Assembly (NCBI GenBank): GCA_950097015.1
Contig: CATNEN010000014.1
Span: forward strand, 310,001 to 374,000
Source of the DNA: Macrostomum hystrix
Lineage: Eukaryota; Animalia; Platyhelminthes
Reading direction: 5' to 3'
DNA: 64,000 bases
The notes beneath the pieces were generated by a model. It was given only the letters and a program-made list of their open reading frames with translations. It ran no database searches and had not been told where the DNA came from. A program made the translations under genes and the position numbers. Shown in pieces: positions 1 to 64,000 of this stretch. Each line of letters begins with the position of its first letter. Position 1 is the first letter of the stretch.

Positions 1-796
1 CTCAAAGGTTCAACTGCAGCGGTGATGCATATTGAAATGATTCTCTGGTGTTGCTATGCTATTTTAAGTCCTTTGTCACGGCCGACTGCTCGTTTTTTCC
101 TCCGTTTTTTACTTTGCTAACAGAACTTGCGGCTTGCATAACTTTGCGATGACAACAATAGTTACTAGTTTTTATTGTATAGAGCGCTTGTGCTTAACAT
201 TTCACTTTTCTGTTGTCTGATTATTAGTTTTATCTGATCGTGTCAGATAGTGTTAAATCTGTTTTTACTCGTAGTCCCAATTTGAGATCACTGTTTACAT
301 GCGAACCAACTTGTTTTTTGTTTCTACGCGCTGTTTTTAAACTATTTGTAGCTTACGAATTGCACATCTTGTTACTTCTAGTAGCACTCTCCGTTTTTTG
401 TTTGACTTGGCGAGATTGCCTGTGTAATTCTGTCCCATGTATACAGTGCAGCTCTGGCCCTGGGGTCTGGCGGCTAGCAGTCTAATTGGCTAATGTAAAT
501 CATGCGCTCATCGCGTAGCCGAATCCCGTGTCCTGCCACCCGGCTCTTTGACTGCACCTTGCTTGTAAACTATTCGTCAGGCATTAAGGCAAAATATATG
601 TTTCTCCTAACTCCGCTTTCAATACCCACACGACGACTCATGGCCTTGTGGAGTTTTTATGCAATAATTTTTACTAGACCTTAATGCTGCAATCGCAAGT
701 TTTAAGAAGCACAGACGATTTTGACACACTTAGTAAATTGGCAAATGTATCCTTTCGGCAGACTTCCCCTTTAATTAACCAACTAGCTAGCATAAC

Positions 797-974
797 TAAC
801 AGCCAAGTTCCTACTCAGCACCCAGAGCATCAGCATCAGTTATCCCTAACAGTCAAGTTCCTACTCAGCACCCAGAGCATCAGCATCAGTTATCCCTAAC
901 AGCCAAGTTCCTACTCAGCACCCAGAGCATCAGCATCAGTTATCCCTAACAGCCAGTTCCTACTCAGCACCCAG
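797..974. repeat. Tandem repeat, 50-bp unit, about 3.5 copies, upstream of METAP2
   Basis: Unit TAACAGCCAAGTTCCTACTCAGCACCCAGAGCATCAGCATCAGTTATCCC recurs at 797, 847, 897 and 947. Confidence 0.9.
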
Positions 975-1077
975 TCGTGAGTAGCACGCAGCAGCACCCG
1001 CTTATCCCTTATATGTGCTCTTTCAGTGCGCGGAAGCGAGTTCGCGAGTCTAGTCCAGCATACCAACTCAAATCTAA

Positions 1078-2739
<1,662 letters not shown>

Positions 2740-3421
2740 TTTCTGCATCGCTCAAAACGGCTCCAGGATGTCTATGATTACTCAGACCTCCAGTTGCATT
2801 CTATCTTTTGCCTGTATTGATTCGGTTGCGATTAGTTTTGTCAGCAAGTTTCTTGTTCTAGTGGATTACAGCTTCCCTGCTCCCCTGGACATTGTTCTCA
2901 TAAATGGATGCATTATTTTCAGTACTAGTTTCCTTCGTGAGTTGATTGATTTGCAGTGCACCACCAGAGTTTTTTATGTTCTAGTTCGGAAGATTGCAGC
3001 GTCTGTTTAAATGGCTGGTGTGTTAATTTGGACAGTCCAATTATTAGTGACTGGCAGTGCGGACATCTCAGTAAATACTGTATTTATTCATGCTTACTGA
3101 CTGCTGCTTTGCAATCTTATTTATTTATTTTCTAGTCTAGATTTGTAAGGGGCTTCTGAATGTACGCATGCATTTTTCAGTACTTCTAATGTTAGATCTG
3201 GACTTCATCTTGTTTGTAAGGAGCTATTCCGGCGTGGGTCGATATCCGTGTGCACTTTTGTCTATGGTATATTCTTTATCATTTGAAGTTAGACTTCCGG
3301 TCTATGATCAGATGCTAATGGCTAAGTGGGCTGCATTTGTATCACTAGTACTACATGTAGCTCAGGAACCATTTGAAAGCCCACAGCTATAGTCACTCAT
3401 TGCAGCTAATCTGCAGCAGCC

Positions 3422-5553
3422 ATGTCCGCAATCTCCGTGCTAAACAGCAAGGCCGAGTTCGCCCGGGCCCAGCAAGCGCTGGCCATCAACATCTCCGCCT
3501 CGCGCGGCCTCCAGGATGTGCTCAAGAGCAACTTGGGTCCGAAGGGCACCCTCAAGATGCTGGTGTCCGGAGCCGGTGACATCAAGCTGACCAAGGATGG
3601 CTGCGTGTTGTTGAATGAGATGCAGATCCAGCATCCTACCGCCTCCCTCATCGCCCGAGTTGCAACTGCTCAAGACGACATGACTGGCGACGGCACCACC
3701 TCCACCGTGCTGCTGATAGGCGAGCTGCTCAAGCTGTCCGAGGATCACGTGACTGAGGGTTTGCACCCGCGCCATCTCACAGAAGGCTTTGAGATCGCCA
3801 AGGACAAGGCGCTAGCCGTGCTGGACGAGATCAAGATTCCCGTGACCCCAGCTGACCGCGACCTGCTTCTCGGTGTGGCCAGGACTTCGCTAAAGACCAA
3901 GGTGATTTGTCTTGCGTTTTTTAGCGCATGTTGCTGAGTTTTCCAAAAGCTCATGTTGCTTAGCGCTACATTGAAGCTGTTCTCTGATTGCTAGTTGTAT
4001 AGTGCAGAATTCAATCTTCAAGGGAGTGTATACAAGTGTCAGCATAAAACGCCACTAATATTGTTCTATACGCAGGTGCACGCAGCCCTCGCCGAGCTTC
4101 TGACAGAGGCGGTGACCGACGCTGTCCTGGCTGTGCGGCAGGATGGCGCGGAGCTGGACCTGCACCGCGTGGAAATCATGCAGATGATGCACAAGACGGA
4201 CATGGACAGCAAGCTTGTGAGGGGGCTGGTGATGGACCACGGTGTGCGCCATCCGGACATGCCGAAGCGCGTAGAGAATGCCTTCATCCTGGTGGCCAAC
4301 GTGTCTCTAGAGTACGAGAAAACTGAGGTGAACTCTGGCTTCTTCTACAAGTCGGCCGCTGAGCGAGATAAGCTGGTGCTGGCTGAGCGCGAGTTTATCA
4401 CGCAGCGCGTGCAGCGTATCATTGCCTTCAAGGAGTCCGTCTGCTCCGGCGCCAACTCTGGCCGCGCCTTTGTGCTGATCAACCAGAAGGGCGTGGATCC
4501 ACACTCGCTGGACCTGCTGGCCAAGGCTGGCATTCCGGCGCTGCGCCGAGCCAAGCGCAGGAACATGGAGCGCATTGCGCTGGCTTGTGGCGGCTACGCT
4601 GTCAACTCTGTGGGTTGCCGCGGGCTCTGCTAGCCTTGAATCCTTAGTTCATGGAATTTTCAACCCACAGCTGTCAGCCTTTATCATAGGATAGCATTAG
4701 TTGTGCAGGCATCAAATTTGCACTGATAGCAGATTTAATAATAAAAGTGGAGAATTCAAGTATACGGACTTTTATGGTGTGCGTTCAGGAATGGGTCTTT
4801 CTATGGTTCTACATAGCACGATGCCATTGTAAATGTGACAGACCAGACAAAAAATTACCTTCGAAATTTGCCTCTCCAGGTGGACGACCTGACACCCGAT
4901 TGCTTGGGTGAGGCTGGCCTGGTGTACGAGTACACGCTGGGCGAGGAGAAGTACACTTTCGTCGAAGAATGCAAGCGGCCCCAGTCCGTCACGCTGCTAA
5001 TCCGTGGTCCGAACAAGTACACCCTGACGCAGATCAAGGATGCTGTCAATGACGGCCTGAAAGCCGTTCGCAATGCCATCAACGACGGCAGCGTTGTGCC
5101 CGGCGCCGGCGCCTTTGAAGTTGCCGCCAACCGAAGCCTGGTGCGCGCAGCCGAGTCCGTGCCCGGTCGCGCTCGTCTAGGCGTCCAGACATTCGCCGAT
5201 GCCTTGCTGGTGCTACCCAAGGTTCTGGCGGCCAATGCCGGTCATGATCCGCAGGAGGTGAGACTTGAATTTACTGGTCCAAGTGTGTATCAGTTATTTC
5301 TTAAATCGTGTACCGTCGCTACCCCCATCCTCAGGTGATGGTTAAGCTGCTAGAGGAGAGCCAGCGCAGCGGAGGCGCTGCTGTGGGCTTGGACCTGGCC
5401 ACGGGCGAGACCTGCCTGCCAGCCGATGCTGGCATCTTTGACAACCACTGTGTGAAGAAGCAGATTATCAACTCGGTGTCCGTCATCGCCGCCAACCTGC
5501 TGCTGGTGGACGAGATCCTCCGCGCCGGCCTGTCCTCCCTCAAGGGCGAGTGA
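3422..5553 (+). CDS. CCT6: T-complex protein 1 subunit zeta (CCT chaperonin)
   Basis: Exons 3422-3901, 4076-4609, 4880-5257, 5335-5553, all phase 0 GT-AG. Motifs [65 protein letters not shown]. Confidence 0.96.
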
Positions 5554-6331
5554 CTGCTGCCCGAGTGACTGCATGGCCTGCTTGACATGGCCCCGAGCTC
5601 TCTCGTGGGTTGTGAAAGTGTGACGTCACAATTAAAAACAATGAGCGAAAGTTCGTGGTCTATTTCTGGATCATTCGTGTGGGTTTTCAGAAAGATAAAC
5701 TTTGCGGTTTCTGAGCAGGTTTCAAATCAATCCCTTTAGTTCCTACTAGGTAAGTGCTGAATCAGAGATTCGTCAGTGAGCTTAAGTAAGAAAAATAATC
5801 TGATCAGATTCTAATTTGGGTCTGCGGTGATTTTCTATTGGTGACGTTGTGATCCCCTAGCGACTGTCAGCTTGAGTACCCCTTCGCAATTGAGCCGTCT
5901 CTTGAGCACTGTTTCCTCTCAATGTTTTTCTACTGTTCCTACTCTTATTAAATATGCTATTAGTGCAAGCTTTGCTGCCGTCTGAATTTTTTACTTCTAG
6001 CGTGCTTAACTTGTTTTTTAGCTTCATGAAACTTCCTGCAGCCACTTCTCGACAGCTAAATCGGTGGCAACAACAGCACCCGCTGCGTCGAAGTTCGAAT
6101 TGTTTTTTTTCCTTCAAAGACTTCTTCAAAGCCTAACTTATCCCCTCAAGTTTATTCCGGTCCGCCCGGCCCAGTAACTGCTGCGCGGTCAGCTAATATT
6201 AGACAATAAGTAAAGCCTCTGGCTCAACTGCCGAGTGTTTGCCCTGGCTGTTTCAATCTCTTGTTGGATTAAGAACACTGTGCGGCCTTGGTGTTTCTGA
6301 TTTCTGTTGTATTAGTGTCAAATGCGATTAG

Positions 6332-6907
6332 CCAGCCATATCTGGTAGCCAGACATTGGGCACTGGATTGCTGATAGATGTGATTCAGTAGTATTCAGGT
6401 CAACCAGCCAAATCTGGTAGCCAGACATTGGGCACTGGATTGCTGATAGATGTGATTCAGTAGTATTCAGGTCAACCAGCTAAATCTGGTAGCCAGACAT
6501 TGGGCACTGGATTGCTGATAGATGTGATTCAGTAGTATTCAGGTCAACCAGCCATATCTGGTAGCCAGACATTGGGCACTGGATTGCTGATAGATGTGAT
6601 TCAGTAGTATTCAGGTCAACCAGCCAAATCTGGTAGCCAGACATTGGGCACTGGATTGCTGATAGATGTGATTCAGTAGTATTCAGGTCAACCAGCCAAA
6701 TCTGGTAGCCAGACATTGGGCACTGGATTGCTGATAGATGTGATTCAGTAGTATTCAGGTCAACCAGCCAAATCTGGTAGCCAGACATTGGGCACTGGAT
6801 TGCTGATAGATGTGATTCAGTAGTATTCAGGTCAACCAGCCAAATCTGGTAGCCAGACATTGGGCACTGGATTGCTGATAGATGTGATTTATTAGTATTC
6901 AGTAGTA
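6332..6907. repeat. Tandem repeat, 72-bp unit, about 8 copies
   Basis: Unit CCAGCCAAATCTGGTAGCCAGACATTGGGCACTGGATTGCTGATAGATGTGATTCAGTAGTATTCAGGTCAA at 72-bp spacing; source of spurious ORF 6480-6956. Confidence 0.95.
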
Positions 6908-6985
6908 TTCGCGCCGAAACTGCGCCAACTCGCGGGCAAGTACAGCCAGGTGGCATTCGTCAAGCTGGAAGTTGATAAGATTCGG
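6903..6985 (+). other. Candidate thioredoxin-like exon (helix 2 to strand 3 region, no CxxC found)
   Basis: Translates VFAPKLRQLAGKYSQVAFVKLEVDKIR, resembling the segment after WCGPC in thioredoxins. GC-rich, flanked by TTCAG and GTGAGT. No convincing upstream active-site exon found. Confidence 0.45.
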
Positions 6986-7032
6986 GTGAGTGAGATTCTA
7001 GCATCAACCCGAACTGTCCGCTTGCAGCCGAC

Positions 7033-7377
7033 ATGCCGCAGCTGACTCTGAACACCAACGTGTCTGGTAGCCACATTGACAGCCAGCTGCTGCGGGACCT
7101 CACGGACCTGCTGGCCAAGCAGCTGGGCAAGCCGGACACTTACTGCACCGTTCACATCTGCCCCGACCAGCGCATGGCTTTCGGCGGCACTGAAGACCCC
7201 TGCGGCCACGCCACCCTCCTGTCCCTCGGCGGCCTTAGTGACAGCCTCAACCGCGGCATCTCCAAAGCCCTAGCCGAGTTCTTCAGTGCACGTCTGGGCA
7301 TTCCGCCCGCCCGATGCTACATCCGCTTTGTTGACTGTCAGCGGCACGAGCTCGGCTGGAACGGCGGCACATTTTGA
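7033..7377 (+). CDS. MIF: Macrophage migration inhibitory factor / D-dopachrome tautomerase family protein
   Basis: Single-exon 114 aa. Starts MPQLTLNTNV (Pro-1), contains LGKP, MAFGGTEDPC and ends GWNGGTF, all typical of the MIF family. Confidence 0.92.
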   Translation: MPQLTLNTNVSGSHIDSQLLRDLTDLLAKQLGKPDTYCTVHICPDQRMAFGGTEDPCGHATLLSLGGLSDSLNRGISKALAEFFSARLGIPPARCYIRFVDCQRHELGWNGGTF

Positions 7378-8218
7378 GCTGCTTTGCGATCATTGAGTTC
7401 ATTATAATGGATCAATGTTACCGAGTACATTCAATTATGGAGCCCTGCAATTCTGGTTTGAGCGTCAATTAAAGAAAAAAATAGCGTTTCATTGGGATTT
7501 TGTCCCTATAATTATCCATGTACATATTGTACACCATGTACTGAATGCCAGTCCGACTGTTGTCACATACTTTACTTTTGTATTTAGTTCACCCTTAGGA
7601 AGCGTATTCGCTTGCAAGAATGAGAGCTAATTGTTAAATTATGATTAGTGATTAAATAATAAACTGCAGTTATGCTTTTTGTTGGGCAATATGCTATCCT
7701 AGTTCCCCAGGTAGTTAGTCTAGGCATTTTCCAAGACAAAGCACAGCAGGCAGCATCCATAGTCACCCGTAATGCACTGCTATACGCACTTAAAAATCCA
7801 CTGTATTGCGGCGCTATGAACTCCTCTATGCGTACATTATTCTTCTAAGTCTATGCCATTTCGTTCTCTAGTTCTTGTTATTGCACTGTTTGCTATTGTG
7901 GCTGATTTGGCTTCGGCTCCACCAACTGAAATAAATAGTCTGATAACTTACACGACAAGTATTTCTGCTTATCTCTGTTCAGTCTCTATATTTTATTGGC
8001 TTTATGTACTATTAATTATAGATCAAGCAGTAAATCAGCTTCCAAACTTCATGCTGTAGTCTGTAGTTATTACTAGCGGATGTGTCACTAGCTGTACATC
8101 TGGCCCTAGGTGTAACTTGTAAATCTTCTGCATCAGCTGCAGGCATTCATTCTCGAAGCATAGCAGCTCATTGACAGTTTTGTATGTAAATCTCCACCGC
8201 CATACATTTTGCTTGCAG

Positions 8219-9100
8219 GCTGCATTCAGGCAAAAGAAGAAGAAGCAACAGAAGCGCCGCGCTGTCCAGCAGCGGCAGCTGCGGTCCAGCAGCGGCAACC
8301 CAGCCGCAGTCCCGGGCCGCCCAGCTCCATGCGGTGACTTCCTCGGCCTACCGTGGCGCGAGGAGGCGCAGCTGCGCAAGGCGCTTATCCTCAGTCTGCG
8401 CGATGGCCGCCCGGTGAGCCGCCGAACTGTTGAGCGCTCAATGACCGCTTCAGCACCTGCAGTCCTCTCCTCAGCTGCACCTGCTTCCACCAAGCCGTCA
8501 GCACCTGCAGCGAGAAGTCCGCGCCTTCTGCCGCAGCCCCCGCCCCCGCCTGAACTGCGTCTGGACCCCAACACTGGCAGGCCTGTCTCTACCGTCGCCT
8601 TCCTTGACTTTCTCTGCTGTTATCGGTCAACGGCCTCAGCTGCCTCCGCCGCAGTGCCAATTCGGCTACGCTGGCTTGCACTGCCGCCCAGCCTCCGCAG
8701 GATGAAGCAGCGCGTACCATCACAACAGTTGCCACTGACGCCGTTGTCTCTAGCGCCGAGGCAAAGCCAAGCACGTAGCCCGCTCTCGGTTGATACAGCT
8801 CCAGAGATCCCAACCAATCCCCAGCGCCCTGAAACTCAGCAGCAGACCAATGGCAAGCAAGCTCACCGTCAGGGCAATGGCCACGTCAACGGCCATTGTG
8901 AGTCGTTGCATCTTCAGCATCAGCGACAGCAGCAGCAGCGAGTGGCTGCTGCAGGCAGGGCCAAGCGTCGCGCTCTGGCAACACTGAGGGCTGCGGCTGC
9001 CAGCTGCGCTGTACCGGAGAAACGGCAGACAGCAGCAGCGCCAACCACGGCGGCTCCTCACCAGATGCAGCGACGCAGTGGCCGTCTTGCAGCGGCGTGA
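8219..9100 (+). CDS. JARID2 N-terminus-like protein (UIM plus PRC2-binding helix; no Jmj/ARID domains); start codon unresolved
   Basis: [20 protein letters not shown] (8345-8404) resembles JARID2 [45 protein letters not shown] (to about 8630) resembles JARID2 LLPPP..KPKTEDFLTFLCLRGS. Acceptor TTGCAG ends at 8218; stop TGA 9098-9100. Confidence 0.6.
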   Translation, partial: [293 protein letters not shown]

Positions 9101-9913
9101 GCCACTAGGTTGAGCTGGTCGCTTTACTTTTTTATGCCCAGAGCTGGCTAATCATTGTCTGGTACATTCAAACTGGTGCTGTAGAAGCTGGCAGCTGAGA
9201 AAAAGCTTCTAGGTAGTTTAACCAATTAGTTTAACCATTTAACCAATCATGACATTTAACCTATAGTTGATTAAATGAACTATAGGCTGCTGCAGCCTGG
9301 TCATTATGTTATGATTTTGTAACTGCTGTCTTGTTTTTGTGACTCGGTTTATTTCTATTATAATTTCGTTTCAATAGCGTTTGCTCTGCTTTTTAATCGA
9401 CGACCAATAGATCTTCTTATTTCCTTTTTTCGCAACTCAGGTCGCCTATGTTGTACATTGTACTTTGTACATATGTTATAATGCGGCTATTATTTGTTGA
9501 TTGGCTCAGCATCTTCTGGCTGAGTTCTCGCGCACTGCTCAGATACTCGATGCATCGCATTTTGTTTGCGCGTCTCTCTTCTCTTTGATTTCCTGTTTAT
9601 GTAACTATTTAATTTATAACCTCTTATCGACTGTTTGCACTAAATACAAGCTGTAGAATTGCTTTTTTGTCCAACGTTTCGTTTTAGGCAAACCAAACAG
9701 GTAACTGGACTTCATTGTTTTCTACACTAGAATTTTATCCGCTACTCTGAACTGTAAGATAATAATAGTTGTGGAATACTTAGTCTCTGTGGCCTTCTGC
9801 ATGCTCGTTTGCATTTTCCATTCCAAAGCGCTCATCAAATTTTTGTTCGGCCTGCGCTGACGTGTCTTTGAACATCGCATTGAATAGCTCGCGCCCTCGC
9901 CCACAGCCAGCCA

Positions 9914-12360
9914 ATGTCTGCCGATGTCGTGGAAAGTTTGGTCGAAGGTCTCTCGCACACTCAGCTGGGTGATCCAGACTCCGGCTCCGAGGATGTCGAT
10001 GCTCCGGCTTCCGCTGATGGCCGGCTGCTGAGCTTTGCCGACCGTGGGCTAAAGCTGGACACTGCCGAGACCGCTGCCGAGGTGACTGCCGCGCTGGCAG
10101 CTGGCGATCCTGACCTTGCTGCTCTCGACCTCTCCGGAAACACGGTCGGCGTTGCCGCCGCTGTAACCATCGGGGCTGCTCTTGCGCGGCACGCGCGCAG
10201 CCTGCGCCGCCTGCTGTGGAAGGACACCTTCACCGGACGCCTCAAGACAGAGATCGGGCCCGCGTTGACGGCCATGACCCGTCCACTTGCCCTGCCAGAC
10301 TCTGGTGCCAACCTCATCGAGATCGACCTATGCGACATCGCCTTCGGCCCCAACGGTGTTGTCGGTGTCACCGACCTGCTGGCTTCACCGGCCTGCTTCT
10401 CCCTCCGCGTGCTGCGCATGAACAACGAGGGCCTTGGCCATCAAGGCTGTCGCCTTCTCGCTGACGCCCTCGGCCGGGGCATCGACGCCAGCGAAGCAGC
10501 AGGCCGGCCACTTCGGCTGCGAGAATTTTCTGCTGGACGCAACCGACTTGAGAATGACGGAGTCACCATGCTTGCTGCCCCGCTTAGCCGTATGGCCAGC
10601 CTGCGCAAACTGGAGCTCTACCAAGATGGCATCGGTATCCACGGACCCGAGGGTGCTCAGCAGCTCGCCGCCATCGTGGCCGCCAATCCGCGCCTACGCT
10701 GCCTTAACCTGTCCGACAACAGCATCAAGCCGGATGGGGCTCGTCTTCTAGCTGACACTTTGCGCCGGCTGCCACACCTCACCGAGCTCAACCTTGCCGA
10801 CTGCCTGCTGCTGAGTGAGGGTGCTCAGGTAGGGCCTGTTTTTGTCTAAGCTTAAGGAGTGTTCAGGATTTGTGCTGCATTAATTTCCATCTCTAGTTTG
10901 TATTTATTGCTGTCTGTTGTCTGTAGCCATTACCGTCTGTAGTCTGTAGCCATTAGCATCTGTAGTCTGTAGCCATTAGCATCTGTAGTCTGTTGTCATT
11001 ACCATTGCATTGCTTCAGTGCACCCAGCTGTTTAATGGGTACCAGCTCGGGTAATTGTGTGTGAGTGTGGCATTCCCCAAAGTTCAGTCATTGGACTGAT
11101 ATAAAAAGCCTTTATAAGCGGTGCGCAATAGCTGTGGCTGTGCAGTCTGTTGCACAGATGGCCTGACTGGGGCAGGTGTAATACATTTTAGTAATAATAA
11201 TAATAACTGTTATCGCTTTTTAGGCCATCGCCGACGCCCTTGACGAGGCCCCGTGTAAAAATTTACGAGAACTCGTCCTGAGTGGCAACGAGATCAACAA
11301 AGACGTGGCACTGGCAGTGGCAGCGGCTGCGGCCGGTAAGCCTAGCCTACGTCGGTTGGACCTGAACGCCAACATGATCGGCGCTGAAGGTATCGAGCTA
11401 ATTCGTCAACATGTCCACGCTTCTGGCGGAGCAGAACTGGCCTCTTTCTCTGATGATGAAGGCGAGGCCGACGGCGAGGATGATAACGACGATAATGACG
11501 AGGGTGCAGCCTACGGAGAGGAGGCAGCCGAGGACGATGAAGATGAGGTCGAAGCCGCGACTGCTGGTCTATCCATCGGCGCCGGCACCGGAAACCGCAG
11601 CCTGTTTGACAACCTGCCAGCTACATCGCTGTCAGGCTGCAGCATCTTTGGCGGCTCGGCAGCTTCGAGGCCCGCACCCAGCACAGGATCAGGCAGTGGG
11701 GTCGTGGCTTTCAGCTTCAAAGCTGCCGCGGTGACATCAGCCGACAAGTCCGCATCTACGCCATCGTCTGAGGCGGGACTGCCGCTGCTGCGGCCCAGCC
11801 GGCTCTCCGCTGTCGGCCAGTCTGATGCCGAGTCCGCAGCGGCAACGTCGCTTGTGGACCGCCTGCTAACCTCGCCGGCTACGTTCCAGCTCGGTGCCAA
11901 CGACCTGACAGCTGTCGGTCCAGAACCCGGGCCACGCTTGCTGCGCGCTGCTCTGGCTGCTCCCGACCTGCCCGATCGCTGTCAGCGGCTGGTGGCTGGG
12001 GCCTTGGCCATGTGCCTGCAGGCCGACACTCCTCAGGCGGAAATGGCGGCAGCCGGCCTGCTGCAGGCGGCACTGCAGCTGAAGCCGGTTGTGCCAGGCG
12101 GCTGGGTTCAGGCTGTGCTCACCGAATGCGGCCTCATCAAGTGCGAACGCCTGCGTAACCGGCGCCGGCCCTGCGACCTGGCGCGCACGGCACCATTTTG
12201 GCGCGCTTTGGGCCGCGCGCTAACAAGCGTTGGCGACACTGCATCAGCTGACCAGCGGCGCTGTCTTGCTGCGTGTCTGGATGGCCTATGGCCTCGTGGA
12301 GACGCGTCAGCCGCCGCTAGCGCCAAGCAGAGTCTTGTAGGCGCCCTCACCGCCCTCTAG
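9914..12360 (+). CDS. RANGAP1: Ran GTPase-activating protein 1
   Basis: Exons 9914-10828 and 11224-12360 (phase 0). LRRs with LSGNTVG, DTFTGRLKTEI, AFGPNG, GRNRLENDG; acidic tract; C-terminal GLIKCE matching the RanGAP1 SUMO site GLLKSE. Confidence 0.93.
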
Positions 12361-13015
12361 CGATCGATGTTTTGGGTAGATCTGAACTGCAGAAGCCTGA
12401 ACTCCCCCGGCGGCCTGCTGGTGTGCGAGTCTGTGGGGGAAGCTAAATAATTTAAAAGCCATTTTGTCTGTCCCAATGTTTTATTAATGTACTTCTGAAT
12501 CCGGTGCGTATTGAACTTGTCGCTGTCCCGGGTAGGAAGTGGGTGGCTGGCCACAGGTTTCTACCTGCATTTAACAAATCTGCATTCGGAAAGCCAACGC
12601 GTTTATAATTCTGTCTTTTATGCTACTCAGATGATTTGTTGGGGTGGCAGTTTAGAGACAATGATAGCAATGTGACATGCTTCGATAGTTATCTATTTTT
12701 ATTGCGGCTTGAAACATCAAATTGTTCAATAACTATAAATAAACTAATGGCGCTATTTTAAACTATTACGCTAGAACTGGGACTATTGTATATTTTGTCA
12801 TTCATTTGCCGTTAATCTGTCCTATCAGTCTTTAATGCTTTCAAACACAATATTTTGTAGTTCCTGAATTCAAACTTTTTTAAGAGCTTCCGTTTCTGAG
12901 TTGACTGACGCCTTCCACGTTTCATCAAACTGCACATTTCAGCCCAGACAGGCAGAACCGGTCCAAACCGGTTAGAACAGCCAGTCTAAACACAGAAGCC
13001 AGGCAGAGCTCGGTC

Positions 13016-13910
13016 ATGACCCAGCAGTCCAAACGCACGCTCATCAAAGCCATCATCCTGGGCGACCAGGGAGTGGGCAAGACCGCCTTGCTGCACCGGC
13101 TGGTGAAGAACAGCTTTACGCAGTACTACAAGACCACAGTGTGCGTGGACTTCCTAACCAAGGACCTGTGCATTGATGGCAGGCCTGTCACGCTGCAGCT
13201 GTGGGACACGGCTGGTCAGGACCGCTTCCGCTCGCTCGGTGCCTTCTACTTCCGCGGCGCCGACGCCTGCGTGCTGGGTGCGCAGTTCTTGACTGACTTG
13301 CGTTGCCTGTGTTCTGGCATTAGTGATATTCCAATCCGTTATTACGAGAACAATCCCAGTGAAGAGCAACTTTGGGAATTTAGATCATCCGTTCATTTGT
13401 GCAGCAAAATGGAATTTATTTATTGATCGGTAGCAGCAGTATTACCCTCTGGCTGTAATTCAGTGCTACATTTGCAGTATCTACCTCAATTTATTCCCCA
13501 TTGTCCCCACCCTCCCTGAAGTGTACGACGTGACCCAGCCGAACTCATTCAAGTCGCTGGACTCGTGGCGCGACGAATTCCTGGCCCAGGCTGGGCCACG
13601 TGACCCGGATAAATTTCCCTTCATCCTGGTTGGTAACAAGGTGGACCTGGAGAGCCGCTCAGTCACTAAGAAGCGGGCCGCCCAGTGGGCCCAGTGCAAG
13701 AGCTGCATGCCCTACATCGAGTGCTCAGCCAAGGAAGCCGTCAACGTTGACGACGCCTTCTCACTGCTGGCCCGCATCGCACTGGCCCGCGAGACCTCCG
13801 CGGCAGCCGCCGATGAAGCCGCCTCCTCAGCCTCGGAGCTGCCGCCGGCCATTCAGCTGCGCGCCTCCGATGCGGACTCGGAGTCCGGGCAGCGGGCCTG
13901 CCAGTGCTGA
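13016..13910 (+). CDS. Rab7-like small GTPase, paralog A
   Basis: Exons 13016-13277 and 13522-13910 (phase 1). [50 protein letters not shown]; C-terminal CQC prenylation motif. Confidence 0.9.
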
Positions 13911-14150
13911 GTATCGGCATACTTTTAGCTTATCTTGTACTCCGACATAATCTACACAATTGAATGTGATTCAGTCGAGTTGCAACTTTTAATTGTTTCG
14001 TTTAAACAGCAGCGAATGTTTATGATTTTATCTCTGCATGCTTAAGCTAATCCTCGCTTATAGTATTTTCGCCCGCGAGTTGATCAACTGGTCGCCCGTT
14101 GTGCAAATTTGGACTTTCCCTTTTTATGGGCTTGTTTATCACCAGGTGGA

Positions 14151-14318
14151 CAGCCTGGGATTCTAACTGTGTTTTCAGTCATTCACTAGTCACATAGCCT
14201 CCCATATGTTGGGAACAGAATCATCAGTCCATGTCAGCCTGGGATTCTAACTGTGTTTTCAGTCATTCACTAGTCACATAGCCTCCCATATGTTGGGAGC
14301 AGAATCATCGGTCCATGT
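14151..14318. repeat. Direct tandem duplication, 2 x 84 bp
   Basis: CAGCCTGGGATTCTAACTGTGTTTTCAGTC...GTCCATGT occurs at 14151 and 14235 with about 2 mismatches. Confidence 0.85.
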
Positions 14319-15104
14319 CGATGATGTTTTATTCGACTTCTACTTTTCACCTAAGGTAAAAAGTGTACATTTTTACGTCGTTTGTTTTTTGTATTTTTGA
14401 GTACCAACTGTTGTAACTGCCGCTGCTATAGTCATCTTTTTTGGTTCCTGGCGTGTCATTTAGCCCCTTCAGCGAATCCTTTCCGCTGCTTTCGCTGAAA
14501 TGCTAGCCTCCTCAATCTTCCTGCAGTTCTGTGATAAGCTGTTGACAAGGAGGATTAATTGAGGGTGCGGCTCGTAGACTTACTGGAAATCGGTCTTCAA
14601 ATTTTGAAAGGAGGTTTTAACATTGAGTCATCGTTAATGACTTTGAGTCATCGATCATCCCAGGCTTCATTGCACGGTTTAAGGTGTCTCAAACGCCAAT
14701 TCACATGGATAGAGCGATGACCCGCTCCGAAGATTTAATTTAGGCCCCGAGATGGCTTCTCAATGTTATTTGGCACTGAAGCCTTTGGAACTGAGTAAGC
14801 TCGTGTGTACCATTTGTCTATGTATTATACGAGACATAGTTTTGTTTCTTTCCGCATTTGCAGCAACTCAGTACCCTTTAGCAATGGCCCATCGATTAAG
14901 AAGACTCCGTGGCAAATCATTTGTTCCCTATTCACAGCAGCTTCGCGCACTACCACGCGATTTGATAATAAACACTTCTTCCTTTTATTTCTATATGTAA
15001 TCGTTCACAAGTTCTTCGTTCATTGGATTTTTTGCCTTGTTAAACCTTCATTAAATGAGCTACATGAACTATTGGTCAGGATTAGTCTCAATTAGTTTTG
15101 GTAT

Positions 15105-15870
15105 AACAACAACAACAACAAAGGACGACAACCCAAGGCCGAAGCCAGAGGGGCTGCCGTCAAAAGGCACGCGCAAGAGCAGAGTGGCGCAGAATTGTCA
15201 GTCCACGAGGGTCAGAGATCTCAGCGTCAGTCAATAGCAGTTCAGGATAGCGTAGCGCCCTCGCCTGACCACGCCGCCGGGGCCCCTGCAGGGAAAGCAG
15301 CAGCACGTCCTGCAGTGGCTCGGGGCAGCGCTGCTCCGCACGGATGACGTGGCCAGCCAGCTGCAGGCGCCGGATGCGCAGCAGCTGACTTGGCCGGCAG
15401 AGCTGGGCCCGGCGATAGAGCTCATCGTTGCTGGTGTTGGTGACGGCAGTCGGCGAATAGTGGACGCCGAAGGCGGCTCGCAGGAGTCCGGCGTGGGCGG
15501 CATCGAGTTGCTTCTCCTGTGTGCCGTTCAGAGTCCACGTTTGAGCGTTGTAGAGAAAGACGGTCTCTATGACGGCTTGAAACAACCGCCCTCTCAGCCG
15601 ATCCGGCAGCGTGGGGCACTGCAGGACAGTCCGCAGGGTGCGAAAGGCTGCCCAGGCAAGCGCCCTGCGTCGCGCCATGTCGTCCAGGATGTCGGGCACT
15701 TGACCGCCGAGATAGATGAAGGTCTCGCAGCGCGGCAGCAATGCCGCTTGCCCATTTACGCTGTGGCAGAGGATCTCGCCGTTGAGGTCATTTGGGACGG
15801 TCAGCACCATTGTTTTCTTGGTGTTCACGGACAGCCCGACCATTGCCGCCGCCGCAGTCAGCTGAACAGC
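15105..15870 (-). mobile_element. 5'-truncated RTE-like non-LTR retrotransposon (RT C-terminus/thumb plus 3' tail)
   Basis: Stop-free frame GLSVNTKKT..FIYLGG..LFQAVIETVFLYNAQTW..RRLQLAGHVIR ending at 15160, followed by a (GTT)n tail at 15105-15121, as expected of RTE-clade ends. Confidence 0.82.
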
Positions 15871-18225
15871 TGGTACAGCTGGCTCACCCACATAACTGTC
15901 CACAGCTGGCTCTCCCACATAACAGTGTCCACAGCTGGCTTCTCCCACATAACAGTGTCCACAGCTGGCTCTCCCTCATAACAGTGTCCACAGCTGGCTT
16001 CTCCCACATAACAGTGTCCACAGCTGGCTCTCCCGTATAACAGTGTCCACAGCTGGCTCACCCACATAACTGTCCACAGCTGGCTCTCCCTCATAACAGT
16101 GTCCACAGCTGGCTTCTCCCACATAACAGTGTCCACAGCTGGCTCTCCCTCATAACAGTGTCCACAGCTGGCTCTCCCTCATAACAGTGTCCACAGCTGG
16201 CTTCTCCCACATAACAGTGTCCACAGCTGGCTTCTCCCACATAACAGTGTCCACAGCTGGCTTCTCCCACATAACAGTGTCCCCAGCTGGCTCTCCCTCA
16301 TAACAGTGTCCACAGCTGGCTTCTCCCACATAACAATGTCCACAGCTGGCTCTCCCACATAACAGTGTCGACAGCTGGCTTCTCCCACATAAGAGTGTCC
16401 ACAGCTGGCTTCTCCCACATAACAGTGTCCACAGCTGGCTCTCCCTCATAACAGTGTCCACAGCTGGCTTCTCCCACATAACAGTGTCCACAGCTGGCTT
16501 CTCCCACATAACAGTGTCCACAGCTGGCTCTCCCACATAACAGTGTCCACAGCTGGCTCTCCCACATAACAGTGTCCACAGCTGGCTCTCCAACATAACA
16601 GTGTCCCCAGCTGGCTTCTCCCACATAACAGTGTCCAAAGCTGGCTTCTCCCACATAAGTGTCCACAGCTGGCTTCTCCCACATAACAGTGTCCACAGCT
16701 GGCTTCTCCCACATAACAGTGTCCCCAGCTGGCTCTCCCACATAACAGTGTCCACAGCTGGCTTCTCCCACATAACAGTGTCGACAGCTGGCTCTCCCAC
16801 ATAACAGTGTCGACAGCTGGCTTCTCCCACATAACAGTGTCCACAGCTGGCTTCTCCCACATAACAGTGTCCACAGCTAGCTCTCCCACATAACAGTGTC
16901 CACAGCTAGCTCTCCCACATAACAGTGTCCCCAGCTGGCTCTCCCACATAACAGTGTCCACAGCTGGCTCTCCCACATAACAGTGTCCACAGCTAGCTCT
17001 CCCACATAAGAGTGTCCACAGCTGGCTCTCCCACATAACAGTGTCCACAGCTGGCTCTCCCACATAACAGTGTCCACAGCTGGCTCTCCCACATAACAGT
17101 GTCCACAGCTGGCTTCTCCCACATAACAGTGTCCACAGCTGGCTTCTCCCACATAACAGTGTCCACAGCTAGCTCTCCCACATAACAGTGTCCCCAGCTG
17201 GCTCTCCCACATAACAGTGTCCACAGCTGGCTCTCCCACATAACAGTGTCCACAGCTAGCTCTCCCACATAAGAGTGTCCACAGCTGGCTCTCCCACATA
17301 ACAGTGTCCACAGCTAGCTCTCCCACATAAGAGTGTCCACAGCTGGCTTCTCCCACATAACAGTGTCCACAGCTGGCTTCTCCCACATAACAGTGTCCAC
17401 AGCTAGCTCTCCCACATAACAGTGTCCCCAGCTGGCTCTCCCACATAACAGTGTCCACAGCTGGCTCTCCCACATAACAGTGTCCACAGCTAGCTCTCCC
17501 ACATAAGAGTGTCCACAGCTGGCTCTCCCACATAACAGTGTCCCCAGCTGGCTCTCCCACATAACAGTGTCCACAGCTAGCTCTCCCACATAAGAGTGTC
17601 CACAGCTGGCTTCTCCCACATAACAGTGTCCACAGCTGGCTTCTCCCACATAACAGTGTCCACAGCTGGCTTCTCCCACATAACAGTGTCCACAGCTAGC
17701 TCTCCCACATAAGAGTGTCCACAGCTGGCTTCTCCCACATAACAGTGTCCACAGCTGGCTTCTCCCACATAACAGTGTCCACAGCTGGCTTCTCCCACAT
17801 AACAGTGTCCACAGCTGGCTCTCCCACATAACAGTGTCAACAGCTGGCTTCTCCCACATAACAGTGTCCACAGCTGGCTTCTCCCACATAACAGTGTCCA
17901 CAGCTGGCTCTCCCACATAACAGTGTCCACAGCTGGCTTCTCCCACATAACAGTGTCCCCAGCTGGCTCTCCCACATAACAGTGTCCACAGCTGGCTCTC
18001 CCACATAACAGTGTCCACAGCTGGCTTCTCCCACATAACAGTGTCCACAGCTGGCTCTCCCACATAACAGTGTCCACAGCTGGCTTCTCCCACATAACAG
18101 TGTCCACAGCTGGCTTCTCCCACATAACAGTGTCCACAGCTGGCTCTCCCACATAACAGTGTCCACAGCTGGCTTCTCCCACATAACAGTGTCCCCAGCT
18201 GGCTCTCCCACATAACAGTGTCCAC
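15868..18225. repeat. Minisatellite, 29/30-bp unit, about 2.35 kb (roughly 80 copies)
   Basis: Unit CCCACATAACAGTGTCCACAGCTGGCT(T)CT with variants; ends 9 bp before the Rab paralog B ATG; source of many spurious ORFs. Confidence 0.97.
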
Positions 18226-18233
18226 ATCTGTCC

Positions 18234-19372
18234 ATGCAGCAAACGCTCATACATCGCCGCCCACAGGGCAGCCACACGTGCGTCAAAATTGTTGTGCTTG
18301 GTGACGCAGGCGTTGGCAAGACCGCCCTTCTGCATCGGCTGGTGCACGGTGGTTTTAAAGAAGATGGCTATTATCGGGCTAACATAGGCTCGGATTTGCT
18401 GATGAAGCAGTTATCGCTGGAGGATGAAGCCGAGGTCGTTCTGCAGCTGTGGGACACGGCGGGGCAGGAGCGCTTCCGCTCACTCAACCGTGCCTACTTC
18501 AGAGGCGCTGACGGCTGTGCGATGGGTGCGGCTAAAGCTATTTTGCCTAGATTGCTCATAGTTCTTATTTCCCTAGCCGCAAATTAACGTTTTTAGACTT
18601 ACGAGGCGTAAAATGATATATGATTCTTGAGTTCGATATATTTGCCAATAATTATATCGCAGCGTAGCCCATAAGTGCTACTATGAGCGTACTGGCTTCT
18701 ACTTGTACTTGTGCATAATCAAGTGAATTTGCTTGACATTTATTGAGTCTAGAGCCTTTCACACTTTTAACTTTGTCTTGATACTGTTTTAATACAAGTA
18801 TATTAAATTGACTAGTCTACTCTTCTCTATGCGAGTTTAATCATACAGTTATGGCATTTACTATAGGCAGCGTCAAGTAATAGCAACATGCCAGGTGGGC
18901 TTTGAGTAGCAAATTTGGATATGTCGATTCACCAGCTGAGAAGAACTTCGCTTTATCATTCCTGTGCAGCTCTTCAACTAAATCCTCCTCCGCAGTGTTC
19001 GACCTCACAAGGGCCGCCAGCTTCGCCTCGCTCACTCTCTGGTGCGACGAATTTAGAGCCGAATCCGTCAGCGCCACTACTCCGCCGCCGCCGCTGCTCT
19101 TGCTAGGCAATAAAGCCGACCTGCCCACCGGCCTTAGGGCAGTGTCCAACCGCTACATCGGTGCCTGGTGTGAGGAGCAGCTGCCCAGCTCCTGTGGAGA
19201 ATACTTTGAGTGCTCCGCCAAGACTGGTATCAATGTGGAAGCTGCCTTCCGCCACTTGGCCGCTGCCTGCCTTGCCAGACGGCGAAGCCTGCGAATCAGC
19301 TCTGCGACTGCAGCTGCCCTGCGGCTCGGGTCTGAAGGGCCTGGCAGCAGCGATGGCTGCCTCTGCCGCTAA
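18234..19372 (+). CDS. Divergent Rab7-like small GTPase, paralog B
   Basis: Exons 18234-18525 and 18996-19372; same phase-1 intron position as paralog A. GDAGVGKT, WDTAGQERFRSL, GNKAD, ECSAK; C-terminal CLCR. Confidence 0.85.
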
Positions 19373-20620
19373 GCCTAGCTGGCCCTCGTGTCGGACGAGA
19401 AACATTTATTTATTTATTTAGCTGGCCCTATCGTTCTCGATCTTGTATATTCTGTGTACTGTTTTCTACTACACCTGAATAAGGCAGTTCTGCTTCCAGT
19501 TTAGGACCTGGACCAAGTCTGAGGGCTCTCGTTCTTTTGCGGTGCTTTTGGCTCAACTCTGAGTCGCTTTAAATATTTCGACTGCATTGCAACTGCTTTT
19601 CCAGTTTGCTTCTCTTCACGCTGACCTGGATTTAGCTTATATTCATAATGGTTTTATTCATACTGATCAATTTTGCGCTCGTATTTCAATTATTCGCCAA
19701 TGAATACTCTGTACAGATGTGGCTGAAGGGGGAATTCAATATGCAGATCTTTCAGCTTGCCAACGATGGCACATTCCTTGCTGTACGTAAGCTGCGGTAC
19801 ATTATTTCTTAATGTAATTCAACTTTTTATTTGAGCTCAGTTCACCCAAAGTGTTTTACCCAGAGTATTTTAAATACAATAGCAGTACATATGCATGTTC
19901 TATGTGGCATATCTTGCTGCCTTCATATTACAATAAGCTTCTTAAAAGTAGTTTGTATTGGTATTCTAAATTTTTCAATCATTTATGTTCTCAATCCTTA
20001 TTGCATCACCGCACCAGCTTCCATCCATTAGTCATAAATCTTAGAGTGCCATCATTCCATTTCCAAGCCTTTTTCGAAGCTAAAATTTGATAAACGGAAC
20101 TTTCTTCCCTTTTTAACAACAGGTACATGTGTACCCGCCAAATGATGAAGGTTTGTTTATTGTCCATCTCTTGGCAAGTAGCTTCCGTCAGGCGTCAGCC
20201 TTACTGATTACTGCTGCTTACACCATAATCATCTTAGTATGCTTTGAGACATATTCGGATCAGCCAGAATTCAAATTAACTCAATCGTAGCTTGCAATTG
20301 TTCGTACTGACACGTCGCTGCGTGACAAGACTTCAAGAAGGGCTCTGCAATTACATTCAATTAGGCTTAGACCCTCTGTCACGGCTGGGGCTAATGTGCT
20401 CGTATTCCTTGGCCAGCTATTATGGTACCTTTTGGTCCAATGGTCCATGGTATCCAGCTCTGAGCCAAATCAGTGTCAGAATGCTGTCGTGTGTCAGTCT
20501 GGCCGTCAGGTGTAGTTTCAGATTTCTCAAGGCTTCGAGAACTATAGCCCTTATAAATGGAGCACTGCATGGCTGTAGCTATCGCTGTGCGATTGAAATC
20601 CCCGACAAGGCGATCTTTGA

Positions 20621-21728
20621 ATGGCAGATTGCAGCGAAGAGCCGTCAGCTTCTCCAGGCGTCCTGGATTTAGCAGGCGATGAAGCCGGGGCCACGGAATT
20701 ATGGCAGCTGCGCTACTGGCCCAACGTGGCCGGCAGGGCCGAGTTCATCCGCCTCATCCTGGTGGAGGCCGGGCAGGAGTTCAGCGAGCTGTGCGACCCC
20801 GAGGCCATCTACCGCGACTTTAAGTGCCAGCAGAAGACCGGCTGGCCGGTGTTCGCAGTGCCCATGATCAAGCACGGTACACGGGGAATCGCTGCAGTTT
20901 TTTTGGGTTTATGCTTTGTCAAATTCTGGTGATATTCAATGGAATTTTTAAACTGGCAAGAACAATGAACACTTGCAGGAAACTTTTAGCTTGGCCAGAT
21001 GATGACCAATAGAAAGCTGACACTGAACACTTGCAGGAAACTTTTAGCTTGGCCAGATGATGACCAATAGAAAGCTGACACTGAACACTTGTAGGAAACT
21101 TTTAGCTTGGCCAGATGATGACCAATAGAAAGCTGACACTGAACACTTGCAGGAAACTTTTAGCTTGGCCAGATGATGACCAATAGAAAGCTGACACTGA
21201 ACACTTGCAGGAAACTTCGAGCTTGGCCAGACGGCGACTGTGTGCCGCTATCTGGCCGAGCGGCTCAACATGCTTCCTGCCACTGAGTTAGACCGCTGGC
21301 GCGCCGACCAGACCTGCGCCACTGTCATGGACTTTATCACCGAAGGCCGACTCGCCTTCCACGGACGCAACTTCTACGAGTCTTACTTCGGCCAGGAGGC
21401 TGCCACGCGGCCTTACATTGATTACTTCGAGCGGCACCGCCTGCCCAAGTTTCTGCGCCACTTCGAGCAGGTGCTCACGTTCAACGCCGCCAACTGGGAC
21501 GCCGATGTCGGCAAGTTTGTGGTCGGCCGGAGCGTCTCCTACTGCGACCTTTGCCTGCTGCACGTGCTGCGCGCTGCCGAGTTCCAGTTCCCCTCCGCGT
21601 GGGCCGACTGTATCAGCGACTGTCCCCGACTGACCGAGTTCAAGCTGGGCATGGAGACTCGGCCACGCGTTCGCGACTACCTGAACTCGCCCAGGTGCAA
21701 ACCGTTCGAAGGAAATAGCATGATGTAA
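20621..21728 (+). CDS. Cytosolic glutathione S-transferase (Tyr-type, alpha/mu/pi/sigma-like)
   Basis: Exons 20621-20876 and 21211-21728 (phase 1). LRYW..AGRAEFIRL, VPMIKHGNFELGQTATVCRYLA, VGRSVSYCDL, RPRVRDYLNS. Confidence 0.9.
20966..21235. repeat. Intronic tandem repeat, 58-bp unit, containing copies of the GST 3' splice site
   Basis: CACTTG(C/T)AG ends at 20978, 21036, 21094, 21152 and 21210; the last copy is the in-frame acceptor of GST exon 2. Confidence 0.95.
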
Positions 21729-22419
21729 TTTAGGATCGTGCCGGCCTGTCTATTTGCACATTGATTTTACTTGAATTTATATCTGGCAACCCTGCGTCTC
21801 GCTGTGCTGTACATTTCTGTCCTGCTTTTTGAACTAGGCAAAAGTTTTGGATCATTTGGCACCGATTTTCAGCTTTTTCTGTTTTTTATTCTCAGTTTTG
21901 ATTTTTTTTGGTCTCATCCCATCGCAAGTTAAGATACAAGTAATTATTTTTGCGCATATTTAGTGCCTGCATGCTTTTTATCCCGTTCTGGATTCCGGAA
22001 CTTTCCCATTGCTTAAAGGAGATTTGATTCATAGGGATTAATTAATTAAACAGCTATCAAGAGTAAAATGTATTCACAAATCAGTTATTATTCTGTTCAT
22101 CAAATTAGGTGATGGTGACAGTAAATTTGTGATTACAATTATGGGAATAAAATAATGTAAACTTTCGCATTCACGTCGAATGCGCCAAAAGCCCAATTTA
22201 AGACTCGATCGGCTGAAATATATATAGCTTGCGGCAGTGATTCCAAGTCATCATGTTTGAATGCTGATTGCATTCACGAAGCGTTAGTGTATCAATATTA
22301 ATATATCAACTATATATAATATTGCAAGTTTCATAAACAACCAACACTAGATATGTTGCCGAATCAAGGAGGTGCTGAACAGAACTGAGCACTAGCTGGC
22401 TTCTCCGTGTCTGCCTGTC

Positions 22420-23719
22420 TCAGAGCTCTGCAGCTTCAGCGATAGTCGGCAAAAGGCAGGGCTCGAGCACAGTATTGCACGGCCTCATTCGCTCAGCGCC
22501 TCGGATCTTCCGCAGCAGCAGCCGGGCTACTGAGTTGTCGTGCTCTGCGAATCCGCTCCTACACACCGCAGGGATGTTAAATACGCTCGGATCTTTGATG
22601 CCGTTGGTCAGGTTGAAGAAGCTTTGGATCGATATAATGTTGCCTGAAGTTGAATAATTTGTACAGTCTGAACACTTGCAAATCGTGTAAGCGTCTTCAC
22701 TACTTGACAACTATCGAGCCAGAAGAACCTGGGACAAGATGTTTGTCTAAGTCCTTAAACCACATCGGAAATGAAAATCAATCAGTTGGCCTAGCTGAGC
22801 CTATTTATACTACCTAAGTTACCTGAGTGGGCTAATCATTCTGTGCTTATTGCAATGGTGATCTTAATGATTATAGAAAGTTACTAAAAGTCTGATGTAG
22901 CGGTGATCAAATCTAATAGTGATCAGTAAAAGCTTGGCGCATGTGCCTTCAGTTGGTTCGAGCTCACTGATTTCTAACACGGTCTGCGACATCGGCAAGC
23001 AATGCTCCAGCGTCATCACCAGTGTAATGTTCGTTCCTCCCTGTACGGTCGCCTTAAACACCTGGCCGATGGCCTGGCCACCGGATGGATCTCCGAGTGT
23101 TATTGGAGACTCTCTGTTAAAGTACGCTGTAGGAGAAAACAGATTAAGGTGAATTTCAGGCACCAAACTCATAGGTCATTCGGATTCGGGAATTTTAAAA
23201 GTTTTGGACTTCGCTTCGTTCGGAATATGAACAGCTTACATGGCACACATTGCTTTGGCACTCCAGTCGGAATGTCGGAACTAGTGCAGCGTCCAGTGAC
23301 TCCATCAATTACAAACATCTTCTTTGTCTTCCCCACAATCAGGATTCGCTGAGAGAAAGCCTTGCCATCTGGGGCTTTGAACGTCTGATTCTGAGAAAGC
23401 AGCTGGTTCGTGTAGTCGTAGGACACGCTTCCATACCCCTAAAGTTGCAGCTCAAAATATTATTAATTTAGTCGCAAATTGAACAAATTGCGCAAATTGC
23501 AAATTGAAGGGGCCTATTGTCAAAATAACTTAAATCACCTACACTGGAGTAGGGCACGGCTCCTCCGAAGAGATATCCCAGGCTCGATTCCCACTGGTCG
23601 GGAGTGCAGCAAGTCTGCGCTGCCCCAGTTCGTGCTAGTGGAACAGCCAGGCAGACGATGCTTCTGGGCACCAGGAGCAGCAAAACACCTGCGAATCGCA
23701 GCAGCTTCAGGTGTGCCAT
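22420..23719 (-). CDS. Ependymin-related secreted protein (EPDR family)
   Basis: Minus-strand exons 23719-23543, 23438-23240, 23126-22968, 22643-22420, all GT-AG with consistent phases. Signal peptide, CCTPDQWE, SYDY, C..PKQCVP, CLPMS, FFNLTNGIKDPSVFNIPAVC. Confidence 0.85.
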
Positions 23720-25199
23720 TGTGCTACGCAGAATTTAAAGTGAATTTTCAAATTCAGCACCTCTAGACCAACGATTATTTTCAATTCTAACGAATGTTTT
23801 AAAATGGAGCTGAAATCTCGAGTCAAGATTAGATAAGCTGGTAGGAGACGAAGCAATAATACCCGCTGCGTTATCGAATGTTGCATAGAATATGGCAAGA
23901 AAATTGTGACTACCAGCATGCAGCAGCATGCACGCATGCAACTTATAGTAACTATGGATATATTTATTTTGGACTGCAGCGTTAATTAAAGCCTTGATCC
24001 GGCGAAAAATATCGCAGATGTTGCACTTTTAGCTTCCCGAATGCATAATCCACTGGAATTGTGCAATTGGCTGACTCAAAACGAAAAACAATGTGAAATT
24101 ACTGACCTCTTGTAGTTAAGCTTTATTATTAGTTAGTATTTAATGTTATTATTCACAATTTTCGACAAAGTTATTTACCATTAATATGTATATCTAGCAT
24201 ATGTTCTTTTCGATAAGTTATTTAGAAATTACGAGTGAGCAACGAAAAAATCAAAGAACTTTGACTGTTCCATATTATTAATTGACATTCTTTTGCGTCA
24301 GCGTCGAAAATAATTAATATCATATTCACAACGATTGCTCAAGCTGCCAATCCAGCTAAAGGTACAGGTACGAAAACTTACGCTATCTTTTTTCTTATGA
24401 TACAGTGTCCCTGCTGAGTGAGCGAGCATTCTGGTAGGCATCGATCACTCCCTATGCACTTAGTGCAGTGTCGGTGAATCAGTGCAGGAGTTGCTCGCCT
24501 TTCGCTGTTTGTCACACAGACAATGTTCCGAAAGCTACATTTTATGTATATGCATTAAACTATCACTTTTCCGCATTGTAATTTCTATTGTTATTTAAGC
24601 CGGACAATGCGCGCTACATGTACCATTCATGTGTACCGCAATCCAGTCACACATGAACCTTACTTGCTTCTTGATTTTCAACAGACATGAAGCTCTTGTA
24701 CCGTAAGGCTAGGGCTCGATTACTTCTGGCGTGACGTGTCAGGCAGCGCCACTGCATACTGGAGTGGCTCGATTACATTCGGCGAGTTGTGATGACGCAG
24801 AATGGCCGCCACACGTTTAAAAACCCGAGCCCATGGCCTTCATGGCCTCTAAAATGGGCCTTACCGGTGTCACGTCTTATTTAACTTCTGCTTAATTTTA
24901 TTCGGCTGAAGGAAAAAATTCAAGAAAAGTATACGGTCGAATATTTTTATGTCGTCTAATTTTTTTCGGCCATCTAGAATTCTCTGACTCACTGAACAGA
25001 ACAAAAACTATCTCATGGCTTATTTTATTTTTCTTAAAATATTCCGACAACAGTAGATAGATGATTGCAGCAGATTGCATTACAGAGAAATTACTACAAC
25101 AATCCAGGCCTTAAGAAAGTACTCATGCTCCAAATCACCAGTAAGAAATACTGTAAATCCCCTATTCGTAGTATTTCTTCATGTGACGGCCATTGATCG

Positions 25200-25700
25200 C
25201 TGTACTTTCCTGCGAGCCCGTACGGGTTATTGCTCAGGACACGTTCGACCGTGTAAACCTTGGCGCACCATGGCGTCTTCAGCTTGCCGCCTTTCCGATC
25301 GTCGCGGACAAAGTTCCACAGGACATGTCCCCGACGTTGAGGCTGAGGCTGCTGGCAGACGCCAGACACTGCTGATGGTACTGCTGCATGGCTTGCCGCG
25401 CCCGACGGATGCGCCGACGCATCAGCTCGACGGTCCGCCCACGCGCTTCTGCCTTTTTCTCTACATGACGGATCGTGACGTCACCGACCATGGCAGCGTC
25501 TGCTGGTCCGATCATCGATGCTGTCATTGGGAAGTCGCGGCTAGCGCCAGAACTGCGTCATCGACATACTCGTCCCATGCCGCAGAGTCGGAGTCCTGGT
25601 CGCACATTTTGCGCAGAGCTACGACTAAGCTCTGGTTGAGGCGCTCGCACTGACTTTTTGAGTTGACGTGCGTCGGGGTGGCTGTGTGGCATTGGTGTTA
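25200..25700 (-). mobile_element. Degenerate Gypsy/Ginger-type integrase C-terminal fragment
   Basis: HTATPTHVNSKSQCERLNQSL..LRKMC..WDEYV resembles the integrase HPQSNGxxERxN..WD segment; RKGGKLKTPW..YTVERVL is GPY/F-like. Interrupted by stops and frameshifts. Confidence 0.65.
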
Positions 25701-26605
25701 ATATCAGCCTTGTGCTCAGCCCCGTGGCTTGGTGTCCAACTGCTCGTTTTTTCTCTTATGTTAGTTTGACTCAGTCTTAGTCCCCAATTTTTTATCTTCG
25801 CCTAATAATTTGGCAGTTCTATCACACTAATTCGATATTTGTGTAATTTTACGTTGCTAACTAACGGACTAAACTTGCTAAATATTGCCAACGCGCTGGA
25901 CTGACTGGACGTTTATTTGGAGTTATTTGTTTTCGTGCAACTTGCTTTGTGTGAGGGCTGTTTTCCAAAAACATCCAGAATATAATAACATGCAAAAGTT
26001 TCGCATAATTTATCCTGCGTCAAATTAGTGTCTCTAAATGTTGTTACTGCCGCTGTGATGTTGCGGCCATTACGACATGCGGTCGTTGTGTCAAATGGGG
26101 CAATTTTGATGTGTGCTATTTCGCCCGTTTTGACATGGAACCTGAAAACCGCGATTGCAAAACCAGTCGGTGCGCAAGTGCATTTTTCTTTCACACTTGA
26201 AGCACAGCAAATTCTAACTAATATAAATGTATGGGCCTATCTTTCTTTTTCAGGATAAAATGGTAAACTATACGAGCATTGCTGTAAGTTAAGCATGGCA
26301 TTCACTTACACTAGGCCTACATCTAACTAAGTTGAAGTGTTGTGGTAATGTTCCGGTCTTTCCTCTCTTGTTTTGTGTTACTATTATTTTAAAACCTACT
26401 GATGCCACCAAAGCTTTTCTAGTGCTTATTAATATCACATCAGTGTCACTGTGACTTTTATTATCCTAATTGATATCAATTGTCTGAGGATTATTGTACA
26501 TTGTAATATCTAATGACAAGTTTTATTCTCCACGTGGGTTTATATTATATTGTAGGCCTAATATCTAATTACTGAATTTATTCGCCCTGTGGGTTTATAT
26601 TGGGT

Positions 26606-27191
26606 GCCAGGCTTTTTGGCGACAGTTGATTTCAGTGACATGAAAAATTGTGACTTCGGCGACAAGTAATGTTAAATTAGGCAACAAGTACGTCAACAAT
26701 AACAACGATGCTTTTTGTCTGAGTACAACAGTGTGTTTCCAAGAGCGTTCTAACTCAATCCAAGTCAAAGTCAATCCAATTGTCATTGAAAACTGTAGAC
26801 CCAAGGATACTACAGTGACAAAGCTGCCTTGGTGATGGGGCTCGCTCACACAATTGGTTGGTCTCTTCAGGTTGGTGGGTAGGGCCTACAAAGTCCAAGT
26901 GCGGATATTTATCAAGCTTCTTATCCTGACAAACAATCAGCACGTCACAGGATTGCTTGTCAGAGCACACGTGTTCATTACATTTAACAAAAAAGGAAAG
27001 TATTTCGTAGGCTATAGCCAGTAGGTGGTTACGGTAGGATTTAGACGCATTGGTTTTGTTAGTAGCCTAAGAAGAGACTAAATACCAGTAAATAGCCATA
27101 GAAAGTGATTTGTGAAAGTGAAAGATAAACTTCTTAGCCGAAGTCACAATTTTCAGTGTGACCAAAATTAACTGTCACCGCAATGCCTGGA
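26606..27191. mobile_element. MITE-like element with imperfect ~55-bp terminal inverted repeats
   Basis: 26606-26660 (CCAGGC..GACAGTTGATT..AAAATTGTGACTTCGGC) is the imperfect reverse complement of 27137-27190. It interrupts a degenerate ~45-50-bp AT-rich tandem repeat. No TSD identified. Confidence 0.6.
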
Positions 27192-27595
27192 ATGCTTTTG
27201 TATTACATTGCAATATCTAATTACAGCAATTTTTTCTCCCTGGGTTTATATTAGACTGTAATATCTAATTTATAGGGTTTATTCTCACTGTGGGTTTTAA
27301 CTTTATATTAGGCCTACACTGTAATATCTAATTATAGAGTTTATTCTCCCTGTGGAGTTATGTTCAATAAACTGCTAAGTGGGTTGATTTCGTTTATTCA
27401 TATAACATATTAAGTTAGCTAGGCCCCATATATAATACAGTGGTAGCATTTCTCTGTGCTAAGTCTCTGATCTTAGCTGTTAAATTCTCACTTGTGTCCT
27501 AGTGCTTATATTTTGATAATTAAAAGGTTTGATTATAAAGACCAAACAAAGATATAAAACTAACAAACAAAGTCTCACAAAGACTAAACTATACC

Positions 27596-27876
27596 CATAC
27601 ATGCGCAACCTCCCAAATCTTAGCCGGCCGTGCGACTTAGTTTTTGCTCTCATTTGCGACTTAGTTCATTTCATTGCTCTATTTACGACTTAGTTTGCTC
27701 TCATTTGCTCTCTTTTTCTCTCCCCTTTTTCCTTTTCTTCACGCCTTCCTTTTTTGTCCCTTGGTCCCCCCTTTGATTTTTTTGCGCTTGGTCAATTGGT
27801 TTTTGCGACTTACCTTGCTTGGCCCTCGTTTCACCCGGCCGGTTCGGCCGGGTCGGCCGGGTGTTGCGCATGTATG
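27596..27876. mobile_element. hAT-type MITE (281 bp)
   Basis: Perfect 14-bp TIR CATACATGCGCAAC / GTTGCGCATGTATG and identical 8-bp flanks ACTATACC (27588-27595, 27877-27884); an 8-bp TSD is typical of hAT. Confidence 0.88.
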
Positions 27877-27959
27877 ACTATACCCTTGAACTAAGTTAGT
27901 CCCTGAAACAACCAAATTTCTGGAAAAGGTTTTAATTTTTTTAATTAGTTGATAGGCCT

Positions 27960-28900
27960 ACTGTTCTTATCAAAGTTGTTGTAGACCTATGCTTATTCAA
28001 ATACTTAAACTTAAAACTAAAAAACTTTTGAGTGTCTTAAGTTATTTGCATTTTGTACCTCTTATTTCAATTCAATTTGGTAGTGTTTATGTATTTAATC
28101 TGGTAGCATAATAATTTCAATATGGCCTATATTTATCCTCTCTATTTACTTTTACTTATGCTTATCTATATTATTTTTGTAAGTACCTTTTATGAGTCTT
28201 TATCACTATTTCTCTGTCTTTATCCTTTTTATCACTCTTTATAAATCTTTCTTAAGTCTTATCGCTCTTCAATTACTCTTCAATCAATCTTCAATTACTC
28301 TTCAATCAATCTTCAATTCAGTCTTCAGTCATCTAGGCTTTACCAGTGGCTTTACCACTATCTCAGTTGACCTCCCTACTAGTTAGATTTAAACGCACAC
28401 AGTAAATGAGAAGATGACTTCAAATAAAAAGAAAAGCACACAATAAAACACAATATATACAACACATAAAACTATAAGTGAACATATAAGCACCAACATA
28501 TAAAAATAATGGCACTGAAAGACAACATAAAAACCCTTCACCTTAAAAGTAAGTCCATAAATGTTCTTCACTTCCTTCTCAGAATGTGCACAGGGCTGGC
28601 AATGCTCGGTAGTAAGGCCAGCCGATCTGCCAGAAAATTCATCAAAACTCTATGTTAATGCCTTTCCAATGGCGAGTTGCCTCGCCAGTCACTGTGCTAT
28701 GGCTTGTAATGCAGTGACTGCATGCTGATGAATGTCGTCATGCTCTTCCATATTTGTGTGCCTTGAGGATATGATTGCTCATGTGTGGAATGCCATACTC
28801 TCTCCATATATTCCATCAGATCATGGATCATTTTCTCTCTTTTCTCTTCTTCTGGCATTGGCTGGACATGCGCAACACCCAGCCAAACCGCATGTACATG
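27960..28900 (-). mobile_element. Older relic of the same LTR family: diverged LTR plus decayed accessory ORF C-terminus
   Basis: LTR-like segment ends TATCTCA at 28365, followed by GTTGACCTCCCTACTAG as at 33910. 28570-28880 encodes a frameshifted EKMIHDLMEYME..EQSYPQ..WKSMT..QIGWPYYRALP. Left boundary approximate. Confidence 0.75.
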
Positions 28901-29532
28901 AACTGCCCAAGTTCACAAGTGCGCCGGACGCTGTCCGCGAATACCCCTATTGGCTCCAATAGGGAATAAACGCGTGTAAAGCAATGGGGAGGAAGGATGG
29001 AAAATAGGGAGACAATGTAAAAAATGAGAGCATAGTTCGCACTGAGGAAAACAACAATCCGAAAATTACAGGCAGAAAGAGAAGCAAACAGGTGCAGAAA
29101 AGCACAAAAACATACACAAGGTGGGGAGAAACATAAAAACATGTGACGATAAATTGATGAAGATGGTAAGTCCATAGCGGCGACAGTTAAAGTTCACTTT
29201 CAGTATTAGAGTCAGTTCCGAATATGTGGTGTAGCGGTAGCACTTTATTCTCGTTATACACTGGGATGCACAACAAGCAGAGAGTAAGAAAAGTAAAGGT
29301 GCAGGAGCTCAACAATGGCAATAGTAATAATGGCACAGTGAGGCAAAGAACGGAAATAGTACGAGAAGCTAGGACAGACATGAGAGAGTGGATGAAAAGC
29401 AGTGACGGTGGAGAGGCAGAACGAACAGGCAGTGGAGCGCGAGCAGGCCCAAAGCACTCAGTTAAATAAACTTAAAAATGTGGTAAAAATCCCTTAAAGA
29501 AAGAGTTTCCCTTTGGAAATATTTAATTCTAA

Positions 29533-32500
29533 TCATTCTGAAGTAATTGCAACTGCTAACATAGTGAAAAATGTCAATGGGGCCAAACTGACTACAATAA
29601 GTGCAATTGACAAGGCTTTCAGTATAACCTTTTTGGGGAGGTATTCAGATTTCAATTTTAAGTAAATGTTTAAATCATTTTTGTCTCTGAAAAGACTATT
29701 AAAATAGAAGTGTGGCTTGTAAATTTGTTTTAAGAGGTTCATGCCGTGTCATGTCATGTCATAGACTATTGTGATTTTTAAGGTCATGGATTTTTTGTCT
29801 GGAAGGCTTTAGTAGGCTTGCTTAGAACAAGGTTCTTATCCTTTAAAAATGTGCTAAAAGAAACAGTGTCAGAGAGGTGTTTGAGATCCAGGTTATTAAG
29901 TTGAGTAGTAATTGTCCTCTTCCATGGATCAGATGTGTTGGCATTGTTAATAAAGAGTGTTAGAATAGTTGTTTGATTAATTTTTTTGTGGTTAAGCTTT
30001 AACCAGTAGAGGAGGTACCTTTTCTTGATAATTTCTGATATAGGTAGAATAATAAGTTCATTAAGGATAACTTTATTGCTTGTGCAAGAAGGAAGGTTAA
30101 GAAGGACTTTGTAGAATTAAGTTTGGATTTTGTCAAGCTCAGCAAGTTTAGAGTGGCTTGCTAATGGACCCAGACCTCACATCCATAAGTGATGACAGTA
30201 ATGACAAGAGTCTCAAATAAGTGCTTATTAAGCAAGATGTCAATGGATGTATTCTTAATCCTATAAAGAAGTGAAAACATTGCTGCATAACCTTGTTTTG
30301 CTTGGTAGTCCAAGCAGGCTATAAAATTCAGGTGACTGTCAAATGTGATACCTAGATACTTGAAGCTTTCAATAATTTCAATGGGTTCATTTTTATAGAT
30401 AAATTGGAGGTTATTAGTCATATCATTTGAGCTCTTAACCCTTTTAGAGTTGCTAAATATGACCACTTTGGTCTTATCAATTTTCAAATCCAAGTATTTT
30501 TGCTGGCAATAAAGTTCTGTGCAATTATTCTGGGATTGAAGTTCAGCTGCTGAGTTTGCAAGAAGAGCCTGATCATCAGCAAAAATGAGACTATGTGGGT
30601 TGGATTGTCTTTGATAAATATAATTGATATTTGCTAACTCAGGAACTCTACAATATCATCAATTATAGTTCAATAAGAGAAGTAGAGAGAGGGTTGCCTT
30701 GGAGAACACCTTTTGAGATGCTGAAAGATGTCCTTTGCTTGTCTTGACCTAATGAGAAGCTGGCCTTGGAGTACATATCCCTTATAATGTTATAAACACG
30801 ACCATTGATACCTTTCTTTTCTAGCTTGTGCCATAGTGTTGGTAGATGGATGCTGTCAAATGCTTTTTTGTAATCTTTGAAGCAGACAAATATAGGCTTT
30901 TTGATAGCCATTGACGTACTAATGATATTATATAAATTAAAACATTGGTCTATAGTACTATGGATAGGTTTAAAGCCATATTGGAGGTCTGGGATAAGGT
31001 TGTTATCAGCAATAAGGAGATCAAGCCAAGATTTAATAATAGTACAGAAGAGTTTACCAAGGAGTGGCTGCACACAAAATCCTCTATAGCTAGCAGGATT
31101 CTTTTTGTCACCAGAACCTTTGAAGATAGGATGTAAAGAATTATTGATCCAATCAGAAGGGAAAATACAAAGATCTAGAAGTTTGTTAAACAAGAGGCAT
31201 AAAGAACTTGCCAAATCTTCATGAAAAAATTTAAAGCTGTCTGCATAAAGTTAGTTGTTGCTAGTTGCCTTTTTTATTTAAGATATTTAATGCTATTAGA
31301 AATTTCAGTGATAGTAAAGGCTGAATTAAATGCCTCAATTCCAGATAGACTACTAATTCCTAGGTTAAGATCATAAGTGAGCAGATTATCTGGTGTATGC
31401 TCAGTTGATAGTCTCTGAAAGTGTTTAGCAAAAGAAATAACATCATAGATATAACTACTTTCTATTGGTTTTTCCTTTAGCAATCTCCATAGTTCTTTAG
31501 GGTTATTAGTAATAAGGGCTCTTTTAATATCATTCTCTTTGCAAATAATGTTTTCATGCTTCCAAAGTGCCAATTCTTTTTCATAACCTTTCCTTGCTTG
31601 CAACTTATTATTCCTATTTAGCAAGTGCTGGATAAAGCTTATATTTTCTACAAGAGTGATGAAATTTATTACAAAGATCTTTAAGTTTTTGTGGAAGACA
31701 AGAGTGACATCCTTATTATAGGTAGAGGAAATACAGTTTTGAACATCAAGAAGTTTGGCTGTAAAATGACCAATAAAATCATCATGGGTATTATTCCTGA
31801 TAGTAACTATATCTGGGTTAAGAGAATGAAGAGCTTTTAAATAAATATCTTATTGATGCTGGAATATAGGGTCACTGTTGATAGATGGGTTTTCAAAAAT
31901 AGTGTGAGTAGTTGTATTACTTTTTTTATTCATTTTCTTCTGAGCTACTATGTTAATCTTTGTCAGAAGAGGTAAGTGGTCACTAAAAATGCTTTTATTT
32001 TTTACTTTAAGATCAATGATTCTTATAAGAAGGCCACAAGAGACAATACAGAAATCAATTGTAGAAATACCTTTGTCAGAAAAGAAAGTGAAAGCACCAT
32101 CTGGATCAGACCTTGTTCTACCATTAATAATATGAAGATTGTTAGCATTAAGAATTTGGAGGAGTTTGGTATCTAAAGTGCATATCTTTTTGTGGACATG
32201 TTTTTTATTTGAATAGCAAGAGGAATATGAGGATTCAAGTGATAAATGATATTATTACCATCCCCATGTGGCTCCTTGAAGGAGCCAACATGTGCATTTA
32301 AGTCTCCAAAAATAATCAAGTTGATAGCATTAGGTTCATTTCAACAAACAATATTATCAATAATACTATAAATGTCATTCCAAATATCTTCATTATAGTA
32401 CTTAGAGCTTTTAGGAGGAATATAAATGTTAAAGAGAATAAATGAATCAGCTGGATAAGAGATATTCTTAAAAAGTATGACTTGAATATTAGGAAAAGTA

Positions 32501-33127
32501 TTATCAGGATCTAAGCAGAGATAACATTTTAAATATCATTGAGATCTTTCTTATATGCTAAAAAGGCCACCAGAAGCTCTATCTAAACTGATATTAGAGT
32601 GTTTAGAAGCATCCTTGAAAATCAAGTCAAATGAATTTTTTTAAGTTTTTACTAAGATTAGTGCTACTAAGATAAGAAGAGTTCTGAATCCATGTTTCTT
32701 GAATACAAATAATATCATAATTAAGAAGATCATTGTTGTCAATATCATCATTTAGGTCAAGCTTAGACAATTCAATTCCTTGCTTATATGTGTACATACC
32801 ATTGATGTTCCAGCTAAAGAAAGTAAGGTTATAATTTAGGTTATGTCTATAGATATGAAGATCTTTAAGGATATCAACAACGTTTTGATGAAGAAAGTAA
32901 GGAGAGAAAGGAGGAGGAGACTCCAGATAATGGAGGAAGCAAGGAGTATAAGAGATCCTAGAGAGCAAGGGAATAGAATGAGATGGAATAGAAGGAGGAC
33001 TGGCAGATGAAAGATAAACAGGGGAGTTCACAGGAACAAAAGGTTTAGGAAAAGCAAAAAAATATTGACCAGGATCAATAGAATGCAATGGAAAAATTGG
33101 CAGGCAAAAAAGGGTAGGGTTTGGCAC
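29533..33127 (-). mobile_element. CR1/L2-group LINE ORF2 (APE endonuclease plus RT), degenerate
   Basis: SWNING..ICIQETW (APE); PIFKGSGDKKNPASYR, QYGF, DYKKAFDSI, KGVLQGNPLS, KTKVVIF, FKYLGITFD (RT). Broken into several frames. Confidence 0.88.
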
Positions 33128-33142
33128 TTTAGAGGGAGGTAG

Positions 33143-33909
33143 TGTTGTAGGGCTAAATTAATTCTACCGCTGTCACCAAAGTTGTCCTAGGCCTCTGCCT
33201 ATATTCAATATTAATCCTAACAATGCCACCAAAGTTGTTACCGGGCCAATTGTAATCCTATTGCTGTTACCAAAGTTGTTATAGGCCTTTTATACTTTTG
33301 TCAATCTTATGAATGTCTTTAATTATTCGCTTTATCTCAATTCAAATTGGTAACGTTTATGTATTCAAGTATGGTAGCGTTATGTATTTAATCTGGTAGC
33401 GTTATACTTTCAGTATGGCCGGTATCTTTATAGTATTATTTCTATAAGTACTTTGTATCAATCTTTACCCGTCTTTATCCGTCTTCAATTATCATTCAGT
33501 TAACCTTCAATTCAATCTTCAGTTCAGTCTTCAATTTCAATCTTCAGTCCGTTTCATAGGGCTTTCCAGTGGATCTAGAGTTACAGCTTTTCTTCACTCT
33601 ATTTACTTCTCTTTCACAATGTTTCTTTCGCAAATAACTTCAATATGAACACTTCAAGATTCAAGCTTTCTTTACTTTGAACTCTTTTCCCAATCGAGGT
33701 GGTACGAGTTGGTTTTTCTCTCTTCGCTTCGGTGTATTTATACTAAAAATTCCCTTCATCTCCGCGACTTCAGTATAACTATTTTAATTTTCGGTGCAGA
33801 CAAACAAATGGTGCATTTAAACAAAATTTACGTAACATTAAAACAAAAAATATTTAATTTCGCGGGAACACTTTCTAGGAAAAATAAAACAATCGGAAAC
33901 CCTATCTCA
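33143..33909 (-). repeat. 3' LTR (767 bp)
   Basis: Begins TGTTGTAGGGCT and ends CCCTATCTCA; I noticed one mismatch to the other LTR by eye (TTTACCCGTC vs TTTATCCGTC). Confidence 0.93.
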
Positions 33910-34187
33910 ACTGATCTCCCTACTAGACATATTTGAATGCATGCAAGAAGTGAAAATATGGCTAAGCAACACATGAATTTACACAAAATAGGATAAATGG
34001 CTAAAATACAGAAAGAACACAATAAAACACGTTTATACAAAAGTAGGATATATGGTATTAAATGGTTAAAACACATGAATTTATACAACATAGAACAAAA
34101 TAGATGACACTAAATGACATAGAGCAAAATACAACACAAAACCTTTCACCAAAAATGTAAGTCCATAGTTGTCTCTCCTCTTCATAT

Positions 34188-35006
34188 TCAAAATGCGCAT
34201 GGGGCCGGCAGAGCTCTATAATATGGCCAGCCGATCTGCTTGAAGGCCCACCGGAACTCCATATTTGTTACCTTCCGGTGAAGGACTACCTCGCTTGATG
34301 TTGAACTGCGGTGCACGTTGTGTGCCACCGCTTGTAGTACCGTGACTGCCTGGTGTTGTGGCAGACTTCTCAGAGCCGTCATGCTCTTCCATACATGAGC
34401 CCTCTGCGGATAGGACTGCTCATATGTATGGAAGGCTACTTTTTCCATGTATTCTGTTAAGTCATGTACCATCTTTTCTTTTTCCTCGTCCTCTGGCGTA
34501 GGCTGAGTCACCTGCACAGGCTGGAGCACCGTGGGCGTCGTTAGTGGCGGTTGCGGCACAACCTGTGGCGGCTGAGGCACAACTTGCGGCGCCTGAGACA
34601 CCGCTTGCGACGGCTGAGGCGCGGCTCGTGATGGCTGAGGCACGGCTCGTGATGGCTGCGGCTTGGGCTGCATTTCTCTCTTGGCTCTAGATTCCATTGG
34701 TACAGGCCGCAGTTGCTGCGGCGCCGGCCCAGCCGAGTTGCGACTAGCAGATGCGCCATCCTTTGTAGTTAGCCGAATTACCGATTTAAGGCGATTTCCG
34801 CCATCAGTCGCGCACGCCGCTTGTGCCGTCTTTGCCTGCTTGATCGCCACCGGCGATGGTGTCCGTAGCCTTTTTGATGCCATAGGTACGGCGACTGGCA
34901 GTTTGGGTCGCGTAGCCACTCTCTCTGGTGCTGCTTCCATGTTCTCTTGGGCAGATCCTCCTTCACTTAACAATTCTTGTAGAAAGTCGTCTAAGTCACA
35001 ATCCAT
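34188..35006 (-). CDS. LTR-element accessory ORF, unknown function (272 aa)
   Basis: Intact ORF MDCDLDDFLQELL..Pro/Gln-rich linker..EKMVHDLTEYME..QIGWPYYRALPAPCAF, with decayed homologs at 28570-28880 and 39040-39210. Confidence 0.65.
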   Translation of the reverse strand: MDCDLDDFLQELLSEGGSAQENMEAAPERVATRPKLPVAVPMASKRLRTPSPVAIKQAKTAQAACATDGGNRLKSVIRLTTKDGASASRNSAGPAPQQLRPVPMESRAKREMQPKPQPSRAVPQPSRAAPQPSQAVSQAPQVVPQPPQVVPQPPLTTPTVLQPVQVTQPTPEDEEKEKMVHDLTEYMEKVAFHTYEQSYPQRAHVWKSMTALRSLPQHQAVTVLQAVAHNVHRSSTSSEVVLHRKVTNMEFRWAFKQIGWPYYRALPAPCAF

Positions 35007-37039
35007 TGTTAGCAATTTTCACGTCTTTGGCACCTTCTTAACAGATTTCTCTGGCGGGCTTTAGGTGGTCTTATTATACATACTAAAAACTGGACCGCAT
35101 CATTGTGTCCGGGCTCCCCAGGGATCTGAGGGCCACTTTTGACAGTCTTATTCTGCCATGTCATATATCACACTCTTTTCAATTCAATTTCCGACTTTAT
35201 TAATTGCAATTTTACTTTCATGTTTGGATTCTTTTTATAGATCTTAATCTCCTGAATACATTGGTCTTTTTTATTTTTTCAATATCTTTTTCTTATCAAT
35301 TTTTATTTGCTTTTTAAGTTTTTCTTATTTTAAATCTTAATTGTTTAACATTGGTTTAAATGCGAATCTGATTCAACTCGCCTCCCATTGTTCTCTATTG
35401 TTCTCGAAATCACTAGGGTAGATATCTTCTGTATCGCTCCCGAGGCACGAAGCCGTGAGTGACTGGCTGGGTGTTACGTAACACTCCTCTTCCTGGGGTA
35501 GGCTCTCCCCTGTTCAATTGTTCAGTTCTGTCATTTCGTGGTCTTAGATTATAGCCATGGGCTCCTTCTGTATGTACATTTCTTTCTTCTTCATGTTCAA
35601 TCTCTGAGTCACTCATGTTCATTTCTTCAGTCTTGTCCATTTCGCTGTCTGTTTCTTCTTGTTCTGACTCATTTGCTTCTTCTTGCCTTTCGCTTTCATT
35701 GTCAGGGATTGCTCCTTGTTCTGCATAGTTTTCGTCTTCAGATTCTTCATTTGGCATTTTAGCTCTCCATCTTATTCTGTCTTCTTCTTCGGATTCGTCT
35801 TCTTCTTCATTAATGACAATTACATTCTGTTTCTTTTTATTTGAGGTGGCCTGACCTCCCTTAACTTTTGACCGTGTGGTGTGACTAGTTTTGTGACCTC
35901 CCTTTCTTGTTTGTTCTGCGGATTGCAATGTGATCTGTGTGTTTGGCACTGGTGTAATGTTATTTCTATGCACAATTAATTTCTCTCCTACTCTTTCTCC
36001 TTCAATTTCTCTCTTTTAAATTCCAGCATATCCATCACCCTTGGGAATCTGACGTGCTTAATAGCTTGATTCCTTAAACGAGTGAATTTGGATAGCTATC
36101 ACAGAACAGTGATTCTTCTCGAAATTTCTTCTTCTCTCATTTTCTCAACTTTTGGGGAATCTCTAGATCTCAGGAGCAGACTAGATTAACTGTCTCCACT
36201 TTTGATCTTTCTCTCTCCCCTTTCTCAAATTTGAGGCATCTCTAGATCTCAGGAGCAGACTAAATTAACTGTCTCCACTGTTGATCTCTTTTCTCCACTT
36301 CCTTCTTGGAAATGTTCACTTTTGGCTTGAGCCTTCAATGGGGCTAGACAGCACAATTGACATTCCAATTTTTTACTTCTTTGCATTCGGTAGCTGGGTC
36401 AGACCGTCTGGCTGGCCAATTAAGCGTACCTCCTGCAACTCTTCTCATCAATTCTCAATTCTTTCTCAAAGTCAAGTGATTATTCCACTTTTTCACTTTC
36501 AATTGCTCACTTTTACTGCATCACTGCATACGAGTATGTGTATGTGTGTGTGTTTGTGTTTCTGTGATGTATTTGTTCTCCCAATCAGGCACCTCATTTT
36601 TTTGTATTTCTTTTTATTCTTTTTATTGTCTTTTTACGCAATTTATATACAAAGCATTTTTATACACTATTTACAGATTCAGTTTCGACCTTCAGAGTTC
36701 TTATCGGGAACCTTCATTTATTCTCGGAGCGTCTCAGGACGACTCTGCACACATGATAACCTGGTCTTTTGTCCTTCTGTTCTTCGCTAGTTCTGCTTCT
36801 TGGTTCTGTTGATGTTCCGGGTGTGCCACACAGGTAGCACCTGTTAAACATGTGGAAGTTGTCCTTCGTTATGGTCTCATGATTCCTTCTTCCTCTTCCA
36901 GCTGATCTCTTCTCATTTGCCTGCTGTCCTTCAAACAATGAGGGATGAGCTGGCTGTTGGTTCACCATGACCATCATAATCACGACTAGGAGTAACATGC
37001 TTGTGAAGTCTGATAATTTGCGCTGTTTCTAGATCCTTT

Positions 37040-37052
37040 ACCGCTGCCACCA
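37040..37052 (-). promoter_or_regulatory. Primer-binding site, tRNA-Leu type
   Basis: Minus strand TGGTGGCAGCGGT lies 4 nt inside the 5' LTR and is complementary to the ACCGCTGCCA-CCA 3' end of eukaryotic tRNA-Leu(AAG/TAG) as recalled. Confidence 0.8.
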
Positions 37053-37056
37053 AAGT

Positions 37057-37823
37057 TGTTGTAGGGCTAAATTAATTCTACCGCTGTCACCAAAGTTGTC
37101 CTAGGCCTCTGCCTATATTCAATATTAATCCTAACAATGCCACCAAAGTTGTTACCGGGCCAATTGTAATCCTATTGCTGTTACCAAAGTTGTTATAGGC
37201 CTTTTATACTTTTGTCAATCTTATGAATGTCTTTAATTATTCGCTTTATCTCAATTCAAATTGGTAACGTTTATGTATTCAAGTATGGTAGCGTTATGTA
37301 TTTAATCTGGTAGCGTTATACTTTCAGTATGGCCGGTATCTTTATAGTATTATTTCTATAAGTACTTTGTATCAATCTTTATCCGTCTTTATCCGTCTTC
37401 AATTATCATTCAGTTAACCTTCAATTCAATCTTCAGTTCAGTCTTCAATTTCAATCTTCAGTCCGTTTCATAGGGCTTTCCAGTGGATCTAGAGTTACAG
37501 CTTTTCTTCACTCTATTTACTTCTCTTTCACAATGTTTCTTTCGCAAATAACTTCAATATGAACACTTCAAGATTCAAGCTTTCTTTACTTTGAACTCTT
37601 TTCCCAATCGAGGTGGTACGAGTTGGTTTTTCTCTCTTCGCTTCGGTGTATTTATACTAAAAATTCCCTTCATCTCCGCGACTTCAGTATAACTATTTTA
37701 ATTTTCGGTGCAGACAAACAAATGGTGCATTTAAACAAAATTTACGTAACATTAAAACAAAAAATATTTAATTTCGCGGGAACACTTTCTAGGAAAAATA
37801 AAACAATCGGAAACCCTATCTCA
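37057..37823 (-). repeat. 5' LTR (767 bp)
   Basis: Direct repeat of 33143-33909 with TG...CA termini. Confidence 0.93.
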
Positions 37824-37827
37824 GTAG

Positions 37828-38330
37828 TCAAGCCTCTTTAATGTAAGGCACACCATTTGAGTAGAGGATGAGTAGGTTCTTCTCGCCATTGAGTTGTCGT
37901 TCCTTGAGCTCCCTGACAAGCCTGTTTTTGAAGGTCTTCTGCTGCTCTGTTAGGTCATTGTCAATCTGGATTTTAGCAAACTGTTCACAGTCCCAGAGGT
38001 TCTTCAGCTGGATAAAGACAATGAATTTGTCTTTCTCTTCCTTGAAACGGATTACTAGGGGCTGTGCCTTTCCAGAAGTCCTGTTCCCAATTTGGCTAGT
38101 GCTCTTGATAGACAGGTCAGAGGGTTGCAACTGTAGCCCCTCCTTGAGAAGCTTGTCCACTGAGTTGTCATCAGAGTTGTTGTCTGGGAGGCCAAACACA
38201 ATCAGGTTGTTGGCCTTCATGGTCTGCTGCCTCACCTTATGGCTAGCAAATCAAAGTCAAGTTTCTTGGTAGGCTTAGATGCGTTGGTGTCACTACCATC
38301 ACCAGAAGCTTCTAGACTTTTGATCCTGGC
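37828..38330 (-). mobile_element. ORF1 of the interrupted CR1/L2-group LINE
   Basis: NNLIVFGLPD..QPLVIRF..IQIDNDLT is typical of LINE ORF1 RRM-like regions. The stop lies 4 nt from the LTR insertion; ORF2 resumes beyond the TSD. Confidence 0.75.
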
Positions 38331-38756
38331 CTCAAGAAGTTCTATCCTACTCATTAGCGCCTTGAAGCGCGCAGCTCCCTTTGAGAGGAAGGTCCTAGCC
38401 TAGTCCTAGGGTGCAGCGATTTAGAAAAGAATTAAAAAAATAAAAAAATTGCCTTAAAAATTAAGGCAAACCAATGGTGTAGCCAAAAGTTGCTACACTG
38501 CACATGCTGGCTGTGCCATCTTTGCCTGTTTGACTGTCTTGACTTACTTGACTTAGCTGCAGGGGGCATCCTTCGGATGCAGTTAGGAGGTGTTGCTGCC
38601 CATTCCACTAGCCCCTGGCAACCACAGGCAACTAAAGCTGCAGTGTTGTGCTGCTGGTGATGCTGGTGTCTGCAGTGCAGTCCTCCTCCAGAGAGTCTGG
38701 AGGTGGAGTTGCTCACCCAGTGGCCCTTAAGGTAATGGACAAGCTGGCAGATGTTC

Positions 38757-39035
38757 TCAGAGAACGTCAGAGAGATCCGGGTTTGGGCCAAGATAGGTGA
38801 GCCCATCCTGAGTGAAGGCGGGACAGTCACAAATAAAATGCTTTGCATCCTCAATGTAGGAGAGGCAGAAAGGGCACTCCTCACTACAGATTTTGGCTTG
38901 TAGGAAGCGGTGCCTAGCGAAACAGCCATGGCCAGAGAGGGCCATGGTGACTTCCCTGATGTCCCTGCGGTTAAGTCCAAGCAAGGCTTTGAAAACGGCA
39001 GTGGAGGGACACGGTTGTTTGTGACAAAAGGTCAC
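38757..39035 (-). mobile_element. 3' fragment of an I/R1/Loa-like non-LTR element (C-terminal CCHC finger)
   Basis: [25 protein letters not shown] matches the C-terminal zinc-finger pattern of such elements. Confidence 0.7.
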
Positions 39036-39039
39036 ACCT

Positions 39040-39210
39040 CAGTTTGACTGTCACCAGTGACGGCATACAAGGCCTCTTTGTTGCCATTTATGTGGCGGCT
39101 GGCAGTTTAGGTCGCGTAGACACTCATTCAGGTGCCAACTCCACATTCTCTTGAGCAGAGCTCCCATCGTCTTGTAGTTCTTGTAGGAAATCATCCAAAT
39201 TGCTGTCCAT
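39040..39210 (-). pseudogene. Decayed N-terminal copy of the LTR accessory ORF
   Basis: MDSNLDDFLQELQDDGSSAQENVELAPE*VSTRPKLP versus MDCDLDDFLQELLSEGGSAQENMEAAPERVATRPKLP. Confidence 0.78.
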
Positions 39211-41105
39211 GTCTTTGTAATTCAATGTGTTGCAGTTTCATATAATATCTATTGATTCTTGATGTTAGTTTGAAAAAAAATTTCTTGCCTATAAGGCAAT
39301 GCCCCACTACTAGCCATGGCCACCATGTCATAGGCCTACCCTACTTCCCTGCCCTACAACTGTGACACCTCCACTGTGCTAGGCCTATACCATGCTATAA
39401 CTTAGTTGCCATACTCGCATGCTATATTCCACCAAACCATGCCACCCCATCACATGCCAGAGTCTTCTTACTTAGCTACTACCCTTGCATCAGAGTCTAG
39501 TATTGTATGCCCCACCAATCTGAAATTTCGAAAACACAAGACATGTTTGCAAAAGTGTCATTTTTCCTAGAAGGAGATTATGTAGTCTGTTTTGCTATTT
39601 TTTATGCTAAGAGCAAGATTAAATAGTAGGCCTAAATAGAGCACAAATTTTCATTCTAGACTTTCACTTAACAGAGGACAAAACTTCAGCATATGGTGTA
39701 AACTAGGCCCCCTTAATATTAAGAAAAAATCTAGGCCAAAAAGAACAAAAAGTCTCTATTAAAAACTTTCTAACAATGTCTATATATATGTAGTCAAGAT
39801 GCTTTTATCAATCTTGAAAGTCAAATTTGTACCTATTCTCTTTGTTTAAATGCACTAAATATTGCTTATATAACATTTTATAAATATTCTTTAGAATTCA
39901 TTCACTTTAACAAACTTTTTTGTGTATAACAATGATTGCAATTTCTGTCAGACAAATTAACTTGCCAGTGTGGCATACAAGCCAGTAATACAGTTGTGCT
40001 GAAATAGAAAGTGGCCTGGAAGAAGTGTTCCAACGTGTTAGTTCTTTTCTCTGTTCAAGATTGAGGTTGTGACCCTCCAGGTGAGCCCTGAGGACTGAAA
40101 GTGAGAAACCAGTGAAAGCCTTAGAAGGAGACCAATCATCCTATAAAGAGTTGCTACCATTAGAGTGTTAGACCCGCAAAAGATAAGTATTGTGTAGTAT
40201 TTAGAGTTAAAATGGCTCTTTTCAGGGCCACCAGCCTAAAGCATAGGGAAATTCATGCAGAACTAAGAGTGAAAGAAGTAGTAAGATCAGCCTGAGTAAT
40301 ACACTACCAAGAGAGAGAAATAAAGAGTGTTAAGCCTTGTTACATGTATATAAGTGTGTTTCTTTAGTTATGCACAAAATGCTTGGTTCAAATGATACCA
40401 TAGTCCTAGGTTATATGTATTTATGCAATTTGCCTGAATAAATAAACTTTCAGCTTCCTGTACAATAAGTGCAAGATTATTATTCTTTCCTTCTTATTTA
40501 ATCCGGCTCTAGCATATAACTTTGTCAACTTAACCTTCAATTTAAAAAATTGGCTAACACAACTCAATTTCAAATTTGATTTATTTCACTTCTAATACAA
40601 TTGTAGGCTATTGGCTAAAAACTTGGGGTCTGAGTTTTAGCCTCTATTGGCAGCTATATTTATACACTACTTAAGGGAAAACACAGAAAAGTTAACCAAA
40701 GACAAAAATAAAAAAATTGTTTAGCAGCAATTAAATTTAAGACTATACATTATTAGTGAAACTGTGCCAGCCTCATATATATATGTATATATATATGCTA
40801 ATGTTTGATTTATTGAAAATATTTTTTAGCTAATTAATTAGCTAATGTCAATACTACTAACTATATTTTGCCTACTCCTTTTATTTCATTTTCACCTATA
40901 AAATGTTATATTGAATATAAAAAATATGCCAAACATAAATAAAAATTTGTTAAATGAATTCCTTTGAGTAAAAATTCTCCCTTTTCCCATTGTACATGTT
41001 ATGAATATGAGCACTGAATGTCTGGACTTGTGAATCAGACAGTGTACCAATTTTATATCATTTACCTTCACTAAAAAGTCGGAGTGTTCTCTAGATTAAT
41101 TTGGT

Positions 41106-41668
41106 ATGCATCCCTCTCCTCTATCCCTTCTCTTCTCTATGCATCCCTCTCCTCTATCCCTCCTCTTCTCTATGCATCCCTCTCTATCCCTCCTCTTCTC
41201 TATGCATCCCTCTCCTCTATCCCTTCTCTTCTCTATGCATCCCTCTCTATCCCTCCTCTTCTCTATGCATCCCTCTCCTCTATCCCTCCTCTTCTCTATG
41301 CATCCCTCTCCTCTATCCCTCCTCTTCTCTATGCATCCCTCTCCTCTCCTCTTCTCTATGCATCCCTCTCTATCCCTCCTCTTCTCTATGCATCCCTCTC
41401 CTCTCCTCTCCTCTTCTCTATGCATCCCTCTCTCCTCTCCTCTTCTCTATGCATCCCTCTCCTCTCCTCTCCTCTTCTCTATGCATCCCTCTCCTCTCCT
41501 CTCCTCTTCTCTATGCATCCCTCTCCTCTCCTCTCCTCTTCTCTATGCATCCCTCTCCTCTCCTCTCCTCTTCTCTATGCATCCCTCTCCTCTCCTCTCC
41601 TCTTCTCTATGCATCCCTCTCCTCTCCTCTCCTCTTCTCTATGCATCCCTCTCCTCTCCTCTCCTCTA
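41106..41668. repeat. Pyrimidine-rich minisatellite, 25-32-bp unit
   Basis: CTATGCATCC(CTCTC)nTCTT repeated about 19 times; purine/pyrimidine strand asymmetry; source of spurious ORFs. Confidence 0.95.
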
Positions 41669-42381
41669 GACTATATGGGCCCTATGCCAAAGCCTTTTTG
41701 GAATGAACAGGTTACACTAATATGTAAAAATAGCAATAAAGCAAGTAAAGATAAAATACTGAAAATTGATATACAAATTGATATCAATTAATATAATATG
41801 TAATATTATCAATTGTCTAAGGATTATTACGAGTACATCTTAAACACCACCTAATTTTCAAACCCAGCAAATTATAGTACATAATTCTTAAATGGGTGAC
41901 ATCAAGCAATGAGGAATTGAGTGTCCTCAAGAGCACAAATTTGGGTTTTGTTGGTTGGTCCCTTGGTTTGAGATTTGAAGTCCTGACCAGTTAGTCAGAA
42001 GTCAAAATCTGATAATTATGCTACAGCCTGCCTGAATTGTTATATCTATATTTAGATATTTAAATCTATCAACAATTACCTAAATTCACATTTAAAATCA
42101 TATTAAATTGTTACAGGACTGGTCATATAAGCTCTTTGGTTGTCTGCTGCATGTTTGAGTTATTAATAAGCCAGTGTTGAAATCAGTAAAATATATGCAC
42201 AATGGGCTTTATGAGTCTTGACAAAAACATGCTGCCATCTTTATAATTATCAGTATTCAGAAGTTAACAGTTTTCGTGTTCTAGTGATTATATATATTAT
42301 TGTTTACTTGTTGATGTGCATTATTGGTTTTACCTGATAATCCTATTAGACAGTTTGCTTTGTCCCACAGCAGTTGCAGGC

Positions 42382-43215
42382 ATGGATGGCATTGTCACCA
42401 TAGAGCCTCCAGATAGTGAAGCATACCAACCAACACCGCTGTCCATCAAGGATGTGGTGTCCTGGCGCCAGCTTCAGCTCAGCCGTGCCAAGCTGAAAGC
42501 GGCCAGCCGCACCTCTGCATTGATGTCCGGCTTTGCTATTGTGGCTATGGTGGAGCTGGAGGTTAGCGGCCGGGCCGTGCCAAATGGGCTGCTTGTGGCC
42601 TTCGCCTGCTCAGCCGCGCTGCTCATCGCTGTGCACATGCTGGCACTGATGTTGAGCACTTGTATCCTGCCCAACCTGGCGACTGTCACACCAATGGATG
42701 CCAGGTAAATCACTGGCTCTGTTACTGTCGATGCTGTCAGTAGCTTCAGGGTTGATTATGTATAGTTATTGCTATCTGAGGGCTTTTTATGTTGTGACAG
42801 GTATTTTTGTCAGTTTAACTCCCACTGTAGCTGCTTCCAATTACTGGCCTAATTCTTATTGAAATCTCTGCATTGTACTAGGTCGCTTCACGAGTCGCCA
42901 CACGAAAAGATGCGCATCTTCATCGAGATCTCGTGGATTTTCAGCACCGGCCTAGGTATACTACTGTTCCTAGTAGTAGTGGTGCTGCTCGTCTGGGTCA
43001 AATTCCTGGCCGTGTCTCGCGGTGCAGCCATCGGCGCCACGGTGATCACATGCCCGGTTTTGGTGCTGTTCGTTGCCTTCGCCCTTGTGTTCTACCGCAA
43101 ACTTACGATGCACAAATTTCACCAAGCCAGCCAGCAGGTGCAGCGGCTGCAGCGTGACCTCCAGGCCTTCACTGGGGATTCAGATAGCTTATGTGAAGGC
43201 GTGAAGGTTGTGTAA
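42382..43215 (+). CDS. ORAI: Orai-family CRAC channel subunit (divergent)
   Basis: Exons 42382-42704 and 42882-43215 (phase 2). [53 protein letters not shown]. An additional upstream exon cannot be excluded. Confidence 0.92.
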
Positions 43216-43754
43216 AATCTTTTTTTACCTCAGTTAGAAAAAGCAGCATGCAGATACAGATACTTTTAGCAAATATTGGTGCGCATCTGCCCATATTCTT
43301 GTTAGTCATTCTGGTCTCATTGATGTTTCCTTATGACAGATTATAGATTATCAGTGCTGAAATCTCGTGAGCTTTGTGTACATTTATTTCAGTACTCGTT
43401 TAGCTGATTAATAACTATGTCTTCAATTTGTTTCTTCAGTACTGAACTTTTCACTAGTGCCACGTATTTCTCTTTTATCGCTACTCTTGTACTCGCCTGA
43501 TAAGAAGTACAGCAGAGGATTATTTTAACACAGCTGCGCGTTATTATACTGTTTCGTTTAACTTTTCATAATGCATCTCACAGCTTCCAACTTACGCACT
43601 GATGGCAATTTGAGCTGTTGGCCTTGTTTAGCGGACAGAAAAAACTATAAATGACAAATATGCAAGTATACAGCACAGCCGCAGCCATTACACAGCGCAT
43701 CTTATTAAGGCTGCGTAAAGCTATTTACTCCATTGACTGAGAGCGCCACACCCA

Positions 43755-44750
43755 CCCTCAATTAGCCTGCTGCACAAGGGGTATCAGGCCATGACCCTCA
43801 ATTAGCCTGCTGCACAAGGGGTATCAGGCCATGACCCTCAATTAGCCTGCTGCACAAGGGGTATCAGGCCATGACCCTCAATTAGCCTGCTGCACAAGGG
43901 GGTATCAGGCCATGACCCTCAATTAGCCTGCTGCACAAGGGGTATCAGGCCATGACCCTCAATTAGCCTGCTGCACAAGGGGTATCAGGCCATGACCCTC
44001 AATTAGCCTGCTGCACAAGGGGTATCAGGCCATGACCCTCAATTAGCCTGCTGCACAAGGGGGTATCAGGCCATGACGCTCAATTAGCCTGCTGCACAAG
44101 GGGTATCAGGCCATGACCCTCAATTAGCCTGCTGCACAAGGGGTATCAGGCCATGACGCTCAATTAGCCTGCTGCACAAGGGGGTATCAGGCCATGACGC
44201 TCAATTAGCCTGCTGCACAAGGGGTATCAGGCCATGACCCTCAATTACCCTGCTGCACAAGGGTTATCAGGCCATGACCCTCAATTAGCCTGCTGCACAA
44301 GGGGTATCAGGCCATGACCCTCAATTAGCCTGCTGCACAAGGGGTATCAGGCCATGACCCTCAATTAGCCTGCTGCACAAGGGGTATCAGGCCATGACCC
44401 TCAATTAGCCTGCTGCACAAGGGGTATCAGGCCATGACCCTCAATTAGCCTGCTGCACAAGGGGTATCAGGCCATGACCCTCAATTACCCTGCTGCACAA
44501 GGGGTATCAGGCCATGACGCTCAATTACCCTACTGCACAGGGGGTATCAGGCCATGACGCTCAATTACCCTGCTGCACAAGGGGTATCAGGCCATAAAGA
44601 CTCTTAATTGCCCCAGCTGCACAAGGGGTATCAGGCCATGACCCTCAATTACCCTGCTGCACAAGGGGTATCAGGCCATAAAGACCCTCAATTACCACAG
44701 CTGCACAAGGGGTATCAGGCCATAAAGACCCTTAATTGCCCTAGCTGCAC
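43755..44750. repeat. Minisatellite, 40-bp unit, about 24 copies, upstream of SUZ12
   Basis: CCTCAATTAGCCTGCTGCACAAGGGGTATCAGGCCATGAC, degenerating toward the 3' end. Confidence 0.96.
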
Positions 44751-44860
44751 AAAGGGTATTATGCCATTAAGACCCATCACCAGAAGAGGCAGTATGCCAA
44801 AGATACGGCACCAGAGGGGCAAGTAAGCCATTTTCTTCCCATGTGGCCCGCAGCGCAGCC

Positions 44861-47175
44861 ATGGTGAAAGCCGGTCAGCAGCAGCGCCAGTCAGCTGGGT
44901 CTTCTGATCCGGTGGTCCTGCCGAGGCCGCCCTCGAGCACTTCACTGAGCAGTCTGGCTTCGTCAGCTGGAGCCGGCGGTGGCAACGGCAAGGTCGCATC
45001 AAACGCGCCGCCATCAGTCAAAACTGAGCAAGCCGTGGCCAAGTCGGAGCCGCCAACCGAAGAGGCGCTGGCGCACGCAGCATTTATTGAGGCTCTGTCC
45101 CCACCTACGCACCTGTACCGCTACCTAGCTATCCGTCACCGGTCCTCGCCTATCTTCCTGGCCCGCAATCTGGCCTACTTAGGCCGACAGTCCGGCCGAG
45201 CTGGAGGCCGCAGCCTGGCTGAGTCGACCGCAGCTCTGGCCGGCCGGCCTGTGGCGGCCCCGCCGGATTCGCCGGCAGAGGCGCCGGCCTGGGATCTTCC
45301 GCGTAATGCTTCGCTGGAGCTGCGCTTCTCCGGCTTCTTCGACTCAAACCGGGAGAAAGAGTGGGTCACAGTGTCCGCCAGTCTGGACCTGTCCGTTGTG
45401 CACCGCTGCTTCAACCGGCGCAAGTCAACCCGTTCCAGCGGACAGCGCCATCTAGCGCGGCTGTCCTTGGAGTGCAATCCGCATCCGCGTTCCCAGAGAC
45501 TCGCGCCCCGCGAGCAGCAGCGCAACGGCCACGGCGAAGCTGAGACGGAGGCCGACTTCACCGTATTGAACAAAGACCTGCGGGACCCGCAGGCCAACAG
45601 GATTGTACAGTCACATCTGCTGCTGCGGATCAGCGCTAAGGAGAAGCGCAACTACTCGAAGATGTACGACTCGCCACCCGGTGCCAGGAAGTCGCACAAG
45701 AAGGACGTAGCCGAGTATCCCGTGCAGTACTGCGCTGTGCTGCCGCTGTTCATTCACAGCCGCACCGAGGCCTGCACGGACAGCGGCACCGGTCTGGCTT
45801 CGCCTTTGCAGCTGTGCACGGGCGAGTACGAGTGCCGTCTGGAGTGCCTGGGCGCCGAGGAGCCCGCCGATCTGGTAAACGCGTCTGCTCGCGTGCTGCA
45901 GCAGTGGCACGCCGCCAGGTTTCGGCAGGCCTCCACAGAGGCTGGCGAGTACGAGCGCTGGCCAGTGGTTCGATTCTCTGCCCGCTGGACTGGAGTCACT
46001 GGCGAAGCGGCTGGCGTAGAGCCGCCGCTGCCCGAGCCTCAGCCGCAGCAACAGCAGGAGCAGCAGCTGCAACAGAAATCACGCAAGCGACAGTCGAGCG
46101 ATTCGGCTAGCGGGAAACAGGCGGCGGGATTCAAGATGGCCCCCGAAACGATTGGCTGCGGCGAGTGGCGTGTCGTTTACAGCTTCTTTCACGCTGGCCG
46201 CTGCCGCCAGTACACTGAGGTAGGCTGACTGCTTGTTTACTGCATCAAACTTTGCTGGAAATCTTAAGTTTTTGAACCCAAGTATTTGTACTTTAGACAT
46301 CTATTGGTGATAAGCATGCTTCAATCTCAGTTGATTTATTCCGTAAAGCCTGTACTCTGGGCCTCAAGTATTATAGAAGTAGTCTGCAACCTATCATTCT
46401 CACTGCCATTCACTTCCAGGTCGACAGCCTCCGCTGCCCCTGGTGCGACCTAGACTGCCGCCGTGCCGCCGCCCTTTTGTGCCACCTGCGCGCTTGCCAT
46501 TCTCGTCTTTCTTTCGCCAGTGTCGGCGAGAACTCCACGGCGAAGCGGCGACGCCTCAATCTCGAGGTACGACTTAACACCGACTACAATGGCGGCTACG
46601 AGGGCGACCCGGCCTGTTTGTTCCGACCCACCAGGTTCGAACCCGCACCCTTTCCCGCCCGCCGACTGCCCTTCACGCACCTGATCCACTGGCGCGGCTC
46701 AACGTGCTCCGCTCAGCAGACGCTCGTGGCCAATCCGCGGCCTCTGATCGCTGGTCACACCCGGCAATACTTCCACTCGCAAACCTGCGTGCCTCTACTG
46801 CCCCAGGAGATTGACATCGACTCTGAGGACGAGGTCGCGCCGGACTGGCAGCGCCAGCTCTACGCTCGAAACCTGGAGGACTTCACCGACGTCAACGACG
46901 GCGAGAAGGCAGTAATGATGGCGTGGAACCTGCACCTCATGACCTGGGAGGGCGGCCTAGTCACCGGCCAGCACCAGCTGCCACAGCTTTGCAACGCATT
47001 CATTGACCGCTGCGGCTCAGACCTGGTGCGGCGTGGCCTGCGTGGCAATCTGCTGCTCCACCTGGGCAGCCTCTGCAACTACGGCCTGCTGCGGCCTGAC
47101 CTGGCATTCGAGCTGCTGTTGCGCGTCAACCGGTTCACAGACTGCAACCATCAGCAGGCGACAGCAAATGCTTGA
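44861..47175 (+). CDS. SUZ12: Polycomb protein SUZ12
   Basis: Exons 44861-46219 and 46420-47175 (phase 0). PTHLYRYL..PIFLARNLAYL, C2H2 finger CPWCDLDC..HLRACH, VEFS box GHTRQYFHSQTC..DSEDE..EDFTDVNDGEKAVMMAWNLH. Confidence 0.93.
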
Positions 47176-47319
47176 CCGGAGCCATGGGTGCTCACATTTT
47201 ATTGCACATTTTCCCCTTATCCGTAACAGATACCAACGGACGTAGCTGAGTAGAGTGTTTCCGTGCCCCTGCGATGACATGCCCAGAAAGCATAATAAAA
47301 ACATACAAAGGCACACAAC

Positions 47320-47575
47320 GCATGCCACATACATGCTTATGCAGAAAAAAGGAATGCCACATACATGCTTATGCAGAAAAAAGGCATGCCACATACATGC
47401 TTATGCAGAAAAAAGGAATGCCACATACATGCTTATGCAGAAAAAAGGAATGCCACATACATGCTTATGCAGAAAAAAGGAATGCCACATACATGCTTAT
47501 GCAGAAAAAAGGAATGCCACATACATGCTTATGCAGAAAGAAAGAATGCCACAGACATGCTTATGTATTCTGGAA
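47320..47575. repeat. Tandem repeat, 32-bp unit, about 7 copies
   Basis: ATGCCACATACATGCTTATGCAGAAAAAAGGA repeated downstream of SUZ12. Confidence 0.92.
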
Positions 47576-48324
47576 ACATGTCATAGACATGCTTTTGCAG
47601 TGCAGTCTAGAAGCACACGGACATGCTAATGCAGACAGAAAGAATAACAAAGGAAGACTCAGTAAATTTTGCACATGCCACTAGACCGATAGTGTGTACC
47701 TAAGATGCCAATGCCGACAGAAGGTATGTAATGAAGTTAATGCAACCTATATCTAATGTCAATTCCCCATTGTCAATTGCTTCTGCGAGTATTTCTCTCA
47801 AGTCTCCATGTCCGTCTTAATTTCCTGGTCTGCTTTTAATCACAATTTTCTTTGCACCCCTGCCTTTGTCTATTGCTGCATTTTTTCGCACTCAATTATT
47901 GCGCAGTGGCCCGAGGCCCAGTTCCGTTATATTGTTTACATGCGCTCTCAACTCTTGTCCTTAATAACTGCTACATTTTCTTGTGTAAGTTTCAAATAAT
48001 TTGCCTCTTAGCAATATGATTTGCTGGTCTTATCTAAGGCGCTGATGTTTTTTGTGTACTGGTAAATGGTTCGGTTCATAGTAATTGCTGCATCACTTTA
48101 TTGCTCGCTAAATAAATACCTTTATTCACTGAGTCCTTCTGTTGCACTGTTTAATTTGCCATGGGCAATTCACTAGTTATTTTACTTCACTTATTTTTTC
48201 AATTTTCTTAATCTGAAAGGTCTTTACATGGACTACAGACAGGAGTTGGCTTATCAATGTGAGCATTCACTAATCTCAAATCAAGTTAATCAATGCTTTT
48301 TGCTCCTTGTCTATCGCAGCTTCC

Positions 48325-49185
48325 ATGACTCGGTTTCTATGGAAGGCCCTGTCAACGTGCAGCATCCGCTGCCTTCTTCGCTGCCCACCTAACCGCCTGC
48401 TGTCAATACAGCAGCAGCAGGACCATGATCTCTACCAGCAGCTGCAAAAGCAACAGCAGCAGCAGCAGCAGGATCAGGAAGAGGAGCAAAACAGAAAGCG
48501 CAAGCAAAAGTTGATGCTGCTGTCATGCGCACTGACTTCTACGATGTTCGTCGGCTTCTATTTGTGGAAGGAGTCGCGCCTGCGTGACTTGGAGGCTCAG
48601 ACCGAGCAGGGTCGAGTGGGTCATGATGCCTCTTTCGGATCTTCGTCCGCCTCTGGTGGCGCATCGCGAAGCTCGTTAGCAGTTGGCGGTGACTTCCGCC
48701 TGATGGATCACACTGGACGCTACGTGACTCGGGCTGACCTATCTCGCAACAGCGGCTGGCTGCTGGTGTACTTTGGCTTCTGCCATTGCCCAGACATCTG
48801 CCCTGAGCAGATGGAGAAGATGGTGGAGGTTGTCGACCGGCTTCAGCTGTCTAAGGAACCGCTGAGCATAACGCCGGTGTTCATTAGCATCGACCCTGAG
48901 CGAGACTCGCCGGCCCTGGTTAAGGAGTACATCGCAGACTTCAGTAACAAGTTCGTGGGCCTCACAGGCACGAAGCCAGAGGTTGATGAGGTTGCTAAAA
49001 AGTACCGAGTATACTACAGCAAAGGACCTGTGGACCAAGACGGAGACTACATTGTTGACCACGCGATCATTATGTACCTCGTGAGTCCCGAAGGCGCAGT
49101 TGTCGATTACTACGGTCAGACCAAGACTTCCCGCGAGATCGCTGGCTGCATTTCCAAGGTTATCAAAACACACCGGCCCGCGTGA
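48325..49185 (+). CDS. SCO1: SCO1/SCO2 mitochondrial copper chaperone
   Basis: Single exon. Presequence-like N-terminus with poly-Gln, one TM segment, GGDFRLMDHTG, YFGFCHCPDICP (CxxxC), ISIDPERD, YIVDH. Confidence 0.92.
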   Translation: MTRFLWKALSTCSIRCLLRCPPNRLLSIQQQQDHDLYQQLQKQQQQQQQDQEEEQNRKRKQKLMLLSCALTSTMFVGFYLWKESRLRDLEAQTEQGRVGHDASFGSSSASGGASRSSLAVGGDFRLMDHTGRYVTRADLSRNSGWLLVYFGFCHCPDICPEQMEKMVEVVDRLQLSKEPLSITPVFISIDPERDSPALVKEYIADFSNKFVGLTGTKPEVDEVAKKYRVYYSKGPVDQDGDYIVDHAIIMYLVSPEGAVVDYYGQTKTSREIAGCISKVIKTHRPA

Positions 49186-51253
49186 CGCAGAAGTACGCGG
49201 TCCGCAATATTTCTGCTTGCTTCAGCCTTCACAATGCTCACAGTCAGTTTCGTTTGAGCTTCTGTACCATCTATATGCTTATTTCTTCATCTCCTGCTTT
49301 CTTTGCTCTAAGCTTTCTATATCCGTTCTCTACCATTATGTTTTCTTTATATTTTCACTAACTTTCCTGCATTCGTTAATCTGACTGGAGCAAGTTAAAT
49401 TAATTACAACTGCTATCCTTTTGCTGGAAGCAAGAATTATACTGACGTGATTAATACTTTAATTCTGTTGCTTTAGTGAATGTGTTTAAGCTCTGCGCTG
49501 GACTGGACTGCTCTACATCTATAATAAGGCCTGCTGCTCACCAAGTTCTAGTTTATTTTCCTGTTTAAAATCCAAGATCCTTTTTTCAGTGGAATCGGCG
49601 TCCGGCCCTAATCCGTTCTTTAGTGAAAGAGTGGGATTTAGTTTTAATAAAAATAAATCTCTACTCAGTCGCCAATTCTGTTGCACAGCTGTTGTTTTTT
49701 AAAGCTTTTAACTTTTTTAATTACACGGGTACAAATGGGATTAAAGTTATTAAAGCGCCCAATTTCTTGTTACTCTTAACAACAGTTATTATCATCAGGT
49801 ACAGAATAAGAATGTACAGAAAAATAGTAGGCCTGCTCTTAAAATAGCTATTTTCAAACGAATATAGTTTCTTTTTTCTCTTAACTTATTCTTAAACAAA
49901 ACTTAATCCAGTGACTAAAATTTTTAGTAAGAATTAACCAATCATAGTCGCACAGTCCATTAAAATCCGAAAAAGTGAAATCTTACCATCAACGTAATTT
50001 CCCGTCCTTCTTCTCCTAGTGGTCCTTGTGTACATGTACAACGCAGATAGTTGTGTTAAGATACGAGTATAAAGAAACAAAGTAAAGTATTCTCCATTAG
50101 AGAATAGTATTTATAAGTAACACAACTAGATATACGTACAAAACAAATGACATCGAGTTCAATTTAGAAGAGCGCATTCGGGCCATTGCTTACTTTCCGA
50201 GACTATAAAATAACGGATGCAAATTTAAAACAAACTTAAATTCTAAATATTTTTTATGCGATTCGAGTTTATCTATTTGATAAAATACTTTTACAAATTC
50301 TTTTCTAACGTATATTTAACGCTCTTATCTTAACAAAATAATAAGATCCTCGTGAGGCAGTTAATTTTTTAATTTCCGAAATTACGAGTTTTTATGATAA
50401 GTAGACGTTTATGAAGTTGAGTTTGACTGTGCTAATTGGGCATTTAGTTTAGTTAAAAATGGTTACCACGATCAATAACTTCGTCTTTATCCCAAATTTA
50501 CTTTTTATCGAATTTTGATAAAAGTTCTATTCTATCTGTCATATAGTTATCGTGAAGAATATATTTAACGACCGTTCGTTAAATATATTTTAGATATGCC
50601 AGATGCACTCAAGCATATCTAAAAAACAGAATGCCTCGTCAGTTTCTACCTTAATTCGTTTCTCCTGCACACTAGCGACTCGCCTACTAAGATATGTACT
50701 GGCAATTTTTTGTTTATTATTAATATTTTTGGTGGTAGATTAGCTAAAAAAAATCATTAAGTCATAAAAAAGCTTTTGCCAAAATAATCTTTAAATATTG
50801 AAAGAGCCGGTACTTCTCATAAAAATACCTCATAGCCATATCAACTCACAGTCACGATGTTATCGATTAGAAATAAAAAGATAGTAATATGATCGTAATA
50901 TCCTCCTAAATTTCCTTCATAGGCATTACGAATGCATATATTTATATTTATATAATAAATATCGATAATTTCCTATATAATAGAAAAAGGAAAATATAAG
51001 TATAGATGTTTCAATATTTTGCTTTTGATTAGGACTTTATAATTATAATTAAAATATGTTCAATTAAATAAAAGTTCCATAATACAAAACGAAGATTCGA
51101 CTAAATCGTTCCTTTACTCATACAACTTCAGTTAGTCGCAATGAGTTGTATGACAGCAAGATAGAAGTGTCATAGAACTCTATTTTCAGCATGCCAGCTC
51201 ACTCAGCTTGGGGGCTGCAGGTATAAAAGCGGCTCTAACCCCAGATTTTCTAA

Positions 51254-53695
51254 ATGGGCTCTGGTGTGGCCTGCAATCTGGAAATCATCTGCGAGCTTGA
51301 GGGCAACAGTGTTAGTCTCGGCCAGTTTCAAACTCCTCTAAGCCTTTCACAGCTGAGTGCCGCCATCCAAAACTTCTATGGCCGCCAACTTGACGTGAAG
51401 TTCACCATGCCCTGTGGCTCTGTGCAGCCAATCAGCAATCAGCAGGACCTCAACCTCGTTGAGACGATCAACGCAGACCACTATGAACAAGAGGCTGGGA
51501 CCCTTCGTTTGCTCCTCGCTGAATCGGCTCCCGCTGAAGTTCACATCGGTGATGGTGAGTTGGTTAGAATTTGTGCTTGTATTTGGAAAACGGTGGAGTG
51601 CACATGCCTGAGTGCTACACAGGCACTTCTGAAACGGAAACATAGCGAAATGTGAGAAATCATGACAGTATGTCAGGGGCAATGAGGTTGCTGTGACTTA
51701 TAGTGTAAGTTAATTAGCTATAATAATATAGCTTTCAAACACCTGCCTTGAAATCTAAATCTAATTTTCCATTCCTTGATTTGCAGTCGCTGCGATTGCA
51801 CTGAACTTGGACAAGTGCCCGCTGCTTGGCCAGGGCTCCTTTGGCAAGGTGTTTAAGTATGAAGATCTCAACACAGGCCGCATCTACGCTGTCAAAGTAG
51901 TGGAGCTGAACTCCCACAGTCTGGAGTCGCAGGCTGTGCGCTACCTGGAGCAAGAGATCCGACTGCTGCGTGCTATCGAACACCCTCGCATTGTGAAGTA
52001 TTTCGACTGCCGACGCGAGCCCCATCGCCTGTGCATATTCATGGAATTCATGCCAGAGAACAGTCTCCGCCAATACATTCGAGCCCGCGGCACGCTAAAC
52101 GAGAAGGTTGCCATGAGGTTCACCCGCATGGTGACCGAGGGGCTGCACTTCCTGCACAGCAGAGGCATCATCCATCGGGATGTGAAGGGTGAGTACCTGG
52201 GGATTGCATTACGAGTGCCTGATAGCAGTGTTCACTGGAAAGTGAATGCGAGTGCCTGATGACAATGTCCACTGGGATGTGAATGGCGAGTGCCTGATGG
52301 CAGTGTTCACTGGACTGTGAATGGCGAGTGCCTGATGACACTGCACACTGGGATGTGAATGGCGAGTGCCTGATGACACTGCACACTGGGATGTGAATGG
52401 CGAGTGCCTGATGACACTGCACACTGGGATGTGAATGGCGAGTGCCTGATGACACTGCACACTGGGATGTGAATGGCGAGTGCCTGATGTCAGTGTTCAC
52501 TGGGATGCGAATGGCGAGTGCCTGATGACACTGCACACTGGGATGTGAATGGCGAGTGCCTGATGGCAGTGTTCAATGGACTGTGAATGGCGAGTGCCTG
52601 ATGATAATGTTCACTGGGATGTGAATGGCGAGTGCCTGATGGCAGTGTTCACTGGACTGTGAATGGCGAGTGCCTGATGACACTGCACACTGGGATGTGA
52701 ATGGCGAGTGCCTGATGGCAGTGTTCACTGGGATGCGAATGGCGAGTGCCTGATGACACTGCACACTGGGATGTGAATGGCGAGTTCCTGATGACACTGC
52801 ACACTGGGATGTGAATGGCGAGTGCCTGATGACACTGCACACTGGGATGTGAATGGCGAGTGCCTGATGGCAGTGTTCACTGGACTGTGAATGGCGAGTG
52901 CCTGATGACACTGCACACTGGGATGTGAATGGCGAGTGCCTGATGGCAGTGTTCACTGGGATGCGAATGGCGAGTGCCTGATGACACTGCACACTGGGAT
53001 GTGAATGGCGAGTGCCTGATGACACTGCACACTGGGATGTGAATGGCGAGTGCCTGATGACACTGCACACTGGGATGTGAATGGCGAGTGCCTGATGACA
53101 CTGCACACTGGGATGTGAATGGCGAGTGCCTGATGACACTGTCCACTGGGATGTGAATGCTTATTTACATCTGAAAGTTATTCACTGCAGAAGCTGGACT
53201 GGTAAACAGGATGCATGATAAAAAGGCACATAGGACATATAATCAATCTAATTACCAACTTTTCCTTGCACAGCCGCCAACATTCTCAAAGACTCGCGCG
53301 GCAAGGTGAAGCTGTCCGACTTCGGTGCAGCCAAGCGCATCCAGGAGATCGGCTCTAGTCACTCCGTCACCGGCACTGTCTTCTATATGTCGCCAGAGAT
53401 GATCGGTGGGGAGTCCAGAGTCGACTGCAAGACGGACATTTGGTCGCTAGGCGCCACGGTTGTTGAGTTCCTGACCGGCCGGCCGCCCTACCATGACTGC
53501 GATAACCCGGCAGCTGTGGTGTTGCGCATCATGAACCACCCCGAGAACTTCTGCATGCCGCAGGCCGCCAGCGAAGTGGCCCGCGACTTCATCCGATGCT
53601 GCTTCAGCAGACCGGCCGCAGTGAGGCCAAGCGCGGAGGAACTGCTGCGTAGCCACCCCTTCCTACCGCCGCTGGATGATTCGCCACCGCTGTGA
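51254..53695 (+). CDS. Compact PB1 plus STE11 kinase, MEKK2/3-like, paralog A
   Basis: Exons 51254-51554, 51787-52188, 53274-53695. PB1-like N-terminus; LGQGSFG, AVK, HRDVKAANIL, DFG, GTVFYMSPE, DIWSLG, RPSAEELL. Confidence 0.88.
52205..53160. repeat. Intronic minisatellite, ~38-bp unit, about 25 copies, resembling the upstream exon-intron junction
   Basis: Unit GAGTGCCTGATGACACTGCACACTGGGATGTGAATGGC starts about 16 nt after the donor at 52189. Confidence 0.95.
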
Positions 53696-54783
53696 ACGAG
53701 AGTACTGGCTCGGCTTCCAGGCTGCTGGCAGCTTCCAAGACTGCTGAATCTTCGATCCTGTCGATTAAACGTACTTCAAGTTACGCGTTGGATAGGTCAG
53801 GTCAGGTACTTCTTCGGAAAGGTGACAATTATTTTTTAAAGCGCGGAAGCACCGGATTTTGTAACATAATTTGCATGGTATTTATATTGCTTACTACGAG
53901 GGTACTTAGTACTTGCCAAAAGCTGTGCAAATATAGTTTTCACCAGGTGAACCAGTGTTGCTGCTTCACCAGTACATTCAGATATTTTATTACACAGTTT
54001 CGATGAGATATACGCTCGTATATTGCCATGCGCAATATAAGTCCATAGTTACAAGTGGATTCAATATATAATAATTAGAACTTTTCGTTCTAACACTTTT
54101 GTTGTTCTCAGTTGAATTGGCTTATTAGTGTCATTGCAAGGCCCGTTTTTTTAAACAATTATTCCTTAATTTTTTACACTCTGACCTTGAAGCCATTGGC
54201 CTATGAACTGCTGTGCCAACCTGTGCCAACCCTAAGACGGCTCGCGGCTTATTAGTAATATTATTCCAGATTTTATTCAATGCTATCTAACACTTTCATT
54301 CGCTTTGATTTGTACAGTAGGCGAAATCACTCAGACTGCATTTCCTGTTTGCTTTACAGTGTTTATTTAGTAGGGCTGGTTATACGCCTGCAGCGTCTTA
54401 GATTGCTCAAATCTGCATGACCGAATTCGCACATTTTGCTGACTCTGAGCAGTCATTGAGACCTGCTCACTTCGTATTCCAGTTGCCGCTATATGTACAT
54501 CTTGCTCAAATCTAAAAGCTAATTTGTTGCCGATATTTTAATATACTCAAGCTGCCCATAATTTGTATGTTATTTGTATGAAACACCAGCTAGTTTCACA
54601 ATAAAACACCCGCAATCAGACTAATGTTGTGTGTTGTAGATTGAGTTTTGTTTTATTGCATTTTATAGATTATAAGTTTTACGTATAAGCCTGAGGCAGC
54701 CTATTTTACTAATATGACAACATAAGACACTTCTAGCGAGACACAGGATGACAATTAACTGAAAGACGGACAAACTGTATCTT

Positions 54784-55343
54784 GCAGCATCAGTGTACCG
54801 ATATGTGCAGTTTGTCAGTTGAGCTAGTGTAGGCTGGAGGGTCTTCTAGGCTTAGCCAACTTACTGACCAGCAGTGCAGCATCAGTGTACCGATATGTGC
54901 AGCTTGTCAGTTGAGCTAGTGTAGGCTGGAGGGTCTTCTAGGCTTAGCCAACTTACTGCCCAGCAGTGCAGCATCAGTGTACCGATATGTGCAGCTTGTC
55001 AGTTGAGCTAGTGTAGGCTGGAGGGTCTTCTAGGCTTAGCCAACTTACTGACCAGCAGTGCAGCATCAGTGTACCGATATGTGCAGCTTGTCAGTTGAGC
55101 TAGTGTAGGCTGGAGGGTCTTCTAGGCTTAGCCAACTTACTGACCAGCAGTGCAGCATCAGTGTACCGATATGTGCAGTTTGTCAGTTGAGCTAGTGTAG
55201 GCTGGAGGGTCTTCTAGGCTTAGCCAACTTACTGCCCAGCAGTGCAGCATCAGTGTACCGATATGTGCAGTTTGTCAGTTGAGCTAGTGTAGGCTGGAGG
55301 GTCTTCTAGGCTTAGCCAACTTACTGACCAGCAGTGCAGCATC
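54784..55343. repeat. Tandem repeat, 92-bp unit, 6 copies
   Basis: GCAGCATCAGTGTACCGATATG...CCAACTTACTG(A/C)CCAGCAGT at 92-bp spacing (54784, 54876 ... 55336). Confidence 0.95.
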
Positions 55344-55374
55344 TCTTAGCACGACTACGCGCCTCTGCCCCCAG

Positions 55375-58300
55375 ATTGACTCTGCAGAGATTGAAGCATC
55401 CGGGACGCTGTCTGGGTTGGAGACGCCGGGCTCCGTGGTCCTGGTGAAGTGCGTCTGCAGTGGGCAGACGCTGCAGCTGGGGCTTTTTCCAAGGCCGCTG
55501 CGGTTAACATCGCTACTGGAGAAAATTCGCCAGAAATTCGATGGCCTCGAGCGGCTTTTCTACCGCATGCCGGACGCCATGTGTGGCATTGTGCCTGTGC
55601 TGGAGCAACGCGACCTGGACATGGTCACGCGCATCTCGGACGACCACTTCGGCCGGAACAGCCTCCACCTACTGCTGGACCCGCCTATTGGCGGCGACGA
55701 CCAGCCCGCACAGCGTGAGTGCTCGAAAGCTGCCTTGCTAATTAGACTGCGATAATCACCTGCCAGCCACTGCAATCGCGATCGACTAGCATCACATAAA
55801 ATATCCTGCTACCTGTCAGTATGCATCTTGCAATTGCAATTTTCACATTTGAGGCTAGTCACTCTCGTTACTGGTTGGTCAGGGAAGCCAAAACAGGACA
55901 AATTAGTCACTCTCGTTACTGGTTGGTCAGGGAAGCCAAAACAGGACAAATTAGTCACTCTCGTTACTGGTTGGTCAGGGAAGCCAAAACAGGACAAATT
56001 AGTCACTCTCGTTACTGGTTGGTCAGGGAAGCCAAAACAGGACAAATTAGTCACTCTCGTTACTGGTTGGTCAGGGAAGCCAAAACAGGACAAATTAGTC
56101 ACTCTCGTTACTGGTTGGTCAGGGAAGCCAAAACAGGACAAATTAGTCACTCTCGTTACTGGTTGGTCAGGGAAGCCAAAACAGGACAAATTAGTCACTC
56201 TCGTTACTGGTTGGTCAGGGAAGCCAAAACAGGACAAATTAGTCACTCTCGTTACTGGTTGGTCAGGGAAGCCAAAACAGGACAAATTAGTCACTCTCGT
56301 TACTGGTTGGTCAGGGAAGCCAAAACAGGACAAATTAGTCACTCTCGTTACTGGTTGGTCAGGGAAGCCAAAACAGGACAAATTAGTCACTCTCGTTACT
56401 GGTTGGTCAGGGAAGCCAAAACAGGACAAATTAGTCACTCTCGTTACTGGTTGGTCAGGGAAGCCAAAACAGGACAAATTAGTCACTCTCGTTACTGGTT
56501 GGTCAGGGAAGCCAAAACAGGACAAATTAGTCACTCTCGTTACTGGTTGGTCAGGGAAGCCAAAACAGGACAAATCGACTGCCCGACTGACGAAAAGCTG
56601 ACGAGTATAGTAGATACAGAGGGAATCAATTATTTCGACAGAAAAAAAACTTTTTTAAGACTTAGTTAACCTACCTTTAGTTCGCTTAAAAGAGCTCTTT
56701 TAAAGAAAGCTCAGCTCAGTGTGTGCTGCTTCGCTACTGAATATCAATCGGGAACTCATAATTCCAGCCTACTATGTACGCTCTTATTTGGCATTTTGCA
56801 CCGTCCACCATCGTGTGCTGCTTCGCTACTGAATATCAATCGGGAACTCATAATCGGGCATCAGGAAAAAGTAACGCTGGGCTGCCGGTTTTTGCCTCAG
56901 GTATTTTCTTGAAGGTAGAACTTGGTGGGAATCCCATCCACATGTTCCTGCAACACCTCATTGGTCAGGCTGCTTAACATGGAGTGGTTCGAGGTCGGAG
57001 CCAAAGAGCTTTGCGTCCCAGAACTGCCAGTCTAACAACCGGCGTCGCCCTAGCCCTTTAACATGAAGTTTGCAAATCACAGCTGCCGATGTGAGATAGG
57101 CCCAGGGGCTGGTCAGGGAGGGCATAGGCGCCATTCATCAGGTCCTCCACAAGGGTCTGAATGAAACTGGAAACCCGGTAGTGAATCAGACTCTTGTCCT
57201 TTGTGGATTTCACGAGCTTGCTTGAGTTGTCAAATGATGTACTTTTAACTGCGCTCAGTCATAGGCCTGAAGTTGACGCAGATTTTCCTGAGATTGTCGC
57301 AGAATGGTGACTCATCCTAACTGCACCGAGTCTATCGGGTAGGTAAAATTCACTCATGCTTGAGTGATCAATTCAATCATTCACTCAAAGCGGCCTGCAG
57401 TCTGGCTCTGAATACGCGGTGGGCCCGACGTCCAGCTAATGTCGATCGATGAGTCTGAACCCCTACCTCCATCCTCCTTAATGTCCTCCATCACAAGCGT
57501 ACATTACCCATGAACAAAAATTCCCTACTGTGTCAGTAATTTTTATGACCTGTCAAAATAAACTTCCCGTCAGGCTCTTCATTGTAAATATCACACAGTG
57601 AAGCGAGAAGCTGCTCACTTCCAGTTTATTGAAGCGAACCCGCAGCAAGCAATGCAGCGATTTCGAATCTAAGTACGAGGGGTATGAACCACTTTCCACT
57701 TTAGCAACGGCCACGCCTGTGAATTTTAAACAAGAGGAGCTTCTGGGCCATGGTAGCTTCGGCGCTGTTTACCGCTGTGTTGACCTGGACACAGGCCGCA
57801 TCTTTTCCATGAAAGTAGTCCAGCTCGAAGCCAACGACGATCGAAGCGCCCAAAAGGTGACAGCCTTGGAGGCGAAGTTCCAGCTGCTGCGCAATATCAA
57901 GCACGAATGCGTGGTGCAGTACTTCGGCTGCCACAGGGAGCCAACCCGTCTGTGCGTCTTCATGGAGTACATGGACGGCGGAAGCGTTCGGGACTTTATC
58001 ATCGAAAGTGGCCCTCTGCGCGAAGTTCTGGCTAGAAAGTACACCAGGATGGTTTTGCATGGACTAAGTTTCCTGCATGACAACAGCATCGTGCACAGTG
58101 ATATTAAATGTGAGTCATCAGGTTTGAGTTGGGTTGCTGGGACTCTATCGGATATCCTATATTACCCAAGCCAGAATTTATCTAATATAAACCGATTTGC
58201 ATATATATGTACAAATTGTCATTCTGAGAAATAAATATTCACGCACTGCTGTTGCTACCGAATCAAATATTTCTACCGCTGTTTATCATCACCCAGGTGC

Positions 58301-58748
58301 AAACATCCTTCGCGACTCAGCTGGCAGCGTAAAGATTGCAGACTTCAGCGCCTCGAGGCAGCTTAGCAACATAAATCATAACCCATTTCCTTGGTCCGAA
58401 AAGTTCGGCAACGTGTTCTACACGCCACCAGAGGTGTTCCGTGGTGCTGCTTTCGACTGCCGTGCCGACATTTGGTCGTTAGGAGCAACCATTGTCGAAT
58501 TCCTCACAGGTGATCCACCGTATCACTACCTGGACAACCCTGCCAGCGTCATGTATCATATTGTGAGCGACACGGCAATTGAATTAATGCTTCCCGCCTC
58601 GACCAGCCAAGAAGCTACACTATTTATCAATTCCTGTTTCGCCTCAGCCGACCAGCGACCTAATGCTAAAGAGCTGCTTCGGTATCAATTTGCGAGTTTC
58701 TCTGCGACTGCTGATATGCATCCAGGAGTCTTAGCTCCCGAGCGATGA
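55375..58748 (+). CDS. PB1 plus MEKK2/3-like kinase, paralog B, with degenerate catalytic motifs; start and linker exons unresolved
   Basis: PB1 exon about 55375-55714; kinase exons about 57625-58109 and 58297-58748. LGHGSFG, SMK, HSDIKCANIL, DFS, YTPPE, DIWSLG. Direct joining of the PB1 and kinase exons is out of phase, so an intermediate exon is needed. Confidence 0.72.
55856..56575. repeat. Near-perfect minisatellite, 48-bp unit, 15 copies
   Basis: TAGTCACTCTCGTTACTGGTTGGTCAGGGAAGCCAAAACAGGACAAAT x15 (720 bp). Confidence 0.97.
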
Positions 58749-61700
58749 GATGTTATGTAAAATGTTGCATCTGCAAGCATTGCATGAGGGCCGAAAATTT
58801 TGCTGGATTGCTGATTATTTTTTACACTGTAAGATGTAAGACCTGGAAAATGGCTTCCGTTCAAATTGATTATGCGTTTCCAGCGTTTAGGAGTCAGGTT
58901 AACTCCCCTGATGTACACTGCAGTTTACTTGAGTGCCGAATGACGTGATCAGACATCCACGTTCTCTCTATTACCTTGCAAATGTACATCTTAACAATCT
59001 TATTACTGTGTGATTATCTCACACTTAAACTTGTGTTTTTAAAGACTAATTAACGAATAAGGAAATTAAACGGCAAATAATTTTTGGCATTAGAAACATT
59101 CTATATGATAAGAAACGCTTAGTTTTTAATGACGTGAATCTATCACGTGTTGTTTAACAGTCCCCTTGTTTCTGGAATTTTCATGAAGCTAATTTGCTAA
59201 TATAATTGAGTATTTCATTTATATTTACATACAATAACCAAAATATCACAATATTTATGATATTAATTTTTATGAACTTCGTGTACCGGCCATGAAATAA
59301 TTCGTATTTTCGTTAAGCTTATAGATTGGTGATGATAAACTCATAACTAACTTAGTAGAGGAGATTTCAAGCGCGATTCGGCACAGGGTGCGCAGCTAGA
59401 CAGTTCTGTTTATAATATAGAAGTTAGTTAATAATATTAATAATAAACACTGATATTTTAAGTTAAAAAAAACTTGCGAGTTTAAAAAAGTCCGCTTATG
59501 AAAGTCAACATTCAAGTATTGTTTTTCACGCTGAATATTTCAGAAATAGCTTTTATCAAAGTGGGTTAATTAACATAATACGGTTATAAGCAAAAAACAA
59601 ATTTCATTCAGTGAGTTATTTGTTTCATTCCTTTACAAACGCACGTTTTTAATTGGTATTTAGCTTTATAAGAACGTCGCATATTAAAAATGAATTATTG
59701 AATAATTGCTTTGTTCTTTCCTTATTAGCTGTATGTTGTTTATTTTTGTGGTTTTAGCGTGTATTTTATTTTCTTATATTTGTGATTTCTTCTCTTAGAT
59801 TATAATTCTGCCGTACTTTCTCAGTTCTTAACTTTTTTAAGCATTCTTTGAAGTATAATAAGACTTGGACTAAATTGATCAATTCGCCTGAAAGGTAGTC
59901 AATAATCGTTCGTCAACGAAAGCAATCCACTTGCTACAAAATGACACCTTAGACACAAATTAGTCAAGTACTTTGTTAGATATTCTCATTTAAAGTGTGC
60001 TTTATCTGCTTCTTTATCGCTAGGCCCTATTGTCATACCATCGACATTACACAAATTAGTGCTGTGACCATGTTCTTGATCTATATGGCATAAAAGTTTA
60101 TATATATCTTGATGCATGTCCTTGCTAAAAATTACACACACACAGACACACAAATTAGCAAAGTAAATTTTAGATGTTCTCATTTAAAATGGGCTTTCAT
60201 CATACCCTAGACATTTAACAAATGTGTGTTATGACCTTGACACATCTTGCCACCTATCCCAGCTAATTTAGTAAAAAACACATGCAAGTACAAATTTATA
60301 AAGCACAATTTTCTAAACACCTTAGAGATAATGCTTATAGGTATGTCTATTGTGAAAAGTTTGTGCCTTAATAACTTGTCTAAGCTTTGGTGTTTGTTGT
60401 TGCAGTTTACCTATGTTAGGGGCTCCAGTGAGAAATTAAAAATAAAAAATTCCATATTTTTGGTTTTCTTGTGTTACAGATCTCGCCTGTCTGAGTTAAA
60501 AGACACCTCACGCATAAAAATTGGTCAAGTATTAAAAAAGTTGTACAACCATTTTTTATCAACATTTTAGTTGTTTTTGTAATGTACTTTTCCCAAAAGG
60601 GGCTGTGTTCCAGATGACCAGATTGATTTGACTTAGAAAACAAAAAAATGCAATTACATTTTTATTTTTTAATGGATTTTAAAAACTCCAAAAGCATATA
60701 GATTATTTTTTCATTATCTACACTATGGAATATATATATCTTCTATTAACACTCAGTATCAAAGTATTAAATTTCAATTTTACATTGAACAAGAATACTA
60801 TGCTGACAAGACTTGTTTATTTGATTACAATATAAAACTCTTTTGGCTTTAAAGAAGTGGCAAAGCCATACACATTCCATAGTTTAACAAATAGACATTG
60901 CATAGACATCCATTTACTATTTACAGTCAATTGCAAAAGCCATCTGAAATGCGTAAAGGGGTGCATTAGAGAAACATGTTTCCGGTAGATTTGCCTAAAA
61001 GAAAATAAAAAGGTTTGAGTATATCATATTCTACATAAAATTCTATGTAAAATTTTAATGGGATACACTTGGAAAGCACTATAAACAATGATTGAAAAAA
61101 ATGAAAATGAAAATTTCAACCTAAAAATGTGCAAAGTAAAAAAACTGTCTTTTACTAAAAAAGAATTGTTAATTTAGATTTTTATATCCTCTTTCTTAAT
61201 TTTTAATTTGTTTATTTTAGTATCAATGCATTAGTAATAAGTTCTATGTAAGGTAGTATTTTCTAAATTTAGATCACACAGCGAATACTTAAAAAGAACA
61301 AATTTTGGCACTGTATAACTTTTTGTTTTGCACTAATTGTAGAGTATAAACACTTGTTGTAAAGTAAATTTTATCTTCTTTCTATTGATAGTAGGCTTTA
61401 TTTTCTTAACATAAAATTTATGTTCTTTTATTCATCAGAACATGGCATTGTTTTTTTATCTTTTTTTCATTTTTCTGTCTTTTCGCTCACTAGAGTCCCT
61501 ACCTATGTGACTAGGTATATCACATATGAATGAATCATTTTTTGCCAGCTTTCATTCATCTGTTTGGGCTATACATCAAAACATGAGGTAAGCTCAGTTG
61601 CTGGAATTTCAAAGACTCAAATGGTTGTTGATGATTGTAGTGCTTTAAGTGAGTGAGTCTGGCATTAATCTATTTCTATATTGATTCTGCCATTTCAGAA

Positions 61701-62649
61701 GCAGTTGCAAAGAATGAAATTACAAAAACTATTGATTTTCAGGACCAATATATTCATTTCTAGTGAAATGACTCCATTTGCAAAACTATATTCACCATAA
61801 AATGCAAATGTTAAACTGGCTTTTCTCATCTTCAGCAACTGTTAATTGGACTCCCTATATTACAAATCCCATAGTGATGTTGCTCCCTGAGAATGGTCAT
61901 GGGATTACAAAGGATGTCATTTGAATGCAAAAAAATGCCAATGGTAATTTTAAGCATGAATGTCTGAGTTCTCCAAGTCCTGTCCATACTCAAGGGAATG
62001 ATGCGGAAGGCTTAGCTAAGTCCATGTGCAGTCCACATTGCAAAGATATCCACCTGATAAAATTGTTGTCAAAGAGATATTTTTTAAATAGCAAGCAGCA
62101 AAGCAATAAATAAAAAAATATCTGACAATATTTATACCTCATATTGTCAGTCTCATCTTTGCCTGAGGGAACATGGCCACATTAAATCTCTAGTCTCAAA
62201 ACAGCCAGCAATTCTTGGACTGTTCACGCTATATGCAAAGTTGCTAGATGTGATCAAACATACAAATTTGTTATGAATAATATCAATTGATAAATGGAAA
62301 TGGGATGTATGTGCAGAAGGATTGTATAAGCATGATAAGGCAGACTCACCAACCTTTAAGAAGACCACATAGGCAGAAAAATCTTATATTGGAAAGAAAA
62401 TAAAATCATGCAAAGGGATTTCTGAAGATCTTCTGAAGCCAAGAAAGCCCACTTTAGATGAGAATTTCTAAAAAAGTACTTCACTTAATTGTGTGTCTGA
62501 GGAGTCATTTTGTTGCAAGGACATGCATCAAGCAGTTGTAACAGTATCTAGTGAAATATTTTGACCCATGCCTTTAGGTGAGGCAGAGATAGGAGATAGA
62601 AGTTTATTTCTTATGCAATATGCAGTTAGAATCGCAATGCTTATTACCA

Positions 62650-63685
62650 CGTGTGGGATCCCCTCGCACACAGAAGAGCTGTGACTCTGCGGGGCATCCC
62701 CAAGATGAGGCGACGCAGAAAATCCTGGGGAAGTTGCTGCCAAGCGTTTGCAATGGCGTGACGCAGCTCCGCAACATTCTGTGGTGCATTCTCTTTTTGA
62801 ATGCTGCTCTTCAGAAAGTCCCAGACATCTCGATTGGATTCATGTCCGGGGACCGGGAAGGCCAGCGCAGCGCAGAATGCGGATCTGTAGCTGCTGTTTC
62901 ACTTGACCAACAGCATCGGCTCGGTGTGACGGCGCGTTATCATCCTGGAGAATGCACATGCCAACTCCTCCGAAAATAGCGTTGGCAAACGGTAGGAACC
63001 GAGTCTGCAGAAGATCTGCGTAACTATTAGCATTCACGTTGGCATCCAGGAAGACGATATCCGTCCTTGAATGTAGCGAGATGCTGGCCCAAACTGCACT
63101 GAGGCAGCCTGGCTCTCAGAGCACTGTACATGCTGCTGCAGCATCTCATGCCGATTCTCGCCAAACGCGGGTGCGACCATCTACTTGGAAAAGTCGGAAC
63201 CGGCTCTCGTCAGTGAGAACAACGCGTCGCCACTGCTGCTGCCTCCAGCGGACGCGCTGCATCGCCCACTGCTCTCAGCTGGCGATGTGGGCAGGACTGA
63301 GTCGAGGCCGCTTGCGCATCTTGCGAGAGCGGAGGCCGGCCTCCAGGATTTGACGTCGAACTGTCTGGGCGCTCAGGAGTCAGGATGCTTCCTGCTCTGC
63401 TTCTCTCACCCCACATCAGACGGAGCAGGGTGGCTGGCAGGGTGGGAGTTCGCCTTACTATTCGCAGCAGACGGCGATTTGCTCTGGCTGTTGAGCCACG
63501 GAGATCAAGACGCTGACTGCCTTTCCCAGCGCATTCCACGCTGCCAGTCTCACGGGACTTTGTCAGCCGTTTTCGAATTGCCGCTCGCGATCTTCAAACC
63601 TGCGAGCAACTTCGCTGATGGACACACCGACTTCCAGCTTTCCAACAGCACGCCATCGTTCAGCATTAGTCATCTGCCGGATCAT
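62650..63685 (-). mobile_element. Tc1/mariner transposase pseudogene
   Basis: HTH-like MTNAERWRAVGKLEVGVSISEVARRF, then VVLTDESRF, LQDDNAPSH and PDMNPIE (DD34E-like motifs), split by frameshifts. Confidence 0.85.
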
Positions 63686-64000
63686 TTTTGAAATCGTGTG
63701 TGTGTGGATTAGACTTAAAATTTGTCCTCCTAAAGTTACGCAGTTTTGTACCATTACACAGACCCAATCCCCCCAAGTAACAATAAGCTTCGCTGCGTGC
63801 CGCAAGTTGCGTCACTCACAATAAGTGAGAAAAATTCCATCTCGCTTGGAGGGTGGAACTTTGTACTGTTGCTGAGTATATGTCGCTTATAAGTTGGTTG
63901 GGGTGGGGCAGAGATGACCAACCTCTCAGGGGTAGAAAGTGTGCAAAACTAGTGTACATGTTGTACATAGGCATACTCATCTAGAAACAGGCATAACAAT

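Follow-up and report, generated by a model that had tools for sequence, protein, structure and literature searches.

An SL trans-spliced gene of Macrostomum hystrix with JARID2-type N-terminal motifs, a putative link between PRC2 and H2A-ubiquitinated nucleosomes

The genome of Macrostomum hystrix contains a small gene, which we call mini-JARID2, that probably encodes a truncated JARID2 descendant, a putative linker of PRC2 to H2A-ubiquitinated nucleosomes that lacks the K116 motif. The gene lies on the + strand of a 64,000-nucleotide stretch of genomic DNA (the window) and is real, single-exon, intron-less, expressed and trans-spliced to a spliced leader (SL). Its 294-aa product is a largely disordered nuclear protein, whose most likely ancestor is the N-terminal regulatory region of a JARID2 that lost its JmjN-ARID-JmjC-zinc-finger half. 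The features on which this reading draws are as follows (positions in the window).

8213..8218, + strand: trans-splice acceptor ttgcag, from sequence and RNA contigs; the SL joins at 8218/8219
8219..9100, + strand: mini-JARID2 coding sequence, a single exon, from the ORF, RNA contigs and the M. lignano orthologue
8228..8260, + strand: N-terminal basic run, identical in M. lignano, with a predicted helix at residues 4-17
8336..8404, + strand: JARID2-type ubiquitin-interacting motif (UIM), aa 40-62, from PDB matches, pattern and conservation
8405..8443, + strand: Arg-rich tail behind the UIM, identical in M. lignano
8537..8713, + strand: SUZ12-binding (TR)-like block, aa 107-165, from collinear alignment and conservation
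8588..8629, + strand: TR-like core 14-mer, which contains FLDFLC, with a conserved 13-residue stretch downstream of it
8936..9004, + strand: C-terminal basic helix, conserved (dN/dS 0.10 against M. lignano)
9101..9675, + strand: 3' UTR, from contig X5 rec17; transcript end near 9675
44861..47172, + strand: SUZ12 gene, context only (VEFS-Box E=4.9e-34; PDB matches to SUZ12)

Mini-JARID2 is contained in an open frame at 8171..9100 (+) with a 309-aa translation, and position 8219 is the first base after the acceptor ttgcag. RNA contigs from three runs carry extra 5' letters ahead of 8218. In run X1 these letters, ATTTATTGCAT, are those with which the Macrostomum SL ends at its 3' side, and the SL pieces in the RNA contigs agree with the published leader, which is 35 nt long and ends ...CTCAATTTATTGCATG (PMC8629364). 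Since 8219 is codon position 1, the terminal ATG of the SL is in frame, and the 294 residues consist of the ATG from the SL plus 293 codons, with the stop at 9098-9100. The acceptor ttgcag is also present in M. lignano, where the frame is identical. Contigs X5 rec17, X6 rec23 and X2 rec9 follow the genome collinearly, without gaps or joints, and X5 rec17 spans 8218-9675; the variant polyadenylation hexamer AATACA can be read directly ~27 nt upstream of the transcript end. Both neighbours have their own SL, attached as a longer piece than that of mini-JARID2: MIF at 7027 and RanGAP1, identified by a match to RanGAP1 chain 9b62_G (E=5e-60), at 9906, ahead of its coding start at 9914. The initial annotation had described a stand-alone product whose ORF ends at 9100, with RanGAP1 beginning at 9914, and the RNA bears this out: the locus is transcribed, SL-bearing RNA begins at 8218 and runs collinearly to ~9675, and none of the RNA contigs has a joint that leads out of the gene. 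A donor-like consensus, GTGAGT, occurs inside the ORF at 8889; onward splicing from it was rejected because the RNA contigs are collinear through 8889 and in-frame conservation continues to a stop shared with M. lignano. A run of CAG underlies the loose ends at 8939 as well as a small X2 contig with a second match at 11307-11327, and these are apparently cross-matches between repeats.

The M. lignano orthologue (P0001), annotated there as a partial hypothetical protein, is syntenic (MIF, mini-JARID2, RanGAP, Arf) and ends at the same place, with the stop and the C-terminal blocks conserved in frame. Overall dN/dS between the two species is 0.22. The linkers between blocks drift freely (dN 0.75-0.87), and the two JARID2-type motifs are the sole parts under strong purifying selection. 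All 16 changes in the 42-codon block around the UIM (8318-8443) are synonymous, and the TR-like block has 7 non-synonymous versus 31 synonymous changes over 59 codons (dN/dS 0.04). A diverged paralogue with 33% identity and an in-frame SL-type acceptor is located on the minus strand of another contig (C3:15336058-15336912) and keeps nearly nothing beyond the UIM and TR-like blocks. Weak paralogue-like matches on contigs C7, C12 and C35 were rejected as repeats or low complexity.

The UIM block can be read directly as the classical pattern L-x-x-A-x-x-x-S-x-x-acidic, and it also fits the longer form acidic-acidic-x-hydrophobic-x-x-Ala-x-x-x-Ser-x-x-acidic within one predicted helix (residues 46-62). 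The Pfam UIM model (PF02809) has no match in the ORF translation at E<=1. When the block was searched against PDB with phmmer, the four top matches were to human JARID2 residues 17-45 (E=0.045), with JARID2 scoring 17.2 bits versus 12.5 bits for the UIM of Vps27 (1q0v, E=1.5). The block qualifies as a JARID2-type N-terminal UIM; it is invariant between both Macrostomum species and is retained in the paralogue as NFLGLLWSEEVQLRRALLMSMRE. In human JARID2, the UIM (24-41) and the basic segment that follows are located between ubiquitin on one side and the acidic patch on the other, with residues 42-57 lying on the patch itself (10.1101/2020.04.20.049213). The Arg-rich tail of mini-JARID2 corresponds in position to residues 42-57 and is, by analogy, a candidate contact for the H2A-H2B acidic patch; the paralogue does not retain it. 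The N-terminal basic run is likely a nuclear localisation or DNA-contact segment.

The TR-like block follows the UIM, so that the two motifs stand in JARID2 order, as had been claimed at the outset. It aligns with human JARID2 residues ~140-167 (KTEDFLTFLCLRGS) in searches with the 132-aa core and with a three-sequence profile, includes a predicted helix at residues 125-138, and is represented in the paralogue by PELRLDPGTGLPVRTGDFLDFLCYHGA and LALPPS. As a sole query, the TR block has no PDB match. The human strings were also compared with 20,000 composition-preserving shuffles, in a test that used 20-aa and 14-aa segments taken from the PDB alignments and motif boundaries picked after the match was seen: the human UIM 20-mer scored 62 (shuffle mean 9.5, SD 4.4, maximum 37; reached by 0/20,000), and the human SUZ12-binding 14-mer scored 28 against the window copy (reached by 9/20,000, p ~4.5e-4) and 45 against the paralogue (shuffle maximum 33; 0/20,000). 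The TR core of the paralogue is therefore nearer to the human motif than that of the window copy, with 8/14 residues identical. A complex prediction of M. lignano SUZ12 40-545 with P0001 100-190, run as single-sequence folding without alignments, gave a score of 0.00, which speaks neither for nor against binding. K116, the methyl-lysine of the R-K-F motif through which JARID2 binds EED and activates PRC2, faces an Ala in the ungapped alignment, and the profile alignment places the RKF stretch within an insertion; comparison with the M. lignano orthologue and the paralogue reveals no conserved RK motif in the linker. Both alignments thus agree with the earlier statement that mini-JARID2 has no K116 equivalent.

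JARID2 was the top or sole match in three PDB-wide searches, at the right residues and in collinear order. The 132-aa core matches only JARID2, in the collinear stretches 16-61 and 94-167 (E=0.086), and the three-sequence profile reaches JARID2 as its sole match in a single alignment that covers 19-168 (E=0.05). These unbiased E-values are borderline (0.045-0.087 against 177,635 PDB sequences), and with a three-sequence profile of the whole protein JARID2 disappears beneath Ala-rich matches to phosphoheptose isomerase. A profile search against 1.84 billion representative protein sequences returned the M. lignano orthologue alone at E<=0.001. At ~17 bits, JARID2 could not have cleared the reporting threshold of this search, and its absence there is therefore no evidence against the link. 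A word-index protein search, whose length window leaves out full-length JARID2, also returned only the M. lignano orthologue, and a protein atlas gave weak, unnamed look-alikes, all <0.9. Judged by these sequence comparisons, the JARID2 likeness is at the level of motifs, with no database-wide significant match; because no relatives outside Macrostomum were found among the 1.84 billion proteins, the proposed homology rests on these motifs, with no intermediate sequences bridging to JARID2.

The remainder of the protein has little recognizable structure. Pfam finds no domain in the 309-aa ORF translation even at E<=1, JmjN, ARID, JmjC and C5HC2 included, in line with the initial annotation of a protein free of Jmj, ARID and zinc-finger domains. 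The AlphaFold2 model is mostly disordered with helices at both motifs, as would be expected of a JARID2 N-terminus. Its best-confidence part is the C-terminal basic helix, which lies within a helix at residues 226-262 (block-mean pLDDT ~66-73).

Genes for the Jumonji half of JARID2 were sought across the genome. JmjN, ARID, JmjC and zf-C5HC2 occur together at only two loci, both of which are KDM5 genes that have a PHD finger and carry HIEDH in the active site, and a search for a separate canonical JmjN-ARID-JmjC JARID2 found none in this one assembly (BUSCO completeness ~84-85%; PMC10468722). JmjN is present at four loci, two KDM5 and two KDM4-type. ARID lies beside JmjN/JmjC only at the two KDM5 loci, to which zf-C5HC2 is also confined, and the ARID of a locus on C26 is ARID4-like. 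Inspection of further ARID and JmjC loci identified them as ARID4, KDM4 and KDM3-like, and JmjC has no match within the window. Two of the roles first proposed for the gene, a competitor of full-length JARID2 and one half of a split gene, are not supported by these scans. Components of the Polycomb complexes themselves are present. SUZ12 was located 36 kb downstream, where it had been reported, by searching its exons separately: the first exon extends from the ZnB helix, which aligns with that of human SUZ12, to the C2 domain, and the zinc finger's second half is encoded, together with the VEFS box, by the next open frame. The M. lignano SUZ12 orthologue (P0002) has Zn_SUZ12 and VEFS, and the M. 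hystrix genome also holds EZH2-type CXC and four RAWUL/PRC1 loci. The proximity of SUZ12 is no evidence of function.

The best reading of mini-JARID2 is as a putative minimal PRC2-to-H2Aub adaptor. The TR domain of JARID2 binds SUZ12 ZnB/Zn (PMC9255955), and the FLDFLC block would dock on the same platform, making mini-JARID2 a PRC2.2-type accessory subunit. The UIM helix would bind the ubiquitin of H2AK119ub1 nucleosomes made by PRC1, and in the window copy the Arg-rich tail may add a nucleosome contact. Together, the SUZ12 and ubiquitin contacts would tether PRC2 to PRC1-marked chromatin. Because the K116 'RKF' lysine is missing, mini-JARID2 would be expected to recruit or retain PRC2 without allosteric activation through EED. 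In mouse cells, the N-terminal region of JARID2 is enough by itself to bind PRC2 and to rescue its H2AK119u1-dependent recruitment (PMC5133711), and since the assembly shows no full-length JARID2, such a module may suffice to couple the two Polycomb complexes.

The vertebrate JARID2 N-terminus (~1-170) contains the UIM at 24-41, the basic segment at 42-57, K116 and the TR at 147-165. Mini-JARID2 shares with it a UIM near the N-terminus, with a G-[IL]-P-W-x-E-E lead-in, and an FLxFLC ~80-130 residues after the UIM, in the same order and in an otherwise disordered context. Unlike vertebrate JARID2, it is a separate product without JmjN, ARID, JmjC or the C5HC2 zinc finger, its linker is ~50 residues shorter and devoid of the K116 RKF, it has an extra conserved C-terminal basic helix, and it exists as two paralogues. 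Within the UIM, the classical Ala is present at a position that Val occupies in human JARID2. Mammalian Delta-N JARID2, which lacks the PRC2-interacting N-terminus, shows that the halves of JARID2 can be present and function separately (PMC6356158). Delta-N JARID2 keeps the Jumonji half and is a variant of full-length JARID2, whereas mini-JARID2 is the reverse, a PRC2 module only, with its own gene. EPOP, a PRC2.1 accessory protein, is similarly short and mostly disordered, with a proposed overlapping SUZ12 ZnB/Zn surface (PMC9255955). It had no sequence match to mini-JARID2 in any search and, unlike mini-JARID2, has no UIM and links to Elongin BC, not H2Aub. Classical single UIMs such as that of Vps27 (PDB 1q0v) have a hydrophobic-x-x-Ala-x-x-x-Ser-x-x-acidic pattern that mini-JARID2 also fits, but endocytic UIM proteins lack its GLPW lead-in and downstream TR-like motif.

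An origin unconnected with JARID2 would explain several of these results. Mini-JARID2 could be an unrelated, lineage-specific disordered nuclear protein whose generic UIM and hydrophobic FLxFLC motif resemble JARID2 by chance or convergence and whose partners are other than PRC2, for example in another ubiquitin-dependent chromatin or repair pathway. Such an origin is consistent with the large profile search, which found no relatives beyond Macrostomum, and with the Pfam null, PDB E-values of only ~0.05, the unmatched TR block and the uniformly weak protein atlas look-alikes; moreover, UIMs share a consensus, which makes some of the UIM score generic, and the Vps27 UIM is matched as well. We nevertheless regard it as rather unlikely, since the core matches JARID2 alone in PDB, with the motifs in the right order near the N-terminus, and the shared part includes the G-[IL]-P-W-x-E-E lead-in, which lies outside the generic UIM pattern. 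The residues in common with human JARID2 also fall in the most constrained blocks, and the paralogue TR core exceeds every shuffle against the human motif.

Descent from JARID2 would also be compatible with an inhibitory protein, which holds the SUZ12 ZnB/Zn platform without K116 and either excludes EPOP-like/PRC2.1 factors or leaves PRC2 unstimulated. The missing RKF equivalent fits such a brake, as does the mutually exclusive binding of JARID2 and EPOP on an overlapping SUZ12 surface (PMC9255955), and occupancy could be tuned by the presence of two paralogues whose tails differ. The genome offers no full-length JARID2 to compete against, however, and the strictly conserved UIM points to a positive targeting role, while a conserved lysine ~30 residues past the motif (RRMKQR in the window copy, SVKF in the paralogue) could, speculatively, still be an EED ligand; we judge a brake improbable. 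Least credible, to the point of being very improbable, is that the gene is the N-terminal half of a split JARID2 or an exon that splices onward to Jmj exons. The GTGAGT at 8889 and a possibly incomplete assembly speak for it, but RNA contigs pass straight through that site to the stop and 3' UTR, coding conservation stays in frame up to the shared stop, the four Jumonji-half domains come together at the KDM5 loci only, and the remaining ARID/JmjC loci inspected are ARID4, KDM4 and KDM3-like.

A putative adaptor derived from the JARID2 N-terminus is thus the reading we carry forward. For genome annotation it is of practical relevance that start codons donated by the SL make genes of this kind appear 'partial'. 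The presence of an orthologue in M. lignano, a model well established in regeneration and stem-cell research, makes the case testable. The role of the Jumonji/ARID half of JARID2 and the sufficiency of its N-terminal PRC2 module in an organism are still debated, sufficiency having so far been shown only by truncation constructs in cultured cells (PMC5133711). It is possible, though we propose it tentatively, that in the Macrostomum lineage full-length JARID2 has been replaced by two small genes that retain only a UIM and a putative SUZ12-docking motif. If so, this would be a natural case of separation of function, an N-terminus-only JARID2 in an animal apparently without the full-length gene, which would couple PRC1 to PRC2 with a disordered adaptor of ~290 aa. 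An animal could then dispense in vivo with the Jumonji/ARID half and with the K116 allosteric switch, which would suggest that this switch is optional. The evolutionarily indispensable core would consist of the UIM and the FLxFLC dock, and alternative PRC2.2-like complexes would be defined by which paralogue they contain, the one carrying the Arg-rich tail or the one lacking it.

The mini-JARID2 gene is transcribed as a stand-alone, intron-less mRNA whose start codon is supplied by the spliced leader (SL). Its open frame (8171..9100, + strand) has no in-frame ATG near the start. When contigs assembled from public sequencing runs were mapped onto positions 6800-11800, three mature mRNAs were recovered, each starting at an AG acceptor and carrying 5' letters unmatched in the genome.

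Features of the transcribed stretch
7027-7957, + strand: MIF; unmatched letters CGAAGACTCAATTTATTGCAT before 7027 (run contigs)
8213-8218, + strand: splice acceptor ttgcag, directly preceding 8219
8218 to ~9675, + strand: mini-JARID2; unmatched letters ATTTATTGCAT before 8218 (run X1)
9906 onward, + strand: RanGAP1; unmatched letters AGACTCAATTTATTGCAT before 9906 (run contigs)

Ahead of 8218, contigs of run X5 carry 22 extra letters and those of run X6 carry 15. On all three mRNAs, the loose letters correspond to the 3' portion of the Macrostomum SL (35 nt; CGGTCTCTTACTGCGAAGACTCAATTTATTGCATG; PMC8629364), its final G being the same base as the G of the acceptor. Since the SL ends in ATG and 8219, the start proposed by the initial annotation, is the first base behind the acceptor and codon position 1, the SL donates the start codon, giving a protein of 294 aa with its stop codon at 9098-9100 and a 3' UTR of ~575 nt. 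The M. lignano orthologue (P0001) has the same acceptor and frame, which explains its annotation as "partial". Contig rec17 of run X5 matches the genome collinearly and without a gap over 8218-9675, rec23 of X6 and rec9 of X2 concur, and run contigs show a single joint over these 5 kb, at the RanGAP1 intron (10827-11221); thus, the mini-JARID2 mRNA lacks introns and onward splicing. Although the runs carry no RNA label, the SL and the removed intron identify the contigs as RNA. What the initial annotation observed is confirmed, and the gene is now shown to stand alone at the RNA level.

MIF, mini-JARID2, and RanGAP1 follow one another in the same orientation, separated by just ~230-260 nt and each with its own SL, an arrangement in keeping with the operons, resolved by the SL, that are described in M. 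lignano (PMC8629364). Among run contigs in 6800-11800, none spanning two of these genes was seen. Gene order is conserved in M. lignano (MIF, P0001, an LRR/RanGAP gene, and an Arf gene). A ~40-nt piece within the RanGAP1 intron (11006-11046) is matched by many unrelated contigs with differing flanks (summed depth 97-127), and probably belongs to a dispersed repeat that is transcribed. Elsewhere, strongly negative GC skew (-0.37 at 16001-18000 and -0.32 at 40001-42000) and many long overlapping minus-strand open frames at ~16-18 kb suggest low-complexity or repeat sequence. An ORF at 55821-56666 drew several unrelated Pfam "hits", arenavirus glycoprotein and T4 gp5 among them, with no individual matched stretch; it was rejected as a real Pfam domain, the pattern being typical of a low-complexity repeat.

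P0001 ("hypothetical protein, partial", 301 aa, 57-65% identity) is the sole database relative of the mini-JARID2 protein, and a Pfam search of the latter returned no domain. From the alignment of the two species, AlphaFold2 predicts a mostly disordered protein (mean pLDDT 47), with helices at residues 4-17, 46-62, 68-75, 125-138, and 226-262. Divergence between the two species is high (dS ~0.75-1.4), and conservation is sharply uneven along the protein.

Synonymous/non-synonymous changes, M. hystrix versus M. lignano
Ubiquitin-interacting motif (UIM)-like block: 42 codons, 16/0, dN/dS 0
SUZ12-binding (TR)-like block: 59 codons, 31/7, dN/dS 0.04
C-terminal basic helix: 23 codons, 11/4, dN/dS 0.10
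Linker: 31 codons, 23/33; middle region: 59 codons, 32/64; dN 0.75-0.87 for these two, near neutral

The M. hystrix assembly (42 contigs, 220,453,370 bases; PMC10468722, Table 1), in which the window occupies C14:310001-374000, contains a second copy.

Contig C3:15336058-15336912, - strand: mini-JARID2 paralogue

This paralogue, too, follows an acceptor (cttccag) that would place the ATG of the SL in frame, and it is 33% identical overall to the window copy. Its linker consists of tandem repeats of a ~12-residue unit (SAPSGGSIVGSA and variants) and the Arg-rich tail behind the UIM is absent; NFLGLLWSEEVQLRRALLMSMRE and PELRLDPGTGLPVRTGDFLDFLCYHGA...LALPPS are retained. In this small gene family, the two blocks singled out by the initial annotation, constrained between species and kept in the paralogue, thus form the functional core.

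Searches of 177,635 distinct PDB sequences gave a consistent, if borderline, JARID2 answer. The UIM block alone has JARID2 as its four best matches (residues 17-45, E=0.045), with the Vps27 UIM ranking lower; a 132-aa core matches JARID2 only, first over residues 16-61 and then, collinearly, over 94-167 (E=0.086), as does a profile of three Macrostomum sequences, in a single alignment over residues 19-168 (E=0.05). The TR block alone has no PDB match, and the JARID2 match is lost with a whole-protein profile. A profile search of 1.84 billion proteins at E<=0.001 found no relative outside Macrostomum, a ~17-bit match being below the reach of that threshold. Two literature-defined human motifs were also scored against each protein and 20,000 shuffled versions of it, using strings from the PDB search alignments with boundaries picked after the match was seen.

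Human JARID2 motif scores
Window copy, UIM 20-mer: 62 (shuffles mean 9.5, SD 4.4, maximum 37)
Window copy, TR 14-mer: 28 (reached by 9/20,000 shuffles)
Paralogue, UIM 20-mer: 51 (shuffle maximum 38)
Paralogue, TR 14-mer: 45 (shuffle maximum 33)

RTGDFLDFLCYHGA and KTEDFLTFLCLRGS are identical at 8/14 residues, and the UIM, read directly, fits the classical L-x-x-A-x-x-x-S-x-x-acidic pattern. By Gumbel extrapolation, an estimate with post hoc motif boundaries, such a UIM match has a chance of ~1e-7 per protein of this size, and on the same basis the correctly ordered pair of motifs would be expected in far fewer than one case per proteome. The proposed JARID2 likeness is well supported at the motif level but lacks database-wide significance (E 0.045-0.086 in PDB). 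Judged from these sequence comparisons, the protein likely descends from the N-terminus of JARID2 or at least shares its mode of action.

As initially annotated, the protein has no equivalent of the K116 RKF motif, the human JARID2 methyl-lysine motif tied to allosteric PRC2 activation via EED: K116 falls opposite alanine in an ungapped alignment, and RKF is an insertion relative to Macrostomum in the profile alignment. A conserved lysine ~30 residues past the FLDFLC dock (RRMKQR in the window copy, SVKF in the paralogue) is a speculative substitute. JmjN, ARID, JmjC, and the C5HC2 zinc finger are likewise all absent (Pfam). Two explanations offered for this truncated form, half of a split gene or a competitor of full-length JARID2, each call for a JARID2-type gene elsewhere; genome-wide, the JmjN, ARID, JmjC, and zf-C5HC2 models occur together at just two loci.

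C25:~382000-387000, - strand: KDM5 (Lid-type) paralogue with JmjN, ARID, PHD, JmjC with HIEDH, and zf-C5HC2
C30:~2007800-2011500, + strand: KDM5 (Lid-type) paralogue with the same domains and HIEDH

Both are assigned to KDM5 by their PHD finger and HIEDH catalytic signature, leaving the split gene and the competitor unsupported. Further loci inspected are ARID4-like, KDM4-like, and KDM3-like; remaining ARID/JmjC matches were excluded solely for want of an adjoining JmjN or ARID match. M. hystrix thus apparently lacks a JARID2-type gene, as read from an assembly with BUSCO completeness of ~84-85% (PMC10468722). The ARID4-like neighborhood (C26:536250-539501) holds a long perfect 30-nt repeat array, open in several frames (FSASITTLMN repeats).

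The SUZ12 gene placed downstream by the initial annotation is present at 44861-47172, and its ZnB helix is well conserved relative to human SUZ12. Immediately upstream of its start lies a tandem array of ~60-nt units (44400-44760; ctcaattagcctgctgcacaaggggtatcaggccatgacc...). The genome also has an EZH2-type CXC domain and four RAWUL/PRC1 loci, so that deposition of both Polycomb marks is plausible. Work in mouse cells shows that an isolated JARID2 N-terminal region is able to bind PRC2 and to restore its H2AK119u1-dependent recruitment, for which the UIM is required (PMC5133711). Cryo-EM places JARID2 residues 24-41 on ubiquitin and DNA and 42-57 on the acidic patch (10.1101/2020.04.20.049213), and the docking site of the TR domain is SUZ12 ZnB/Zn (PMC9255955). 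By analogy, FLDFLC of mini-JARID2 would dock on SUZ12 and the UIM would hold PRC2 on PRC1-marked nucleosomes, to which the Arg-rich tail of the window copy may add. An animal without detectable full-length JARID2 would then carry, in two copies, a natural N-terminus-only JARID2-like candidate cofactor of PRC2.
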